Position numbers and translations under genes: made by a program
Shown here: positions 1 to 64,000 of the stretch, in pieces
How positions within the stretch are numbered: position 1 is the stretch's first letter
Layout of the letters: each line of letters opens with the position of its first letter
Notes under the pieces: generated by a model
Told to the model about the DNA's origin: nothing
The model's database searches: none
The model's input: the letters and a program-made list of their open reading frames with translations, nothing else
Assembly: GCF_013122565.1 (NCBI RefSeq)
Contig: NZ_CP053258.1
Source: Escherichia coli
Lineage (GTDB): Bacteria; Pseudomonadota; Gammaproteobacteria; Enterobacterales; Enterobacteriaceae
Direction: 5' to 3' (one strand)
DNA: 64,000 nucleotides

Positions 1-1
1 G

Positions 2-2449
2 TATGAAGCCCGAGTTCCAGTGAGCAATTCCTTTGCGCCTAACATCACTTTTTCGGTGCTGTATACCCGTAACGGTCAGTACAGTTTTCAGAACGCCGGG
101 ATCAAAGTTGCCGTTCCCCAGCTGGATATCCGGGTGAAAACGGACAAAACCCATTACCAGCCTGGTGAACTGGTCAATGTCGAATTAACCTCGTCACTGA
201 AAGGTAAACCTGTTTCTGCGCAGCTAACGGTTGGCGTGGTCGATGAAATGATCTACGCGTTGCAACCGGAAATCGCGCCGAATATCGGCAAATTTTTCTT
301 TCCGCTGGGGCGTAACAATGTGCGTACCAGCTCCAGTCTGTCGTTTATCAGCTACGACCAGGCGCTCTCCAGCGAGCCGGTTGCGCCTGGCGCGACTAAC
401 CGCAGCGAGCGGCGAGTAAAAATGCTTGAACGTCCACGGCGTGAAGAGGTGGATACCGCGGCATGGATGCCGTCACTCACAACCGATAAACAAGGCAAAG
501 CGTATTTCACGTTCCTGATGCCTGATTCGTTAACTCGCTGGCGTATCACCGCGCGTGGGATGAACGGCGACGGGCTGGTCGGGCAGGGGCGTGCTTATCT
601 GCGTTCGGAAAAAAATCTCTACATGAAGTGGAGTATGCCAACGGTGTATCGCATGGGCGACAAACCGGCAGCAGGACTGTTTATCTTCAGTCAGCGGGAT
701 AACGAACCGGTGGCGCTGGTGACTAAATTTGCAGGCGCTGAGATGCGCCAGACGCTGACGCTGCACAAAGGGGCGAATTATATTTCGCTGACGCAGAATA
801 TTCAGCAATCTGGCTTGTTAAGTGCAGAACTGCAACAAAATGGGCAAGTGCAGGACAGCATTAGCACAAAACTGTCTTTTGTGGATAACAGCTGGCCCGT
901 TGAACAGCTGAAAAATGTCATGCTCGGCGGTGGCGAGAACGCGCTGATGTTGCCCGAGCAGGCGAGCAATATCCGGCTACAAAGTAGTGAAACGCCGCAG
1001 GAGATTTTCCGCAACAATCTTGATGCGTTAGTCGATGAACCGTGGGGTGGGGTAATCAACACCGGTAGCCGTCTGATCCCGCTCAGTCTCGCCTGGCGTT
1101 CGCTTGCCGATCATCAAAGTGCCGCCGCTAACGACATTCGTCAGATGATTCAGGATAACCGTCTGCGGCTGATGCAACTGGCGGGGCCCGGAGCGCGCTT
1201 TACCTGGTGGGGTGAAGATGGCAATGGTGACGCCTTCCTTACGGCATGGGCATGGTACGCCGACTGGCAGGCCAGCCAGGCGCTCGGCGTAACGCAACAA
1301 CCGGAATACTGGCAGCATATGCTCGACAGTTATGCCGAGCAGGCGGATAACATGCCGTTATTGCATCGGGCGCTGGTGCTGGCGTGGGCACAGGAGATGA
1401 ATCTGCCGTGCAAAACGTTGTTGAAAGGGTTGGATGAAGCTATCGCCCGGCGCGGAACTAAAAATGAAGATTTCTCTGAGGAAGACACCCGCGATATCAA
1501 TGACAGCCTGATCCTCGATACACCGGAATCTCCACTGGCAGATGCGGTGGCAAACGTCTTAACCATGACGTTGCTGAAAAAAGCGCAGTTGAAGTCCACG
1601 GTGATGCCACAGGTTCAGCAATATGCGTGGGATAAAGCGGCAAACAGCAATCAGCCGCTGGCGCACACGGTTGTGCTGCTTAATAGCGGTGGCGACGCTA
1701 CCCAGGCGGCCGCTATTTTAAGTGGTTTGACCGCTGAGCAATCCACTATTGAACGCGCGCTGGCCATGAACTGGCTGGCGAAATATATGGCGACAATGCC
1801 TCCGGTTGTTTTGCCTGCGCCTGCGGGCGCATGGGCCAAACATAAGTTAACTGGAGGGGGCGAATACTGGCGTTGGGTTGGTCAGGGCGTGCCGGACATT
1901 CTCTCTTTTAGTGACGAATTATCGCCGCAAAATGTGCAGGTCCGCTGGCGTGAACCGGCAAAAACGGCTCAACAAAGTAACATTCCGGTGACCGTTGAAC
2001 GCCAGTTGTATCGGCTTATCCCCGGTGAAGAAGAGATGAGCTTTACTCTGCAGCCGGTGACCAGTAATGAGATTGACAGCGATGCGCTGTATCTCGATGA
2101 AATCACGCTTACCAGCGAGCAGGATGCAGTTCTGCGCTACGGTCAGGTGGAAGTCCCGCTCCCGCCGGGAGCCGACGTTGAGCGCACAACATGGGGCATT
2201 TCGGTCAATAAACCCAACGCCGCGAAACAGCAGGGGCAATTGCTGGAAAAAGCGCGAAATGAAATAGGCGAACTGGCCTATATGGTGCCGGTGAAAGAAC
2301 TAACGGGAACGGTCACTTTCCGCCATTTGCTGCGCTTCTCGCAAAAAGGGCAATTCGTTCTGCCTCCTGCTCGTTATGTGCGTTCCTATGCACCTGCACA
2401 GCAAAGTGTTGCGGCAGGGAGTGAATGGACCGGGATGCAGGTGAAATAA
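2..2449 (+). CDS. yfaS: alpha-2-macroglobulin family protein (YfaS/MagD-like), C-terminal ~809 aa; 5' end is upstream of the window
   Basis: ORF open from window edge (frame of 20..2449); followed by yfaQ and yfaP in the conserved operon order; degenerate thioester-like GGGEN motif near nt 926-940. Confidence 0.8.
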
Positions 2450-4099
2450 GTGAACTGGCGCAGAATCGTCTGGCTATTGGCGTTGGTTACTCAGCCAACG
2501 CTTGCGGAGGAGACGCCGTTACAACTGGCGCTGCGGGGCGCGCAGCACGATCAACTGTATCGGCTGTCGTCATCAGGCGTGACCAAAGTCTCGGCATTAC
2601 CTGACACGCTCACCACGCCGTTAGGGAGTTTGTGGAAACTGTATGTTTACGCCTGGCTGGAGGATACCCATCAACCGGAGCAGCCCTACCAGTGTCGCGG
2701 AAACTCCCCGGAAGAGGTTTATTGTTGTCAGGCTGGGGAGAGCATAACGCGCGATACCGCGCTGGTACGTTCCTGTGGGCTCTATTTTGCGCCGCAGCGG
2801 TTGCATATTGGCGCAGATGTGTGGGGGCAATACTGGCAACAGCGTCAGGCACCTGCGTGGTTAGCGTCTCTTACTACGCTGAAGCCAGAAACCTCGGTAA
2901 CGGTTAAATCGCTGCTTGATTCATTAGCGACGTTACCTGCGCAAAACAAAGCTCAGGAAGTCTTACTGGATGTGGTGCTGGACGAGGCGAAAATCGGTGT
3001 CGCATCCATGCTCGGTAGTCGGGTACGGGTGAAAACCTGGAGCTGGTTTGCCGATGATAAACAGGAAATCCGTCAGGGTGGTTTTGCTGGCTGGTTAACC
3101 GATGGTACACCGCTGTGGGTTACTGGCAGTGGCACCAGCAAAACGGTACTAACCCGTTATGCGACGGTGCTTAATCGGGTTTTGCCAGTGCCGACGCAGG
3201 TTGCCAGTGGGCAATGTGTAGAGGTGGAGCTGTTTGCCCGCTATCCGCTGAAGAAAATCACAGCGGAAAAGAGTACGACGGCAGTAAAACCCGGCGTACT
3301 TAATGGGCGCTATCGTGTGACATTTGCCAATGGTAACCACATTACGTTTGTCAGCCACGGTGAGACGACCTTACTGAGCGAAAAGGGCAAACTGAAATTG
3401 CAGTCGCATCTCGATCGTGAAGAGTATGTTGCCAGAGTTCTGGATCGCGAGGCGAAAAGTACGCCACCTGAGGCAGCGAAAGCCATGACCGTGGCGATAC
3501 GCACTTTTTTACAGCAAAACGCCAATCGGGAAGGCGATTGCCTGACCATCCCTGACAGCAGCGCCACGCAGCGTGTTTCGGCTTCGCCAGCGACCACGGG
3601 GGCGCGAACGATGACCGCCTGGACGCAGGATCTCATCTATGCGGGCGATCCGGTTCATTATCACGGCAGTCGCGCTAGCGAAGGGACGCTTTCCTGGCGG
3701 CAAGCCACGGCCCAGGCGGGGCAGGGAGAGCGTTACGACCAGATACTCGCGTTTGCTTATCCCGACAACAGCCTTAGCCGCTGGGGAGCGCCACGCTCAA
3801 CCTGCCAGTTATTACCCAAAGCGAAAGCCTGGCTGGCGAAAAAAATGCCGCAGTGGCGGCGTATATTACAAGGCGAGACAGGGTACAACGAACCAGACGT
3901 GTTTGCGGTCTGTCGTTTAGTCTCAGGTTTCCCCTATACCGATCGGCAGCAGAAACGGCTGTTTATTCGTAACTTCTTTACGCTTCAGGATCGGCTGGAT
4001 TTAACCCATGAGTATCTGCACCTGGCCTTTGATGGTTATCCCACCGGGCTTGATGAGAACTATATCGAAACGCTGACCCGACAATTATTAATGGACTAA
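2450..4099 (+). CDS. yfaQ: uncharacterized protein of the yfaA-T-S-Q-P (mag-like) operon, 549 aa
   Basis: 549-aa ORF, GTG start overlapping yfaS stop, N-terminal signal-like segment; size and position match yfaQ. Confidence 0.8.
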   Translation: MNWRRIVWLLALVTQPTLAEETPLQLALRGAQHDQLYRLSSSGVTKVSALPDTLTTPLGSLWKLYVYAWLEDTHQPEQPYQCRGNSPEEVYCCQAGESITRDTALVRSCGLYFAPQRLHIGADVWGQYWQQRQAPAWLASLTTLKPETSVTVKSLLDSLATLPAQNKAQEVLLDVVLDEAKIGVASMLGSRVRVKTWSWFADDKQEIRQGGFAGWLTDGTPLWVTGSGTSKTVLTRYATVLNRVLPVPTQVASGQCVEVELFARYPLKKITAEKSTTAVKPGVLNGRYRVTFANGNHITFVSHGETTLLSEKGKLKLQSHLDREEYVARVLDREAKSTPPEAAKAMTVAIRTFLQQNANREGDCLTIPDSSATQRVSASPATTGARTMTAWTQDLIYAGDPVHYHGSRASEGTLSWRQATAQAGQGERYDQILAFAYPDNSLSRWGAPRSTCQLLPKAKAWLAKKMPQWRRILQGETGYNEPDVFAVCRLVSGFPYTDRQQKRLFIRNFFTLQDRLDLTHEYLHLAFDGYPTGLDENYIETLTRQLLMD

Positions 4100-4103
4100 T
4101 GCT

Positions 4104-4880
4104 ATGCGAAAGATTTTTCTTCCGTTGTTACTGGTGGCGCTTTCGCCTGTCGCTCACAGTGAAGGTGTGCAGGAAGTCGAGATTGATGCACCGCTCTCTG
4201 GCTGGCATCCGGCAGAGGGCGAAGATGCCAGTTTTTCACAATCGATCAATTACCCGGCGTCGTCCGTCAACATGGCAGATGATCAAAATATCTCAGCGCA
4301 GATCCGCGGCAAAATAAAAAATTATGCTGCGGCGGGTAAGGTTCAGCAGGGCCGGCTGGTGATCAACGGTGCCAGTATGCCGCAGAGAATTGAATCCGAT
4401 GGTTCATTTGCACGCCCTTATATTTTCACTGAAGGCAGCAACAGCGTGCAGGTCATCAGCCCGGATGGGCAAAGCCGACAAAAAATGCAGTTTTACTCAA
4501 CGCCGGGTACAGGAACGATTCGTGCACGTTTACGGCTGGTTCTCTCGTGGGATACGGACAATACCGATCTCGATCTCCATGTTGTCACGCCCGATGGCGA
4601 ACACGCCTGGTACGGTAACACCGTGCTGAAAAACAGTGGTGCACTGGATATGGATGTCACGACGGGGTACGGACCCGAGATTTTCGCCATGCCAGCACCA
4701 GTTCACGGGCGCTATCAGGTGTATATCAACTACTATGGTGGGCGCAGCGAAACGGAATTAACCACCGCCCAACTGACGCTGATCACCGATGAAGGATCGG
4801 TCAATGAGAAACAGGAAACATTTATTGTACCGATGCGTAATGCTGGCGAGCTGACGCTGGTGAAAAGTTTTGACTGGTGA
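4104..4880 (+). CDS. yfaP: uncharacterized exported protein of the yfaS operon, 258 aa
   Basis: 258-aa ORF with N-terminal signal peptide (MRKIFLPLLLVALSPVAHS), 4 nt after yfaQ. Confidence 0.8.
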   Translation: MRKIFLPLLLVALSPVAHSEGVQEVEIDAPLSGWHPAEGEDASFSQSINYPASSVNMADDQNISAQIRGKIKNYAAAGKVQQGRLVINGASMPQRIESDGSFARPYIFTEGSNSVQVISPDGQSRQKMQFYSTPGTGTIRARLRLVLSWDTDNTDLDLHVVTPDGEHAWYGNTVLKNSGALDMDVTTGYGPEIFAMPAPVHGRYQVYINYYGGRSETELTTAQLTLITDEGSVNEKQETFIVPMRNAGELTLVKSFDW

Positions 4881-4932
4881 TCCATCCCTTCACACAACCT
4901 GGCGCTCTCTTTTTTCAGATAAGACTGCTGGG

Positions 4933-4978
4933 CGATCTGCCGACGCCAGGATATAACCATTAACAAGCGTCGGCAGAT
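4933..4978 (+). terminator. 12-bp perfect inverted repeat (atctgccgacgc ... gcgtcggcagat) downstream of yfaP, candidate terminator hairpin
   Basis: inverted repeat read directly; weak T-run after it. Confidence 0.4.
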
Positions 4979-5151
4979 TGGTCATTTCTTATTCGTACTG
5001 AGAACTGTCCATTTACTCTGGCTTTCCTGGTTAAGGCAATGGTTTCCAAGCGATACGCATTATTGCAATGGTGACAGAACATTGCGGTAACACGCTTTTA
5101 CCGCTACCTTAACCACACTCCATCGGTCACCTGAGGCGGAGCTTCGCCCCT

Positions 5152-8001
5152 TTGAAATACCTTGCTTCTTTTCGTACAACCCTGAAAGCCTCGCGCTACA
5201 TGTTCAGAGCATTGGCGTTAGTGCTCTGGCTGTTGATTGCTTTTTCATCCGTTTTTTACATCGTTAATGCGTTACATCAGCGAGAATCGGAAATTCGTCA
5301 GGAATTTAATCTGAGTTCCGATCAGGCTCAGCGCTTTATTCAACGCACCTCTGATGTGATGAAAGAGCTGAAGTACATCGCTGAAAATCGCTTATCGGTA
5401 GAAAACGGTGTGCTTTCCCCGCGTGGACGAGAAACGCAGGCAGATGTGCCTGCGTTTGAACCGCTGTTTGCCGACTCCGATTGTTCCGCAATGAGTAACA
5501 CCTGGCGAGGTTCTCTGGAGTCATTGGCGTGGTTTATGCGCTACTGGCGCGATAATTTTTCTGCGGCTTACGATCTCAACCGGGTATTTTTAATCGGCAG
5601 CGATAACCTCTGCATGGCCAATTTCGGTCTGCGTGATATGCCAGTGGAACGCGATACCGCGTTGAAAGCTTTGCATGAACGCATCAATAAATATCGAAAT
5701 GCACCACAAGATGATAGCGGCAGTAACCTCTACTGGATCAGCGAAGGTCCGCGCCCTGGCGTCGGGTATTTTTACGCGTTGACGCCAGTTTATCTGGCGA
5801 ACCGGTTGCAGGCGCTTTTGGGTGTCGAGCAAACCATCCGGATGGAGAACTTTTTCTTACCGGGTACGTTGCCGATGGGGGTTACCATTCTTGATGAAAA
5901 TGGTCATACCCTGATTTCGCTTACCGGACCAGAAAGCAAAATTAAGGGCGATCCTCGCTGGATGCAGGAACGCTCCTGGTTTGGCTATACGGAAGGGTTC
6001 CGGGAGCTGGTGCTGAAGAAAAATCTGCCACCCTCATCGCTAAGCATCGTGTATTCGGTGCCGGTTGATAAGGTGCTGGAACGCATTCGCATGTTGATCC
6101 TTAACGCAATTTTGCTGAATGTGCTTGCCGGAGCTGCATTGTTTACTCTCGCGCGGATGTACGAGCGACGTATTTTCATTCCGGCGGAAAGCGACGCCCT
6201 GCGACTGGAAGAACATGAGCAGTTCAATCGCAAGATTGTCGCCTCCGCGCCAGTGGGTATCTGCATTTTGCGTACCGCTGATGGCGTCAATATTTTAAGT
6301 AACGAACTGGCGCATACCTATCTCAATATGCTTACGCATGAGGACCGCCAACGACTGACGCAAATTATCTGTGGGCAGCAGGTCAATTTTGTTGATGTCC
6401 TGACCAGCAACAATACCAATCTGCAAATCAGCTTCGTCCATTCGCGCTATCGTAATGAAAACGTGGCCATTTGTGTGCTGGTGGATGTTTCTTCGCGCGT
6501 GAAGATGGAAGAGTCGTTGCAGGAGATGGCACAAGCAGCGGAACAGGCGAGCCAGTCAAAATCGATGTTCCTTGCCACCGTCAGTCATGAGCTGCGAACG
6601 CCGCTGTATGGCATTATCGGTAACCTGGATCTTTTGCAAACCAAAGAGTTACCGAAAGGCGTCGATCGTCTGGTGACGGCAATGAACAACTCTTCCAGCC
6701 TGTTGTTGAAAATTATCAGCGATATTCTCGATTTCTCGAAGATTGAATCGGAACAGTTGAAGATCGAACCGCGTGAGTTTTCACCGCGTGAAGTGATGAA
6801 CCACATCACCGCCAACTATTTACCGCTGGTGGTACGCAAGCAGTTAGGCTTGTACTGCTTTATTGAACCGGATGTGCCAGTGGCCTTAAATGGCGACCCG
6901 ATGCGTTTACAGCAGGTCATCTCCAACCTGTTGAGTAACGCCATAAAATTCACCGATACCGGCTGTATAGTTTTGCATGTCCGCGCTGATGGCGATTATC
7001 TCTCTATCCGTGTTCGCGATACCGGCGTGGGGATCCCGGCGAAAGAAGTGGTGCGCTTGTTTGATCCCTTCTTCCAGGTCGGAACGGGCGTACAGCGAAA
7101 CTTCCAGGGGACCGGTCTGGGTCTGGCGATTTGTGAAAAACTGATCAGCATGATGGACGGCGACATCTCGGTAGATTCAGAACCGGGAATGGGCAGCCAG
7201 TTTACCGTGCGTATTCCGTTGTACGGCGCTCAGTACCCGCAGAAAAAAGGCGTGGAAGGGTTGAGTGGTAAACGCTGCTGGCTGGCGGTCCGCAATGCGT
7301 CACTCTGTCAGTTCCTGGAAACCAGTTTGCAGCGCAGCGGCATCGTCGTAACAACATACGAAGGGCAGGAACCGACTCCCGAAGATGTGTTAATCACTGA
7401 CGAGGTAGTGAGTAAAAAATGGCAGGGCAGAGCGGTAGTGACCTTCTGTCGTCGACATATTGGTATTCCGCTGGAGAAAGCGCCAGGGGAGTGGGTACAC
7501 AGTGTGGCTGCTCCGCATGAGCTACCGGCATTGTTGGCGCGTATTTATTTGATCGAGATGGAGAGCGACGATCCTGCTAACGCTCTGCCGTCGACGGACA
7601 AAGCGGTCAGCGATAATGACGATATGATGTTTCTGGTCGTGGATGATCATCCGATTAACCGACGTCTGCTGGCAGATCAGTTGGGATCGTTGGGCTATCA
7701 ATGTAAAACCGCGAATGATGGCGTCGATGCGCTTAATGTACTTAGCAAGAATCATATTGATATCGTGCTTAGCGACGTCAACATGCCAAATATGGATGGT
7801 TACCGCTTGACGCAACGCATTCGTCAGTTGGGACTGACGTTGCCGGTAATCGGAGTAACTGCTAATGCGTTGGCTGAAGAGAAGCAGCGGTGTCTGGAGT
7901 CCGGTATGGACAGCTGCCTGTCGAAGCCGGTAACGCTGGATGTGATAAAACAGACGCTGACGGTATATGCCGAGAGGGTCAGGAAATCGCGGGAATCGTA
8001 G
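5152..8001 (+). CDS. rcsC: hybrid sensor histidine kinase RcsC (949 aa)
   Basis: 949-aa ORF starting MKYLASFRTTLK (TTG start), HisKA (SHELRTPL), HATPase and C-terminal receiver domain (VVDDHPINRRL). Confidence 0.95.
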   Translation: MKYLASFRTTLKASRYMFRALALVLWLLIAFSSVFYIVNALHQRESEIRQEFNLSSDQAQRFIQRTSDVMKELKYIAENRLSVENGVLSPRGRETQADVPAFEPLFADSDCSAMSNTWRGSLESLAWFMRYWRDNFSAAYDLNRVFLIGSDNLCMANFGLRDMPVERDTALKALHERINKYRNAPQDDSGSNLYWISEGPRPGVGYFYALTPVYLANRLQALLGVEQTIRMENFFLPGTLPMGVTILDENGHTLISLTGPESKIKGDPRWMQERSWFGYTEGFRELVLKKNLPPSSLSIVYSVPVDKVLERIRMLILNAILLNVLAGAALFTLARMYERRIFIPAESDALRLEEHEQFNRKIVASAPVGICILRTADGVNILSNELAHTYLNMLTHEDRQRLTQIICGQQVNFVDVLTSNNTNLQISFVHSRYRNENVAICVLVDVSSRVKMEESLQEMAQAAEQASQSKSMFLATVSHELRTPLYGIIGNLDLLQTKELPKGVDRLVTAMNNSSSLLLKIISDILDFSKIESEQLKIEPREFSPREVMNHITANYLPLVVRKQLGLYCFIEPDVPVALNGDPMRLQQVISNLLSNAIKFTDTGCIVLHVRADGDYLSIRVRDTGVGIPAKEVVRLFDPFFQVGTGVQRNFQGTGLGLAICEKLISMMDGDISVDSEPGMGSQFTVRIPLYGAQYPQKKGVEGLSGKRCWLAVRNASLCQFLETSLQRSGIVVTTYEGQEPTPEDVLITDEVVSKKWQGRAVVTFCRRHIGIPLEKAPGEWVHSVAAPHELPALLARIYLIEMESDDPANALPSTDKAVSDNDDMMFLVVDDHPINRRLLADQLGSLGYQCKTANDGVDALNVLSKNHIDIVLSDVNMPNMDGYRLTQRIRQLGLTLPVIGVTANALAEEKQRCLESGMDSCLSKPVTLDVIKQTLTVYAERVRKSRES

Positions 8002-8210
8002 GACGGATAAGGTGTTTATGCCGCATCTGGCATTCAGTGCAAATGCCAGATGCGACGCTGACGCGTCTTATCTGGCCTACTTTAATGTAATCTGTTGAAA
8101 TAATGGGAATCGTAGGACGGATAAGGCGTTTACGCCGCATCCGGCAATCGGTGCAAATGCCAGATAAGACACTAACTAGTCTTATCTGGCCTACATCTGG
8201 CCTACAGATG
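7988..8210. repeat. REP/BIME element: two ~100-bp direct copies each containing REP palindromes (gtaggacggataagg...gccgcatccggca, cagataagac...gtcttatctg)
   Basis: direct repeat 7990-8090 vs 8103-8200 read in sequence; convergent rcsC/rcsB 3' ends. Confidence 0.85.
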
Positions 8211-8211
8211 A

Positions 8212-8862
8212 TTAGTCTTTATCTGCCGGACTTAAGGTCACAGAAGAGAGATAATTCAGCAGGGCGATATCGTTCTCGACACCCAGCTTCATCATCGCAG
8301 ATTTCTTCTGGCTACTGATGGTTTTAATACTGCGGTTCAGCTTTTTAGCGATCTCGGTCACCAGGAAGCCTTCCGCAAACAGGCGCAGAACTTCACTCTC
8401 TTTTGGCGAGAGACGCTTGTCACCGTAACCACCAGCACTGATTTTTTCCAACAGGCGAGAAACGCTTTCCGGGGTAAATTTCTTCCCTTTCTGCAGCGCG
8501 GCGAGAGCTTTCGGCAGATCGGTCGGTGCACCTTGTTTCAGCACGATCCCTTCAATATCCAGATCCAATACCGCACTAAGAATCGCCGGGTTGTTGTTCA
8601 TAGTCAGAACAATGATCGACAGGCTTGGGAAATGGCGCTTGATGTACTTGATTAAGGTAATACCATCGCCGTACTTATCGCCAGGCATGGAGAGATCGGT
8701 AATCAACACATGCGCATCCAGTTTCGGCAGGTTGTTGATCAGTGCTGTAGAGTCTTCAAATTCGCCGACAACATTCACCCACTCAATTTGCTCAAGTGAT
8801 TTGCGAATACCGAACAAGACTATCGGATGGTCATCGGCAATAATTACGTTCATATTGTTCAT
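8212..8862 (-). CDS. rcsB: response regulator RcsB (216 aa)
   Basis: ORF contains MNNMNVIIADDHPIVLFGIR; LuxR-type HTH C-terminus; start trimmed from 231-aa track ORF to the MNNMNV methionine. Confidence 0.95.
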   Translation of the reverse strand: MNNMNVIIADDHPIVLFGIRKSLEQIEWVNVVGEFEDSTALINNLPKLDAHVLITDLSMPGDKYGDGITLIKYIKRHFPSLSIIVLTMNNNPAILSAVLDLDIEGIVLKQGAPTDLPKALAALQKGKKFTPESVSRLLEKISAGGYGDKRLSPKESEVLRLFAEGFLVTEIAKKLNRSIKTISSQKKSAMMKLGVENDIALLNYLSSVTLSPADKD

Positions 8863-8878
8863 GTAATAGGCTACCTTG

Positions 8879-11551
8879 CTACAGCAAGCTCTTGACATAA
8901 CTGTCAATGTCGCTGATGTATTTTTCTATTCCTGGAACATCCTTCTCACGAATCAGATGTTCCAGCGTTTCACATAACTGCTTGCCGGGTACCAGATTTA
9001 GCATGGCAAATACGCCTTTAAGACGATGAGCCGTTTGGGCTAACGCAGCAAAGTCACTGGTTGCTGCTTCAGTATACAGCCTCTTAACATCATCCGGTAC
9101 TGTGTCTACAAAGAGCGCATAATAGCCGCTGGCATGGAGTTGCGCATTTTCATCTCCGCCCAGAGGCGATTCTGTCACCTCTTCCTGCGCCAGTTGCACT
9201 TCAATTAATTGTAAGACCGCTTCCTGCATAGCGTTGCTCATATTGAAGTTGACGCACAATTGACCAGGCCCAATTTCCCGTACGCCAGACTCATCATCGC
9301 TTAAAAGCAAGCCAGAGGCAGTAAGATTAGACGGATTATCCGTTAAAAAGATATCATAATCTTGACTAATTAATCTTTCATCGGGTGTGATACAGGTTGC
9401 ACCCCAATTTTCTAACTGGCGAGTGACAATATTCCGAATTTCTGCCGAAGTAACATCCACCATTACGCAGACATCATCCAGTAAACGCTCTTCTTCCTCT
9501 TCAACTTCCGGGTCAGCTGCGAGCATTTTGATATGCACAGAGTAGCGTGTACCAAGCCCATCCCGCGTTTTGATGTTTAAATGACCGCCCAGTTTACGCG
9601 CCAGTTGATCGCTCAGCCAGAATGCCAGCGGGTCCGCCTTGCCATAGCGATCGTTTTGGGTCTGGTTGATAAACGGGAAGTGCAAATTATCCATTTCATG
9701 AATACTTACGCCTTCTCCCGTGTCCAGAATGCGGAACGTCAGGCGGTCTTCGGAGGACTCATCCTGATCAACCTCAAGGGTGATTTTTCCCAATTGCGTT
9801 GAGGTCACGGCATATTGCATCAGTAGCAGCAAAATACGTCGTAAGGCATCGCGATCGCCGCGGCGCATATCGTGTGCTTTCAGATGATTGTTAATCAGCA
9901 GTTGCAGACCTTTACGCTTGATGGCAGGCAACACTGAAGGCACAACTTCATCAATTAAATCCTGCACGGAGAACAGCACCGTCTCACTTTTCCAGCTATC
10001 GTCCGCAAGCATGTTCGCTAACTGTATTTCATCGACCAGCCGCACCAGCACATCTGCCTGATTCGCCAGTTGTTTGCTTTCCGGGGCGTTGAGTTTAGCC
10101 GCGCTCTCCGCCAGGGACTGTGCGGGTTCTTTCAGCGCATCGCCAATGTTTTTCATAAAGGTCATCCGCCCCTGCTGGTTTTTCTCATACAGACGCTGCG
10201 CCTGCTTGAGTTTCTTGTTTACCAGCACTTCGCGATCCTGATCGCGAATAATGAAAATTTGTGTGCGCGGCGCAACCTGGCTGCGGAACATGCGGATCTC
10301 ATACAGCTCGTTATTGATCGTCGCCTGAATAATCCCCTGATGCTGTTCCGCCATGGTGGTGATGTTTTGCAGATTCAAATGCGGCAGCAAATGATCGGCA
10401 ATTTTGTTACTTATGACAGTGCGGTTCGATTCCTGATCGTGAACCAGCAGGCCGAGCGGCAGCAGTGAGACTATCTCTTCATTAATTGCCCGTAAAATGC
10501 GCAATTCGTTATTGACCGCCGTGTTGGGTAGACTTTCTGTACTGCGACTGGAGAAATGGCGGAATGTGGTATAGCCAAATAACGCCAGCGCCAGCAAACC
10601 GATGTTCAGCAGCAGTGGCAGCAGAATGTTTTGCAACGTATCCAGCAATAAGGTGCCATAAGGAACCTGCCAGACCAGGCGCATATCGGTAGAGTTGAGT
10701 GCCGAGGAGATTTCAATCTTCGTACTGTTAAAGTGGATACTGACGCTATCCGTCCCTTCTTTCTCATTATCATTGTTTCCCGTTGCCGTCGCGTCTGGCT
10801 CAAGGCGGAAACTGTCCAGCGGCATACCCGGTGGGATCAAATCATTAATCGGCAGATCAAAAGCCACGACCGTTGCCAGATGTCCCGGCTGGTTGAACGT
10901 GGTACGCAAGGTAAAGTAATGACCGTTCTGCCAGGCCAGGCGGCGCATGTTAGAAAAACTTTCGCGTTCATCGAGGGCGTTGGCCTGTTGCAACATCTCT
11001 GCACGACGTGAATCAACAATGTCACTGACGGTCGATTCTTTAAATCCGGAGGTGAGATCTTTGAGGGGCAGGGTTGAGATCAGCACCAGACTGTTATCCT
11101 GACCATTCAGGTAATACATCGACCACGGTACATTTTCTGCGCCCCACAATGTATCCAGATAAGTGGACATCCGCTGAGTCATCTCAAGCGTTGAGTTGTC
11201 GTGAGAGCCAAAGATTAACGCTTCCGTTTTGCGACGCGGTTTTTCCAGATAGTAGACATCCTGTTTCAGGCGCGTCTCTTGTAAACCTTCGCCGGAGGAG
11301 GGGGAGGTCGTCGCGGCAATGTTGTCGTAGATCTGCCAGGTCACGTAACGCCAGGTATCGACGCGCTTTTGGATTGCGTGGGTAATGTCGACAATCTGGT
11401 AACTTTTATCTTTCAGCCAGGCGTTAACGGCGCTTTGTACCATTACACCCATCGTCACCAGTAACACAATGATCAACAGTAAAAAGAAGCGGGTAATGCT
11501 CCCCGGTAGGAGTGAAAAGCGGGTCGTGGCCGTTGTCTCTTTCTGACGCAT
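8879..11551 (-). CDS. rcsD: phosphotransfer intermediate RcsD (YojN), 890 aa
   Basis: 890-aa ORF immediately upstream of rcsB, N-terminal membrane segment, HPt-like C-terminus. Confidence 0.93.
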   Translation of the reverse strand: MRQKETTATTRFSLLPGSITRFFLLLIIVLLVTMGVMVQSAVNAWLKDKSYQIVDITHAIQKRVDTWRYVTWQIYDNIAATTSPSSGEGLQETRLKQDVYYLEKPRRKTEALIFGSHDNSTLEMTQRMSTYLDTLWGAENVPWSMYYLNGQDNSLVLISTLPLKDLTSGFKESTVSDIVDSRRAEMLQQANALDERESFSNMRRLAWQNGHYFTLRTTFNQPGHLATVVAFDLPINDLIPPGMPLDSFRLEPDATATGNNDNEKEGTDSVSIHFNSTKIEISSALNSTDMRLVWQVPYGTLLLDTLQNILLPLLLNIGLLALALFGYTTFRHFSSRSTESLPNTAVNNELRILRAINEEIVSLLPLGLLVHDQESNRTVISNKIADHLLPHLNLQNITTMAEQHQGIIQATINNELYEIRMFRSQVAPRTQIFIIRDQDREVLVNKKLKQAQRLYEKNQQGRMTFMKNIGDALKEPAQSLAESAAKLNAPESKQLANQADVLVRLVDEIQLANMLADDSWKSETVLFSVQDLIDEVVPSVLPAIKRKGLQLLINNHLKAHDMRRGDRDALRRILLLLMQYAVTSTQLGKITLEVDQDESSEDRLTFRILDTGEGVSIHEMDNLHFPFINQTQNDRYGKADPLAFWLSDQLARKLGGHLNIKTRDGLGTRYSVHIKMLAADPEVEEEEERLLDDVCVMVDVTSAEIRNIVTRQLENWGATCITPDERLISQDYDIFLTDNPSNLTASGLLLSDDESGVREIGPGQLCVNFNMSNAMQEAVLQLIEVQLAQEEVTESPLGGDENAQLHASGYYALFVDTVPDDVKRLYTEAATSDFAALAQTAHRLKGVFAMLNLVPGKQLCETLEHLIREKDVPGIEKYISDIDSYVKSLL

Positions 11552-11862
11552 TCGTGTTTATGACCTGTTAAAACTTCGCGAAGTGATAGGGCAGTATAAA
11601 GGGTACAGTGTGAAATTCCAGACTCTTACCTGATTGATGATTCTCTATTCTCCCGTGATATTTAACATCCTGTATGGGGGGAAATAGATGTACAAGCGCC
11701 ATTTTGCTGTACAAATAACCTACGAAAAGCCCAACGAAATAAATTGCAAATAAACGAAGATTGCTGGAAATTATGCTGATGTTAATTATTTGTGAAATAG
11801 TTAACAAGCGTTATAGTTTTTCTGTGGTAGCACAGAATAATGAAAAGTGTGTAAAGAAGGGT

Positions 11863-11956
11863 AAAAAAAAACCGGATGCGAGGCATCCGGTTGAAATAGG
11901 GGTAAACAGACATTCAGAAATGAATGACGGTAATAAATAAAGTTAATGATGATAGC
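11863..11956 (-). ncRNA. micF: MicF antisense sRNA
   Basis: reverse complement of 11863-11956 reads gctatcatcattaactttatttattaccgtcattcatttctgaatgtctgtttacccctatttcaaccggatgcctcgcatccggtttttttt; divergent from ompC; intrinsic terminator hairpin plus U-run. Confidence 0.95.
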
Positions 11957-12104
11957 GGGAGTTATTCTAGTTGCGAGTGAAGGTTTTGTTTTGACATTCA
12001 GTGCTGTCAAATACTTAAGAATAAGTTATTGATTTTAACCTTGAATTATTATTGCTTGATGTTAGGTGCTTATTTCGCCATTCCACAATAATCTTAAAAA
12101 GTTC

Positions 12105-12180
12105 CCTTGAATTTACATTTTGAAACATCTATAGCGATAAATGAAACATCTTAAAAGTTTTAGTATCATATTCGTGTTGG
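12105..12180 (+). promoter_or_regulatory. ompC upstream OmpR-binding region (repeated tttacattttgaaacatcta / atgaaacatct motifs)
   Basis: repeated TGAAACATCT-like motifs upstream of ompC; classic OmpR C1-C3 arrangement recalled from literature. Confidence 0.7.
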
Positions 12181-12275
12181 ATTATTCTGCATTTTTGGGG
12201 AGAATGGACTTGCCGACTGATTAATGAGGGTTAATCAGTATGCAGTGGCATAAAAAAGCAAATAAAGGCATATAA

Positions 12276-13394
<1,119 letters not shown>

Positions 13395-13412
13395 TCTCGA
13401 TTGATATCGAAC

Positions 13413-13436
13413 AAAGGGCCTGCGGGCCCTTTTTTC
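13413..13436 (+). terminator. rho-independent terminator of ompC (gggcctgcgggccc + T-run)
   Basis: GC hairpin followed by tttttt. Confidence 0.85.
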
Positions 13437-13505
13437 ATTGTTTTCAGCGTACAAACACAGTTTTTTGGTGTACTCTTGCGACCGTTCGCATGAGGATAAT
13501 CACGT

Positions 13506-14561
13506 ATGGAAATAAGCTTTACCCGCGTGGCACTGCTGGCTGCCGCGCTCTTCTTTGTTGGTTGCGATCAAAAACCACAACCCGCCAAAACCCACGCTAC
13601 TGAAGTTACCGTTCTTGAAGGCAAAACTATGGGTACCTTCTGGCGTGCCAGCATCCCGGGCATTGACGCCAAACGCAGCGCCGAACTTAAAGAAAAGATT
13701 CAGACCCAGCTGGACGCCGACGATCAGCTGCTTTCGACCTATAAAAAAGATTCCGCGCTGATGCGCTTTAACGACTCGCAAAGTTTGTCGCCGTGGCCGG
13801 TAAGTGAAGCGATGGCCGATATCGTCACCACCTCGCTGCGCATTGGCGCAAGGACCGATGGTGCGATGGATATAACCGTCGGGCCGCTGGTGAATCTGTG
13901 GGGCTTTGGCCCGGAACAACAGCCGGTTCAAATTCCGAGCCAGGAACAGATCGATGCGATGAAAGCCAAAACTGGTTTACAGCACCTGACGGTCATTAAT
14001 CAGTCGCATCAGCAATATCTGCAAAAAGACCTACCGGATTTATATGTCGATCTCTCCACCGTCGGTGAAGGTTATGCGGCGGATCACCTGGCACGCTTGA
14101 TGGAGCAGGAAGGAATTTCACGTTATCTGGTGTCAGTTGGTGGTGCTCTGGATAGCCGTGGTATGAACGGTGAAGGCCAGCCGTGGCGGGTAGCGATTCA
14201 AAAACCAACCGATAAAGAAAACGCGGTTCAGGCTGTGGTGGATATCAACGGTCATGGGATTAGCACCTCTGGCAGCTACCGTAACTATTACGAACTGGAC
14301 GGCAAACGTCTTTCCCATGTTATCGATCCGCAAACCGGGCGTCCCATCGAACACAATCTGGTATCCGTGACGGTGATTGCTCCGACGGCGCTGGAAGCCG
14401 ATGCCTGGGATACTGGCTTGATGGTACTCGGGCCGGAGAAAGCCAAAGAGGTTGTTCGCCGGGAAGGGCTGGCGGTTTATATGATCACCAAAGAAGGTGA
14501 TAGCTTTAAAACCTGGATGTCACCACAGTTTAAAAGCTTCCTGGTCAGCGAAAAAAATTAA
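13506..14561 (+). CDS. apbE: FAD:protein FMN transferase ApbE (lipoprotein), 351 aa
   Basis: MEISFTRVALLAAALFFVGC lipobox; 351 aa; conserved position next to ompC. Confidence 0.93.
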   Translation: MEISFTRVALLAAALFFVGCDQKPQPAKTHATEVTVLEGKTMGTFWRASIPGIDAKRSAELKEKIQTQLDADDQLLSTYKKDSALMRFNDSQSLSPWPVSEAMADIVTTSLRIGARTDGAMDITVGPLVNLWGFGPEQQPVQIPSQEQIDAMKAKTGLQHLTVINQSHQQYLQKDLPDLYVDLSTVGEGYAADHLARLMEQEGISRYLVSVGGALDSRGMNGEGQPWRVAIQKPTDKENAVQAVVDINGHGISTSGSYRNYYELDGKRLSHVIDPQTGRPIEHNLVSVTVIAPTALEADAWDTGLMVLGPEKAKEVVRREGLAVYMITKEGDSFKTWMSPQFKSFLVSEKN

Positions 14562-14634
14562 TGCGCAAGATTGTTGGTTTTTGCGTGATGGTGACCGGGC
14601 AGACTAAAGGCTATCCTTAACCAGGGAGCTGATT

Positions 14635-15699
14635 ATGAAAAACGCCACATGCTTAACTGACGATCAACGCTGGCAATCTGTCTTAGCCCGCGACCCGAAT
14701 GCCGACGGCGAATTCGTTTTCGCCGTGCGCACCACGGGTATCTTTTGCCGTCCGTCTTGCCGCGCCAGACATGCCTTGCGGGAAAACGTCTCCTTCTACG
14801 CAAATGCCAGCGAGGCACTCGCCGCTGGCTTTCGCCCCTGCAAACGTTGTCAGCCAGACAAAGCCAATCCCCGGCAACATCGCCTTGATAAAATTACCCA
14901 CGCCTGCCGACTTCTGGAACAGGAAACGCATGTAACGCTGGAAACCTTAGCCGACCAGGTGGCGATGAGCCCGTTCCATCTGCATCGGTTGTTTAAAGCG
15001 ACTACCGGAATGACGCCTAAAGCCTGGCAACAGGCCTGGCGCGCTCGCCGTTTGCGCGAATCGCTGGCGAAAGGGGAGAGCGTGACGACGTCTATTCTTA
15101 ACGCCGGATTCCCCGACATCAGCAGTTACTACCGCAAAGCTGACGAAACGCTGGGCATGACGGCTAAACAATTCCGTCACGGTGGCGAAAATCTGGCGGT
15201 GCGTTACGCGCTGGCTGATTGTGAGCTGGGTCGTTGCCTGGTGGCAGAAAGCGAGCGGGGGATTTGCGCGATATTGCTGGGCGATGATGACGCGACATTA
15301 ATCAGCGAGTTGCAGCAGATGTTTCCCGCTGCCGACAGCGCGCCTGCCGATCTGACGTTTCAGCAACATGTGCGTGACGTGATCGCCAGCCTCAATCAAC
15401 GCGATACGCCGCTGACGTTACCGCTGGACATTCGCGGCACTGCTTTTCAGCAACAAGTCTGGCAGGCACTGCGCACGATACCTTGCGGTGAAACCGTCAG
15501 TTATCAGCAACTGGCGAACGCCATCGGCAAACCGAAAGCGGTACGGGCCGTTGCCAGCGCCTGTGCCGCCAACAAGCTGGCTATCGTAATACCCTGTCAT
15601 CGAGTGGTCCGTGGTGATGGCACTCTTTCTGGTTACCGCTGGGGCGTGTCGCGTAAAGCACAACTGCTGCGCCGCGAAGCTGAAAATGAGGAGAGGTAA
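14635..15699 (+). CDS. ada: Ada methylphosphotriester/O6-methylguanine DNA methyltransferase and transcriptional regulator, 354 aa
   Basis: N-terminal Zn Cys cluster (CRPSCRAR...CKRC), AraC HTH, C-terminal PCHRV active site. Confidence 0.96.
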   Translation: MKNATCLTDDQRWQSVLARDPNADGEFVFAVRTTGIFCRPSCRARHALRENVSFYANASEALAAGFRPCKRCQPDKANPRQHRLDKITHACRLLEQETHVTLETLADQVAMSPFHLHRLFKATTGMTPKAWQQAWRARRLRESLAKGESVTTSILNAGFPDISSYYRKADETLGMTAKQFRHGGENLAVRYALADCELGRCLVAESERGICAILLGDDDATLISELQQMFPAADSAPADLTFQQHVRDVIASLNQRDTPLTLPLDIRGTAFQQQVWQALRTIPCGETVSYQQLANAIGKPKAVRAVASACAANKLAIVIPCHRVVRGDGTLSGYRWGVSRKAQLLRREAENEER

Positions 15700-16349
15700 T
15701 GTTGGATCTGTTTGCCGATGCTGAACCGTGGCAAGAGCCTCTGGCGGCTGGTGCGGTAATTTTACGGCGTTTTGCTTTTAACGCTGCGGAGCAACTAATC
15801 CGCGATATTAATGACGTTGCCAGCCAGTCGCCGTTTCGCCAGATGGTCACTCCAGGCGGATATACCATGTCGGTGGCGATGACCAACTGCGGGCATCTGG
15901 GCTGGACGACCCATCGGCAAGGTTATCTCTATTCGCCCATTGATCCGCAAACAAATAAACCGTGGCCCGCCATGCCACAAAGCTTTCATGATTTATGCCA
16001 ACGTGCGGCTACGGCGGCGGGCTATCCAGATTTCCAGCCAGATGCTTGTCTTATCAACCGCTACGCTCCTGGCGCGAAACTGTCGCTGCATCAGGATAAA
16101 GACGAACCGGATCTGCGCGCGCCAATTGTTTCTGTTTCTCTGGGCTTACCCGCGATTTTTCAATTTGGCGGCCTGAAACGAAATGATCCGCTAAAAAGAT
16201 TGTTGTTGGAACATGGCGATGTGGTGGTATGGGGCGGTGAATCGCGGCTGTTTTATCACGGCATTCAACCGCTGAAAGCGGGGTTTCATCCACTCACCGG
16301 CGACTGCCGCTACAACCTGACATTCCGGCAGGCAGGTAAAAAAGAATAA
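15699..16349 (+). CDS. alkB: alpha-ketoglutarate-dependent dioxygenase AlkB, 216 aa
   Basis: MLDLFADAEPWQEPLAAGAVILRRFA; start overlaps ada stop (taATGttg). Confidence 0.96.
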   Translation: MLDLFADAEPWQEPLAAGAVILRRFAFNAAEQLIRDINDVASQSPFRQMVTPGGYTMSVAMTNCGHLGWTTHRQGYLYSPIDPQTNKPWPAMPQSFHDLCQRAATAAGYPDFQPDACLINRYAPGAKLSLHQDKDEPDLRAPIVSVSLGLPAIFQFGGLKRNDPLKRLLLEHGDVVVWGGESRLFYHGIQPLKAGFHPLTGDCRYNLTFRQAGKKE

Positions 16350-16424
16350 AAATAAGAATTATTATTGCTGTGCGCGCGAAGATGTTTAAACTGCGGGCTG
16401 TAATTCATTGTCCGGGTTTTCTGC

Positions 16425-18068
16425 ATGGAACTTCTTGTACTTGTCTGGCGGCAGTATCGCTGGCCATTTATCAGTGTGATGGCGCTAAGCCTCGCCAGTG
16501 CGGCTTTAGGCATTGGCTTAATTGCTTTTATCAATCAGCGCCTTATCGAAACGGCGGATACCAGTCTGCTGGTGTTGCCGGAGTTTCTGGGATTATTGCT
16601 GCTGTTGATGGCCGTCACTCTCGGATCGCAACTGGCGCTCACCACTTTGGGGCATCACTTCGTTTACCGACTGCGTAGTGAATTTATCAAGCGGATTCTG
16701 GATACCCACGTCGAACGCATTGAACAACTCGGTAGCGCCTCGTTGTTGGCGGGGTTAACCAGCGATGTGCGCAATATCACCATTGCTTTTGTGCGTCTGC
16801 CGGAACTGGTGCAGGGGATCATTCTCACTATCGGTTCCGCGGCGTATCTGTGGATGCTGTCGGGCAAAATGTTGCTGGTAACGGCTATCTGGATGGCGAT
16901 CACCATCTGGGGTGGTTTTGTACTGGTGGCGCGGGTGTACAAACATATGGCGACCCTGCGTGAAACCGAAGACAAGCTGTACACGGATTTTCAAACCGTA
17001 CTCGAAGGGCGCAAAGAGCTGACTCTGAACCGGGAACGCGCCGAGTATGTGTTTAACAACCTCTACATTCCTGATGCGCAAGAGTATCGCCATCATATTA
17101 TCCGCGCAGACACCTTCCATCTTAGTGCCGTGAACTGGTCAAACATCATGATGCTGGGCGCTATCGGCCTGGTGTTCTGGATGGCGAACAGTCTCGGTTG
17201 GGCTGATACCAACGTTGCTGCGACCTATTCGTTGACGCTGTTATTCCTGCGTACGCCGCTGCTTTCGGCGGTTGGCGCATTGCCGACGCTGCTGACGGCG
17301 CAGGTGGCGTTTAACAAGCTGAACAAATTCGCGCTCGCGCCTTTCAAAGCGGAATTTCCGCGTCCGCAGGCGTTTCCCAACTGGCAAACACTGGAATTGC
17401 GTAACGTGACGTTTAGCTATCAGGATAACGCGTTTTCCGTTGGGCCGATTAACCTCACCATCAAACGTGGCGAACTGCTGTTTCTGATTGGCGGCAACGG
17501 TAGCGGAAAATCGACGCTGGCGATGTTGTTGACGGGCTTGTATCAGCCGCAAAGCGGCGAAATCTTGCTGGATGGCAAACCTGTCAGCGGCGAACAACCG
17601 GAAGATTATCGCAAATTGTTTTCGGCAGTGTTTACCGATGTCTGGCTGTTTGATCAACTGCTGGGGCCGGAGGGGCAACCCGCTAACCCGCAACTGGTTG
17701 AGAAGTGGCTGGCGCAGCTGAAAATGGCTCATAAGCTTGAGTTAAGTAACGGGCGTATTGTTAACCTGAAGTTATCGAAAGGGCAGAAAAAACGCGTGGC
17801 GCTGTTGCTGGCGCTGGCAGAAGAACGCGATATTATCCTGCTGGATGAATGGGCGGCGGATCAGGACCCACACTTCCGTCGTGAGTTTTATCAGGTGTTG
17901 CTGCCGCTGATGCAGGAGATGGGTAAAACTATTTTCGCCATCAGTCATGATGATCATTACTTTATCCACGCCGACCGCCTGCTGGAAATGCGCAACGGGC
18001 AACTTAGCGAGCTGACGGGCGAAGAGCGCGATGCCGCTTCGCGTGATGCCGTTGCCCGGACGGCATAA
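16425..18068 (+). CDS. yojI: ABC transporter permease/ATPase YojI (microcin J25 efflux), 547 aa
   Basis: N-terminal TM domain, Walker [13 protein letters not shown] signature LSKGQKKR. Confidence 0.93.
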
Positions 18069-18273
18069 TATTACGACGCTGACCTGGCGGACTGCTGCCG
18101 CCAGGTCAATATGCTAAAAATCCCTTCATTTCTAATAACCCTATAATTAATCAACGAAATTATAATGTTTCTAAAATTAGAATATAATTTATAAACATTA
18201 TTTAAATGTTGTTACTTAAGTGTTACCGTTGATGCCGCGCAAATCTCACCTGCAATAAAGCGACTAAAAGTAA

Positions 18274-19932
<1,659 letters not shown>

Positions 19933-19934
19933 TG

Positions 19935-20300
19935 ATGTGCCACATCCGGCATGGTATGCCGGATGTGGCGTATGCTGATAAGACGCGCCAGCGTCGCATC
20001 AGGCAACCGGCTTGGGTGTTAGATGTCGGATGCGGCGTAACCGACTTATTCGACCTACGGGGTGGAGCACTTCACAGCGGTGTAGGCCTGATAAGACGCG
20101 TCAGCGTCGCATCAGGCAACCGGCTCGGACGTTGGATGTCGGATGCGGCGTAACCGCCTTATCCGACCTACGGGGTGGAGCACTTCACAGCGGTGTAGGC
20201 CTGATAACACGCGTCAGCGTCGCATCAGGCAACCGGCTCGGGCGTTAGATGTCGGATGCGGCGTGACCGCTTTATCCAACCTACGGGGTGCCGCACTTCA
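19935..20300. repeat. tandem array (about 3 copies, 113-bp period) of a REP-containing unit (BIME-like)
   Basis: ataagacgcg[c/t]cagcgtcgcatcaggcaaccgg recurs at 19978, 20091 and 20204 (period 113 bp); palindromic ggatgtcggatgcggcgtaaccg units. Confidence 0.9.
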
Positions 20301-20307
20301 CGGCAGT

Positions 20308-20796
20308 TTAGCGAACTACTGCGTTGTCAATTTTCTCTTCCGCCTTCCAGACGCGGTACTTCACATCCACATTGTCTGGCGTATACACCACGATCGGCAG
20401 CTTGCTGTTGTAACGCAGCATTCCGGCATCGCCCAGATACGCGGTGACAAATTTCCTCTCTTTCTTGCCATCCGGGCAGGCCATCATCGTGGAAACCGGC
20501 GAGCTACCTTTATCAAAGACATAATAATCATAGCCCCAGCCTTCCAGCGTTTTGCTTTCCAGCTTCCCGCCGAGACGATGCAAATTACAATCGACTTCCA
20601 GCGTCTGACCGATTAACAGTTCTACTTTCAGGGTAGATTCATCTTCTTGCGGGGTTAACTGAATCACCTGACGCTTCATGCCTTTTTCAGCTTGTGGATA
20701 AGGCGCGATTTTTTCCAGTGGCTGGACGCTCTCTGCCGCCCAGGCGGAAGTGGTGGCGAAAGCGGCAAACAATACTGCAGGTAGAATGGTCTTCAT
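20308..20796 (-). CDS. eco: ecotin serine protease inhibitor, 162 aa
   Basis: [20 protein letters not shown] signal peptide; start trimmed from the 169-aa track ORF. Confidence 0.95.
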
Positions 20797-21055
20797 TTTT
20801 TTGCTTTCCTTCTTCATTTATAGGTTTTCACCGATGATGTCGCTGAAGGTTAACATATTCATCAGATTTATTAATTTGCTTTATGAATAACTTAAAGAAT
20901 ATTCAGACAATTTTACCTGCTCTTTTAGTGTTAAATTCTGATGAGAGAACAAACCAGCAGAAATATCTCTGGTGAATTAATCGCTATATAAATATGTTTA
21001 TAACCATTAGAAATGTGAGCAAAAGCCCGTTTTTGCCACGCTTCCCGCCACTCTT

Positions 21056-21090
21056 TTGATCCTGCTACAGGTTTTACCCCGATCGGGGTA
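21056..21090 (+). promoter_or_regulatory. napF promoter: FNR-like half-site region (ttgatcctgctaca) and perfect NarP/NarL 7-2-7 palindrome taccccgatcggggta (21075-21090)
   Basis: 16-bp perfect palindrome read directly; centres ~20 bp apart, consistent with the described napF FNR(-64.5)/NarP(-44.5) arrangement. Confidence 0.75.
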
Positions 21091-21203
21091 TGCACCTTTG
21101 ACACAACCTTTTATATCTTAGCGGCCATAAAAATAGCTTATTAGTTGTGTGGTTTATTTGCTCGCTCTCAATTTTCAGAGCGCGTTAATGATGGAAGGTC
21201 AAT

Positions 21204-21698
21204 GTGAAGATTGATGCATCCCGTCGGGGCATACTCACTGGTCGCTGGCGCAAAGCCAGTAACGGTATCCGTCCGCCCTGGTCCGGTGATGAATCTCATT
21301 TTCTGACCCATTGCACCCGCTGCGACGCCTGTATTAATGCTTGTGAAAACAACATTCTGCAACGCGGCGCGGGTGGCTATCCGAGCGTTAATTTCAAAAA
21401 TAACGAGTGCAGCTTCTGTTACGCCTGCGCGCAGGCTTGCCCCGAATCGCTATTTTCTCCGCGCCACACCAGGGCCTGGGATTTGCAGTTCACCATTGGG
21501 GACGCGTGCCTGGCGTATCAGTCAGTTGAATGCCGCCGCTGTCAGGATAGCTGTGAGCCAATGGCAATTATCTTTCGCCCGACGCTCTCCGGGATCTACC
21601 AGCCGCAACTTAATAGCCAACTTTGCAACGGATGTGGAGCATGTGCAGCCAGCTGTCCGGTATCAGCCATAACTGCGGAGTATCTCCATGCACACTAA
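21204..21698 (+). CDS. napF: ferredoxin-type protein NapF, 164 aa
   Basis: multiple CxxCxxCxxxCP clusters; first gene of nap operon. Confidence 0.95.
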   Translation: MKIDASRRGILTGRWRKASNGIRPPWSGDESHFLTHCTRCDACINACENNILQRGAGGYPSVNFKNNECSFCYACAQACPESLFSPRHTRAWDLQFTIGDACLAYQSVECRRCQDSCEPMAIIFRPTLSGIYQPQLNSQLCNGCGACAASCPVSAITAEYLHAH

Positions 21699-21951
21699 CT
21701 GGCAAGTTTGCAGCCTGGTCGTGCAGGCCAAAAGCGAACGAATTTCAGACATCAGCACCCAACTGAACGCCTTTCCCGGCTGTGAAGTTGCTGTCAGCGA
21801 CGCGCCAAGCGGTCAGTTGATTGTGGTGGTGGAAGCAGAAGACAGCGAAACGCTGATCCAAACCATTGAGTCAGTACGCAACGTAGAGGGCGTGCTGGCG
21901 GTGTCGCTGGTTTATCACCAGCAGGAAGAGCAAGGTGAGGAAACACCATGA
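21688..21951 (+). CDS. napD: NapA chaperone NapD, 87 aa
   Basis: 87-aa ORF overlapping napF and napA. Confidence 0.93.
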
Positions 21952-24434
21952 AACTCAGTCGTCGTAGCTTTATGAAAGCTAACGCCGTTGCGGCCGCTGC
22001 GGCGGCTGCCGGTCTCAGCGTGCCGGGCGTTGCCCGTGCCGTTGTTGGTCAGCAGGAAGCCATTAAATGGGATAAAGCGCCGTGCCGTTTCTGCGGTACT
22101 GGTTGCGGCGTTCTGGTCGGAACGCAGCAGGGGCGTGTGGTGGCCTGTCAGGGCGACCCGGATGCACCGGTTAACCGTGGCCTGAACTGCATTAAGGGCT
22201 ATTTCCTGCCCAAAATCATGTACGGTAAAGACCGTTTGACGCAGCCGCTGCTGCGTATGAAAAACGGTAAATATGACAAAGAGGGCGAATTTACCCCAAT
22301 CACCTGGGATCAAGCCTTCGATGTGATGGAAGAGAAATTCAAAACCGCCCTGAAAGAAAAAGGGCCGGAATCGATCGGTATGTTCGGTTCTGGTCAGTGG
22401 ACTATCTGGGAAGGTTATGCCGCGTCCAAGCTGTTCAAAGCGGGCTTCCGTTCGAACAACATCGACCCGAACGCGCGTCACTGTATGGCGTCGGCAGTAG
22501 TTGGCTTTATGCGTACCTTTGGTATGGATGAGCCGATGGGCTGCTATGACGACATCGAGCAGGCTGACGCGTTTGTGCTGTGGGGCGCAAACATGGCGGA
22601 GATGCACCCGATCCTCTGGTCGCGCATCACTAACCGTCGTCTTTCTAACCAGAACGTCACCGTGGCGGTGCTTTCTACCTACCAGCATCGTAGCTTCGAA
22701 CTGGCGGATAACGGCATCATCTTTACGCCACAGTCTGACCTGGTGATCCTGAACTACATCGCTAACTATATCATTCAAAACAATGCGATAAATCAGGACT
22801 TCTTCAGCAAACACGTTAACCTGCGTAAAGGTGCGACGGACATCGGCTACGGTTTACGTCCGACCCATCCGCTGGAAAAAGCAGCGAAGAATCCGGGTTC
22901 TGACGCCTCCGAACCGATGAGCTTTGAAGATTACAAAGCCTTCGTTGCTGAGTATACGCTGGAAAAAACCGCTGAAATGACCGGCGTGCCGAAAGACCAG
23001 TTAGAACAACTGGCGCAGCTGTACGCCGATCCGAACAAGAAAGTCATCTCCTACTGGACGATGGGCTTCAACCAGCACACGCGCGGCGTGTGGGCCAACA
23101 ACCTGGTCTACAACCTGCACCTGCTGACCGGCAAAATTTCCCAGCCGGGTTGCGGTCCGTTCTCCCTGACCGGGCAGCCTTCCGCGTGTGGTACTGCGCG
23201 TGAAGTGGGCACTTTTGCTCACCGTCTGCCTGCGGATATGGTGGTTACCAACGAAAAACACCGTGATATTTGCGAGAAGAAGTGGAATATCCCGAGCGGC
23301 ACCATTCCGGCGAAAATCGGTCTGCACGCGGTGGCACAAGACCGTGCGCTGAAAGACGGCAAACTGAATGTTTACTGGACCATGTGTACCAATAACATGC
23401 AGGCCGGACCGAACATTAATGAAGAGCGTATGCCGGGCTGGCGCGATCCGCGCAACTTTATCATCGTTTCCGATCCGTATCCGACAGTCAGTGCGCTGGC
23501 CGCCGACTTGATCCTGCCGACCGCAATGTGGGTAGAAAAAGAGGGTGCTTACGGTAACGCCGAACGCCGTACTCAGTTCTGGCGTCAGCAGGTACAGGCA
23601 CCGGGCGAAGCGAAATCGGATCTCTGGCAGTTAGTCCAGTTCTCCCGCCGCTTCAAAACCGAAGAAGTATGGCCGGAAGAGCTGCTGGCTAAGAAACCGG
23701 AACTGCGTGGCAAAACGCTGTACGAAGTTCTGTATGCCACCCCCGAAGTGAGCAAATTCCCGGTATCCGAACTGGCGGAAGATCAGCTGAACGATGAATC
23801 CCGCGAGCTGGGCTTCTATCTGCAAAAAGGGCTATTCGAAGAGTACGCATGGTTTGGTCGCGGTCACGGTCACGATCTGGCACCGTTCGATGACTACCAC
23901 AAAGCGCGCGGTCTGCGCTGGCCGGTGGTGAACGGTAAAGAAACGCAGTGGCGTTACAGCGAAGGTAACGACCCGTACGTGAAAGCGGGTGAAGGCTACA
24001 AGTTCTACGGTAAACCGGATGGCAAAGCGGTGATTTTCGCGCTGCCGTTCGAACCGGCGGCGGAAGCACCGGATGAAGAGTACGATCTGTGGCTCTCTAC
24101 CGGACGCGTTCTGGAGCACTGGCACACCGGCAGTATGACTCGCCGTGTGCCGGAACTGCACCGCGCCTTCCCGGAAGCGGTCCTGTTTATTCACCCGCTG
24201 GATGCGAAAGCGCGCGATCTACGCCGTGGCGACAAAGTGAAAGTGGTTTCTCGCCGTGGTGAAGTGATCTCGATTGTCGAAACGCGCGGTCGTAACCGTC
24301 CGCCGCAGGGCCTGGTGTACATGCCGTTCTTCGACGCCGCACAGCTGGTTAACAAACTGACGCTGGATGCGACCGATCCGCTCTCGAAAGAGACGGATTT
24401 CAAGAAGTGCGCGGTCAAACTGGAGAAGGTGTAA
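21948..24434 (+). CDS. napA: periplasmic nitrate reductase catalytic subunit NapA, 828 aa
   Basis: Tat signal SRRSFMK, N-terminal 4Fe-4S Cys motif CRFCGTGCG, molybdopterin oxidoreductase length. Confidence 0.97.
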
Positions 24435-24440
24435 GCCATT

Positions 24441-25136
24441 ATGTCCCGGTCAGCGAAACCTCAAAATGGTCGCCGCCGCTTTCTGCGCGATGTTGTTCGC
24501 ACAGCAGGCGGGCTGGCTGCCGTGGGTGTGGCGCTGGGGTTACAACAGCAAACCGCACGCGCATCTGGCGTGCGGTTGCGCCCGCCCGGAGCCATAAACG
24601 AGAACGCCTTTGCCAGTGCCTGTGTGCGTTGCGGTCAGTGTGTTCAGGCTTGCCCTTACGACACCTTAAAACTGGCGACGCTGGCTTCTGGCCTGTCGGC
24701 GGGCACGCCATATTTTGTCGCACGGGATATTCCTTGCGAAATGTGTGAGGACATTCCGTGCGCCAAAGTGTGCCCGAGCGGTGCGCTGGATCGTGAGATT
24801 GAATCGATCGACGACGCGCGGATGGGGCTGGCGGTACTGGTGGACCAGGAAAACTGTCTCAACTTTCAGGGGCTGCGCTGCGATGTTTGTTATCGCGAAT
24901 GCCCGAAAATTGATGAGGCCATCACCCTGGAGCTGGAGCGCAACACGCGTACCGGTAAGCACGCCCGCTTTCTGCCGACGGTTCACAGCGACGCCTGTAC
25001 TGGTTGCGGTAAGTGCGAAAAAGTGTGCGTGCTGGAACAACCGGCAATCAAGGTGTTACCGCTGTCACTGGCGAAAGGGGAGTTAGGTCACCATTACCGC
25101 TTCGGCTGGCTGGAGGGGAACAATGGCAAATCGTAA
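24441..25136 (+). CDS. napG: ferredoxin-type protein NapG, 231 aa
   Basis: Tat-like signal (RRRFLRD), four Cys clusters. Confidence 0.95.
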
Positions 25137-25986
25137 ACGTGACGCCGGGCGCGAGGCGCTGGAGAAAAAAGGCTGGTGGCGCAGTCACCGTTGGCTGGTG
25201 TTACGTCGCCTTTGTCAGTTCTTCGTGCTGGGGATGTTTTTGAGCGGTCCGTGGTTTGGTGTGTGGATCTTGCACGGCAACTACAGCAGTAGCCTGTTAT
25301 TCGACACCGTTCCGCTGACCGATCCGCTGATGACGCTGCAAAGTCTTGCCAGTGGTCATCTGCCTGCCACGGTGGCGTTGACCGGTGCGGTGATTATCAC
25401 CGTGCTCTACGCCCTGGCAGGAAAGCGATTATTTTGCAGCTGGGTCTGCCCGCTGAACCCGATTACCGACTTAGCGAACTGGTTACGCAGGCGCTTTGAC
25501 CTCAATCAGTCTGCGACGATCCCTCGCCACATTCGCTACGTGCTGTTGGTGGTCATTCTGGTGGGATCAGCCTTAACTGGCACGCTCATCTGGGAATGGA
25601 TCAACCCCGTTTCCCTGATGGGGCGTAGCCTGGTAATGGGCTTCGGCAGCGGCGCGCTGCTTATTCTCGCGCTGTTTTTATTTGATCTACTGGTCGTTGA
25701 ACACGGCTGGTGCGGGCACATTTGTCCGGTTGGCGCGCTGTATGGCGTGCTGGGTAGCAAAGGTGTGATTACCGTTGCGGCCACCGATCGGCAGAAATGT
25801 AACCGCTGTATGGATTGTTTTCATGTTTGCCCGGAACCGCATGTGCTACGTGCCCCGGTGCTGGATGAACAAAGCCCGGTGCAGGTCACCAGCCGCGATT
25901 GCATGACGTGCGGTCGCTGCGTGGATGTCTGTTCTGAGGATGTATTTACAATAACTACACGATGGAGTTCGGGAGCGAAATCATGA
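25123..25986 (+). CDS. napH: membrane ferredoxin-type protein NapH, 287 aa
   Basis: TM segments plus C-terminal Cys clusters. Confidence 0.95.
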
Positions 25987-26432
25987 AAAGCCATGACCTG
26001 AAGAAAGCGCTGTGTCAATGGACGGCGATGCTGGCCCTGGTGGTAAGCGGCGCGGTTTGGGCGGCTAATGGCGTCGATTTTAGCCAGTCGCCGGAAGTAT
26101 CCGGGACGCAGGAAGGGGCCATTCGGATGCCAAAAGAGCAGGAACGGATGCCGCTGAACTATGTGAATCAGCCGCCAATGATCCCGCATAGCGTTGAAGG
26201 TTATCAGGTAACGACCAATACCAACCGCTGCTTACAGTGCCACGGTGTCGAAAGTTATCGCACCACTGGTGCGCCGCGTATCAGTCCTACTCACTTTATG
26301 GACAGCGACGGCAAAGTGGGCGCAGAAGTGGCTCCGCGTCGTTATTTCTGTCTGCAATGTCACGTACCGCAGGCCGATACCGCGCCAATCGTGGGGAATA
26401 CCTTTACCCCATCAAAAGGTTACGGGAAATAA
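25983..26432 (+). CDS. napB: diheme cytochrome c NapB, 149 aa
   Basis: signal peptide, two CxxCH (CLQCH x2); start set at MKSHDLKK inside the track ORF. Confidence 0.93.
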   Translation: MKSHDLKKALCQWTAMLALVVSGAVWAANGVDFSQSPEVSGTQEGAIRMPKEQERMPLNYVNQPPMIPHSVEGYQVTTNTNRCLQCHGVESYRTTGAPRISPTHFMDSDGKVGAEVAPRRYFCLQCHVPQADTAPIVGNTFTPSKGYGK

Positions 26433-26441
26433 GAGGTTATT

Positions 26442-27044
26442 ATGGGAAATTCTGACCGTAAGCCTGGTCTGATTAAGCGCCTGTGGAAATGGTGGCGTAC
26501 CCCCAGCCGTCTGGCGCTGGGGACGCTGCTGTTGATCGGCTTTGTTGGCGGCATCGTCTTCTGGGGCGGCTTTAACACCGGGATGGAAAAAGCCAATACC
26601 GAAGAGTTCTGCATTAGCTGCCACGAAATGCGTAACACGGTGTATCAGGAATACATGGATTCCGTGCACTACAACAACCGTAGCGGCGTTCGTGCGACCT
26701 GTCCGGATTGTCACGTTCCGCACGAGTTTGTGCCGAAAATGATACGCAAGCTCAAAGCAAGTAAAGAGCTGTATGGTAAAATTTTTGGCGTTATTGACAC
26801 GCCGCAGAAATTCGAAGCTCATCGCCTGACTATGGCACAGAATGAGTGGCGGCGAATGAAGGACAACAACTCGCAGGAGTGCCGTAACTGTCACAACTTC
26901 GAGTTTATGGATTTAACCGCCCAGAAAGGTGTTGCCGCGAAGATGCATGACCAGGCGGTGAAAGATGGGCAAACCTGTATTGATTGCCATAAAGGGATAG
27001 CGCACAAGCTGCCCGATATGCGTGAAGTCGAGCCAGGTTTTTAA
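26442..27044 (+). CDS. napC: membrane-anchored tetraheme cytochrome c quinol dehydrogenase NapC, 200 aa
   Basis: N-terminal TM helix, four CxxCH (CISCH, CPDCH, CRNCH, CIDCH). Confidence 0.96.
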   Translation: MGNSDRKPGLIKRLWKWWRTPSRLALGTLLLIGFVGGIVFWGGFNTGMEKANTEEFCISCHEMRNTVYQEYMDSVHYNNRSGVRATCPDCHVPHEFVPKMIRKLKASKELYGKIFGVIDTPQKFEAHRLTMAQNEWRRMKDNNSQECRNCHNFEFMDLTAQKGVAAKMHDQAVKDGQTCIDCHKGIAHKLPDMREVEPGF

Positions 27045-27056
27045 CAGGGTTATTGC

Positions 27057-27680
27057 GTGGGTATGCTTGAAGCCAGAGAGTTACTTTGTGAGCGGGATGA
27101 ACGAACCTTATTTAGTGGCTTGTCATTTACGCTGAACGCAGGAGAGTGGGTACAAATCACCGGTAGCAACGGCGCGGGGAAGACAACGCTTCTCCGTTTG
27201 CTGACGGGGTTGTCTCGCCCTGACGCAGGCGAGGTTCTCTGGCAAGGGCAGCCCTTGCATCAGGTACGCGACAGCTACCATCAAAACCTGTTATGGATAG
27301 GCCATCAGCCGGGGATCAAAACCCGGCTGACGGCGTTAGAAAATCTGCACTTTTATCATCGCGATGGCGATACCGCACAATGTCTGGACGCCCTGGCGCA
27401 GGCCGGGCTTGCCGGATTCGAAGATATTCCTGTAAATCAACTTTCTGCCGGACAACAACGCCGCGTCGCTTTAGCGCGTTTGTGGCTGACCCGTGCCACG
27501 TTATGGATCCTCGACGAGCCTTTTACCGCGATTGACGTTAACGGCGTCGATCGTCTGACCCAGCGTATGGCGCAGCATACGGAGCAGGGGGGAATTGTGA
27601 TTCTGACTACCCACCAGCCGCTCAACGTTGCTGAAAATAAAATTCGCCGCATTTCACTGACGCAAACGAGGGCCGCATGA
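27057..27680 (+). CDS. ccmA: heme exporter ATP-binding protein CcmA
   Basis: Walker [13 protein letters not shown] signature LSAGQQRR; first gene of ccm operon after napC. Confidence 0.94.
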
Positions 27681-28339
27681 TGTTCTGGCGCATTTTCCGT
27701 CTTGAGCTGCGCGTAGCGTTTCGCCATAGCGCCGAAATCGCCAACCCGCTGTGGTTCTTCCTGATTGTAATTACCCTTTTTCCGCTCAGTATCGGTCCGG
27801 AGCCGCAATTGCTGTCGCGTATTGCACCGGGCATTATCTGGGTTGCTGCGCTGCTTTCATCCTTGCTGGCGCTGGAACGACTGTTCCGTGACGATTTGCA
27901 GGACGGCAGTCTTGAACAATTGATGTTGTTGCCGTTACCCTTGCCCGCCGTTGTGCTGGCGAAGGTGATGGCGCACTGGATGGTAACCGGTCTGCCGTTA
28001 CTCATCCTTTCGCCACTGGTAGCAATGCTACTGGGAATGGATGTTTATGGCTGGCAAGTGATGGCGCTGACGCTGCTGCTGGGAACGCCTACGCTTGGCT
28101 TTCTCGGTGCACCGGGTGTGGCGTTGACAGTGGGACTTAAGCGCGGTGGTGTGCTGCTCAGCATACTGGTGTTACCGCTGACTATCCCATTACTCATCTT
28201 TGCCACCGCCGCGATGGACGCGGCTTCCATGCATTTGCCCGTTGACGGGTATCTGGCAATTTTAGGCGCGTTGCTGGCAGGCACCGCGACATTAAGTCCT
28301 TTTGCGACGGCGGCAGCGTTACGAATCAGCATTCAATAA
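27677..28339 (+). CDS. ccmB: heme exporter membrane protein CcmB, 220 aa
   Basis: 220-aa polytopic membrane ORF, overlaps ccmA stop. Confidence 0.94.
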
Positions 28340-28380
28340 CGCTGGATTACTGATTTTTGTTCGAGTCTGGTATCGAAACT

Positions 28381-29118
28381 ATGTGGAAAACACTGCATCA
28401 ACTGGCGATCCCACCACGACTGTATCAAATCTGTGGCTGGTTTATACCGTGGCTGGCAATTGCCAGTGTGGTCGTGCTTACCGTCGGCTGGATCTGGGGA
28501 TTCGGCTTTGCTCCGGCTGATTATCAGCAGGGAAATAGCTACCGCATTATCTACCTGCATGTGCCTGCGGCGATCTGGTCGATGGGCATTTATGCATCAA
28601 TGGCGGTGGCGGCGTTTATTGGCCTTGTCTGGCAGATGAAAATGGCCAACCTGGCGGTGGCGGCGATGGCCCCCATTGGTGCCGTGTTTACTTTTATTGC
28701 CCTGGTTACCGGCTCTGCATGGGGAAAACCGATGTGGGGCACCTGGTGGGTATGGGATGCACGTCTGACTTCTGAACTGGTGCTGCTGTTTCTGTATGTT
28801 GGTGTAATTGCCCTGTGGCACGCCTTCGACGACCGCCGTCTGGCGGGCCGTGCGGCAGGTATCCTGGTGCTGATTGGCGTGGTGAATCTGCCGATTATTC
28901 ATTACTCCGTGGAGTGGTGGAACACCCTGCATCAGGGATCAACGCGGATGCAGCAAAGTATCGATCCGGCGATGCGTTCGCCGCTGCGCTGGTCGATTTT
29001 TGGCTTCCTGCTGCTGTCTGCCACGCTGACGCTGATGCGGATGCGTAATTTGATTTTGCTGATGGAAAAACGCCGTCCGTGGGTGAGTGAACTGATACTG
29101 AAAAGAGGCCGTAAATGA
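28381..29118 (+). CDS. ccmC: heme exporter/heme lyase component CcmC, 245 aa
   Basis: MWKTLHQLAIPPRLYQ, WGxxWxWD tryptophan-rich motif (WGTWWVWDARL). Confidence 0.94.
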   Translation: MWKTLHQLAIPPRLYQICGWFIPWLAIASVVVLTVGWIWGFGFAPADYQQGNSYRIIYLHVPAAIWSMGIYASMAVAAFIGLVWQMKMANLAVAAMAPIGAVFTFIALVTGSAWGKPMWGTWWVWDARLTSELVLLFLYVGVIALWHAFDDRRLAGRAAGILVLIGVVNLPIIHYSVEWWNTLHQGSTRMQQSIDPAMRSPLRWSIFGFLLLSATLTLMRMRNLILLMEKRRPWVSELILKRGRK

Positions 29119-29324
29119 CCCCTGCATTTGCTTCCTGGAATGAATTTTTCGCAATGGGCGGTTACGCCTTTTTTGTCTGGCTGGCGGTGGTGATGACCGT
29201 TATTCCGCTGGTGGTTTTGGTCGTGCACTCGGTGATGCAACATCGCGCAATTCTGCGTGGCGTGGCGCAACAGTGGGCGCGTGAGGCGCGTTTACGTGCT
29301 GCGCAACAGCAGGAGGCTGCATGA
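29115..29324 (+). CDS. ccmD: CcmD, 69 aa
   Basis: 69-aa single-TM ORF coupled between ccmC and ccmE. Confidence 0.92.
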
Positions 29325-29800
29325 ATATTCGCCGTAAAAACCGCTTGTGGATTGCCTGTGCTGTGTTGGCAGGGCTGGCGCTGACTATCGGTCTGGTGCT
29401 GTATGCGCTGCGCTCGAATATCGATCTCTTTTATACGCCGGGGGAGATTCTCTACGGCAAGCGTGAAACTCAGCAGATGCCGGAAGTCGGTCAGCGTCTG
29501 CGCGTTGGCGGGATGGTGATGCCGGGTAGCGTGCAGCGCGATCCCAATTCGCTGAAAGTAACGTTCACCATTTACGATGCTGAAGGCTCAGTGGATGTCT
29601 CTTACGAAGGCATTTTGCCGGATCTGTTCCGTGAAGGGCAGGGCGTTGTGGTGCAGGGCGAGCTGGAAAAAGGCAATCATATCCTCGCGAAAGAAGTGCT
29701 GGCGAAACATGATGAAAACTACACGCCGCCAGAAGTTGAGAAAGCGATGGAAGCTAACCACCGTCGCCCGGCGAGTGTTTATAAGGACCCAGCATCATGA
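29321..29800 (+). CDS. ccmE: heme chaperone CcmE, 159 aa
   Basis: 159-aa ORF, N-terminal anchor. Confidence 0.94.
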
Positions 29801-31740
29801 TGCCGGAAATTGGTAACGGACTGCTGTGCCTGGCGCTGGGAATTGCGCTGCTGCTGTCCGTGTATCCGCTATGGGGCGTGGCGCGCGGAGATGCGCGCAT
29901 GATGGCGTCTTCCCGCTTGTTTGCCTGGCTGCTGTTTATGTCTGTAGCTGGCGCATTTCTGGTGCTGGTCAATGCTTTCGTGGTCAACGACTTTACCGTC
30001 ACCTATGTTGCCAGCAACTCCAATACCCAGCTTCCGGTGTGGTATCGCGTGGCGGCTACCTGGGGCGCGCATGAAGGCTCGCTACTGCTGTGGGTGCTGC
30101 TGATGAGCGGCTGGACCTTTGCGGTGGCGATTTTTAGTCAGCGTATTCCGCTGGATATTGTGGCCCGTGTACTGGCGATAATGGGGATGGTCAGCGTCGG
30201 CTTTTTGCTGTTCATTCTCTTTACCTCTAACCCGTTTTCACGCACGTTGCCGAACTTCCCGATTGAAGGGCGCGATCTTAACCCGCTGTTACAGGATCCG
30301 GGGCTGATCTTCCATCCGCCTCTGCTCTATATGGGGTACGTGGGTTTCTCGGTGGCGTTTGCTTTTGCCATTGCTTCTTTGCTGAGCGGGCGTCTGGACA
30401 GCACTTATGCGCGTTTTACTCGTCCGTGGACGCTGGCGGCGTGGATTTTCCTGACGCTCGGCATTGTGCTCGGTTCCGCATGGGCCTATTACGAACTCGG
30501 CTGGGGTGGCTGGTGGTTCTGGGATCCGGTAGAAAACGCCTCGTTTATGCCGTGGTTGGTGGGTACTGCGCTGATGCACTCACTGGCGGTCACTGAACAA
30601 CGCGCCAGCTTCAAAGCGTGGACATTACTGCTGGCAATCAGTGCCTTTTCGCTGTGTCTGTTGGGGACTTTCCTGGTGCGTTCCGGCGTGCTGGTATCGG
30701 TACACGCGTTTGCGTCTGATCCGGCGCGCGGTATGTTTATCCTCGCCTTTATGGTGCTGGTGATTGGCGGTTCGCTGCTGCTGTTTGCCGCGCGTGGACA
30801 CAAAGTTCGCTCACGCGTAAACAATGCGCTGTGGTCGCGGGAATCTTTGCTGTTAGCGAACAACGTTTTGCTGGTCGCCGCAATGCTGGTGGTGTTGCTG
30901 GGGACGCTGCTGCCGCTGGTGCACAAGCAACTGGGACTGGGCAGTATTTCGATTGGCGAACCGTTCTTCAACACCATGTTTACCTGGCTGATGGTGCCGT
31001 TTGCTCTACTGCTGGGTGTCGGTCCTCTGGTGCGCTGGGGGCGCGATCGCCCACGTAAAATCCGCAATTTATTGATTATCGCCTTCATCTCAACGCTGGT
31101 GCTGTCGCTGCTGCTGCCGTGGCTGTTCGAAAGCAAAGTTGTGGCGATGACGGTGCTCGGCCTGGCAATGGCCTGCTGGATTGCGGTGCTGGCAATTGCG
31201 GAAGCTGCGCTGCGTATTTCACGTGGCACGAAAACCACCTTCAGTTATTGGGGAATGGTGGCGGCTCACCTGGGGCTGGCAGTGACAATTGTTGGTATTG
31301 CCTTTAGCCAGAACTATAGCGTTGAGCGTGATGTGCGCATGAAGTCCGGCGATAGTGTCGATATTCATGAATATCGCTTCACCTTCCGTGATGTCAAAGA
31401 GGTGACTGGCCCGAACTGGCGTGGCGGTGTGGCGACTATCGGCGTAACGCGAGAGGGTAAACCAGAAACGGTGCTGTATGCGGAAAAACGTTATTACAAC
31501 ACTGCCGGGTCGATGATGACCGAAGCGGCGATTGACGGCGGCATCACGCGTGACCTGTACGCGGCCCTCGGTGAAGAGCTGGAAAACGGCGCGTGGGCCG
31601 TGCGTCTTTACTACAAACCGTTTGTTCGCTGGATTTGGGCGGGCGGGCTGATGATGGCGTTGGGCGGACTGCTGTGTCTGTTTGATCCTCGCTATCGTAA
31701 GCGCGTGAGCCCGCAAAAAACTGCGCCGGAGGCTGTATGA
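29797..31740 (+). CDS. ccmF: cytochrome c heme lyase subunit CcmF, 647 aa
   Basis: 647-aa polytopic ORF with W-rich motif ([12 protein letters not shown]). Confidence 0.95.
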
Positions 31741-32294
31741 AGCGCAAAGTATTGTTAATTCCGTTGATTATCTTCCTGGCGATTGCCGCGGCGCTGCTGT
31801 GGCAGCTGGCGCGTAATGCCGAAGGGGATGATCCGACCAATCTGGAATCGGCGCTCATTGGCAAGCCTGTGCCGAAGTTTCGTCTCGAATCACTGGACAA
31901 TCCAGGGCAGTTTTATCAGGCGGATGTGCTGACTCAGGGCAAACCAGTGCTGCTTAACGTCTGGGCGACCTGGTGTCCGACCTGCCGTGCGGAACATCAA
32001 TATCTGAATCAGCTTTCAGCGCAGGGCATTCGCGTGGTCGGCATGAACTATAAAGACGATCGCCAGAAGGCAATCAGCTGGCTGAAAGAGCTGGGCAATC
32101 CTTACGCGCTAAGCCTGTTTGATGGCGACGGCATGTTAGGGCTGGATCTCGGTGTCTATGGCGCGCCAGAAACGTTCCTTATTGACGGCAACGGCATCAT
32201 TCGCTATCGCCATGCGGGCGATCTCAATCCTCGCGTCTGGGAAGAAGAGATCAAGCCGCTGTGGGAGAAATACAGTAAGGAGGCCGCACAATGA
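31737..32294 (+). CDS. ccmG: thiol:disulfide interchange protein CcmG/DsbE, 185 aa
   Basis: thioredoxin motif WCPTC. Confidence 0.95.
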   Translation: MKRKVLLIPLIIFLAIAAALLWQLARNAEGDDPTNLESALIGKPVPKFRLESLDNPGQFYQADVLTQGKPVLLNVWATWCPTCRAEHQYLNQLSAQGIRVVGMNYKDDRQKAISWLKELGNPYALSLFDGDGMLGLDLGVYGAPETFLIDGNGIIRYRHAGDLNPRVWEEEIKPLWEKYSKEAAQ

Positions 32295-33343
32295 GGTTTT
32301 TATTGGGCGTGCTGATGCTGATGATCTCCGGCTCAGCGCTGGCGACCATCGACGTGTTGCAGTTTAAAGATGAAGCACAGGAACAACAGTTCCGTCAGCT
32401 CACTGAAGAACTGCGCTGCCCGAAATGCCAGAACAACAGCATTGCCGATTCCAACTCGATGATTGCCACCGACCTGCGCCAGAAAGTGTATGAACTGATG
32501 CAGGAAGGTAAAAGTAAAAAAGAGATTGTCGATTATATGGTGGCGCGTTACGGCAACTTCGTCACTTACGATCCGCCGTTAACGCCGCTGACCGTATTGC
32601 TGTGGGTGCTGCCAGTAGTGGCTATTGGCATTGGCGGTTGGGTCATATACGCCCGCTCGCGGCGTCGGGTACGCGTGGTGCCGGAAGCGTTTCCTGAACA
32701 AAGCGTGCTGGAAGGTAAGCGTGCCGGATATGTTGTTTATCTGCCGGGTATTGTGGTGGCGTTAATTGTGGCTGGCGTCAGCTACTACCAGACTGGCAAT
32801 TATCAGCAGGTGAAAATCTGGCAGCAGGCCACGGCACAGGCTCCGGCGTTGCTGGACAGGGCGCTGGATCCGAAAGCTGATCCGCTCAACGAAGAAGAGA
32901 TGTCGCGCCTTGCGCTGGGGATGCGTACTCAACTGCAAAAAAATCCGGGAGATATAGACGGCTGGATTATGTTGGGCCGCGTTGGCATGGCGCTGGGTAA
33001 CGCCAGTATTGCCACCGATGCATACGCTACTGCATATCGCCTCGATCCGAAGAACAGTGATGCTGCACTGGGTTACGCTGAAGCGTTGACACGTTCATCT
33101 GATCCCAACGACAACCGCCTGGGGGGTGAACTACTACGCCAGTTGGTGAGAACGGACCATAGCAATATCCGTGTGTTAAGCATGTATGCGTTTAATGCCT
33201 TTGAGCAGCAGCGATTTGGCGAAGCCGTTGCCGCGTGGGAGATGATGTTGAAACTCTTACCTGCCAACGATACTCGCCGTGCTGTGATTGAACGTAGTAT
33301 CGCGCAGGCGATGCAACATTTGTCGCCGCAGGAGAGTAAATAA
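32291..33343 (+). CDS. ccmH: cytochrome c heme lyase subunit CcmH, 350 aa
   Basis: N-terminal LRCPKC motif, C-terminal TPR-like region. Confidence 0.94.
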   Translation: MRFLLGVLMLMISGSALATIDVLQFKDEAQEQQFRQLTEELRCPKCQNNSIADSNSMIATDLRQKVYELMQEGKSKKEIVDYMVARYGNFVTYDPPLTPLTVLLWVLPVVAIGIGGWVIYARSRRRVRVVPEAFPEQSVLEGKRAGYVVYLPGIVVALIVAGVSYYQTGNYQQVKIWQQATAQAPALLDRALDPKADPLNEEEMSRLALGMRTQLQKNPGDIDGWIMLGRVGMALGNASIATDAYATAYRLDPKNSDAALGYAEALTRSSDPNDNRLGGELLRQLVRTDHSNIRVLSMYAFNAFEQQRFGEAVAAWEMMLKLLPANDTRRAVIERSIAQAMQHLSPQESK

Positions 33344-33380
33344 AAAGTGGCCCGATGGTGATTCCATCGGGCTATTTTTA
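33344..33380. terminator. bidirectional intrinsic terminator between ccmH and narP (gcccgatgg...ccatcgggc flanked by A-run/T-run)
   Basis: hairpin with flanking aaaaa / ttttt. Confidence 0.8.
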
Positions 33381-34025
33381 TTGTGCCCCGCGTTGTTGCA
33401 GGAACAGAATGGTGGCCGCCACGCGTGAGCGGACATTGAGTTTACGCAGCAGATTGCGAATATGTACTTTTACTGTCTGCTCGGAAATATTCAACACCGA
33501 GGCAATTTGTTTATTTGACAGCCCCTGTGCCAGCTCGTGCAGAACATCCAGCTCGCGCTCCGTCAGCACGCTGAAGGGATCTTCTTCCGCGCCAAACATT
33601 TCACGTTCACGCAAGTACTGATTGACGCGTTCGCTAAAGACTTTGCTGCCTTTCGCTCCGGCACGAATCGCTTCCAGCAACACTTCCGGGTCGCTGTCTT
33701 TCAACAGATAACCGTCTGCGCCTGCGTCTATCAGCGCAAAGACATCGCTGGAGGCATCTGATACGGTCAGGATAATAATTTGCGCGGTAACGCCATCCCT
33801 GCGCAAGGCATTGAGGGTATCCAGGCCACTCATACCTTTCATATTGAGATCCAGCAAGATCACGTCGATATCCAGTCTATTCGCCAGATCGATAGCACTC
33901 GCGCCGTCGCCTGCTTCGGCGACCACTTCAAAGCCAGGATCAAGCTCCAGTAACTGACGAACACCGCGTCGCATAAGTGGATGATCATCCACAATCATCA
34001 CCTGAAAAGGCGTTGCTTCAGGCAT
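33378..34025 (-). CDS. narP: nitrate/nitrite response regulator NarP, 215 aa
   Basis: MPEATPFQVMIVDDHPLMRRG receiver domain, LuxR HTH C-terminus; start trimmed from track ORF. Confidence 0.95.
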   Translation of the reverse strand: MPEATPFQVMIVDDHPLMRRGVRQLLELDPGFEVVAEAGDGASAIDLANRLDIDVILLDLNMKGMSGLDTLNALRRDGVTAQIIILTVSDASSDVFALIDAGADGYLLKDSDPEVLLEAIRAGAKGSKVFSERVNQYLREREMFGAEEDPFSVLTERELDVLHELAQGLSNKQIASVLNISEQTVKVHIRNLLRKLNVRSRVAATILFLQQRGAQ

Positions 34026-34344
34026 AGTAGTCTCCTGAGGTTTTATTAGAATCATTATGTTTGAGCGTAGCGTTGGTAACGCTACCAGGCGCGTGAATGT
34101 TACCCCATTTTATGTATGGACATGTAGTGAAAACTACAACCTTGTCGTTCGCTTCGGCATCATTTTCATTATAAAGACGGAATTTTGCATCAGCTTCTCA
34201 TCAAGAAAAACACCTAAAAAATCAATCACAATACTTGTGCATTTCTTTAAACAGTTTTTAAAAACTGACTCCGGGTATGGAGCTATGGGTATTTTCCGTA
34301 CCCAATGCTTTTAACAGCAATTAATTTCATAGGATGAAAGCTCA

Positions 34345-36936
34345 ATGCATCAATCTGGTTCTGTTTCTCTTTGTCGTTCCGCAATATCTGTTCTGGTGGC
34401 TACAGCGTTATATTCACCCATAGCATTGGCATCAACAGTTGAGTATGGTGAGACAGTTGATGGTGTTGTCCTGGAAAAAGATATCCAGCTGGTTTATGGG
34501 ACCGCCAATAATACGAAAATCAATCCTGGCGGAGAACAGCATATTAAAGAATTTGGTATAAGTAGTAATACTGAAATTAACGGCGGGTATCAGTACATTG
34601 AAATGAATGGCACCGCAGAATACTCCGTATTAAATGATGGTTATCAAATTGTTCAAATGGGTGGCGCGGCAAACCAGACTACCCTCAATAATGGTGTGCT
34701 ACAGGTTTATGGCGCAGCGAATGATCCCACGATTAAAGGCGGGCGCTTAATCGTTGAAAAAGATGGGATTACCGTCCTTGCCGCTATCGAAAAGGGAGGA
34801 TTACTGGAGGTTAAAGAGGGGGGGTTAGCGATTGCGGTAGATCAGAAAGCCGGCGGTGCTATTAAAACAACCACGCGGGCCATGGAGGTATTCGGAACAA
34901 ACCGTCTCGGTCAGTTCGATATCAAGAATGGTATTGCTAACAATATGCTGTTGGAAAACGGCGGAAGTTTGCGAGTTGAAGAAAATGACTTCGCTTATAA
35001 TACTACTGTAGATAGTGGCGGCTTACTGGAGGTTATGGATGGCGGGACTGCAACTGGCGTTGATAAAAAAGCAGGCGGAAAATTAATTGTCTCAACGAAT
35101 GCGCTGGAAGTGAGTGGTACAAACAGTAAAGGCCAATTTAGTATAAAAGATGGTGTGTCAAAAAATTATGAACTGGACGATGGTTCCGGGCTCATTGTTA
35201 TGGAGGACACGCAGGCCATTGATACTATCCTTGATGAGCATGCCACTATGCAATCGCTGGGAAAGGATACTGGTACGAGAGTGCAGGCAAATGCGGTATA
35301 TGATCTGGGTCGATCAGATCAGAATGGAAGTATCACGTATTCCTCTAAAGCCATCTCTGAAAATATGGTTATCAACAATGGCCGCGCTAATGTCTGGGCA
35401 GGCACAATGGTTAACGTTTCAGTCAGAGGGAATGATGGCATTCTTGAGGTCATGAAGCCGCAAATAAATTATGCACCCGCTATGTTGGTGGGTAGTGTCG
35501 TGGTTTCTGAGGGCGCTTCTTTAAGAACGCATGGTGCCGTGGATACCAGCAAAGCGGATGTTTCGCTCGAAAATAGCTCATGGACCATCATTGCCGATAT
35601 CACTACGACGAACCAAAACACCCGCCTCAATTTAGCCAACCTTGCGATGTCTGGCGCAAATGTGATTATGATGGATGAGCCAGTGACTCGTTCATCTGTG
35701 ACGGCAAGTGCGGAAAATTTCACTACGTTGACCACCAATACCCTGTCGGGAAACGGCAATTTTTATATGCGTACCGATATGGCTAATCATCAGAGCGATC
35801 AGCTCAACGTCACCGGACAGGCAACAGGTGATTTCAAAATATTCGTGACGGACACCGGTGCCAGCCCGGCAGCAGGAGATAGCCTTACACTGGTAACAAC
35901 GGGCGGCGGTGATGCTGCATTTACGTTGGGCAATGCCGGAGGCGTTGTTGATATCGGTACGTATGAATATACCTTGCTGGATAATGGCAATCATAGCTGG
36001 AGTCTGGCAGAGAATCGCGCGCAAATTACCCCTTCAACCACTGATGTGCTAAATATGGCGGCAGCACAACCGCTGGTATTTGATGCAGAACTGGACACCG
36101 TGCGTGAGCGTCTTGGTAGCGTAAAAGGCGTTAGTTACGATACGGCGATGTGGAGTTCGGCAATTAACACCCGCAACAACGTGACCACTGATGCGGGCGC
36201 TGGTTTTGAGCAAACATTGACGGGCCTGACGCTCGGTATCGATAGCCGTTTCTCCCGTGAAGAAAGCAGTACAATTCGCGGCTTGTTCTTTGGTTACTCT
36301 CATTCTGATATTGGTTTTGATCGCGGCGGCAAAGGCAATGTCGATAGCTATACCCTGGGTGCTTATGCCGGTTGGGAGCATCAGAACGGTGCCTATGTTG
36401 ATGGGGTGGTGAAAGTTGACCGTTTTGCCAACACCATCCATGGCAAGATGAGTAATGGGGCAACAGCGTTTGGCGATTACAATAGTAACGGCGCGGGTGC
36501 TCATGTTGAGAGCGGGTTCCGTTGGGTTGACGGATTGTGGAGTGTTAGACCCTATCTGGCCTTTACCGGCTTTACCACAGATGGTCAGGACTACACGTTA
36601 TCAAACGGCATGCGCGCGGACGTGGGAAATACCCGGATATTACGCGCTGAAGCGGGAACGGCGGTAAGCTATCACATGGACCTGCAAAACGGTACGACGC
36701 TGGAACCCTGGCTGAAAGCCGCCGTGCGTCAGGAATACGCCGATTCTAACCAGGTGAAAGTTAATGACGATGGCAAATTTAATAATGATGTGGCTGGAAC
36801 CAGTGGCGTTTATCAGGCTGGGATAAGGTCATCGTTTACCCCGACGTTAAGCGGTCATTTGTCAGTCAGCTATGGCAATGGCGCAGGGGTAGAATCACCG
36901 TGGAATACTCAGGCGGGTGTGGTCTGGTCGTTCTGA
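34345..36936 (+). CDS. yejO: autotransporter adhesin-like protein YejO, intact 863 aa
   Basis: N-terminal signal peptide, repetitive passenger, C-terminal beta-barrel ending VVWSF; adjacent to tRNA-Pro as yejO is. Confidence 0.85.
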   Translation: MHQSGSVSLCRSAISVLVATALYSPIALASTVEYGETVDGVVLEKDIQLVYGTANNTKINPGGEQHIKEFGISSNTEINGGYQYIEMNGTAEYSVLNDGYQIVQMGGAANQTTLNNGVLQVYGAANDPTIKGGRLIVEKDGITVLAAIEKGGLLEVKEGGLAIAVDQKAGGAIKTTTRAMEVFGTNRLGQFDIKNGIANNMLLENGGSLRVEENDFAYNTTVDSGGLLEVMDGGTATGVDKKAGGKLIVSTNALEVSGTNSKGQFSIKDGVSKNYELDDGSGLIVMEDTQAIDTILDEHATMQSLGKDTGTRVQANAVYDLGRSDQNGSITYSSKAISENMVINNGRANVWAGTMVNVSVRGNDGILEVMKPQINYAPAMLVGSVVVSEGASLRTHGAVDTSKADVSLENSSWTIIADITTTNQNTRLNLANLAMSGANVIMMDEPVTRSSVTASAENFTTLTTNTLSGNGNFYMRTDMANHQSDQLNVTGQATGDFKIFVTDTGASPAAGDSLTLVTTGGGDAAFTLGNAGGVVDIGTYEYTLLDNGNHSWSLAENRAQITPSTTDVLNMAAAQPLVFDAELDTVRERLGSVKGVSYDTAMWSSAINTRNNVTTDAGAGFEQTLTGLTLGIDSRFSREESSTIRGLFFGYSHSDIGFDRGGKGNVDSYTLGAYAGWEHQNGAYVDGVVKVDRFANTIHGKMSNGATAFGDYNSNGAGAHVESGFRWVDGLWSVRPYLAFTGFTTDGQDYTLSNGMRADVGNTRILRAEAGTAVSYHMDLQNGTTLEPWLKAAVRQEYADSNQVKVNDDGKFNNDVAGTSGVYQAGIRSSFTPTLSGHLSVSYGNGAGVESPWNTQAGVVWSF

Positions 36937-36995
36937 TAACAGAAAATAAACAGGCTGTGATGTGTCGCGGTCTGTTTATCGAATTAAATGCAGAT

Positions 36996-37030
36996 ATAAA
37001 AAAACCAACCGTAAAGGTTGGTTTTTTTTG
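36996..37030. terminator. intrinsic terminator (ccaaccgtaaaggttgg + T8) shared by yejO and the convergent tRNA
   Basis: hairpin followed by tttttttt, preceded by A-run. Confidence 0.85.
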
Positions 37031-37037
37031 GGATTTT

Positions 37038-37114
37038 TGGTCGGCACGAGAGGATTTGAACCTCCGACCCCCGACACCCCATGACGGTGCGCTACCAGGC
37101 TGCGCTACGTGCCG
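37038..37114 (-). tRNA. proL: tRNA-Pro (GGG anticodon), 77 nt including CCA
   Basis: reverse complement reads CGGCACGTAGCGCAGCCTGGTAGCGCACCGTCATGGGGTGTCGGGGGTCGGAGGTTCAAATCCTCTCGTGCCGACCA. Confidence 0.93.
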
Positions 37115-37188
37115 ACTCGTGGCTGTTAATACTACCGTTTTCCACACCGATTGCAAGTAAGATATTTTGCTAACTGATTTATAATTAA

Positions 37189-38949
37189 TCAGTTAGCGAT
37201 AAAACGCTTCTCGTCTGTCAGTACTTGCAATAACAAACTTAACTGTGGTTTTTCATCTTTCACTCTTTCACCACGTAAGTTGTAAGTACGGTATTTACCG
37301 TTATTGTTCAGCACCAGCGTCTTTTTCGGGGTGGTAATTGCCAGCGTATCGTTATCCGCGGCGGTAACCCAGTAATGACGGCGTTGAGGGTTGAACAAAT
37401 CCTGACCTTGCGAATATTCGCTGGCAGGTGTGCTGACATGTAGCAGGCGTTGCATCAGCGTCGTCATCAGATCGGTATGATCAGTCAGAGCATTAATACG
37501 CTGCGCCGGCGTGCCTGGCCAGTGAATCACTAATGGTACCTGCAGATGACCGTGGGACCAGTCAAAGGTTTCTTCCTCTTCGCTCAGCGGAATACCCCGA
37601 CCGGCAGTGATAATCACCACCGTATTGTCCAGTTTGCCAGAATCACGCAGTGCATTGAGCACGCGGTTGATCTGGTCATCGACATTGCCTGCCGCCCGGC
37701 TATATTTCCGTGAAAATGCCTGCTGATTGCTGTCGTCAATGTTAGTGCCATTGAAAGAGACCCACGAGAACCAGCGGTTATCTTCTTGTGCGTAGCGGCC
37801 CAGCCAGTTGATCCACTGCGTGGCGGTCTGCTCGTCGGATTGGGTGCGTACGCTCGGCATCGAGAAATCTGACAACAATGCCTGGCGATACAGCGGGCTG
37901 GTAAAGCCATCTGACGAGAATAACCCCAGCTGATAGCCTTGCTGATTAAGCGCAGTAATTAACGCCGCAGGGGTACGGGTCGACAGAATGCCGTCCATAT
38001 AGCTCGGCGAGATGCCATAGAACAGGCCAAAGATGCCGTTGTCTGTAGTGTTGCCGGAGCTCATATGGCGCGTGAACGAAATATTTTGCTCAGCAAAACC
38101 TGCCAGCGCAGGCATCTGCTTCTCGAAGCGTGAGTAGTTCAGGCCATCGACAGTAATCAACAGCACATTCTGCCCAGTGCCCATATCGCGATAGCGCAGT
38201 TCGCTTAACGGATACTGAACGGAAACGGCGTCTGGATTACCTTGCTCAATAAGACGGCGTTGATACTCCTGCGCATCAAGCAGGCCATGCTTCTCAAGAA
38301 AACGTCGCGCCGTCATCGGGTACGAAAGCGGCAGGTTAGCGCGCTGCATGGTGATCGGGCGATAGAAGTTGGCATCGGCCCAGATATACACCACATGCGA
38401 GGCGATAAAGGCGATAAATAAGAATGCGGCCAGCGGGCGCGCGAAGCGTCGACGACGCGTCAGGCTGCGCAGCTTTTGCCAGCTCCACGTCGCAAACACC
38501 AGTTCAAGCAATAAAATAACCGGCACGCTGATGAACATCAGCTGCCAGTCGCGCGCCATCTCATTTTCGTCTGGGTTGATAACCAGTTGCCAGACGATGG
38601 GATTAAGATGGAGATGGAAACGAGTAAAGACTTCGCTATCGATCAGTAATAGCGTCATTCCCGCCGTTGCCAGAATGACGGACAAAAACCTCATCAGCCT
38701 CTGGGAGCCGACGATAAAGGTCAGCGGGAAGAGGATTAGCAAGTAGGTGGCAAACACCAGGAAGCTGAAATGGCCGATAATGCTTACGTAGGAATAAATG
38801 CGACCAGCAAGCGTGGTCGGCCAGTCGGCGATAAACAGGTAACGGCTGCCAATGACGAGCGAAAGCAGAATATTGAACAGTGCAAACCAGTGCCCCCAAC
38901 TGACCATCTGGGAGACTTTTTCACGGTAGCGCTGACGATGAGTTACCAT
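37189..38949 (-). CDS. yejM: inner membrane protein YejM (PbgA/LapC), sulfatase-like periplasmic domain, 586 aa
   Basis: 586-aa ORF, N-terminal TM helices, position after proL. Confidence 0.93.
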   Translation of the reverse strand: MVTHRQRYREKVSQMVSWGHWFALFNILLSLVIGSRYLFIADWPTTLAGRIYSYVSIIGHFSFLVFATYLLILFPLTFIVGSQRLMRFLSVILATAGMTLLLIDSEVFTRFHLHLNPIVWQLVINPDENEMARDWQLMFISVPVILLLELVFATWSWQKLRSLTRRRRFARPLAAFLFIAFIASHVVYIWADANFYRPITMQRANLPLSYPMTARRFLEKHGLLDAQEYQRRLIEQGNPDAVSVQYPLSELRYRDMGTGQNVLLITVDGLNYSRFEKQMPALAGFAEQNISFTRHMSSGNTTDNGIFGLFYGISPSYMDGILSTRTPAALITALNQQGYQLGLFSSDGFTSPLYRQALLSDFSMPSVRTQSDEQTATQWINWLGRYAQEDNRWFSWVSFNGTNIDDSNQQAFSRKYSRAAGNVDDQINRVLNALRDSGKLDNTVVIITAGRGIPLSEEEETFDWSHGHLQVPLVIHWPGTPAQRINALTDHTDLMTTLMQRLLHVSTPASEYSQGQDLFNPQRRHYWVTAADNDTLAITTPKKTLVLNNNGKYRTYNLRGERVKDEKPQLSLLLQVLTDEKRFIAN

Positions 38950-38968
38950 AACCTGTTATCTGTTTCCC

Positions 38969-39196
38969 TTAGTGCGCTTTGTCTTCGTTGATAGAGGACT
39001 GTAAGGCGCGGGCAAAAGAGTTGGCAATTGCCTGGCGTTGGGCCGGGGCAATGCTAGTGTTGATAAGGTTAGTGACCATGTTGCCTAACACCATCAGGGA
39101 AAGGTCGGTCGGAGCCTTATGTTTTTCCAGTACGTTGAGCAGCTCTGCGAGCAATTGTTCAACTTGTTCATCACTGTAGCGGGAAATTTGTGGCAT
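38969..39196 (-). CDS. yejL: UPF0352 protein YejL, 75 aa
   Basis: 75-aa [19 protein letters not shown] upstream of yejM. Confidence 0.9.
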
Positions 39197-39377
39197 AAAT
39201 CGAAATCAGTTAGTTGATGAAAGGGCAACATATTACCGTAGCAACGGTTTTTTTTCTGCTTTTTTATGCGTTAAATCATTCTCGTTACGCTGCCTTCTGT
39301 AAAATGACCGCCATCTTTTATTGCGTCGCTTAACCGGCGGTGGTTGAATACCGCCCGGTCTTAAAGGAGAGTTTATC

Positions 39378-40385
39378 ATGAGTCTGGATATCAACCAGAT
39401 TGCTCTGCACCAGCTTATCAAGCGTGATGAGCAGAACCTTGAGCTGGTGTTGCGCGATTCATTGCTGGAACCGACAGAAACCGTCGTTGAGATGGTGGCA
39501 GAACTGCATCGGGTCTATAGCGCCAAAAATAAAGCTTACGGCTTGTTTAGCGAAGAGAGTGAACTGGCGCAGACGCTGCGCTTACAGCGTCAGGGCGAAG
39601 AGGACTTTCTGGCATTTAGCCGCGCGGCAACCGGTCGCCTGCGTGACGAATTAGCGAAATATCCTTTTGCTGACGGTGGATTCGTGCTGTTTTGCCACTA
39701 CCGTTATCTGGCGGTGGAGTATCTGCTGGTGGCAGTCCTGAGCAACCTGAGCAGTATGCGCGTTAACGAAAATCTCGACATCAACCCAACCCATTATCTT
39801 GATATCAATCATGCGGATATTGTTGCGCGTATCGATTTAACCGAATGGGAAACCAATCCAGAGTCGACCCGCTATCTCACTTTCCTGAAAGGGCGAGTAG
39901 GGCGCAAAGTGGCGGATTTCTTTATGGATTTCCTCGGGGCCAGCGAAGGGTTAAACGCGAAAGCGCAAAACCGTGGGCTGTTGCAAGCGGTTGATGATTT
40001 CACTGCCGAAGCACAACTGGATAAAGCAGAGCGACAGAACGTGCGCCAGCAGGTTTATAGCTACTGTAATGAGCAGCTGCAGGCAGGCGAAGAGATTGAA
40101 CTGGAGTCGCTGTCGAAAGAGCTGGCAGGCGTCAGCGAAGTGAGCTTCACGGAGTTTGCGGCTGAAAAAGGCTACGAACTGGAAGAGAGCTTCCCGGCAG
40201 ACCGTAGCACACTGCGTCAGTTGACGAAGTTTGCCGGTAGCGGCGGTGGCTTGACTATTAACTTTGATGCGATGCTGTTAGGTGAACGCATCTTCTGGGA
40301 TCCGGCGACCGATACCCTGACCATTAAAGGCACGCCGCCGAATTTGCGCGACCAATTGCAGCGCCGGACGTCTGGTGGGAACTAA
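39378..40385 (+). CDS. yejK: nucleoid-associated protein YejK (NdpA), 335 aa
   Basis: 335-aa [22 protein letters not shown]. Confidence 0.94.
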
Positions 40386-40765
40386 ATCTCCAACGCGAAT
40401 GTTTCTTTTCGGAGAAACAGTTGCGGGATAATCACAATTCTTGTCAATCAGTTAGTGAGATGACTTGCTGATTGACCTTTCATTCGAAAATGTTTTCTCT
40501 GTTATTATACTTAGTGTTACTGAAAATATTATTCTCTTATCCCCTTTATTCGATAATAAATCGGTCTGGTCACTATTTCCGCCGTTTTTTGTGAGCTGTA
40601 ACACTGGAAAAATCATTCTGTTTAATTATATTGAGTTTACTTGGCGTTATATGTTGTTATTTGCTTTGACTATATAAAATGCAAATGTATTCTTAATGTC
40701 AATATTATTGTCGTTATGTTTGACTCATTATATTAATCGTATGAATAGTTTTAAGGATTCACCGC

Positions 40766-41338
40766 ATGGAGCAAGAAAATCCTGAAGATAGAAAGTGTTG
40801 TCGACCGAAAAAAACGTTCTCTTTAACCAGAAAATTACTGGTATGTTTTATCTTTACCCTCATTGTATTCAGTGGTTGTTTATTTGTCGTTATGAACACG
40901 GTCATTCATAACACCAGCACTGACAGCTTTTGCCTGGGTTGTCATGAAATGAAAGACAACATCCTTACCGAGAGTTTCAAAAAATCCATTCATGGCAGTA
41001 ATCGTACTGGCGTGAAAGTCGCTTGTGCCGATTGCCATATTCCTGATGAATTTGTCCCTAAGATGATCAGAAAAGCCCACGCCGTTAAAGAGGTTTGGGG
41101 GCATATGACAGGCGTAATTGATACGGCCGATAAATTCGATGCACATCGTGGCGAAATGGCAAAAGCGGAATGGGCAAGAATGAAAGCAAACAATTCGCAG
41201 GAATGCAGAGACTGCCACGATATTTCTAAATTACAGAAAAAATTTATGGCGCCGTTCCATGAGGCTTCTCTTAAAGAAGGGAAAACATGCATTGATTGTC
41301 ATGCCGGCATTGCACATAAATTACCAGCAGTTCATTAG
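40766..41338 (+). CDS. NapC/NirT/CymA-family membrane-anchored tetraheme cytochrome c (putative quinol dehydrogenase), 190 aa; NapC paralog
   Basis: N-terminal TM helix (LLVCFIFTLIVFSGCLFVV), four CxxCH (CLGCH, CADCH, CRDCH, CIDCH); shares blocks VPKMIRK, NNSQECR-CH, TCIDCH-GIAHKLP with the napC in this window. Confidence 0.85.
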   Translation: MEQENPEDRKCCRPKKTFSLTRKLLVCFIFTLIVFSGCLFVVMNTVIHNTSTDSFCLGCHEMKDNILTESFKKSIHGSNRTGVKVACADCHIPDEFVPKMIRKAHAVKEVWGHMTGVIDTADKFDAHRGEMAKAEWARMKANNSQECRDCHDISKLQKKFMAPFHEASLKEGKTCIDCHAGIAHKLPAVH

Positions 41339-41431
41339 TCATTAATACATGAATGTCATGTCTGTCTGGTTTCAAATAAAAACAAGAAGGGTTTCATGTT
41401 GATTTAAGTTTTTATGTAAAAGGACCATGTT

Positions 41432-43072
41432 ATGAGGAAACTAAAAAGGGGATTCTTATTGGCTGGGGTATTAACGGCACTTTCTCTAAGCGCTTATGCT
41501 GACAGAAATATGAATAAGATCCCGCATATCAATCTGTCGAATCCATCCGTCGAACCAGTTAGTGAGAGAATAATCCAAACAGATATTGTTGTTATTGGCG
41601 GTGGGCTTTCTGGCATGTCCGCAGGGTTGACTGCAGTACAGGGCGGAGCCAAAGTTGTTATTTTTGAAAAACTACCAAGCCTTGGAGGGGCAGGCGTTTA
41701 TCCTGAAGGCAGTTTAGGCATTGGCACCCTTATGCAAAAAAAAGAGGGGAAAGGTGCCACGCTGAATCAAGCCTTTGGTAAGGCGATCGATTTCCATCAC
41801 TGGCGAGCCAATGCTAGTGCATTGCACGCATTAATGAAAAACTCAGGCGAAACCATTGATTGGGTTGCCAGTAATGGCGTTGAGTTTACGACCTTAAAAA
41901 CCACCATTTATCCTCAGTCAGATTCATTATGGACCTGGCATATGTATAAGCATAATGGTGCATCTGTTACTAAAAGCTTTTACAAGAAGATCCTTGATGG
42001 AGGTGGGCAAATCTACACCGAAACTCCTGTTAAGAAGATTCTTCGCGACAAACAAAGCGGTGATGTCGTTGGCGTCGAAGCGGTTAATAGCGTAACAGGG
42101 GAAAAAATCATTGCCTATGGTAAGGGTGTGATTGTGGCGACCGGTGGTTTTGCCAACAACCGTGACATGATTGAAAAATACATCACCGATGTGAATCAGA
42201 AAAACATGGTGCCGGTCAAACTACGTGGCCCCCTGATTGATGGACGCGAAGGCGATGGTATCAAAATGGGGCAAGACATTGGCGCTGATACTGCCGGGAT
42301 GCAAACCATTGCTGGCAATAGCCCATATGTCGATCAAGACCCTCCTATCCGTCAGTTTAATGGCGCGGATTACCAAAAACAGGCCAGAACGTCATTAAGC
42401 CAGCCATTCCTGTGGATTAACCGACAAGGCGAGCGTTTCTTTGATGAGTCACTCGGTTCCAGTTTTACCCTCGTTTATAACGCTATCACCATGAATGGCG
42501 GAGTCATGTATTCTGTCTGGGATGATGCAATGCGCCAGAAGATGGTTAACGAAGGGCCGGTTACACCGTTTAACGCCATCGTGTTGCCTGGGCAGCCGAT
42601 GAAGGCGCTGGATCAGGCGATCGAAATCGGCATGAAAGAAGGGTGGTTATTTAAAGGTGAAACGTTGGACGATCTGGCAAAACAGATCAATGTTCCTGCA
42701 GACAATCTGAAAGCGACGATTGCGAAAGTAAACAAGTATACGGATGAAGGTTTCGATCCTGACTGGGGGCGCAAGAAAGAGCATCTGTTTAAATTTCAGG
42801 ATAAAGGACCGTATTACGCCGTGAAAGGTATTCGGGCTTATTTCCTGACGCTGGGTGGTTTGAAAATGAACAGCGATCTGCAGGTCTACGATACCAATGA
42901 GAAGATTATCCCAGGTCTGTATGTTGTCGGGCAGGATATGGGCGGTCTGTATGACAGCTCCTATGATTTGGTACTTGAAGGATCGGCTTCTGGCTTTGCG
43001 TTGACGTCGGGACGTATGGCAGCGAAACATATTATAAGCACCAGAGTGCAGGCACAGGGAGGAGGCAAATGA
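41432..43072 (+). CDS. exported FAD-dependent flavoprotein of the fumarate-reductase/succinate-dehydrogenase flavoprotein (FAD_binding_2) type, 546 aa; substrate unknown
   Basis: N-terminal signal peptide MRKLKRGFLLAGVLTALSLSAYA; dinucleotide fold DIVVIGGGLSGMSAGLTA...EKLPSLGGAG; C-terminal GLYVVGQDMGG; no CxxCH. Confidence 0.8.
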   Translation: MRKLKRGFLLAGVLTALSLSAYADRNMNKIPHINLSNPSVEPVSERIIQTDIVVIGGGLSGMSAGLTAVQGGAKVVIFEKLPSLGGAGVYPEGSLGIGTLMQKKEGKGATLNQAFGKAIDFHHWRANASALHALMKNSGETIDWVASNGVEFTTLKTTIYPQSDSLWTWHMYKHNGASVTKSFYKKILDGGGQIYTETPVKKILRDKQSGDVVGVEAVNSVTGEKIIAYGKGVIVATGGFANNRDMIEKYITDVNQKNMVPVKLRGPLIDGREGDGIKMGQDIGADTAGMQTIAGNSPYVDQDPPIRQFNGADYQKQARTSLSQPFLWINRQGERFFDESLGSSFTLVYNAITMNGGVMYSVWDDAMRQKMVNEGPVTPFNAIVLPGQPMKALDQAIEIGMKEGWLFKGETLDDLAKQINVPADNLKATIAKVNKYTDEGFDPDWGRKKEHLFKFQDKGPYYAVKGIRAYFLTLGGLKMNSDLQVYDTNEKIIPGLYVVGQDMGGLYDSSYDLVLEGSASGFALTSGRMAAKHIISTRVQAQGGGK

Positions 43073-43479
43073 GTAAGCTATTGAAGAACATTGTCACAAT
43101 CATTCTTGCTGGCGTAATGTGCACCGTTATCGGTATGGTTTCTGCCAGTGCACAAGAGATTGTCGGCATGAAAATGCACAAGACCATTGGTCTGGAATGT
43201 AATAACTGCCATGTTGATGATGTTAAAGCCAACAAGAATATGACGCCAACGTGCGTTAGCTGCCATGCGCCTGGTGAGCGTTATTATCATGGTAAGAAGG
43301 ATTCAGAAGGTAACTCAGTGTTAAAAGAGTATCCGGAGTCGGGTAAAACACGAGTTGCGTCTTTCCATGACTCTCATGGCGGGGAAATTCGCTGTACGGT
43401 ATGCCATACGTCACATGAGAAGGAACCACAGCCACTCTATTGCAACAACTGCCATCAGTTTGATGTGAAGATTAAGTAG
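43069..43479 (+). CDS. small periplasmic tetraheme cytochrome c, 136 aa
   Basis: signal peptide, four CxxCH (CNNCH, CVSCH, CTVCH, CNNCH) in ~110 mature residues; ATGA overlap with upstream flavoprotein gene. Confidence 0.85.
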   Translation: MSKLLKNIVTIILAGVMCTVIGMVSASAQEIVGMKMHKTIGLECNNCHVDDVKANKNMTPTCVSCHAPGERYYHGKKDSEGNSVLKEYPESGKTRVASFHDSHGGEIRCTVCHTSHEKEPQPLYCNNCHQFDVKIK

Positions 43480-43501
43480 TGAAGGTATTTGTCAGTCGCT
43501 G

Positions 43502-43540
43502 AAAAAGAAAACGGCCCGTAAAGGCCGTTTTCTTTTGTTC
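43502..43540. terminator. intrinsic terminator (aaacggcccgtaaaggccgttt + T-run) between the island operon and convergent rplY
   Basis: GC hairpin flanked by gaaaaagaaa and ttcttttg. Confidence 0.85.
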
Positions 43541-43554
43541 AACTTATTCAGCAA

Positions 43555-43947
<393 letters not shown>

Positions 43948-43963
43948 TCAATCAAAACTACCA

Positions 43964-45724
43964 TTAACCGCGTAATTCGTGCGCCCGACGAAAACGACCT
44001 TCGTAATCGAACACTTTTTCACGCACTTGCCAGTACTGACCTTTCATGCGGGCGACGACAAAATCCGGGTGTCGCAATAAGGCTTGCTGGGCGAGGATAT
44101 CGGCGGCGGTTATCCAGCGCAGAGGGATGCCCGGTGTGCGCGTATGCGGGCGGATAAAAAGCTGCTCGAAGGCGGTACGCTGGGCGGGCGTTTGCAGACG
44201 GAAACGCTCACTCACATCCGCGCCGTCTTCATCGTAATAGGTGATTTTCAACCATTCGCCTTTCTCGTCGTGCCCATGTTGCAAAGACATGCCGCTACAG
44301 CGTAATACCAGCGCATCTTTCAGTCGTAGCGCCGCTTTTAACATATCGTCCGGATCAACCAGTACGGTGTCACATTCGCGGCAGCGTCGGGCGGCAATAT
44401 CATTTTCTGCGTTACATTGCGGGCAATTTTTAAAACGGAAACGGAAGTCACATTGTTCGCGATGACCGTCGTCATCTTCAAACCATCCCTGACAGCGGCG
44501 ACCAAAGTGTTCAATCAATGTCCCGTCGGCGGTCGTTTTCCCCCAAAAGGTGTTGGCAAAACCGCAGGCAGGGCAGAAAACCTGTACCGGAACGTTGTCA
44601 CTTTTGCCTTTCGGTGTACCAACTTCCGGTGCGTAGAGATCGTGAGGGTTACCCGCATAATCAAGAATTAAGCAATCAGTCTTGCCGGGGGCCAGACGCA
44701 GACCGCGCCCGACAATTTGTTGGTAAAGACTCACTGATTCGGTAGGGCGCAGAATGGCGATAAGATCGACGTGCGGGGCGTCAAATCCGGTGGTCAGTAC
44801 TGCGACGTTGACAAGATAGCGAAAACGCTGGGCTTTAAAATCTTCAATTAACACATCGCGCTCAGCGCCGGGGGTGTCGCCAGTAATCAGTGCAGCATCT
44901 TCGGCGGGTAGTAATCCCACAATCTCTTTTGCGTGTTCAACGGTGGCGGCGAAAATCATCACCCCTTTGCGCGTTGCAGCAAACTCCATAATCTGGCTAA
45001 TGATGTGCGGGGTAATACGTTGTTGTTTTTTTATCTCGCGGTTGAGATCGGCTTCGCTGAACAGCCCGTTACTCTGTGCCTGCAAGCGGCTGAAATCGTA
45101 TTGCACTACTGGCATATCCAGTCGTTCTGGCGGCGTCAGATAGCCGTGTTTAATCATATAACGCAGCGGCAGCTCATAAATGCAGTCACGGAAAAGGGCT
45201 TTCTCATCGCCGCGTACCATGCCGTGATAATGGAACTGGTAGATCCAGCCTTTGCCCAGTCGAAAAGGCGTGGCAGTCAGCCCCAGCAGGCGTAAGTGGG
45301 GATTCACTTTTGTCAGGTGAGTGAGGATTTGCTGATACTGGCTCTCTTCATCGTCACCAATACGGTGACATTCATCGACAATCAACAGCGAAAATTCACC
45401 CTGAAAGGCATCAAGATTACGGGCGACCGACTGCACGCTGCCAAATACCACTTTACCGTGGCTCTCTTTGCGCTTTAGCCCGGCGGCAAAAATATCGGCT
45501 TCCAGCCCCAGCGCCTGATATTTTGCATGGTTTTGCGCCACCAGTTCTTTAACGTGTGCCAGCACCAGCACGCGACCACGAGCCAGCCGCGCAAGTTCCG
45601 CTATCACCAGGCTTTTACCTGCACCGGTGGGCAGCACGATAACGGCAGGGGTTTTATGACGACGAAAATGGTTGAGCGTGGCATCCACGGCTTCTTGCTG
45701 ATATGGGCGAAGTGTAAAAATCAT
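43964..45724 (-). CDS. radD: putative ATP-dependent helicase RadD (YejH), 586 aa
   Basis: Walker [13 protein letters not shown] box, C-terminal Zn-finger Cys pairs. Confidence 0.93.
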
Positions 45725-45873
45725 GGTCTCGCGTAGGTAGATTATTCTGCTAATAGTATGCCACGGATCTTTTTCCCTTGAGGGATGTTGTTAGACCGCT
45801 ATACTGGGCAGACAACAGTTCAGATTTTCGGGTCATTACCCGACCTCCGTTTTTTACAGGCAAAATCACACAC

Positions 45874-46569
45874 ATGCGACTTGATAAATTTATCGCACAG
45901 CAACTCGGCGTTAGCCGTGCTATTGCCGGGCGTGAAATCCGCGGCAATCGTGTCACCGTCGATGGCGAAATCGTTCGTAATGCAGCGTTCAAACTGCTTC
46001 CTGAACATGATGTCGCTTACGATGGCAACCCGCTGGCGCAGCAACACGGGCCACGTTACTTCATGCTCAATAAGCCTCAGGGCTATGTTTGCTCCACGGA
46101 CGACCCTGATCACCCAACGGTGCTCTATTTTCTGGATGAACCGGTAGCCTGGAAACTGCACGCCGCAGGACGTCTGGATATCGATACCACCGGTCTGGTG
46201 CTGATGACTGATGATGGTCAGTGGTCGCACCGCATTACTTCTCCGCGCCATCATTGCGAGAAGACCTATCTGGTGACGCTGGAATCACCCGTAGCTGACG
46301 ATACGGCAGAGCAATTTGCTAAAGGCGTGCAGCTGCATAACGAAAAAGATCTCACTAAGCCGGCGGTGCTGGAAGTGATTACCCCAACGCAGGTTCGTCT
46401 GACCATCAGCGAAGGGCGTTATCATCAGGTGAAACGCATGTTCGCCGCCGTGGGTAACCATGTGGTTGAGCTGCATCGTGAACGTATTGGCGGCATTACG
46501 CTGGATGCTGATTTAGCCCCCGGTGAATATCGTCCGTTAACTGAAGAAGAAATTGCCAGCGTCGTCTAA
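45874..46569 (+). CDS. rsuA: 16S rRNA pseudouridine(516) synthase RsuA, 231 aa
   Basis: [23 protein letters not shown]4 domain; start trimmed from track ORF. Confidence 0.93.
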
Positions 46570-46596
46570 CTTTTCAATGACTTTCAGGAGCCCGTT

Positions 46597-47787
46597 GTGA
46601 CCACCCGACAGCATTCGTCGTTTGCTATTGTTTTTATCCTTGGCCTGCTGGCCATGTTGATGCCGCTGTCGATTGATATGTATCTGCCCGCGCTACCGGT
46701 AATTTCAGCGCAGTTTGGCGTACCGGCGGGCAGTACGCAGATGACCCTCAGTACTTATATTCTGGGCTTTGCGTTGGGGCAGTTAATCTACGGGCCGATG
46801 GCAGACAGCTTCGGACGTAAGCCGGTGGTTCTTGGCGGTACGCTGGTGTTTGCCGCCGCCGCGGTGGCGTGTGCGTTGGCACAAACCATCGATCAGCTGA
46901 TTGTGATGCGTTTCTTCCACGGGCTGGCGGCGGCTGCGGCCAGCGTGGTTATCAACGCCTTGATGCGTGATATCTACCCGAAAGAAGAGTTCTCGCGGAT
47001 GATGTCGTTTGTCATGCTGGTGACAACCATTGCACCGCTGATGGCACCGATAGTTGGCGGCTGGGTGCTGGTGTGGCTGAGCTGGCATTACATCTTCTGG
47101 ATCCTCGCCGTGGCGGCGATTCTGGCTTCGGCAATGATCTTCTTTCTGATCAAAGAAACCTTACCACCGGAGCGTCGCCAGCCTTTTCACATTCGTACCA
47201 CTATTGGTAACTTTGCGGCGCTGTTCCGTCATAAGCGTGTCCTGAGTTATATGCTGGCCAGCGGTTTCAGCTTTGCCGGAATGTTCTCGTTCCTGAGCGC
47301 CGGACCGTTTGTCTACATTGAAATCAACCACGTTGCACCGGAAAACTTTGGTTATTACTTTGCGCTAAACATTGTTTTTCTGTTCGTGATGACCATCTTT
47401 AACAGCCGCTTTGTTCGCCGCATTGGCGCGTTAAATATGTTCCGCTCGGGGTTGTGGATACAGTTTATTATGGCGGCGTGGATGGTCATCAGTGCGCTGC
47501 TGGGGCTGGGATTCTGGTCGCTGGTGGTTGGCGTTGCGGCGTTTGTAGGCTGCGTGTCGATGGTGTCATCCAATGCGATGGCGGTCATTCTTGATGAGTT
47601 TCCCCATATGGCGGGAACGGCATCTTCGCTGGCAGGAACCTTCCGTTTTGGCATAGGGGCAATTGTTGGCGCATTGCTTTCTCTTGCGACCTTTAACTCT
47701 GCATGGCCGATGATTTGGTCAATTGCATTCTGCGCAACCAGCTCCATTCTCTTCTGTCTGTACGCCAGTCGACCGAAAAAACGGTGA
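46597..47787 (+). CDS. bcr: MFS efflux transporter Bcr (bicyclomycin/multidrug), 396 aa
   Basis: 396-aa 12-TM ORF, GTG start, immediately after rsuA. Confidence 0.93.
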
Positions 47788-47799
47788 TCTATTGCACAA

Positions 47800-47827
47800 C
47801 GAGGAAGCTAAAAGGCTTCCTTTGTTG
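47800..47827 (+). terminator. intrinsic terminator after bcr (ggaagctaaaaggcttcc + tttgtt)
   Basis: hairpin plus T-rich tail. Confidence 0.7.
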
Positions 47828-48119
47828 ATGCATGTCAACCACAAATCCATCATTCCCCCGATATATGTTTATTTTATGTAAAATCAATTTATGTAAAAAG
47901 TCACATCATTGTAGTTAAAAAGGTTGAGTTAGATCGCAGAAACGGGTACATATAGCCCCGCAAACGTGACCACGCCCGCAGATATTACTTAAATCAGAGC
48001 CATAGAGGCCACGCAGGCGAGGCATCAATCTTTACGATCTGTATAAAGACGGATTGTTGATGATGTGTTAAAATTGATGTAAACAAATTGTGAAGTAAAT
48101 GTGCTTCCGGGGAAAATAA

Positions 48120-48464
48120 GTGACTTCATTACAACTCTCAATCGTCCATCGTCTACCGCAGAACTTTCGCTGGTCTGCTGGTTTCGCAGGTTCGAAGGTT
48201 GAACCGATTCCGCAAAATGGACCGTGCGGTGACAACAGCCTGGTGGCGCTTAAATTGCTTAGCCCGGATGGTGATAATGCATGGTCGGTGATGTACAAAC
48301 TAAGCCAGGCGTTAAGCGACATCGAAGTTCCATGTTCGGTGCTGGAGTGTGAAGGTGAGCCGTGCCTGTTTGTAAATCGCCAGGACGAGTTTGCTGCAAC
48401 ATGCCGATTGAAAAATTTTGGTGTGGCAATTGCCGAACCCTTTTCAAACTACAATCCTTTTTAA
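48120..48464 (+). CDS. yejG: uncharacterized protein YejG, 114 aa
   Basis: 114-aa ORF (GTG start) between bcr and yejF. Confidence 0.85.
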
Positions 48465-48467
48465 GCG

Positions 48468-50057
48468 TCAGCTCAACGCCAGTAGCTGACGCGTATACTC
48501 CTGCTGCGGTGCGGCAAACACGCGCGCGCACGGTCCTTGTTCCACTACTTCCCCTTGTCGCAGTACGATAACCTGATGACATAACGCGCGGACAACGTGC
48601 AAATCGTGGCTGATAAACAAATAGGCCAGTTGATGCTTTTGTTGCAATGATTTCAATAGCGTCAATATTTGCGCCTGTACCGTTTTGTCGAGTGATGATG
48701 TCGGTTCATCAAGTATGATCAGCGAGGGCTTAAGAATTAATGCCCTGGCAATCGCAATACGTTGTCGCTGACCACCAGAGAACTCCGCCGGATAACGGTG
48801 GCGTGTTTCAGGATCTAATCCCACTTCATGCATCACGGCTATCACTTGTTGTTCGCGTTGTGCGGCAGAAAGCGTCGGCTGGTGAACCCGTAAGCCTTCC
48901 TCAATAATTTGCAAAACGTTGAGTCGTGGGTTGAGCGAGGAGTTTGGATCCTGAAATACCACCTGAATGCGATGACGAATAGGTAACAGCTGGCGGCGAT
49001 TTAAATTTTGCAGTGGCTGACCGTCAAAGATGATGCTGCCCTGAGAATTAATCAGTCGCAGCAGCGCCAGTCCCGTCGTGCTTTTCCCGGAACCGGACTC
49101 GCCCACTAAACCCAGTGTTTCACCCGCTCGTAGCGTAAAACTGATGTTTTTCACCACCACATTATGATCCACAATGCGCTTCAAAATCCCTTTGCGAATG
49201 GGGAAGGCAACCTGAAGCTGTTCAACATCCAGCAACGTTGAGGCAGGTTCTGGCAACGGCACCGGGTCGCCTGACGGTTCACTGTTGAGTAGCTTTTGTG
49301 TGTAAGGATGAGTGGGTGAGGCAAATAGCGTAGCGGCGTTATTTTGCTCGACACAGCGACCGTTTTGCATTACCGCCACGCGGTGGGCCAGTTTTCTGAC
49401 AATGCTGAGGTTATGAGTAATAAACAGCATGCCCATATTCAGCTCGCCTTGCAGTTCGCGCAACAGCTGTAAAATCTGCGCCTGGACAGAGACGTCCAGT
49501 GCGGTGGTCGGTTCATCGGCAATTAATAATTCCGGTCGCGTTAACAGCGCCATCGCAATCATCACCCGCTGGCGTTCGCCGCCGGAGAGCTGATGCGGAT
49601 AATCTGTCAGCCGTTTTGCCGCCTGGCGGATACCGACGCGATCAAGGCAGTTAAGAATTTCGCCACGAGCCGCTTCCCGACGCATCCCGCGGTGGAGTGA
49701 AAGCACTTCATAAAGCTGTTTTTCCAGGGTATGCAATGGATTTAATGACACCATCGGCTCCTGAAAAATCATGGCGATCTTATTACCGCGTACACCGCGC
49801 AACGTTTGATCGCTGGCATGAAGCAGCGATTCGCCATGAAAACGAATATCGCCGGAGAGATATTCAACCGGCGGGGAAGGGAGCAGGCGTAAAATTGACA
49901 GCGCGGTAACGCTTTTGCCTGAACCTGACTCACCCACCAGCGCCAGCGTTTCGCCAGCCTCAATCTGTAGTGAAACATCATTGACTACTGTACGTACGGT
50001 TTGCTGATGGCGAAAACCCACCGACAAATTTTCAATCGCTAACAGAGTTTGCGTCAT
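48468..50057 (-). CDS. yejF: ABC transporter ATP-binding protein YejF (double ATPase; microcin C / peptide uptake), 529 aa
   Basis: two Walker A motifs (GESGSGKS x2), start at [13 protein letters not shown]. Confidence 0.93.
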
Positions 50058-50058
50058 G

Positions 50059-51084
50059 CTACACCGCCTTATTAGGATCAAATGCGTCGCGGACGGCTTC
50101 ACCAATAAAGATCAGCAAAGACAATAATATTGCCACCGACAAGAAGGCGGTGATCCCAAGCCACGGAGCCTGAAGGTTATTTTTCCCTTGTAACAGCAGT
50201 TCACCGAGTGACGGCGAACCGAGCGGAAGACCGAAGCCGAGGAAATCGAGCGAGGTCAGGGTGGTGATCGAACTACATAAAATAAACGGTAAAAAAGTGA
50301 GGGTAGCGACCATGGCATTTGGCAACATATGACGCAGGATGATACTGCGATCGCTGACGCCAAGCGCCTGCGCCGCGCGGATGTAGTCGAAATTACGGGT
50401 ACGTAAAAACTCCGCCCGCACCACGCCGACCAGACTCATCCAGCCAAACAAGACAGTAATTGCCAGCAGCCACCAGAAGTTAGGCTGTACGACGCTGGAA
50501 AGTAAAATAATCAAAAACAGCGTCGGCATCCCCGACCATACTTCAATAAAGCGTTGCCCCCAGAGATCGACTTTACCGCCGTAATAGCCTTGTAGCGCCC
50601 CCGCCAGCACGCCCATCACGCTGGAACAGAGAGTCAGCATCAGGCCAAACAGAACCGAGATCCGCGTGCCATAGAGAATACGTGCCAGCACATCGCCGCC
50701 GTTGGCATCCGTTCCCAGCCAGTTTTGCTGGGAAGGTGGGGAAGGGAAGGGCTTATCGGTAGCAAAGTTGATACTGGTAGCACCAAAGCGAATCGGTGCC
50801 CACAGTACCCAGCCGTTATTTTCCAGCCGTTGTTTCAGCCACGGATCCTGATAATCAGCCTGACTTGCCAGAGGGCCGCCAAAATCGCTTTCGCTGTAGT
50901 TTTTCAACAACGGGAAATACCAACTGCCGTCATAACGCACCAGCAACGGTTTATCGTTGGCGATAAGTTCAGAACACAAACTCAAACCAAACAAAACGAG
51001 GAAAATCCATAACGACCAGTAGCCGCGACGATTATGACGAAAACGCGCCCAACGGGCCTGATTGACGGGGCTGAGTCGCGACAT
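50059..51084 (-). CDS. yejE: ABC transporter permease YejE, 341 aa
   Basis: polytopic permease ORF, stop 1 nt from yejF start. Confidence 0.93.
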   Translation of the reverse strand: MSRLSPVNQARWARFRHNRRGYWSLWIFLVLFGLSLCSELIANDKPLLVRYDGSWYFPLLKNYSESDFGGPLASQADYQDPWLKQRLENNGWVLWAPIRFGATSINFATDKPFPSPPSQQNWLGTDANGGDVLARILYGTRISVLFGLMLTLCSSVMGVLAGALQGYYGGKVDLWGQRFIEVWSGMPTLFLIILLSSVVQPNFWWLLAITVLFGWMSLVGVVRAEFLRTRNFDYIRAAQALGVSDRSIILRHMLPNAMVATLTFLPFILCSSITTLTSLDFLGFGLPLGSPSLGELLLQGKNNLQAPWLGITAFLSVAILLSLLIFIGEAVRDAFDPNKAV

Positions 51085-52178
51085 TAACGTCCCTCAAAAT
51101 CTATACGCGGATCGACCAGCGTATAGCTGATATCACTGACAATATTCAGCAGCAGGCCAATCAGGGTGAAAATATACAAGGTACCAAACATTACAGGATA
51201 ATCGCGCGAGACGGTCGCTTCGTAGCCCAGTAAGCCAAGGCCATTGAGTGAAAACATCACCTCAATCAGCAGCGAGCCGGTAAAAAACATGCTGATAAAC
51301 GTCGCCGGAAAACCGGCAATCACCAGCAGCATGGCGTTGCGGAACACATGTTTCCAGAGAATATTTTTTTCACTCACCCCTTTCGCACGCGCGGTCACCA
51401 CGTATTGCTTGCGCACTTCATCAAGGAATGAGTTTTTGGTCAGCATGGTCAGCGCCGCAAAGCCACCAATCACTGTCGCCAGCACCGGCAGCGTGATATG
51501 CCACAGATAATCGGTGATTTTCTGATACCACGGCAGCGAATCAAAGTTAGCGGAAACCAGGCCGCGTAGAGGGAACAGGTCGAAATAGCTGCCGCCCGCG
51601 AAGAAGACAATCAGCAGGATGGCAAACAAAAAGGCCGGAATGGCGTAGCCGATGATGATAAATGCGCTACTCCAGACGTCAAAGCGGCTCCCATTATAAA
51701 CAGCTTTGCGAATGCCTAACGGAATCGACACCAGATAGATAATCAGCGTGCTCCACAATCCGAGGGTGATGGAAACCGGCAGACTGTCTTTAATCAGCGT
51801 CAGCACCGAGGCGCTGCGAAACAGGCTATCACCAAAATCAAAGCGGATGTAGTCCCAGAGCATTTTGAAGTAACGTTCGTGGATCGGCTTATCGAAACCG
51901 TAGCGATGAGTGATCTCAGCGATCACTTCTGGATCTAATCCGCGTCCACCACGGTAATTACTGTCGCTGATATTGCCGACACCCGTTTGCGCATGGCTGG
52001 CACGAACACCTTCACCGCCTGCGCCGGGTAATACTCCGGCATTACCAAACTCAATGGCGGCGATGGCCTGATCGACCGGACCGCCAGGCGCAATTTGCAC
52101 GATGAAAAAGTTGATAGTGATAATCGCCCATAACGTTGGGATCACCAGCAACAGACGGCGAATCAGGTAAGCGCCCAT
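51084..52178 (-). CDS. yejB: ABC transporter permease YejB, 364 aa
   Basis: polytopic permease ORF overlapping yejE start. Confidence 0.93.
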
Positions 52179-53993
52179 CTACTCTCCCTGTTGTCTGGCT
52201 GACGGCAGTTTGGCCGCTTTATTAACGTCATACCACCAGGTATCGATACCCAGGCTGTAAACAGGGCGTACAGCGGGTTGGGAGAATTTATCCCACCAGG
52301 CGAGACGGTCTTCCGCCATGTACCACATTGGCAGCATGTAATAATTCCACGTTAATACGCGATCCAGTGCTCGCCCCAACGGCAGTAATTTTTCTTTATT
52401 TCCCTGCGCGGCAATAATTTGGTTGATCAGCGAGTCGATAACCGGGCTTTGCACGCCGGGGGCATTATAAGTGGAATTGATATATTCCGATGACCAGGAA
52501 ATCTGTAAATCGGAACTGGGCCACGGCATCGCCCGCCATAGGCGCGGCATCATGTCATAGTCGCGACTGCGCATGCGGTTGGTGATTTGCGAGTTATCCA
52601 CTTTGCGAATGTCCATGTTGATACCCAGCCGTTGCAGGCTGTGCTGGAACGGCAATACCCACTGACTATTGCTGCTTGCGGGAAGCAATAATTCAAAGCT
52701 GAGCGGCTGACCCGTTGTGGCATTAACGCGTTGCTGACCCTTCAGCACCCAGCCCGCTTCGTTGAGAAGTTTGTCGGCTTTTAACAGGTTGTCACGATCG
52801 TAGCCATCGCCTTTGGATACCGGCGGCTGGTAGATTTGTGTGAAGACTTCTGGCGGTAGATCTTTTTTCATTGGTGCCAGAAGCACCAGCTCCGCGGCGT
52901 CGGGGTAATTTCTGGCCGCGTATTCGGTATTCTGAAAATAACTGTTTGTGCGACTCCAGGCATTGTAAAACAACGCCTTGTTCATCCATTCAAAGTCAAA
53001 GGCGAGAGTGATTGCTTCCCGCACCCGGCGATCGCTGAATACTGGACGTTGGATATTAAACGCCAGCCAGCGCGTATCCTGGGCTGATTCGTTCTTTTGC
53101 TCATCTTTGATGATGTATTTTTTATCGAAATTTTTACCGGTATAACGCGTGGCCCAGTTTTTAGCGTCGTTTTCCATACGCAAATCAAAGGCACCTGCTT
53201 TAAACGCTTCAAAGGCGACATTATCATCGAGGTAATAATCGTAGCGAATGGTGTCGAAATTCCAGCGTCCACGGTTTACCGGTAAGTTTGCTGCCCAGTA
53301 ATCTTTCACGCGGGAATAGACAATATTTTGCCCCATTTTCCAGGACGTGATTTGGTACGGACCACTGGCAAGCGGAGGCGTGGCGAGCGGGTCGCTAAGT
53401 TTGTGATCCTTCCAGTACTTTTCTGGAAATACCGGCAGCGAAAACAGACTCAGCATATCTTCTTTGCCGGGTTTAGCTAACTCAATGCGCACGGTTAACG
53501 GCGCAATGGCTTTGACGGTGGTGCCTTTGTAGACCAGACGAAATTGCGGCACGCCTTCGGTCATAAATTTTTGAAAAGTAAACTCTACATCGCGGGCAGT
53601 AATGGGAGAACCATCATGAAAACGGGCGCGCGGATTAATAGCGACCTCCACCCAGGAATAATCGTCAGCATAGCGTGCGCTTTCGGCAATCAGCGGGTAA
53701 TAACTGCCTGGCTCGTCATCGGAAGTCGTAAATAGCGTGTCGTACAGCTGCTCGGTGCGTGCGCCCGGGTTGCCGCGCAGTGCATAACGGTTGAAATTAT
53801 CGAAGGTGCCGAGGGCTGACAACGTTATCTGCCCCCCTTTTGGCGCGGCGGGGTTCACATAATCAAAATGGTTGAAATTAAACGCGTACCGGGGTTCGCC
53901 CAGCACGGCAAAGGCATAGCTTTCCTTGATAGCCTGCGCCTGCGCACCAAAGGTGAACAGAGCGATAAACAGCAGCAGTATGCGCACAATCAT
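52179..53993 (-). CDS. yejA: periplasmic oligopeptide-binding protein YejA, ~604 aa
   Basis: signal peptide [19 protein letters not shown], family 5 SBP length; start one Met inside track ORF (uncertain). Confidence 0.9.
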
Positions 53994-54074
53994 CTGCAAC
54001 GGATTTCCTTTTACTCATCATTAGCCGCAATCCGGCATGCTTTCACTATGAATAATAAGGGACGTAAGCACACC

Positions 54075-55631
54075 TTACCACTGCGGCGTATACGGTTTCT
54101 TCAGCCAGCGAACAAAATCGTCCAGCGGTAACGGGCGACTAATCCAGTAGCCTTGCATGAAATTAACGCCGCGTTCGCTTAGCCATCGCGCCTGTTCCGG
54201 CGTTTCGACCCCTTCAGCAACCGTCAGCATATTGAGGCGTTTCGCCAGCGTCAGCACCGCGTCAAGTACGGGGGAAGTGATCGTTTCCGTACCGATGGCG
54301 TTGATAAATCCACGGTCAATTTTCAGATAATCGAGCGTAAAACGCTCAAGATAGATAAGCGCGCTGTGCCCGGTGCCGAAGTCATCAATAGCAATTTCTA
54401 CGCCGACCGAGTGCAGCCAGGCGAAGAGTTGTGTGGCTTCTTGCTCTTTCAGCATATCGCGCTCGGTAATTTCCAGCACAATCTGGAAATGGTGTGCGGG
54501 CAGGGAAGTGAGCAGTTTCTGGATATCTGCTTTAAAGCTTTCGCTGTGCAGATGGTCCGGCGCAATGTTAATACCAAATTTGACGCCTACTGGCAGCACT
54601 TTTTCTAATTCTGCGGCATCGCGGGCAATTAACTCAAACAGGTGCTGAGTCAGCGGCACAATCATCTTTTGCGATTCGGCAAAGTTAATGAAGGCATCCG
54701 GGGGTATTTCTCCCGCGACAGGATGCCGCCAGCGTAGCAGTACTTCCAGGCCCGTTACTCGCAAAGATTGTGTATCCACCACCGGTTGATACGCCACGTA
54801 AAATTGTTCGCGCTTGATGGCGGTCATGATTTCTCTGCCGGGGCGCATACGTACGCTCATCAGGTAATAGCAGAGCAGGCCAACGACAGTTCCACTCATG
54901 CCGCCCAGTAAAAATGCGTACCACACATCGTTCCATGTCCAGTCATCTGCATAAAGCCGAACGGTCAGAGGAATGCCCGCAATTTTAGTTTCACGGACCG
55001 GCATGTCGGTTAATTCATTAACGTTCATCAAACGTGAAGAAAAGGTAGATAGCGCAGTATTGCCAATAATGAGGGCGACGCCATCGTAATCTTCCTGCCG
55101 TGAACTATAAAAGAGTGAAGGCGTCAGGTTGAGATTCAGAGCGGCAAAGACGCCGCTATTTTTCAGCAAAGGGTTGCGATACCAGATGACGATTGCGGGT
55201 TTGTTCGGCACCATCGGCGTGCCGGGTAAGATCGCCATATCGACGTTTTTATTAATGTCGAGCGCAGGAATCAATTCATTGAGTGGAATGTCCATCTCAC
55301 CGGTCGCAGATGAACAGAATGTTTTTTTATCTTTCACCAGCACAAACGTACGGACATTCATGCTAAACGCCGCGCGAGCGGTCAGTTCGGGGTTAGCCTG
55401 CTGGCAGGTATCTAAGGTCAGCGGCTGAAGCCGGTCAGTAGTGGATTTCAGGTCGGCAAAATAGGTATCGAGATACTTTTGTACGTCGGTAATCAGTGTG
55501 TCGTATTTGACTTCGTGCTTATGCCAGGCTACTAAAAACTGAAGGCAGCTCACCAGTATCGCAATCATCACGCCTGCAACAATGCAGGTAAGCAGGAGCT
55601 TACGTCCAGAATTGGGAGCGCGTATGAACAT
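54075..55631 (-). CDS. rtn: EAL-domain c-di-GMP phosphodiesterase Rtn (PdeN), 518 aa
   Basis: N-terminal TM/periplasmic domain, EAL motif region (EVLLRW), 518 aa. Confidence 0.9.
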   Translation of the reverse strand: MFIRAPNSGRKLLLTCIVAGVMIAILVSCLQFLVAWHKHEVKYDTLITDVQKYLDTYFADLKSTTDRLQPLTLDTCQQANPELTARAAFSMNVRTFVLVKDKKTFCSSATGEMDIPLNELIPALDINKNVDMAILPGTPMVPNKPAIVIWYRNPLLKNSGVFAALNLNLTPSLFYSSRQEDYDGVALIIGNTALSTFSSRLMNVNELTDMPVRETKIAGIPLTVRLYADDWTWNDVWYAFLLGGMSGTVVGLLCYYLMSVRMRPGREIMTAIKREQFYVAYQPVVDTQSLRVTGLEVLLRWRHPVAGEIPPDAFINFAESQKMIVPLTQHLFELIARDAAELEKVLPVGVKFGINIAPDHLHSESFKADIQKLLTSLPAHHFQIVLEITERDMLKEQEATQLFAWLHSVGVEIAIDDFGTGHSALIYLERFTLDYLKIDRGFINAIGTETITSPVLDAVLTLAKRLNMLTVAEGVETPEQARWLSERGVNFMQGYWISRPLPLDDFVRWLKKPYTPQW

Positions 55632-55811
55632 GATTCCGTTAATTTCCTGAAATTACGACAACATTTAAAAGATAACAATGACCGGACTATAGCCTGGATC
55701 AAGACGCGGAAACATCATTTTCTCTGATGAATGAAAACAAAAAAGCACTGCCTAAGCAGTGCTTTCAGTTAACTCGTCAGGATAGCCAAGGGATTGCATC
55801 CAAACGGTTTA

Positions 55812-56378
55812 TTAGCTGCGGCTGAGAACCCGGCGTGCTTCGTTGTAACGCTTCTTCCAGTACGGTTCATTCATGCTGGAAATAATAACACCACTGCTGG
55901 TGGAAGCATGGACAAACTGATTGTTGCCGATATAAATACCGACATGGCGTCCTGTTGAACCGGCACGGAACAGAACTAAATCACCCGTACGCAAATTACT
56001 GCGAGAAACAGATTTACCCATTTCCTGCTGTTCGTAAGTCGAACGCGGAAGTTCTAAGCCAAATTGCTCACGGAATGTACGCTGTACGAAACCAGAACAA
56101 TCGATACCTTTTTTAGTGCTGCCGCCCAGACGATAGCGTACGCCTTTCCAGTCAGCATACTGATCCATAATTCGCGATTTTACGTCGACATTACGAACCA
56201 GGTTTTCAAATTCATCCTGAGAAGCTTGCAGTGATGATGTTTCACTACCCACTGCACGTGTCTCAGGATGCATATTCTTTGCGGTGTTATTTGCACTACA
56301 TGCAGAAAGCAGAACCGCTACTGCAATCGCGGGGATCCCGCGCAAGATATATCTCAAAATCGGTTGAGATTTGACCAT
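55812..56378 (-). CDS. mepS: peptidoglycan DD-endopeptidase MepS (Spr), NlpC/P60 lipoprotein, 188 aa
   Basis: lipobox LLSAC, NlpC/P60 catalytic region (DCSGFV). Confidence 0.94.
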
Positions 56379-56789
56379 GTTGTTTGTTTTCCCTTGAAGT
56401 CCTTAACGACAAATATCGTTATAAAAAAATGCCAAGCGACACGAGACTAATTACCTGGGCATGTTGAAACAATTCCTTAAGGCCAAATCTGTGGACTAAC
56501 GCACAAAATTATATGCTGTGAGGATAATCTACCGCCGAGGCAAAACGAGTTCGAGATTACCCGATTGGTGCGGTCTTGGCGAGCGGTTTTACATGATTTT
56601 TTATAAGAAAAAGTGATACAGAAAGTTAATAAGCGGGATTGGTCAATTAAAGTACGATTGAGTGAAACGCATGCAATCCATTCATTTACTTAGAGAATGA
56701 TTTTTGCTTTCGATGGATGAAAGCACGGTGCGCATCATCAGGATTATCCTCACTATAAAAATAAACCTGATGATGTTAATTACTGTGAG

Positions 56790-57503
56790 TTATTTGTTTT
56801 GGAAATGTTTGTTTTTTCCCGGTAGTGATTTGTCAAAAAAGGTGATTAATCGATCACTTAATGGCGTCAGCAACACCCAGGGCAAACCGATCAATATCAC
56901 GGTCATCGAACCGACAATGATGTCAGTAAACCAGTGTGCGCCAATCATTACTCTGGGAAACGCAAAAACCACAAAAATAATAAGGGCGATAAGACCTGCA
57001 GCTTTGCCGAAATAACGCCACATGAATGCCGAAAAAATAAGCAGCATCATGCCGTGATCGCCGGGAAAGCTATCTCGTGAGGCATCTTTCGTGGGGACAG
57101 AGAGCAGTTCGCTGACGCGGTTAATATCGGTAAAAGTCAATGTTGGGCTGGCCCGTTTTACTGGAATTAATGCCTGACCCAGCTGGTTTAATACCACTGC
57201 AGTTAATAGCATGACCAGACCAATAATCACGATACGTCGTCTACCTGGAGCGTTTTCTTTCAGCCAGAAACTCAGCATCAACATTCCCATCGCCAGCAGT
57301 GAACAACCGTCGAAAGCGCGATTGTTGGTCAATGCAACCAGCCATAAAAAGGCCTTACTTTCGACCAGTTTCTGATTAAAGAAATAAAAAATATCCGCAT
57401 CAATCGGCAACCAGAACCCATGATTAACGGGAATATACCAGGAAAGAAACAGCGCGAGGCCGACAATATTCAACAACACTATTTGCGGCAAATTTTTAAT
57501 CAT
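56790..57503 (-). CDS. lpxT: lipid A 1-diphosphate synthase LpxT (YeiU), PAP2 family, 237 aa
   Basis: MIKNLPQIVLLNIVGLALF; start trimmed from track ORF. Confidence 0.9.
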   Translation of the reverse strand: MIKNLPQIVLLNIVGLALFLSWYIPVNHGFWLPIDADIFYFFNQKLVESKAFLWLVALTNNRAFDGCSLLAMGMLMLSFWLKENAPGRRRIVIIGLVMLLTAVVLNQLGQALIPVKRASPTLTFTDINRVSELLSVPTKDASRDSFPGDHGMMLLIFSAFMWRYFGKAAGLIALIIFVVFAFPRVMIGAHWFTDIIVGSMTVILIGLPWVLLTPLSDRLITFFDKSLPGKNKHFQNK

Positions 57504-57541
57504 ATTTTCTCTAATTATCTTACTGAAAAACGCAGGCAACC

Positions 57542-58528
57542 TTACGCGGTAGTCGCTAAACGAAGCTTCAACAGCGCGCTCTGCAAGGCATTCCAGTCAG
57601 CTTCGCTGCTGGAAATCAGCTCAATACGACTGTCCGGTGGCGCAACGTTTTGCGTTTCAATGTGCAGGTCATCGCCCTGACGGTTGATTCGCACCAGCCC
57701 TTCGGGAATACGCAGCACGCCTTTGACGCGTTCCACCGGTGCAAGTCGCGCCCATTCCAGAATTCCAATGGTGTCGAATACCGTATCAGCGTCGAATATC
57801 CAGCCGCAGGCCTGATATCCTTGCCCGCTGTTCAGACTGCGACGCCAGCGTTGGTGCTCTGGCAGGCTTAACGCTGCTAACCCTTTTTTCACGCCATGCT
57901 GATGAGAATGCGCGGCGCTGGCGGGCAACTCGGCTAAATTGCGACGCGGCAAATCCAGAAGATGACCGTCAACTTTCCCATGCTCACTGTGAATTAATTG
58001 CCGATCGCCACCATTTTGCTGCCACCAGCGCTGTAGCGCTTGCTCACTTTCGGGCGTCGCACGGTCGGATTTATTGGCGACAATAATGTCTGCGGCAGCC
58101 AGCTGGTCACGGAAGTTTTCATTGCTGGCGCTTTTTTCGTCCAGCAGCAGGCGTGGATCGAGAATGCACAACGTGGCGCGTAGATCTATCCACGGTTCAT
58201 AGACTGGCGCGGTTAAGAGATCGAGGATCTGTTTCGGATGGCCCAGCCCGGTCGGCTCTATCAACAAGCGGTCTGGTTTTCCCTGACGCAGTAAGGTATT
58301 CAACCCTACCTGCATGGGTAAACCATTAACGCAGCACATGCAGCCGCCGGGGATCTCTTTCAGCAATGCGCCGCTATCGGCGAGCAAAGCACCATCAATT
58401 CCGACTTCCCCAAATTCATTAACCAGTACCGCCCATTTTTCGTTGGGATCTTTATGGGCTAACAGATGAAGAATCGACGTAGTTTTCCCGCTGCCGAGAA
58501 AACCGGTGATGAGGTTGGTCCTGGTCAC
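57542..58528 (-). CDS. yeiR: zinc-binding GTPase YeiR (CobW/COG0523 family), 328 aa
   Basis: Walker A GFLGSGKTT, CxCC motif (GGCMCC). Confidence 0.92.
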   Translation of the reverse strand: MTRTNLITGFLGSGKTTSILHLLAHKDPNEKWAVLVNEFGEVGIDGALLADSGALLKEIPGGCMCCVNGLPMQVGLNTLLRQGKPDRLLIEPTGLGHPKQILDLLTAPVYEPWIDLRATLCILDPRLLLDEKSASNENFRDQLAAADIIVANKSDRATPESEQALQRWWQQNGGDRQLIHSEHGKVDGHLLDLPRRNLAELPASAAHSHQHGVKKGLAALSLPEHQRWRRSLNSGQGYQACGWIFDADTVFDTIGILEWARLAPVERVKGVLRIPEGLVRINRQGDDLHIETQNVAPPDSRIELISSSEADWNALQSALLKLRLATTA

Positions 58529-58645
58529 AACGGCTCCGCAATACTCTGATAAGTTAACTGAGCGTTAATCCTGGCTAAAAACGGCAGAAAAGAGAAGGGG
58601 AGAGCGGACGAAGGCGAGCTTCATCCGCTTTAACCGCAGAAATCG

Positions 58646-60112
58646 TTAAATTTTGAGGGTGTTTAATAGCGCCTGATGTGCGCCGAATTGTACGATTTGT
58701 TGCCAGGCTTGTTCGATGGCCTGCACAAAATGCGGGTTATCTGGCAGATCATCACCGAAAACTTCACGCAGGGAAAGCAGGGCGGTGACGCGTTGCTCAC
58801 TGCTGCTGCCCGCAACAAGATCGCGAATTTTATCGCTAAGCGGATCGCGAACATCAATGGCATTTCCGGCATCATCAACGCCGCTGACGTAACGCATCCA
58901 GCCTGCAACGCCTAATGCCAGCAACGACCAGTCCGTTTCGCGCCCCAGATGTATGCGAATACCTGCCAGCATACGTTGCGGTAATTTCTGGCTGCCATCC
59001 ATCGCGATTTGCCAGGTCTTATGTTTCAGCGCCGGATTAGCAAAACGTGCAATTAACTTATCCGCATATTGTGTTAAATCGACATCTTTAATTTGCAGTG
59101 TCGGCGCTTGCTCATTCAGCATTAATGTTCTGGCGGCATGGCGAAATGCGCGATCCTGCATGCAATCACTGATATGGGCGAATCCTGAGAGGTAACCCAG
59201 ATAAGCGAGAAAAGAGTGGCTGCCATTAAGCATACGCAGTTTCATCTCTTCCCATGGCAGGACATCATTCACCATTTGTACACCTGCGACTTCCCAGGCA
59301 GGACGCCCAGCGACGAAGTTATCTTCCACCACCCACTGGATAAACGGTTCGCAGCTAATCGCGCAGGGATCATTTACCCCCAGATGCTGGCTGATTTCTG
59401 CCAGTGATTCGGCGGTTGCAGCCGGAACAATGCGGTCGACCATGGTTCCCGGAAAACTGACGTGCTCTTTTATCCACCCGGCGAGTTCTGGCGAACGTTT
59501 TTCTGCCATTCCCAGCACCGCGTTTTTCACCACATGACCATTGTCGGGAATATTGTCGCAGGAGAGCACGGTAAACGGTGTAAGGCCGCGCTCACGGCGG
59601 CGTTTCAGTGCTTCGACGAGAATACCCGGTGCGGAGTGAGGTTCTTCAGGGGTTTGTAGATCGTGAATAATCCGCGGATTGCTGGTGTCGAGTGCACCGG
59701 TGGCCGGGTCAATACAATAGCCTTTTTCGGTAATCGTCAGGGAAACAATTGCCACCTGTGGCTCGCAAAACTTCTCAATAATTGCCGCTAAGGAATCCAG
59801 TTTTGCATTCAGGCATTCGTGAACGGCACCGACAATTATCGCCTGATTGCCGTCCGCCCCTTTCTCCAGCACGGTATATAAATGGTTCTGTGCGCGGAGC
59901 TGGCTCATCAGTTGATCACCGCTGAACAAGCTGATTTCACAGATCCCCCAGTCACCGCCCTGGGCATTCAGCACACGATCGGTCAGTAACGCCTGATGTG
60001 CGCGGTGAAAGGCTCCAAAGCCAAAATGAACGATACGTGATTGCAACTGCTGGCGATCGTAGCGTGGAGCGTGTACATGATGCGGGAGCGTAACGGAGGC
60101 GATTGTATTCAT
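58646..60112 (-). CDS. yeiQ: mannitol dehydrogenase-family oxidoreductase YeiQ, ~488 aa
   Basis: long-chain mannitol dehydrogenase family length and position; exact start uncertain (60112 vs 60121). Confidence 0.88.
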   Translation of the reverse strand: MNTIASVTLPHHVHAPRYDRQQLQSRIVHFGFGAFHRAHQALLTDRVLNAQGGDWGICEISLFSGDQLMSQLRAQNHLYTVLEKGADGNQAIIVGAVHECLNAKLDSLAAIIEKFCEPQVAIVSLTITEKGYCIDPATGALDTSNPRIIHDLQTPEEPHSAPGILVEALKRRRERGLTPFTVLSCDNIPDNGHVVKNAVLGMAEKRSPELAGWIKEHVSFPGTMVDRIVPAATAESLAEISQHLGVNDPCAISCEPFIQWVVEDNFVAGRPAWEVAGVQMVNDVLPWEEMKLRMLNGSHSFLAYLGYLSGFAHISDCMQDRAFRHAARTLMLNEQAPTLQIKDVDLTQYADKLIARFANPALKHKTWQIAMDGSQKLPQRMLAGIRIHLGRETDWSLLALGVAGWMRYVSGVDDAGNAIDVRDPLSDKIRDLVAGSSSEQRVTALLSLREVFGDDLPDNPHFVQAIEQAWQQIVQFGAHQALLNTLKI

Positions 60113-60285
60113 AGGAGTCACGTCTTAGTAACGATTAATTAACAATGACAGTGTAAAGTTATATGACAGCAATTGAAATTGGTCTGGATTGTTAATGCGA
60201 TGAAGTGTGAGGGCGATCAATCAACGAGTGAATATTGCGGGCGTAAGGTGTTCAGGAAGCGCAAAATAGAAGATTGGTATAATAA

Positions 60286-60320
60286 ATTAAAAAAGGGACA
60301 GCCTGAGCTATCCCTTTTCT
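60286..60320. terminator. terminator-like hairpin (gggacagc...gctatccc) flanked by A-run and T-run, downstream of yeiP
   Basis: imperfect inverted repeat with aaaaaa / ctttt flanks. Confidence 0.6.
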
Positions 60321-60334
60321 GCATGCGGATGAAG

Positions 60335-60907
60335 TTAGTCAGCACGCCCCATATAACGGCGTTCTTCGATATGGATACGAATTTTTTCGCCCGGGCTTAA
60401 GTATTCTGGTACCTGAATCACCAGACCAGTGCTCAATGTCGCCGGTTTGTTACGGGCGCTGGCAGATGCACCTTTGATGCCTGGTGCGGTTTCAACGATT
60501 TCCAGATCAACGGTCTGCGGCAGCTCAAGCGCCAGCAATTGACCGTCCCAGGTCAGCACCTGCATGTCCGGCATCCCGCCCTCTGGCATAAACAGCAACT
60601 CTTCTTCAATCTGATCTTTGGTGAAGGTATACGGGGTATAGTCTTCTTTATCCATAAAGACATATTCGTTACCATCGACATAGGAGAAGTCAACGTAACG
60701 GCGGGTCAGCGTCACGGTGTCAACGATATCATCACCTTTGAAACGCTCTTCTACTTTCAGCCCGGTACGGACATCAGAAAAACGCATTTTGTACAGCGTA
60801 GCGGCACCGCGGGCAGTGGGCGACTGAATATCAATGTCCTTAACCAGCAGCAGTTTGCCGTTGTAATTCAGTACCATACCTTTTTTAATTTCGTTCGCTC
60901 TTGGCAT
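60335..60907 (-). CDS. yeiP: elongation factor P-like protein YeiP, 190 aa
   Basis: [30 protein letters not shown]; start trimmed from the 275-aa track ORF. Confidence 0.93.
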
Positions 60908-61061
60908 CGAAAAATTCCTGTAGTCGAAAATGTCAAAAATATCGCGACAAAGTACTCGCGACGGGCCTTTCGGGCAAGTGGTATTCGCACTTTTGCTGGT
61001 GCAAAAAAGGTGGTACTGTGCGCGCTCATCAATCCGGTGGTTAACCTTAAGAGAACAACGT

Positions 61062-61316
61062 ATGGAATGCCGTCCGGGTTGCGGGGCGTGTTGCACTGCC
61101 CCTTCAATTTCCAGCCCTATTCCCGGTATGCCAGATGGCAAGCCCGCCAATACGCCCTGCATTCAGCTTGATGAACAGCAACGCTGTAAAATTTTCACCT
61201 CGCCACTGCGGCCGAAAGTCTGTGCAGGCTTACAAGCCAGCGCTGAAATGTGCGGTAACTCGCGTCAGCAGGCAATGACCTGGCTTATCGATCTGGAAAT
61301 GCTGACCGCGCCTTAA
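61062..61316 (+). CDS. yeiW: small Cys-rich protein YeiW (UPF0153), 84 aa
   Basis: [15 protein letters not shown]...; start taken inside track ORF. Confidence 0.85.
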
Positions 61317-62494
61317 ACATCTTTAATCCGCAGTAAGCAAAACAGAGTGGCGATAATCATCACCATCGCAAACCAGAACACAGCGTGATAATTCCAGATC
61401 TCGGCGACGATGCCCGCCACTGATCCTGCGATGATCCAGCCCACGCGCGACGTGTTGGTATAGAGCGTGGTGGCTGAACCTGCCTGACCGGGCATCAGAT
61501 CCTGAAAATAGAGCATCCCGATGCCGCCCAGAATGCCAATAAAAATAGCATTTAGCAGCTGCAAGCCCAACAGAATGACAGGTGAATGCGCCATCAGCAT
61601 TCCTGCGTAAAAACAGACGCCACCCACGGCAGCAACGCGCATTAAGAAACGCTTACCCAGACGTTTGGCGAAATATCCGGCAATCAACATGGTCGGGATT
61701 TCCAGCCCGGCGGCGGTCCCCATCATCACACCGGCCAGTTTCTCGGGAAGATGGAGTTCGTTGATAATAAATAGCGGCATGTTGATGATGTACAGGCTGT
61801 TCGAGCCCCACATCAATGTACAAATGACAAACAGCAGCAGCGTATTGCGACGGTTACGGCGCGGCGCTTCAAGCGTGCCGGTCGCCAGCGGAAGCTCTTT
61901 TTGCATCGACGGTAAAAACAGCCATACCATCACGCCGCAAACAATAAACGCTACCGCTGCGCTCAGATACATTACCGTAAAGCTGAAACCCATCGCTAAG
62001 GCATAAGCCAGCGGCGGGCCAATGACCCATGCCAGTGAAACCTGAGCGCGTAAAAAAGAGCTGAACATCACCGCTTCACGTCCGGTTTTGTCGGCATGTT
62101 CACGGGCAAGGGCAAACATTTGCGGGTTAGCGGTCGAGCCAAAACTGCTAAGAAAGACGCCAACGAATAGCAAAACAAAGTAGTTGCGATTCCAGGCAAA
62201 AAGGGTGCAGGCCAGCACGCCTAACAGGCAGCAAAAGACAATCAGCGATTTGCGATCGCCGCGCTTATCAGAGCGCCCGGCGAGAAACTGACTTACCAGA
62301 ATCCCAATGACAGCGCTGCCGGTAAAGAAGAATCCCACCATCGCCGGACGGGCATGTACTTCATCGGTAAGAAAAATACTGAGTGTCGGGGTTTGCAGAG
62401 CGCCCGCAATACCGGTGAGAAAGGCAACGATTAAAAACGCCGTCGAGGTCAGGTCAAACGATTTCGCGCTGGAGACTGCGGGGGAGTTATGCAT
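61313..62494 (-). CDS. setB: MFS sugar efflux transporter SetB, 393 aa
   Basis: 393-aa 12-[33 protein letters not shown]. Confidence 0.92.
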
Positions 62495-62761
62495 GCTGGT
62501 CGATCACTGGAAGAGGAAGACGCGGAGTTTACGCTGCTTGTCAGAAAATAAACAGACAGCGAAATCAAAAGCGCCACGAATAATCAAAATGCCATTTCAC
62601 TGTTGCTGATTTGCTGCTGACGCTGCTGAAATGAAATTGCTGATAACGGATTTTCCCATCAGCAATTAGGAAAAATGACAAAAAATTGTGCAGCACATCA
62701 AACTTTCGCTCATAACTTTACGGCATTCCTTGCGTGCAGAAACAGAAGTATTATGCTTTCT

Positions 62762-62847
62762 TGAAACGTTTCAGCGCGATCTTGTCTTTAACCCTAAGCC
62801 AGGTTGGCGCTTTTTTTCTCATAGAGGCTGAATCGTTTCAATTCAGC
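62762..62847 (+). promoter_or_regulatory. fruBKA promoter region with two Cra(FruR) operators: tgaaacgtttca (62762-62773) and gctgaatcgtttcaattcagc (62827-62847)
   Basis: perfect and near-perfect palindromes matching the Cra box GCTGAAACGTTTCA. Confidence 0.8.
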
Positions 62848-62861
62848 AAGAGAGGAGAACT

Positions 62862-63992
62862 ATGTTCCAGTTATCCGTACAGGACATCCATCCGGGCGAA
62901 AAGGCCGGAGACAAAGAAGAGGCGATTCGCCAGGTCGCTGCGGCGCTGGTGCAGGCCGGTAATGTAGCAGAAGGCTACGTCAATGGCATGCTGGCGCGCG
63001 AACAGCAAACCTCAACGTTCCTCGGCAATGGTATTGCTATTCCCCACGGCACTACCGACACCCGCGATCAGGTGCTGAAAACCGGCGTTCAGGTATTTCA
63101 GTTCCCGGAAGGCGTCACCTGGGGTGACGGTCAGGTAGCGTACGTAGCGATCGGTATTGCTGCCAGCTCGGATGAGCATCTGGGCCTGCTACGCCAGCTG
63201 ACCCACGTACTGAGCGATGATTCCGTTGCTGAACAACTGAAGTCAGCAACAACAGCAGAAGAACTTCGCGCATTGCTGATGGGCGAAAAGCAGAGTGAGC
63301 AGCTGAAGCTCGACAACGAAATGCTGACGCTGGATATCGTCGCCAGCGATCTGCTGACTCTTCAGGCGCTTAACGCTGCGCGTCTGAAAGAAGCGGGAGC
63401 AGTTGACGCCACTTACGTCACCAAAGCCATCAATGAACAACCGCTGAACCTCGGACAGGGCATCTGGCTGAGCGATAGCGCCGAAGGCAATCTGCGTAGC
63501 GCGATTGCGGTAAGCCGTGCGGCAAATGCTTTTGATGTGGACGGCGAAACGGCAGCCATGCTGGTGAGTGTGGCGATGAATGACGATCAGCCCATCGCGG
63601 TTCTTAAGCGTCTCGCTGATTTGTTGCTCGACAATAAAGCTGACCGCTTGCTGAAAGCGGATGCGGCAACGTTGCTGGCGCTGCTGACCAGCGATGATGC
63701 GCCGACCGACGACGTGTTAAGCGCGGAGTTTGTGGTGCGCAATGAACACGGCCTGCATGCTCGTCCAGGTACCATGCTGGTCAATACCATTAAACAATTT
63801 AACAGTGATATTACCGTGACAAACCTTGATGGCACCGGCAAACCGGCAAACGGACGTAGTCTGATGAAAGTTGTGGCACTTGGCGTTAAGAAAGGTCATC
63901 GCCTACGCTTTACCGCCCAGGGTGCAGATGCTGAACAGGCGCTGAAAGCCATTGGCGAAGCTATCGCTGCTGGTCTTGGGGAGGGCGCATAA
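62862..63992 (+). CDS. fruB: fructose PTS multiphosphoryl transfer protein FruB (EIIA-FPr), 376 aa
   Basis: [35 protein letters not shown]; C-terminal HPr-like domain ([10 protein letters not shown]). Confidence 0.94.
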
Positions 63993-64000
63993 TGAGCAGA
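63992..64000 (+). CDS. fruK: 1-phosphofructokinase FruK, first 3 codons only (MSR...), continues beyond window
   Basis: ATG overlapping fruB stop (taATGagcaga); identification rests on operon context. Confidence 0.5.

What the first reader, a model, noticed from the sequence alone, without database searches (positions are those of the whole stretch)
42832..42970. Flavoprotein lacks the fumarate-binding His/Arg of FrdA/Fcc3: likely a non-fumarate substrate
In fumarate reductase and succinate dehydrogenase flavoproteins the substrate-binding His sits in a conserved H-x-T-M-G-G block (FrdA HYTMGG, Fcc3 HHTMGG as I recall), and a substrate Arg sits in H-G-A-N-R-L-G. The corresponding blocks here read A-Y-F-L-T-L-G-G and G-L-Y-D-S-S-Y-D-L, so His is replaced by Phe and Arg by Tyr. 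The fold motifs are kept (GxGxxG at the N-terminus, GLYVVGQDMGG). This suggests a reductase of the same scaffold that acts on something other than a C4-dicarboxylate. The alignment is by eye from remembered motifs.
Basis: inference. Interest (0 to 1): 0.6.

Follow-up and report, generated by a model that had tools for sequence, protein, structure and literature searches.

The report
Orphan periplasmic flavin reductase operon
A rare three-gene insert in this E. coli chromosome encodes a membrane-to-periplasm electron chain that ends in a fumarate-reductase-like flavoprotein with none of the residues that bind fumarate, so it most likely lets the cell respire on some other, still unknown, unsaturated compound.

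Summary
In the 546-aa ORF 41432..43072, AYFLTLGG (aa 469-476) and GLYDSSYDL (aa 505-513) align with Fcc3/UrdA HHTMGG and HGANR. That puts Phe471 at His504 and Tyr511 at the carboxylate Arg. The catalytic Arg402 is Ser343, and His365 is Asn296 or Asp303, depending on the alignment. All of these residues are invariant or nearly so in 120 homologues.

The gene sits in a 3.1-kb, low-GC insert between yejK and rplY. The insert encodes a NapC/NirT-type tetrahaem quinol dehydrogenase, the flavoprotein, and a translationally coupled tetrahaem c3-type subunit, which together make a split flavocytochrome c.

No match to the insert was found in 5,426 complete RefSeq E. coli genomes. It occupies the same site in E. 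albertii, a cryptic Escherichia clade and a Citrobacter, and it is under strong purifying selection (dN/dS about 0.016).

The flavoprotein belongs to an uncharacterised clade that is abundant in Sutterellaceae, Deferribacterales, Geobacterales and Desulfobacterota. Its nearest curated family is vinylphenol reductase VprA (28% identity, below the family cut-off), which shares the Phe and the Tyr. KstD has its carbonyl-binding Tyr487 at the same position.

The most likely function is a respiratory C=C reductase for a non-fumarate substrate. This makes it an orphan member of a known kind. The substrate is unknown.

The parts
40386..43532 (+). 3,147-bp insert between yejK and rplY that carries the three-gene operon. 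It replaces about 116 bp of intergenic DNA found in ordinary E. coli.
   Evidence: BLASTN against E. coli FDAARGOS_943 shows homology ending at 40385 and resuming at 43533. GC is 31-48% in the insert against about 52% in the flanks. Megablast found no match in 5,426 complete E. coli genomes. The insert is at the same site in Escherichia sp. MOD1-EC7003, E. albertii and Citrobacter sp. Cu233.
40590..40605 (+). CRP-like site TGTGAGCTGTAACACT in the 380-bp AT-rich leader. It is a candidate regulatory site.
   Evidence: It has two mismatches to TGTGA-N6-TCACA. It lies in a block (TTTTTGTGAnCTGTAACACT) conserved in all three Escherichia lineages, with one variable base, within an otherwise diverged region. 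It is next to a promoter-like site at 40605-40632. Function was not tested.
40766..41338 (+). NapC/NirT-type membrane-anchored tetrahaem cytochrome c (190 aa). It is the predicted quinol dehydrogenase that feeds the chain.
   Evidence: There are four CxxCH motifs at aa 56, 87, 147 and 175. TIGR02161 napC_nirT scores 206.7 bits, below the 310.6 cut-off. Pfam Cytochrom_NNT hits the product. It is 47% identical to the host NapC at 26442-27044. A hydrophobic N-terminal segment, LLVCFIFTLIVFSGCLFVVMNTVI, is visible in the sequence. NCBI names it 'NapC/NirT family cytochrome c', WP_171460607.1.
41432..43072 (+). FAD subunit (546 aa), a periplasmic flavoprotein of the FrdA/UrdA/KstD superfamily with a non-canonical active site.
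   Evidence: PF00890 FAD_binding_2 scores E 1.4e-43. The best NCBIfam hit is NF053717 VprA at 311.7 bits (cut-off 600); TIGR01813 flavo_cyto_c scores 172.8 bits (cut-off 285.45). The best PDB sequence hit is UrdA 6t85, E 8e-36. The AF2 model has pLDDT 86.4, and Foldseek gives UrdA 6t86 with TMt 0.85. dN/dS is 0.016-0.017 against other Escherichia lineages.
41432..41500 (+). Signal peptide MRKLKRGFLLAGVLTALSLSAYA (aa 1-23), with cleavage expected after AYA. It is most likely Sec-type.
   Evidence: This is read directly from the sequence. There is no twin arginine, only KR at aa 5-6. The closest homologues have comparable short signal peptides, while the S. wadsworthensis homologue has a clear Tat signal.
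42317..42460 (+). Clamp-domain active-site segment. Asn296 or Asp303 stands in place of Fcc3 His365. Arg319 is the equivalent of Fcc3 Arg381. Ser343 stands in place of the catalytic Arg402.
   Evidence: Fcc3 residues 340-429 and their numbering were verified from PDB chains. The alignments are pairwise HMMER and family profile. Conservation in the family: Asn296 120/120, Arg319 119/120, Ser343 invariant among the 33 sequences of A1. A canonical Sutterella flavocytochrome has Arg at columns 343/344.
42836..42859 (+). AYFLTLGG block. Phe471 and Leu472 stand in place of His504 and His505 of the HHTMGG motif.
   Evidence: Searches give the alignment. Phe471 is present in 119 of 120 homologues. VprA also has Phe here, in AFCTMGG.
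42944..42970 (+). GLYDSSYDL block. Tyr511 (nt 42962-42964) stands in place of the carboxylate-binding Arg of HGANR, at the position of KstD1 Tyr487.
   Evidence: Searches give the alignment and spacing. Tyr511 is present in 120 of 120 homologues, and Asp508, Asp512 and Glu516 are invariant. VprA has Tyr at this position.
43069..43479 (+). Small periplasmic tetrahaem cytochrome c (136 aa). It is the c3-type electron-input subunit of a split flavocytochrome c.
   Evidence: There are four CxxCH motifs at aa 44, 62, 109 and 125. Its start overlaps the flavoprotein stop by 4 nt (ATGA), which suggests translational coupling. The best PDB matches are the N-terminal haem domains of Ifc3 1qo8 (E 1e-6) and Fcc3. 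Pfam Cytochrom_c3_2 hits the product. A homologous partner lies directly downstream in 22 related loci.
43508..43531 (.). Hairpin AAAACGGCC-CGTAAA-GGCCGTTTT followed by a T-rich tail. It is the likely terminator shared by the operon and the convergent rplY.
   Evidence: This is read from the sequence. Only weak, sub-threshold Rfam hits fall on this hairpin.

Best explanation
The finding lies in the catalytic subunit of a self-contained, three-gene anaerobic respiratory module.

Proposed electron path:
1. The membrane-anchored NapC/NirT-type tetrahaem protein takes electrons from the quinol pool.
2. It passes them to the small tetrahaem c3-type subunit.
3. That subunit reduces the non-covalently bound FAD of the periplasmic flavoprotein.
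4. The flavoprotein reduces a carbon-carbon double bond in an external substrate, by hydride transfer from flavin N5 plus a proton from an active-site acid.

The flavoprotein keeps the FrdA/Fcc3/UrdA fold. It has replaced every residue that makes those enzymes fumarate or 2-enoate reductases: His365 becomes Asn296 or Asp303, Arg402 becomes Ser343, His504 becomes Phe471, and the carboxylate Arg becomes Tyr511.

Its C-terminal active-site motif is of the VprA/KstD type. A Tyr sits at the position that binds the 3-keto oxygen in KstD. I therefore infer that the substrate's activating group is held by hydrogen bonds, as for a phenol, carbonyl or lactone, rather than by an Arg salt bridge. The most likely substrate is a neutral or phenolic conjugated alkene.

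What is shown: the gene architecture, cofactor motifs, residue replacements, their conservation, purifying selection and taxonomic distribution.

What is inferred: the direction of electron flow, periplasmic assembly, the identity of the proton donor (candidates Arg319, Tyr511, Tyr507) and the substrate class.

The actual substrate is unknown.
For: Architecture:
- Three co-oriented genes each have a ribosome-binding site. The flavoprotein and cytochrome genes overlap by ATGA.
- There are 4 + 4 CxxCH motifs.
- The first gene is NapC-like, with a hydrophobic N-terminal anchor and 47% identity to the host NapC.
- The small cytochrome matches the haem domain of Fcc3/Ifc3. It has five extra His residues (read from the translation), enough for bis-His ligation of all four haems.
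- The Ccm haem-attachment system is encoded 7-13 kb upstream in the same window.

Fold: PF00890; AF2 pLDDT 86 with UrdA, Fcc3 and KstD as the top structural matches.

Active site: replacements are shown by pairwise and profile alignments against PDB-verified Fcc3 sequence. A canonical flavocytochrome serves as a positive control. The residues are invariant in the family.

Affinities:
- The VprA model is the best NCBIfam hit for every family member tested, at 301-364 bits.
- A bona fide VprA (784 bits) shares the Phe and the Tyr.
- KstD Tyr487 sits at identical spacing from the GLYxxG motif.

The gene is functional: dN/dS is 0.016-0.017 and all key residues are kept across Escherichia and Citrobacter.

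Precedents:
- Split periplasmic flavocytochromes ArdAB (10.1101/2024.02.11.579808), Mrd/Mcc and W. succinogenes FccAB (PMC4427408).
- A NapC-like cytochrome paired with a secreted FAD reductase acting on a lactone, Cgr1/Cgr2 (PMC5953540).
- Triad-less clades with a conserved Tyr (10.1101/2022.12.26.521950).
Against: - There are no experimental data for any member of this clade.
- The pocket was not inspected in three dimensions. Residue roles rest on sequence alignments at about 22-28% identity, with indels next to two of the four positions.
- Loss of the catalytic Arg402 leaves the proton donor undefined.
- Two invariant arginines, Arg319 and Arg468, lie close in sequence to active-site segments and could bind a carboxylate.
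- Little et al. show that Tyr-type clades can still reduce cinnamates.
- The island has no regulator or transporter gene to point to a substrate.
- The signal peptide looks Sec-type. FAD would then have to be acquired in the periplasm, which in Shewanella needs a dedicated FAD exporter (my own knowledge, not tested here).
- Some E. albertii database entries are fragments, so the gene is dispensable in some strains.
Confidence: 0.6

Rival explanations
1. The protein is still a 2-enoate reductase, for example of the cinnamate or hydroxycinnamate type. It would bind the carboxylate in a non-canonical way through Tyr511/Tyr507 and perhaps Arg319 or Arg468, as in the Tyr-type cinnamate reductase clades of gut Firmicutes and Actinobacteria.
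For: Little et al. (10.1101/2022.12.26.521950) show that clades lacking both arginines, with a conserved Tyr at the carboxylate-Arg position, reduce cinnamates. In those enzymes the Tyr is essential (CirA Y634A, CirC Y511A). Arg319 (119/120) and Arg468 (120/120) are conserved here. Eggerthellaceae relatives share Tyr at column 511.
Against: The clade's nearest curated relative acts on a non-carboxylate substrate (VprA). Arg319 aligns with the proton-relay Arg381 of Fcc3, not with a substrate ligand. Identity to the Eggerthellaceae relatives found here is under about 32%; the characterised cinnamate reductases themselves could not be compared.
Confidence: 0.27
2. The module runs in the oxidative direction. 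The flavoprotein would be a KstD-like desaturase or dehydrogenase that oxidises a periplasmic substrate and sends electrons through the cytochromes to the quinone pool.
For: The Tyr at the KstD Tyr487 position and the structural similarity to KstD and cyclohexanone dehydrogenase fit this reading. From my own knowledge, NapC/NirT-family proteins can work as quinone reductases in some systems, such as Nitrosomonas cM552.
Against: The partner is a c3-type tetrahaem homologous to the electron-input domain of the reductases Fcc3/Ifc3. All characterised split flavocytochromes c are reductases (ArdAB, Mrd/Mcc; papers cited above). The other KstD catalytic tyrosines were not identified. NCBIfam KstD models score far below cut-off (125 against 789 bits).
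Confidence: 0.08
3. It is an ordinary periplasmic fumarate reductase (Fcc3-like), and the apparent substitutions are alignment artefacts.
For: The fold and the cytochrome partner are those of Fcc3. JGI pipelines label homologues 'fumarate reductase flavoprotein subunit'.
Against: Two independent alignment methods agree. The motif spacing around GLYxxG is ungapped. A canonical flavocytochrome aligned to the same profile shows His/His/Arg/Arg. TIGR01813 scores below its cut-off. The invariant His and Arg residues found elsewhere in the family (His170, His451, Arg125, Arg265, Arg272, Arg335) do not align with the canonical sites.
Confidence: 0.02
4. It is a decaying remnant with no current function.
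For: It is absent from nearly all E. coli. Fragmentary versions exist in some E. albertii records.
Against: All three ORFs are intact here and in three other lineages, and dN/dS is about 0.016 with dS of 0.55-0.80. The active-site residues are invariant across phyla.
Confidence: 0.03

Closest known systems
Vinylphenol reductase VprA (Lactiplantibacillus plantarum lp_3125; NCBIfam NF053717)
   Same: It has the same fold. It is the best-scoring curated family for this protein and for its homologues, at 301-364 bits. It shares Phe at the His504 position and Tyr at the carboxylate-Arg position. It acts on a C=C bond not conjugated to a carboxylate (PMC10295242).
   Different: Identity is only 28%, and the score is about half the 600-bit cut-off. 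VprA has no signal peptide in the sequence used here and no adjacent cytochrome gene; its neighbour is a LysR regulator. It lacks Arg319 (a gap in the alignment) and has Asp at Ser343 and Gly at Asp508 and Asp512. This protein is exported and fed by cytochromes.
Soluble periplasmic fumarate reductase flavocytochrome c3 (Shewanella Fcc3/Ifc3) and urocanate reductase UrdA
   Same: They are the best solved-structure matches. They share periplasmic location and non-covalent FAD (Ala87 stands where FrdA has the FAD-linking His). The tetrahaem c3-type input module is homologous to the small cytochrome here. The Arg381 equivalent is kept (Arg319).
   Different: The haem domain is a separate polypeptide here. 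His365, Arg402, His504 and the carboxylate Arg are all replaced. TIGR01813 scores below its cut-off.
Split periplasmic flavocytochromes: W. succinogenes FccABC, S. woodyi acrylate reductase ArdAB, G. sulfurreducens AM-1 methacrylate reductase Mrd/Mcc
   Same: The subunit architecture is the same: a flavoprotein of about 50 kDa plus a small multihaem cytochrome. FccC of W. succinogenes as a NapC/NirT-type partner is my recollection; the paper read here lists only FccA and the haem subunit. All have a periplasmic respiratory role (PMC4427408; 10.1101/2024.02.11.579808).
   Different: Mrd keeps His461, Arg501 and Arg353, the canonical enoate site (PMC4427408). ArdAB is strictly specific for acrylate and methacrylate. 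This protein lacks the triad. The gene order here is napC-like, flavoprotein, cytochrome. Export here looks Sec-type rather than the Tat type of Mrd and FccA.
Triad-less gut flavin reductase clades (Little et al.: CirA, CirC, CrdD) and Eggerthella Cgr1/Cgr2
   Same: They are extracytoplasmic PF00890 reductases that lack the two active-site arginines, with Tyr conserved at the carboxylate-Arg position. Cgr2 is paired with a NapC/NirT-like cytochrome and reduces an unsaturated lactone (10.1101/2022.12.26.521950; PMC5953540). About 40 of the homologous loci found are in Sutterellaceae, one of the 'high-reductase' lineages.
   Different: Identity to the Eggerthellaceae relatives found here is 26-32%. 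Cgr2 needs [4Fe-4S] clusters. None of the characterised enzymes was shown to belong to this clade, and no S. wadsworthensis paralogue of this clade has an assigned substrate in that paper.
3-Ketosteroid delta1-dehydrogenase (KstD1, PDB 4c3x) and related desaturases
   Same: The fold is the same (TM about 0.7). Tyr487, the residue I recall as polarising the 3-keto group, sits 11 residues after GLYxxG, exactly where Tyr511 sits here.
   Different: KstD works oxidatively and has no cytochrome partner. Identity is about 18%. Gly491 aligns with Leu515. The catalytic base Tyr318 and Tyr119 were not mapped. NCBIfam KstD models score far below their cut-offs.

Membership tests
Fumarate reductase / Fcc3-type flavocytochrome c (TIGR01813 flavo_cyto_c) | FAD_binding_2 fold with the N-terminal GxGxxG dinucleotide-binding motif | tested here: met
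   PF00890 scores E 1.4e-43. GGGLSG is at aa 56-61. Foldseek gives UrdA and Fcc3 as top hits.
Fumarate reductase / Fcc3-type flavocytochrome c (TIGR01813 flavo_cyto_c) | Substrate and catalytic residues His365, Arg402, His504 and Arg544/545 (FrdA His232, Arg287, His355, Arg390) | tested here: not met
   The equivalents are Asn296 or Asp303, Ser343, Phe471 and Tyr511. A canonical control sequence shows His and Arg in the same columns.
Fumarate reductase / Fcc3-type flavocytochrome c (TIGR01813 flavo_cyto_c) | Score at or above the curated family cut-off | tested here: not met
   The score is 172.8 bits against a cut-off of 285.45.
Fumarate reductase / Fcc3-type flavocytochrome c (TIGR01813 flavo_cyto_c) | Tetrahaem c3-type electron-input module | tested here: met
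   It is present as a separate 136-aa subunit with 4 CxxCH motifs, homologous to Fcc3/Ifc3 residues 13-91.
2-Enoate reductase flavocytochromes (UrdA, ArdA, Mrd) | [quoted passage not shown] | tested here: not met
   The equivalents are Tyr511, Ser343/Ser344 and Phe471.
Vinylphenol reductase VprA (NF053717, equivalog) | Score at or above the 600-bit equivalog cut-off | tested here: not met
   This protein scores 311.7 bits. A real VprA from an L. plantarum plasmid scores 783.8 bits.
Vinylphenol reductase VprA (NF053717, equivalog) | Phe at the His504 position and Tyr at the carboxylate-Arg position | tested here: met
   BLASTP aligns AFCTMGG with AYFLTLGG, and GDTYGP with DSSYDL.
Vinylphenol reductase VprA (NF053717, equivalog) | Vinylphenol-to-ethylphenol activity | not testable with these tools
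   This needs an enzyme assay.
3-Ketosteroid delta1-dehydrogenase (KstD) | Tyr487/Gly491 carbonyl-polarising pair in the C-terminal motif | tested here: inconclusive
   Tyr511 matches Tyr487 by ungapped spacing, but Gly491 corresponds to Leu515.
3-Ketosteroid delta1-dehydrogenase (KstD) | Catalytic base Tyr318 and Tyr119 | not tested
   No residue-level alignment of that region could be obtained. NCBIfam KstD models score 89-125 bits against cut-offs of about 790.
NapC/NirT quinol dehydrogenases (gene 40766..41338) | N-terminal membrane anchor plus four CxxCH motifs | tested here: met
   Searches show the anchor and the motifs. Pfam Cytochrom_NNT hits the product. It is 47% identical to the host NapC.
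NapC/NirT quinol dehydrogenases (gene 40766..41338) | Score at or above the TIGR02161 subfamily cut-off, or the NapC equivalog cut-off | tested here: not met
   It scores 206.7 against 310.6 bits, and 199.4 against 349 bits. It is a family member by architecture but not NapC itself.
Three-gene split flavocytochrome module (W. succinogenes FccABC type) | Co-transcribed NapC-type cytochrome, exported flavoprotein and small tetrahaem cytochrome | tested here: met
   Searches show the arrangement here. The same trio is present in Budvicia, Citrobacter and other Escherichia. Orthology to FccABC itself was not tested, because no sequence was available.

The most novel reading that the evidence does not exclude
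Escherichia albertii, the cryptic Escherichia clades and a rare E. coli lineage possess an unrecognised anaerobic respiration. It would use a periplasmic quinol-to-NapC-like-to-c3-to-flavoprotein chain whose flavoprotein represents a new catalytic solution, with no Arg/Arg/His triad. The acceptor would be a non-carboxylate gut or plant metabolite, for example vinylphenols, other conjugated phenolics, or enones/steroids. The same clade would account for part of the orphan reductase arsenal of Sutterellaceae and for cytoplasmic homologues in Desulfobacterota.
Probability: 0.35. Interest if true: 0.6.

Novelty: new member of a known kind. Interest (0 to 1): 0.42.

Why it matters
If the module is active, it adds a terminal electron acceptor to the respiratory repertoire of Escherichia. 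That acceptor would be absent from K-12 and from every complete RefSeq E. coli genome searched.

The module may also be a physiological marker separating E. albertii and the cryptic clades from typical E. coli.

The operon is small and self-contained, and it sits in a host that already has Ccm. It is therefore an unusually tractable way to assign a substrate to a large clade of flavin reductases. That clade is abundant in the gut genera Sutterella and Parasutterella and in environmental Deferribacterales, Geobacterales and Desulfobacterota, and none of its members has a known function.

It would also show how this fold protonates its substrate without the catalytic arginine.

Tried and rejected
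1. Methacrylate reductase Mrd. The homologues in Geobacterales and Deferribacterales suggested this family, but Mrd keeps His461, Arg501 and Arg353 (PMC4427408). Rejected.

2. Recent horizontal transfer from E. albertii. The nucleotide identity of the insert tracks that of the flanks in three lineages. Inheritance with loss in most E. coli fits better, despite the low GC.

3. Plasmid-borne relatives. tblastn against 72,556 plasmids found nothing above 30% identity. It did, however, supply a genuine VprA sequence.

4. A 95-aa fragment covering the clamp region found no PDB hit on its own. I solved this by querying with Fcc3 sequence recalled from memory, which the PDB confirmed at 89 of 90 positions.

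5. My first reading that Arg319 equals the catalytic Arg402 was wrong. Arg319 aligns with Arg381.

6. An FNR box was sought in the leader. None was found within two mismatches. NarL heptamers gave none either.

7. Rfam was searched over the island. Only sub-threshold noise appeared.

8. Neighbour-gene clustering over about 66 loci was tried to infer a substrate. It recovered only the cytochrome partner, a Crp/FNR-like regulator, LysR regulators, porins and further flavocytochromes. No lyase, decarboxylase or transporter pointed to a compound.

9. Pocket inspection or FAD docking was not possible. The structure tool returns no coordinates.
Full report
**1. What is at the coordinates**

The finding lies inside a 546-aa ORF, 41432..43072 on the + strand. 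AYFLTLGG is aa 469-476 (nt 42836-42859). GLYVVGQDMGG is aa 495-505. GLYDSSYDL is aa 505-513 (nt 42944-42970). The N-terminal GxGxxG is GGGLSG at aa 56-61.

**2. Are the reference motifs right, and is the alignment right?**

The PDB sequence of S. frigidimarina Fcc3 reads ...YYAIEVTPGVH504H505TMGGV...[27 protein letters not shown]. By chain count the Arg is 544; I recall Arg545 as the published number. E. coli FrdA, fetched from MG1655, has HYTMGG at 356 and HGANRLG with Arg391.

Pairwise phmmer and a profile HMM built from 120 homologues give the same correspondences:
- His504 aligns with Phe471.
- His505 aligns with Leu472.
- His540 aligns with Tyr507.
- The Arg aligns with Tyr511, followed by a three-residue insertion.

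The position of Tyr511 does not depend on that gap. It lies 11 residues after the GLYxxG motif. The Arg in Fcc3 has the same spacing, and so does Tyr487 in KstD1. I confirmed the KstD1 sequence IDGLYAAGNTSASLSGRFY487PGPG491 from PDB chain 4c3x.

**3.

I verified Fcc3 residues 340-429 against the PDB...YIQAH365PT...M375VT377E378AVR381G...NEITTR402DK. In the alignments, the catalytic acid Arg402 (FrdA Arg287 in LGPRDK) corresponds to Ser343 in an invariant NESxGSxF motif.

His365 corresponds to Asn296 in the pairwise alignment and to Asp303 in the profile alignment. Neither is His.

The only canonical residue retained is Arg319, which aligns with the proton-relay Arg381. My initial assumption that Arg319 was the catalytic Arg was wrong and has been corrected.

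As a positive control, a canonical flavocytochrome c from a Sutterella locus (TIGR01813, 511 bits) was aligned to the same profile. It shows Arg at 343/344 and His at 471/472.

[quoted passage not shown] This protein lacks all three.

**4. Is it more than chance?**

Among 120 homologues of 48-98% identity:
- Asn296, Arg468, Tyr511, Asp508, Asp512 and Glu516 are invariant.
- Phe471, Arg319 and Tyr507 are present in 119 of 120.

Ser343 is invariant among the 33 sequences of alignment A1.

Between the window and Escherichia sp. MOD1-EC7003 or E. albertii, the gene has dS of 0.55-0.80 but dN of 0.009-0.013, which gives dN/dS of about 0.016. Every key residue is identical, including in Citrobacter. 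This is a functional, constrained active site, not a decaying fumarate reductase.

**5. Genomic setting**

The window is E. coli. The yejM-yejL-yejK flank is 99.4% identical to E. coli genomes and matches 5,425 of 5,426 complete genomes. Upstream lie napA, napC, ccmA, ccmF and narP.

Between yejK and rplY, ordinary E. coli has about 116 bp. Here, 3,147 bp (40386-43532) replace it, with GC of 31-48% against about 52% in the flanks. Megablast of the insert finds nothing in 5,426 complete RefSeq E. coli genomes.

The exact proteins exist in NCBI with generic names:
- 'FAD-dependent oxidoreductase [Escherichia coli]', WP_250880417.1
- 'NapC/NirT family cytochrome c', WP_171460607.1
- 'cytochrome c3 family protein', QJU27714.1

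The same insert sits at the same site in Escherichia sp. MOD1-EC7003, the E. albertii type strain and Citrobacter sp. Cu233. Its nucleotide divergence tracks that of the flanks:

| Lineage | Flank identity | Insert identity |
|---|---|---|
| Escherichia sp. MOD1-EC7003 | 95-98% | 89-91% |
| E. albertii | 90-96% | 83-88% |
| Citrobacter sp. Cu233 | 81-91% | 77-79% |

This looks like an old locus lost from most E. coli rather than a recent import. Some E. albertii records hold only fragments of the gene.

**6. The three genes**

- **Gene 1 (40766..41338, 190 aa).** It has an N-terminal hydrophobic anchor and four CxxCH motifs. It matches NapC/NirT below the family cut-off and is 47% identical to the host NapC.
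- **Gene 2 (41432..43072).** This is the flavoprotein. It has a 23-residue signal peptide ending AYA and no twin arginine (KR only), so it is probably Sec-exported. FAD is expected to be non-covalent, because Ala87 stands where FrdA has the FAD-linking His.
- **Gene 3 (43069..43479, 136 aa).** It overlaps gene 2 by ATGA. It has a signal peptide, four CxxCH motifs and five further His residues. Its best PDB matches are the N-terminal tetrahaem domains of Ifc3 and Fcc3.

A hairpin at 43508-43531 closes the operon. Together the genes encode a split flavocytochrome c with its own quinol dehydrogenase. The small cytochrome partner follows the flavoprotein gene in 22 related loci. The NapC-like gene accompanies it only in the Enterobacterales loci.

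**7. The family**

The AF2 model is confident (pLDDT 86.4, pTM 0.85). Its best structural matches are UrdA (TMt 0.85), Fcc3, KstD, 3-ketosteroid delta4-(5alpha)-dehydrogenase and cyclohexanone dehydrogenase.

The best curated family is vinylphenol reductase VprA (NF053717) at 311.7 bits, well under the 600-bit cut-off. Four other family members score 301-364 bits.

I obtained a genuine VprA from an L. plantarum plasmid (783.8 bits, with an adjacent LysR regulator). It is 28% identical to this protein. It shares Phe at the His504 position and Tyr at the Arg position. It lacks Arg319 and the acidic residues Asp508 and Asp512. The protein is therefore a relative of VprA, not a VprA.

A scan of one genome per species found the clade in these groups:
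- Budvicia (84% identity)
- a Deferribacterales MAG (70%)
- Seleniivibrio, Geomonas, Telmatospirillum and Xanthobacteraceae
- about 40 loci in Sutterellaceae (Sutterella, Parasutterella, Turicimonas, Dakarella, Mesosutterella, Duodenibacillus), often with several paralogues per genome
- Syntrophus, Syntrophorhabdus and other Desulfobacterota MAGs

Separate look-ups added Oryzomonas and Brenneria. The Desulfobacterota proteins lack signal peptides. The active-site constellation is the same in the exported and the cytoplasmic versions. A small, membrane-permeant substrate would fit this pattern, but that is inference.

**8. Comparison with the literature**

- Little et al. (10.1101/2022.12.26.521950) showed that gut 'high-reductase' bacteria, including Sutterella, carry many orphan PF00890 reductases. 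Clades 2-4 lack both active-site arginines and conserve a Tyr at the carboxylate-Arg position. Some of these still reduce cinnamates, and one enzyme also reduces resveratrol.
- Cgr1/Cgr2 pairs a NapC/NirT-like cytochrome with a secreted FAD reductase acting on an unsaturated lactone (PMC5953540).
- ArdAB and Mrd/Mcc, together with W. succinogenes FccA and its haem subunit, are split periplasmic flavocytochromes. Mrd keeps the canonical His and Arg residues (10.1101/2024.02.11.579808; PMC4427408).

Both the architecture and the triad-less active site therefore have precedents. What has no precedent is any functional assignment for this particular clade, or any description of it in Escherichia. 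One full-text search on E. albertii plus flavocytochrome found nothing relevant.

**9. Mechanism proposed**

Quinol is oxidised by the NapC-like protein. Electrons pass through the tetrahaem subunit to FAD. FADH- delivers a hydride to a C=C bond, and an active-site acid supplies the proton.

Tyr511 occupies the position of the residue that, as I recall, polarises the 3-keto group in KstD. VprA, which also has Tyr there, acts on vinylphenols. I therefore favour a substrate whose activating group is a phenol, carbonyl or lactone oxygen rather than a salt-bridged carboxylate.

This step is inferred. The invariant Arg319 and Arg468, together with the cinnamate-reducing Tyr clades, keep a non-canonical enoate substrate as a serious rival. 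An oxidative, KstD-like role is less likely given the c3-type partner.

**10. Verdict**

The object is an orphan member of the known class of cytochrome-linked periplasmic flavin reductases. It is notable mainly for sitting in a genetically tractable Escherichia genome and for representing a large uncharacterised clade.

Noticed in passing
window 40586-40610: A conserved block, TTTTTGTGAnCTGTAACACT, stands out in the otherwise diverged 380-bp AT-rich leader of the operon across E. coli, a cryptic Escherichia clade and E. albertii. It resembles a CRP site with two mismatches. No FNR box was found.
   Followed up: partly
window 40443-40476: A near-perfect inverted repeat, GTCAATCAG...CTGATTGAC, lies just downstream of yejK. 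It is largely conserved in the other Escherichia lineages. It could be the yejK terminator or an operator.
   Followed up: no
related loci L005, L010, L015, L017, L052, L069 and 17 others: The commonest neighbour of this flavoprotein clade outside Enterobacterales is a protein of about 243 aa, found in 23 loci. It gives only weak cNMP-binding and Crp-type HTH Pfam matches and no NCBIfam hit. It is probably a dedicated Crp/FNR-family regulator. The Escherichia island lacks it.
   Followed up: partly
L003/L009 (Budvicia aquatica) and L004 (Brenneria corticis): In two Enterobacterales, the homologue lies next to a siderophore-interacting-protein gene (FAD_binding_9/SIP). In Brenneria it also lies next to an NRPS and a TonB-dependent receptor, and there is no cytochrome partner. 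This may be coincidence or a functional hint.
   Followed up: no
window 41501-41575 (aa 24-48 of the flavoprotein): The mature N-terminus carries a motif, DRNMNxxPxIN..., conserved in the closest exported homologues (P0001-P0015). The AF2 model is disordered there (pLDDT below 50 for aa 19-37). It may be a docking segment for the cytochrome partner.
   Followed up: no
protein cluster (E. albertii records): Several E. albertii database entries for this flavoprotein are short (312, 133 and 79 aa, 'FAD-binding protein'). This suggests frameshifts or pseudogenes in some strains, even though the gene is under strong purifying selection elsewhere.
   Followed up: no
window 34345-36936: An 863-aa autotransporter (beta-barrel domain, with BafA-family C-terminal similarity) lies between narP and yejM. 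This is a variable accessory gene at this locus.
   Followed up: partly
L011 (Citrobacter sp. Cu233) 8170-9909: In Citrobacter, an SmdA-family multidrug ABC transporter gene lies between the island and rplY. The island borders are therefore not identical across genera.
   Followed up: partly
L070 9187-10926 and seven other Sutterellaceae/Seleniivibrio loci: Canonical flavocytochrome c genes (TIGR01813, 511 bits for the L070 representative, with the His/Arg site intact) lie within a few kb of members of the triad-less clade. This illustrates the clustering of reductase paralogues in these genomes.
   Followed up: partly

Follow-up and report, generated by a model that had tools for sequence, protein, structure and literature searches.

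The 332-bp gap between bcr and yejG (positions 47788 to 48119 of the window, which is the whole 64,000-nt stretch of Escherichia coli DNA analyzed here) is best read, with a probability of about 0.85, as the 3′ end of the bcr transcription unit followed by a compound, oxygen-responsive promoter region from which yejG is expressed in air and repressed by ArcA. The gap owes its length mainly to an additional promoter, located 120 bp upstream of the proximal one, together with a pair of multi-repeat ArcA operators and a box of the CRP/FNR type. The mapping of the yejG promoters and ArcA operators is already published at genome scale. According to this literature, RNA polymerase occupies both promoters, P1 and P2, in air, and yejG is made. 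Without oxygen, phosphorylated ArcA sits on the repeats across P1, with polymerase occupancy reduced ∼26-fold and yejG mRNA ∼4-fold, and deletion of arcA raises yejG ∼12-fold. A distal ArcA site, a CRP-like site, and the FNR-type box may add further inputs at P2. From 5′ to 3′, the proposed order is the bcr terminator, the CRP/FNR-type palindrome, a spacer of fixed length, block A (three ArcA repeats, a possible CRP site, and the weak P2), a poorly conserved leader of ∼90 nt, the P1 block under a four-repeat ArcA operator, and the ribosome-binding site with the GTG start. The features are as follows.

47797 to 47827, + strand: intrinsic terminator hairpin of bcr, from folding and its presence in relatives
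47825 to 47838, no strand assigned: FNR-type palindrome TTGATGCATGTCAA, one mismatch from the consensus TTGAT-N4-ATCAA, overlapping the terminator tail
47839 to 47864, no strand assigned: fixed-length spacer from the box to block A, 27 to 28 nt in 65 species, information content near zero
47865 to 47957, + strand: block A, 93 near-invariant bp with the P2 core promoter and, upstream of it, the distal ArcA site
47865 to 47895, + strand: distal ArcA site "yejG2," three direct repeats with 11-bp spacing, ATGTTTATTTTATGTAAAATCAATTTATGTA (Park 2013, Tables S1, S2, and S4)
47890 to 47905, no strand assigned: CRP-like site TATGTAAAAAGTCACA, one half of which (TCACA, 47901 to 47905) is perfect, with its center at −62.5 from P2, read from the sequence
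47924 to 47960, + strand: distal promoter P2, with −35 TTGAGT (47924 to 47929), a 17-nt spacer, −10 TACATA (47947 to 47952), and start G at 47960 (±1), from primer extension
47961 to 48045, + strand: variable part of the P2 leader, 50% GC
48054 to 48097, + strand: proximal ArcA operator "yejG1," four direct repeats with 11-bp spacing, −26 to +18 of P1 (Park 2013, Tables S1, S3, S4, and S6)
48057 to 48092, + strand: proximal promoter cluster P1, from primer extension and 5′-RACE-seq
48109 to 48122, + strand: yejG Shine-Dalgarno sequence GGGGAA (48109 to 48114) and GTG start (48120 to 48122), from the sequence and in agreement with the K-12 annotation

Both ends of the gap are set by genes on the + strand. 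The bcr reading frame ends with a TGA stop at 47785 to 47787 in the open reading frame list as well as in the K-12 annotation, and yejG, encoding a protein of 114 amino acids (Pfam YejG, PF13989; E = 1.7e-50), has its GTG start codon at 48120. rsuA lies on the + strand as well, and yejF converges from the − strand. E. coli K-12 MG1655 has identical genes and an equal gap length (the reverse-strand span of bcr begins at 2278570 and yejG ends at 2278237); three positions within the gap differ from the window, and the MG1655 RefSeq annotation has no feature between bcr and yejG. The region is single copy in 5425 of 5426 complete E. coli genomes. Neither the open reading frame list nor a small-ORF check gave a convincing reading frame in the gap, so the ∼330-bp noncoding interval proposed by the first-pass annotation stands. 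The gap has an overall GC content of 38.6%, compared to 51.3% for the whole window. Only the two promoter blocks are GC poor, at 29% and 32%, and the DNA separating them has a GC content of 50%. The first-pass annotation went too far in calling the gap long for a simple promoter. Other gaps within the same 50 kb of K-12 measure 422, 411, 367, and 319 bp, and the 332-bp gap is longish yet not unusual, although there is indeed more than one simple promoter inside. Downstream, the stops of yejG (48462 to 48464) and yejF (48468 to 48470, − strand) are convergent and 3 nt apart, so that the two transcripts must either overlap at their 3′ ends or use common termination signals. Excludons, neighboring genes with overlapping transcription, are the subject of a 2025 paper that reportedly mentions yejG. 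Within the yejG coding sequence, GTTGAACCGATTCCGC at 48198 to 48213 resembles a Cra box; it is a predicted operator-like motif in a GalR study, and a Cra ChIP-exo study found an intragenic Cra binding site in yejG.

The existence of two promoters rests on published start sites. Old K-12 coordinates (U00096.2) were converted as window position = 48120 − (X − 2276259), where X is the K-12 position, and the conversion was verified against sequences printed in two supplements. The dPeak paper reported two sigma-70 binding events upstream of yejG, each confirmed by primer extension, with the P1 start at 2,276,299 (window 48080) and the P2 start at 2,276,419 (window 47960), a distance of 120 bp. The 5′-RACE-seq data in the supplement of Kim 2012 place yejG starts at 48081 and 48092, giving 5′ untranslated regions (UTRs) of 39 and 28 nt; P2 is not in this set, which is a point against the two-promoter reading. 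The start sites lie at suitable distances from −10 elements. For instance, the extended −10 of P1, TGTTAAAAT (48066 to 48074; TGn-TAAAAT), lies 6 to 7 nt upstream of the 48080/48081 start, and an overlapping promoter consisting of TTGATG (48057 to 48062), 17 nt, and TAAACA (48080 to 48085) has its start G at 48092, 7 nt downstream. The P2 start is 8 nt downstream of its −10. All three are poor matches to the sigma-70 consensus and fall below the scan threshold, which also counts against two promoters. A consensus promoter/terminator scan, the check that had been proposed, indeed called neither P1 nor P2, nor the bcr terminator. The promoters were missed because the scan is too strict for such weak elements, and we therefore relied on the published start sites and on direct folding, which does show the bcr hairpin. 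As in the other tandem-promoter regions of the dPeak study (spr/mepS, dcuA, and aroL), two sigma-70 events upstream of one gene, here ∼120 bp apart, were both confirmed by primer extension. There is no difference to note, the yejG locus being one of that study's own validation cases. A SELEX peak for the RpoH holoenzyme at ∼47927 raised the question of whether P2 might be a canonical sigma-32 promoter. The idea was dropped after a by-eye check, as neither the spacing nor the CCCC in the −10 fits.

The control of these promoters by oxygen is documented in several data sets. Published ArcA site sequences were located in the window at 47865 to 47895 and 48054 to 48097, both made of TGTTA-like repeats 11 bp apart from center to center. 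In the Park 2013 data, the proximal site has a ChIP peak enrichment of ∼8 and an ArcA box of 18.8 bits, whereas the distal site has a ChIP-seq peak enrichment of 1.9 and a box of 17.6 bits. The same study found yejG to be up 11.9-fold in an arcA mutant, with both ChIP-seq and ChIP-chip peaks, and listed it among 85 directly ArcA-regulated operons with reduced anaerobic sigma-70 occupancy. Consistent values come from Myers 2013, where sigma-70 ChIP occupancy was 1462 in air versus 56 without oxygen (∼26-fold) and yejG mRNA was 4.0-fold higher in air. Mutation of arcA likewise raises yejG expression in Salmonella, where an ArcA box is predicted at the homologue of the P1 site. The locus thus resembles the ArcA-repressed aerobic promoters icdA, acs, astC, and sdhC (Park 2013), with which it shares three to four TGTTA-like repeats at 11-bp spacing, an operator that overlaps the promoter (−26 to +18), strong repression, and loss of sigma-70 without oxygen. 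It differs from this class in two ways. First, yejG has no known role in carbon oxidation. Second, it has another, weaker ArcA site ∼190 bp upstream that does not overlap P2. That distal site, at −95 to −65 from P2, is not at a typical repressor position and its peak is weak, both of which count against the main reading. Looping through phased spacing of the two ArcA sites was considered and dropped; across species, block A and P1 are between 181 and 209 bp apart, and these distances show no clear helical phasing. By-eye readings of the repeats at 47866 to 47897 as PhoP, OmpR, or CpxR sites were also abandoned, the published ArcA ChIP-seq site being an exact match. In a Shigella phoPQ mutant, yejG is up 2.7- to 3.9-fold, from which no site can be assigned. 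Induction of yejG has been reported as acid specific.

Comparison among relatives shows where selection has acted. A scan for YejG gave 80 Enterobacteriaceae loci, in which the bcr-yejG-yejF order is kept throughout. The comparison set consisted of the 74 loci with both gap ends definable; the gap is mostly 308 to 343 bp in these, and identity was measured against the window. Identity over the 74 species was as follows.

Terminator and spacer: 0.58
Block A (47866 to 47957): 0.91
P2 leader (47958 to 48045): 0.40, the lowest in the gap
P1/ribosome-binding-site block: 0.75
yejG and bcr codon positions 1, 2, and 3: 0.86 to 0.88, 0.92 to 0.94, and 0.54 to 0.56, respectively

Some trends were apparent. 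First, the cores of the ArcA repeats change little or not at all between genera; for example, TGTTT (47866 to 47870) and TGTAAA (47877 to 47882) are invariant in the 74 species. Second, the same is true of the core promoters. The TTG of the P2 −35 and TACATATA in its −10 region (47947 to 47954) are invariant in the 74 species, the P1 core TGTGTTAA is nearly so, and CTTCCGGGG at the ribosome-binding site of yejG is conserved. Third, the leader can be lost while its flanks are kept. An extreme example is Enterobacter sp. ENT03 (L032), where the gap is 220 bp and the leader is wholly lost; in the E. asburiae group (L066 to L068 and L070), the gaps are 277 to 279 bp and the leader is mostly lost. 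Block A and the P1 block are retained in all of these despite the deletion. As conservation peaks on promoters and operators and collapses in the leader, selection is on the promoters and operators and not on the transcribed leader. The suggested conservation analysis yielded a pair of conserved blocks that coincide with the promoters and ArcA sites, but no conserved RNA structure, as detailed below. As a side observation, a CTGATAAATRAG-like motif in the leader is common to non-Escherichia loci (L038, L043, L052, L055, L059, L060, L065, L069, L072, and L073) and is not in the window; in some of these loci it is flanked by short complementary arms (CCAC/GTGG and CCCT/AGGG).

The first-pass annotation had suggested that the gap might hold a regulatory leader or a small RNA (sRNA). 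A leader does exist, in that P2 gives yejG a leader of ∼160 nt with a poorly conserved segment of ∼90 nt, and there are published reports of an RNA. Two later papers credit Raghavan, Groisman and Ochman 2011 (Genome Res 21:1487) with listing a novel sRNA from the "yejG-bcr" spacer. In one of them, a tiling-array transcript overlaps this sRNA; the supplement of the tiling-array paper has no yejG entry. The other, an Hfq coimmunoprecipitation study, refers to the same sRNA as "5′ UTR-yejG" and has an Hfq-enriched interval over it; the name implies the yejG strand and the P2 leader. The variable part of the P2 leader is the likely source of the reported "5′ UTR-yejG" or "yejG-bcr" candidate, and the "sRNA" is probably a fragment of that leader, either stable or truncated, and not an independent regulator. 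That the gap instead encodes an independent, Hfq-binding sRNA acting in trans would agree with the report as relayed by the two later papers, with the overlapping tiling-array transcript and Hfq-enriched interval, and with P2 as a possible promoter. However, there is no intrinsic terminator between P2 and yejG, and with an identity of 0.40 the leader shows no conserved seed and is lost in some Enterobacter. It also has no consensus structure, no Rfam family, and no entry in the K-12 RefSeq annotation. Many mRNA 5′ UTRs coimmunoprecipitate with Hfq, and for this reason Hfq enrichment is no proof of a trans-acting RNA. We consider an independent trans-acting sRNA unlikely on this evidence. The yejG RNA differs from established Hfq-dependent sRNAs in having no terminator, conserved seed, or conserved structure, and it resembles 5′ UTR-derived, Hfq-associated fragments, with an Hfq-enriched interval over a 5′ UTR that was earlier listed as an sRNA.

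Folding of the leader points the same way. Folded together with the start of yejG, the P2 leader reaches −36.8 kcal/mol compared to −37.2 kcal/mol for shuffled sequences (z = +0.1), and RNAalifold on the leader of 31 species gave 0 consensus pairs, although the segment aligns poorly and very small local hairpins could be missed. No relevant match was found in Rfam 15 for 46500 to 49500 at E ≤ 10, the chance-level hits being to eukaryotic lncRNA and snoRNA models and to DicF inside bcr. A scan for terminator-like sites in 47840 to 48119 found none on either strand, and the P2 leader contains no leader peptide. These results bear on the idea that yejG is controlled in cis by a structured leader in the P2 transcript, for example a riboswitch, attenuator, or thermosensor. 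The leader length of ∼160 nt, a local hairpin at ∼48034 to 48057 in the E. coli leader fold, a z of −1.8 for the first 101 nt, and the acid-specific response of yejG would all suit such an element. Against it stand the z of the whole leader, the empty 31-species alignment fold, the negative Rfam, terminator, and leader peptide searches, and the deletion of the leader in Enterobacter sp. ENT03, which together make it very improbable. Because the leader is unconserved and unstructured, has no Rfam match or terminator, and is deleted in some Enterobacter, neither a conserved riboswitch-like leader nor a conserved trans-acting sRNA in the gap is supported.

At the upstream end of the gap, the hairpin at 47797 to 47827 is the intrinsic terminator of bcr. 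It folds at −16.4 kcal/mol (z = −5.2; 0 of 200 shuffles were as stable), with a core stem of 47802 to 47808 paired with 47815 to 47821 and a TAAAAG loop. The hairpin that had been placed at 47803 to 47820 is therefore real and agrees with this core stem. The U tract in the window, CTTTGTTG, is weak and U poor, whereas many relatives have a longer one of 5 to 6 T's. At this position, most of the 74 other species also have a GC-rich hairpin with a T-rich tail behind it, and the folding energy is −12 to −24 kcal/mol in most species. The stems themselves differ, for instance GGAAGC/GCTTCC, GGGGGC/GCCCCC, and AGGCCC/GGGCCT. This means that the structure rather than the sequence of the terminator is conserved; judged from the stem sequences rather than a formal pair count, the hairpin appears to have been kept by compensatory changes.

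The FNR-type box that overlaps the terminator tail is conserved in a different manner. Its arms have two or fewer mismatches in ∼65 of 75 sequences and are perfect in many, for instance in Citrobacter and Klebsiella, and the central 4 nt vary. Conserved arms and spacing with a drifting center and spacer indicate a protein site that is used, which, as far as the alignment goes, argues for use under some condition and not for a chance match. The other strand of 47825 to 47838, TTGACATGCATCAA, is a predicted FNR site in Table S6 of Myers 2013 (PatSer score of 14.14); it has no FNR ChIP-seq peak in K-12 in the condition of that study and overlaps Fis enrichment. In these respects it is like the "silent" high-scoring FNR motifs masked by nucleoid proteins described in that study, but here the arms and spacing are conserved across ∼65 species. 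A box that is conserved yet unbound in K-12 counts against the main reading. It is conceivable that the TTGAT-N4-ATCAA box has an alternative reader in YeiL, the third CRP/FNR-family regulator of E. coli; yeiL (K-12 2255355 to 2256014; L084) is ∼22 kb from yejG.

Alternatively, the box could drive a third, anaerobic class II promoter, P3, starting at ∼47873, with block A conserved as the 5′ end of the P3 transcript and the distal ArcA site lying over the start. The conserved arms with a free center and the 27- to 28-nt distance to block A suit this arrangement, as does the geometry. The box is centered at 47831.5, −41.5 from such a start, and the ArcA site at 47865 to 47895 would then overlap a promoter, its typical position. 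In addition, Shimada 2014 reported an RNAP-sigma70 SELEX peak in the bcr/yejG spacer, assigned to a "constitutive" promoter in which TTGATG is paired, over 17 nt, with a predicted −10 TATCAT. In the window, position 47848 is C where K-12 has T, giving CATCAT (47848 to 47853) instead of TATCAT and hence a weaker −10 for the promoter that Shimada 2014 assigned. P3 is nevertheless quite improbable. K-12 shows no FNR ChIP-seq peak, and sigma-70 occupancy without oxygen, instead of rising, is ∼26-fold lower. There is no conserved −10 hexamer at the required position, the spacer having an information content of ∼0, neither strand of block A folds into an RNA structure, and no start site near 47873 is reported in the 5′-RACE-seq set of Kim 2012.

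The strong conservation of block A invites other explanations. One is that it encodes a small protein, MFILCKINLCKKSHHCS (47865 to 47918), as the conserved block contains an ATG-initiated frame of 17 codons with an identical peptide in 23 of 75 sequences. But the ATG is present in only 39 of the 75, the rest having TTG, and many species have premature stops (3 to 14 amino acids) or read-through (29 to 30 amino acids). Furthermore, there is no Shine-Dalgarno sequence upstream, substitutions number 180, 108, and 123 at the first, second, and third codon positions, which is no excess at the third, and conservation extends 40 bp beyond the stop codon. The frame was rejected as a gene on this start, Shine-Dalgarno, frame, and substitution evidence, and we hold a coding role to be extremely unlikely. 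Block A as a structured RNA was likewise rejected, its folding being no better than that of shuffles on either strand (z ∼0).

With ArcA-repressed promoters as the preferred reading, part of block A is left over. About 60 bp (47896 to 47923 and the P2 spacer) are almost invariant in the 74 species, including GTC at 47900 to 47902, which is invariant, and none of the published binding sites accounts for the invariant 47896 to 47946; this counts against the main reading. The P2 spacer, TAGATCGCAGAAACGGG, contains a GATC site and is almost invariant together with the 28 bp upstream of the −35. From its sequence, TATGTAAAAAGTCACA may be a CRP site and is a candidate for this conserved part; a CRP genomic-SELEX target list includes yejG, without site coordinates. 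The segment from the FNR-type box to the P2 −10 (47825 to 47957) is of fixed length and near-invariant sequence in about 65 to 74 Enterobacteriaceae species. Tentatively, and with more doubt than confidence, we suggest that this rigid module, which known sites do not fully explain, may be a platform for an uncharacterized regulatory complex. Its reader could possibly be FNR or another CRP/FNR-family protein, such as YeiL, in conditions not yet sampled, or else an acid-responsive regulator of yejG.

For annotation, these results mean that the gap is an ordinary, mapped control region that is not worth following up as a novel RNA element, and beyond a tidy annotation they have little significance. 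That YejG is aerobic, ArcA repressed, and acid induced could help to frame experiments on this protein. The FNR box, "silent" in the ChIP-seq data for K-12 but conserved across genera, may be of interest to specialists in enterobacterial transcription. Block A amounts to 93 bp of promoter DNA as conserved as second codon positions, and if the tentative reading of the module were true, the small protein YejG would be under an unusually tightly conserved control switch.

Follow-up and report, generated by a model that had tools for sequence, protein, structure and literature searches.

In elongation, the cell wall is opened mainly by the peptidoglycan endopeptidase MepS, and the amount of this enzyme is critical. 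Studies of mepS to date have dealt with proteolysis by NlpI-Prc and, more recently, with repression by OxyS. Upstream of mepS in Escherichia coli lies a long gap that follows the stop codon of lpxT, and we asked what this gap contains. The analysis covered a 64-kb stretch of E. coli DNA (the window), in which the gap and the genes on either side of it are placed as follows.

55812-56378, minus strand: mepS, with its ATG at 56378-56376.
56379-56789: the lpxT-mepS gap, 411 bp.
56790-57503, minus strand: lpxT, from the end of its stop codon (56790) to its annotated start (57503).

We read the gap as an ordinary composite regulatory spacer, made up of the lpxT 3' end and a mepS control region with two sigma-70 promoters, and we put the probability of this reading at about 0.85. 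Tandem promoters and an OxyS-targeted RBS are already published for this gene, and nothing found here is new in kind. What is added is a set of conserved cis elements with exact coordinates, in which a palindrome phased to the P1 promoter is the best lead to a transcriptional regulator of mepS. For specialists, the elements to consider are this palindrome, a UP-like block, a leader hairpin with its U-tract, and a Pho box in relatives of E. coli.

The preliminary description of this DNA had reported a gap free of credible ORFs, 410 bp long, between the mepS start at 56378 and the lpxT stop at 56790. The coordinates and the non-coding nature of the gap are confirmed, and its exact size is 411 bp. 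The genes here lie on the minus strand, with yeiR upstream and pdeN downstream, and the G+C content falls to 28-43% in the gap. The gap DNA is present in 5425 of the 5426 complete E. coli genomes at an identity of 95-100%, and the RefSeq annotation of the 5425 genomes places no feature in it. In the 50 kb around it in K-12, only one of some 36 intergenic gaps is longer. The gap is core E. coli DNA, and it is real and no chance ORF desert.

Published start-site data for mepS, all obtained in K-12 under few growth conditions, can be placed directly on this strain. Five substitutions separate the strain from K-12 MG1655 across the gap; all of them fall within the 152 nt nearest lpxT, and there are no indels. 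Because the proximal 259 nt are the K-12 sequence exactly, the K-12 start maps transfer base for base. Two promoters are defined in this way.

56582-56577, minus strand: P2 -35 hexamer, TCGCCA.
56559-56554, minus strand: P2 -10 hexamer, TAATCT, after a 17-bp spacer.
56547/56546, minus strand: P2 start.
56472-56467, minus strand: P1 -35 hexamer, TTGTTT.
56449-56444, minus strand: P1 -10 hexamer, TAGTCT, after a 17-bp spacer.
56437, minus strand: P1 start, a G.

The supplement of Mendoza-Vargas (2009) gives a start of spr (mepS) at -169 from nine reads of 454 sequencing, with a -35 of cCGCTCGCCAag / CGCTCGCCA and a -10 of gGGTAATCTcg / GGTAATCT separated by a 17-bp spacer. In the supplement of Kim (2012), spr starts at 2267942 (NC_000913.2), supported by 188 reads and leaving a 5'UTR of 59 nt; the upstream 51-mer listed there ends in ...TAGTCTCGTGTCG. 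The starts at -169 and -59 were dissected as P2 and P1, with promoter knock-outs described, by Elgrably-Weiss et al. (RNA, 2024). The sources lie 1 nt apart on the P2 start, which gives P2 a leader of 168-169 nt, and P1 has a leader of 59 nt; the major mepS start is the one about 59 nt from the ATG. The arrangement of both promoters is that of sigma-70 promoters, with the P2 start 7-8 nt and the P1 start 7 nt downstream of the -10 and with spacers of 17 bp. According to the account of Thomason (2015) cited in Elgrably-Weiss et al. (2024), P2 is more active in exponential phase and P1 is stronger in stationary phase. The locus is the same as that of the published P2/P1 and OxyS-mepS work, and the starts, the hexamers and the 11-nt OxyS site all map exactly. 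The A/T block, the palindrome, the leader hairpin and the lpxT-proximal part described below are not discussed by Elgrably-Weiss (2024), Mendoza-Vargas (2009) or Kim (2012).

In the alignment of relatives, the conserved pieces of P2 are CTCGCC and GGTAATCTC, and those of P1 are AATTGTYT and GTAATTAGTCTC. A generic promoter and terminator scan returned one promoter-like and two terminator-like matches, which is no more than the yield from shuffled sequence, and it missed P1 and P2 because each matches fewer than 9 of the 12 hexamer positions. As a separate observation, P1 and P2 share GGTAAT(TAG)TCTCG around and after the -10 (56444-56455 and 56553-56561, minus strand), and this shared motif gives each of them a conserved CG-containing discriminator. 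Speculatively, the shared discriminator hints at common control, possibly stringent (ppGpp/DksA).

The extent of the control region was assessed by comparison across species. A MepS protein scan gave 80 Enterobacteriaceae loci, 79 of which have yeiR-lpxT-mepS synteny and a gap of about 410-440 bp, and the upstream regions were aligned. Identity was scored to E. coli, and the four-fold degenerate sites of mepS served as the neutral yardstick. The mean identity and the share of columns that are at least 95% conserved are given for each segment below.

mepS four-fold sites: mean identity 0.51, conserved columns 12%.
59-nt leader: mean identity 0.89, conserved columns 68%.
P1 core: mean identity 0.74, conserved columns 46%.
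P2 start to P1: mean identity 0.65, conserved columns 18%.
P2 core: mean identity 0.70, conserved columns 35%.
-79 to -38 of P2: mean identity 0.79, conserved columns 45%.
56700-56627: mean identity 0.54, conserved columns 8%.
56789-56701: mean identity 0.41, conserved columns 0%.

Within Escherichia alone, 63 of 163 columns are variable in the distal part, as against 17 of 248 in the proximal part. This conservation gradient indicates that function is concentrated in the proximal ~250 bp, with a boundary near 56626. Judged from the alignment, the distal ~160 bp evolves near-neutrally and is best assigned to the lpxT 3' end, not to the mepS leader. The distal third (56789 to about 56627) would thus hold the end of lpxT, a stem-loop without a U-tract and then a weakly constrained spacer with a Pho-box remnant, and the proximal ~250 bp would be the mepS control region with P2 and P1 in tandem.

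The control region begins with a conserved block directly upstream of P2.

56585-56626, minus strand: upstream block CTTTCTGTATCAC-TTTTTCTTATAAAAAATCATGTAAAA (CTTTCTGTATCAC..TTCTTATAAAAAATCATGTAAAA), at -79 to -38 of P2.

The block is near-invariant, and it lies at a fixed distance of 47 bp from the P2 -10 in 60 of the 62 scored sequences. It carries phased T5, A6 and A4 tracts at -64 to -40 of P2, preceded by CTGTATCAC, which is invariant at -73 to -65. UP elements are A/T-rich and act at this distance (-57 to -38), as in the growth-rate-regulated rrnB P1. The likeness to UP elements and to phased A-tract regions of the rrnB P1 type lies in the A/T-tract block at -57 to -38, in the fixed distance to the -10 and in the promoter served, P2 being most active in exponential phase. 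The match to the UP consensus NNAAAWWTWTTTTNNNAAANNN is only partial, however (read directly, about 9 of its 14 specified positions agree), and a UP element does not account for CTGTATCAC being invariant farther upstream. We infer that the block acts as a UP element, which would suit a growth-phase promoter; P2, which sits behind it, is the exponential-phase promoter and produces the 168-169-nt leader. When the block was compared by eye with the motifs for LexA, IHF, Fis, the marbox, OmpR, RcsB and sigma-54, no convincing match was seen.

The 59-nt leader is the most conserved segment, and it carries two elements ahead of the start codon.

56404-56421, minus strand: leader hairpin UAACGAU-AUUU-GUCGUUA, present in the MFE and centroid folds.
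56391-56401, minus strand: OxyS pairing site GACUUCAAGGG, at -23 to -13, overlapping the Shine-Dalgarno region.

Directly before the hairpin, UUGGCA-U6/7 is invariant. Over 66 distinct sequences the stem of the hairpin is invariant, and its loop changes freely. For the apical pair, 36 sequences have U-A, 12 have U-G and 7 have C-G, and the alignment fold of the leader shows this kind of compensatory change at a single pair. The OxyS site accounts for 11 of the 59 leader nucleotides and is invariant except for U/A changes at -20 and -19. All 11 of its nucleotides are complementary to OxyS nt 25-35, CCCUUGAAGUC, as read directly from the K-12 oxyS sequence; folding of the OxyS-leader RNA duplex gave uninformative long-range structure and was set aside in favor of this direct reading. 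Elgrably-Weiss (2024) reported that OxyS loop A pairs with the RBS region (G37-G47 in the short mRNA, G146-G156 in the long), and that regulation is lost on mutation and regained when OxyS G30C is combined with mepS C(-18)G. The G30/C-18 register of the pairing derived here agrees with these mutants. The same study found that the short mRNA is better translated and more strongly repressed by OxyS, translation of the long mRNA being 5.6-fold lower and its response to OxyS weaker.

On this evidence, both mRNAs share the near-invariant 59-nt leader, with its U-tract, its small hairpin (which may have a role of its own) and its RBS region. OxyS pairs with 11 nt of the RBS region, so repressing translation and lowering the mRNA level, and its site is less accessible in the long mRNA. 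A hairpin followed by U7 at 56462-56423 was also considered as an attenuator and was rejected, its 5' arm being unconserved in other genera. Beyond the leader, the centroid fold contains a further hairpin over mepS codons 3-10 (AUCUCAA-CCGAUU-UUGAGAU, 56370-56351, minus strand). Across 67 sequences, six of its seven pairs reach an invariance of at least 96%, with synonymous sites and a rare AGA arginine codon among them. This suggests a constraint at the RNA level, either on the initiation of translation or on the signal-peptide region.

Between P2 and P1 lies the element that seems most likely to bring a regulator to mepS.

56490-56505, either strand: palindrome TGTGCGTTAGTCCACA, of the type TGTG-N8-CACA and the form TGTGCG-N5-SCACA.

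TGTG-N8-CACA occurs once in the 64-kb window. The palindrome is present in all 81 sequences compared, with 41 different centres; invariant arms around a variable centre are the mark of an operator bound by a dimeric protein. Measured from its centre, the P1 -35 is 25.5 bp and the P1 -10 is 48.5 bp away in each of the 81 sequences, and the P2 -10 is 61.5-67.5 bp and the ATG 116.5-119.5 bp away. Because the distances are fixed to P1 and variable to P2 and the ATG, the palindrome is phased to P1 at the DNA level. With the P1 start at 56437, the centre falls at -60.5 of P1, and it falls at about +50 of P2, that is, within the P2 transcript.

One alternative is that the palindrome and the leader act mainly as RNA, for instance through a hairpin or anti-Shine-Dalgarno sequence in the P2 mRNA that masks the RBS and the OxyS site. 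UGUG and CACA are able to pair, the MFE fold joins AGUCC, the palindrome centre in E. coli, to GGACU of the RBS region, and such masking would fit the 5.6-fold lower translation and lower OxyS response of the long mRNA. However, the centre that would do the pairing is the variable part of the element, with its 41 variants, and a 4-bp stem is weak. Moreover, the spacing is exact to the P1 hexamers and varies by up to 3 nt relative to the RBS and ATG; the exact distance to the hexamers points to DNA-level phasing with RNA polymerase. We therefore consider action mainly at the RNA level unlikely, and prefer a DNA operator for P1.

In class I CRP promoters such as lac P1, the site TGTGA-N6-TCACA is centred at -61.5. 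The palindrome agrees with TGTGA-N6-TCACA at 8 of 10 core positions, and all TGTG and CACA bases are invariant. It resembles class I CRP sites in being a 16-bp dyad with A/T-rich flanks, a variable centre and a rigid spacing to the hexamers, and in belonging to a promoter reported to be stronger in stationary phase. It differs from them in that the centre is at -60.5, not -61.5, and in that the fifth base of both half-sites is off-consensus (C and C/G, not A and T) in all 81 sequences. The literature and supplements searched contained neither ChIP nor expression evidence that CRP acts at mepS, and a ChIP-exo supplement lists spr among the sigma-70 promoters only. The palindrome resembles a class I CRP-type operator and is a candidate for the site of an unrecognised mepS regulator; from its sequence and phasing, it most likely binds a dimeric CRP-type activator. 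Such an activator would boost P1, the source of the 59-nt leader and the stronger promoter in stationary phase, and might impede P2.

Upstream of the boundary near 56626, the following features were found.

56733-56775, minus strand: lpxT 3' stem-loop, with arms CATCATCAGG (56775-56766) and CCTGATGATG (56742-56733).
56706-56723, minus strand: Pho-box-like remnant CTTTCATCCATCGAAAGC, matching CTGTCAT-N4-CTGTCAY at 9 of 14 positions.
56673-56687, minus strand: AAATGAATGG..TTGC, moderately conserved and downstream of the Pho-box position.

The stem-loop has a 10-bp outer stem and an inner helix, and the 90 nt past the lpxT stop, which contain two hairpins, fold at -28.7 kcal/mol. A strong stem-loop occurs 15-30 nt past the lpxT stop in every genus examined, with stem sequences that differ by genus. 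In Klebsiella, Kluyvera, Siccibacter, Atlantibacter, Buttiauxella and Cedecea, and only in these six genera, the stem is followed by a canonical U-run, as in Rho-independent terminators, whose stable G+C-containing stem the lpxT stem-loop also shares. The hairpins of E. coli, in which the stem is followed by CGCACCGUG, and of Salmonella, Citrobacter and Enterobacter differ from such terminators in having no U-tract after the stem. The segment 56733-56775 is best read as an lpxT 3' hairpin, and it may serve in termination.

The missing U-tract makes some read-through plausible in E. coli, and this bears on a second alternative, in which one mepS leader spans the whole 410 bp, or lpxT and mepS share a transcript, with regulatory RNA structure throughout. 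A consensus-like TTAACA-N16-TATAGT at 56779-56752 would also suit this alternative; however, one such promoter-like match is within the shuffled yield (1.8 expected), and it is gone in E. albertii. The starts mapped by Mendoza-Vargas (2009) and Kim (2012) are at -169 and -59 only. The distal 160 bp has diverged like synonymous sites. The folding energy is also unexceptional, with z of -1.0 for the short mRNA and -0.6 for the long one with its 169-nt leader, and a permissive Rfam scan of 55500-57600, with matches taken up to E 10, returned only eukaryotic miRNA and snoRNA noise at E values of at least 0.37, far under the gathering scores. A single leader or co-transcript over the whole gap is thus very improbable. 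The preliminary description had suggested an extended regulatory region or 5' UTR. The regulatory region stands, with elements up to about -250, and so does a fairly long leader, of 169 nt; a 410-nt leader does not. Of the checks proposed there, conservation holds in the proximal ~250 bp and is lost in the distal ~160 bp, which is near the synonymous-site level, and structure prediction gave unremarkable overall folding energies, with no Rfam match. A start within about 50 bp of the mepS start codon, with no upstream regulatory elements, had been named as the finding that would speak against the suggestion. The dominant start, at 59 nt from the ATG, comes near that distance, and the upstream elements are nonetheless clear.

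In the composite-spacer reading, the remaining distal feature of interest is the Pho-box-like stretch. Pho boxes of PhoB-activated promoters such as pstS and phoA have the form CTGTCATAWAWCTGTCAY, in which two CTGTCAT repeats 11 bp apart replace the -35. Repeats of CTGTCAT-N4-CTGTCAY matching at least 11 of 14 positions are present in 53 of the 80 species, and in nearly all of these 53 they lie at -340 to -347 from the ATG; Escherichia has only 9 of 14. In other genera, an nnAAAT element lies downstream of the repeat. Eight loci of Citrobacter, Phytobacter and Leclercia (L008, L010, L012, L020, L026, L033, L034 and L041) have perfect boxes, about 341-343 nt upstream of mepS (locus position ~2160) and orthologous to 56723-56706. 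In these three genera and many others, the likeness to the pstS and phoA boxes lies in the perfect or near-perfect box, its constant position and the nnAAAT that follows. The differences are that the box is about 12 bp, not 10, from the putative -10, and that the E. coli match is 9 of 14.

These comparisons suggest that in most Enterobacteriaceae mepS is under PhoB control and that the box has been lost in Escherichia. PhoB control of mepS in E. coli was rejected, the box being degenerate there and the mepS shift in the supplement of an E. coli PhoB study being marginal, at -0.6 log2. The Pho-box-like stretch is a relic in E. coli and a lead in other genera. The moderately conserved AAATGAATGG..TTGC may derive from an ancestral distal promoter, as its -10 and start region; for E. 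coli, neither the Kim (2012) nor the Mendoza-Vargas (2009) list has a start at 56673-56687. A GCTTTC/GAAAGC hairpin at 56725-56705, which overlaps the remnant in this strain, was discarded: it is broken in K-12 (GAACGC) and is unconserved.

A wider proposal, which we hold only tentatively and at less than even odds, brings the palindrome and the Pho box together. An Enterobacteriaceae-wide regulator, cAMP-CRP being the likeliest and another CRP/FNR-type dimer the alternative, would directly control mepS P1 via the palindrome and switch expression from P2, as a UP-driven growth promoter, to P1 at entry into stationary phase, and PhoB would add control via the distal Pho box in most genera outside Escherichia. 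If true, synthesis of the main elongation endopeptidase would be tied to carbon and phosphate status.

The coding content of the gap is slight. The ORFs of at least 25 aa that touch it are plus-strand ORFs of 26-32 aa and a 103-aa ORF with a TTG start (56704-57015, plus strand), which runs antisense to lpxT as the preliminary description had noted. This 103-aa ORF does exist, intact in E. coli only; it is shortened to 73 aa in E. albertii and to at most 43 aa in Salmonella, Citrobacter and Enterobacter. An 18-aa sense ORF (ATG at 56738, with GAGGA upstream) is frameshifted or stopped in other Escherichia. A Pfam search with the small ORFs and the 103-aa antisense ORF gave no match, and as genes they were rejected, being unconserved and without Pfam matches. 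That the gap hides an unannotated gene, for a small protein or an independent small RNA, is hardly credible: the 18-codon and 103-codon ORFs and a weak hairpin followed by U7 at 56442-56423 could be cited for it, but the first ORF is not kept within Escherichia, the second is cut in E. albertii, neither matches Pfam, the 5' arm of the hairpin is unconserved in other genera, the Rfam matches are noise, and none of the 5425 RefSeq genomes carries an annotation there.

Three minor observations concern the neighbouring genes. The mechanical ORF of lpxT begins at a TTG at 57539 (minus strand), 36 nt upstream of the annotated ATG at 57503, and the lpxT start reported by Kim (2012), 28 nt upstream of the ATG at about 57531, supports the annotated ATG. 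The supplement of the same study lists a start of rtn (pdeN) at 2268505 (NC_000913.2), 243 nt upstream of pdeN. It corresponds to about 55874 on the minus strand, inside the 3' part of the mepS coding sequence, and pdeN accordingly has its own promoter there. Finally, a Pluralibacter MAG (L076) has no lpxT, and about 625 bp separates its yeiR and mepS. It keeps the whole proximal mepS control region, together with the hairpin and a Pho-box-like stretch, so that the regulatory region goes with mepS rather than lpxT.
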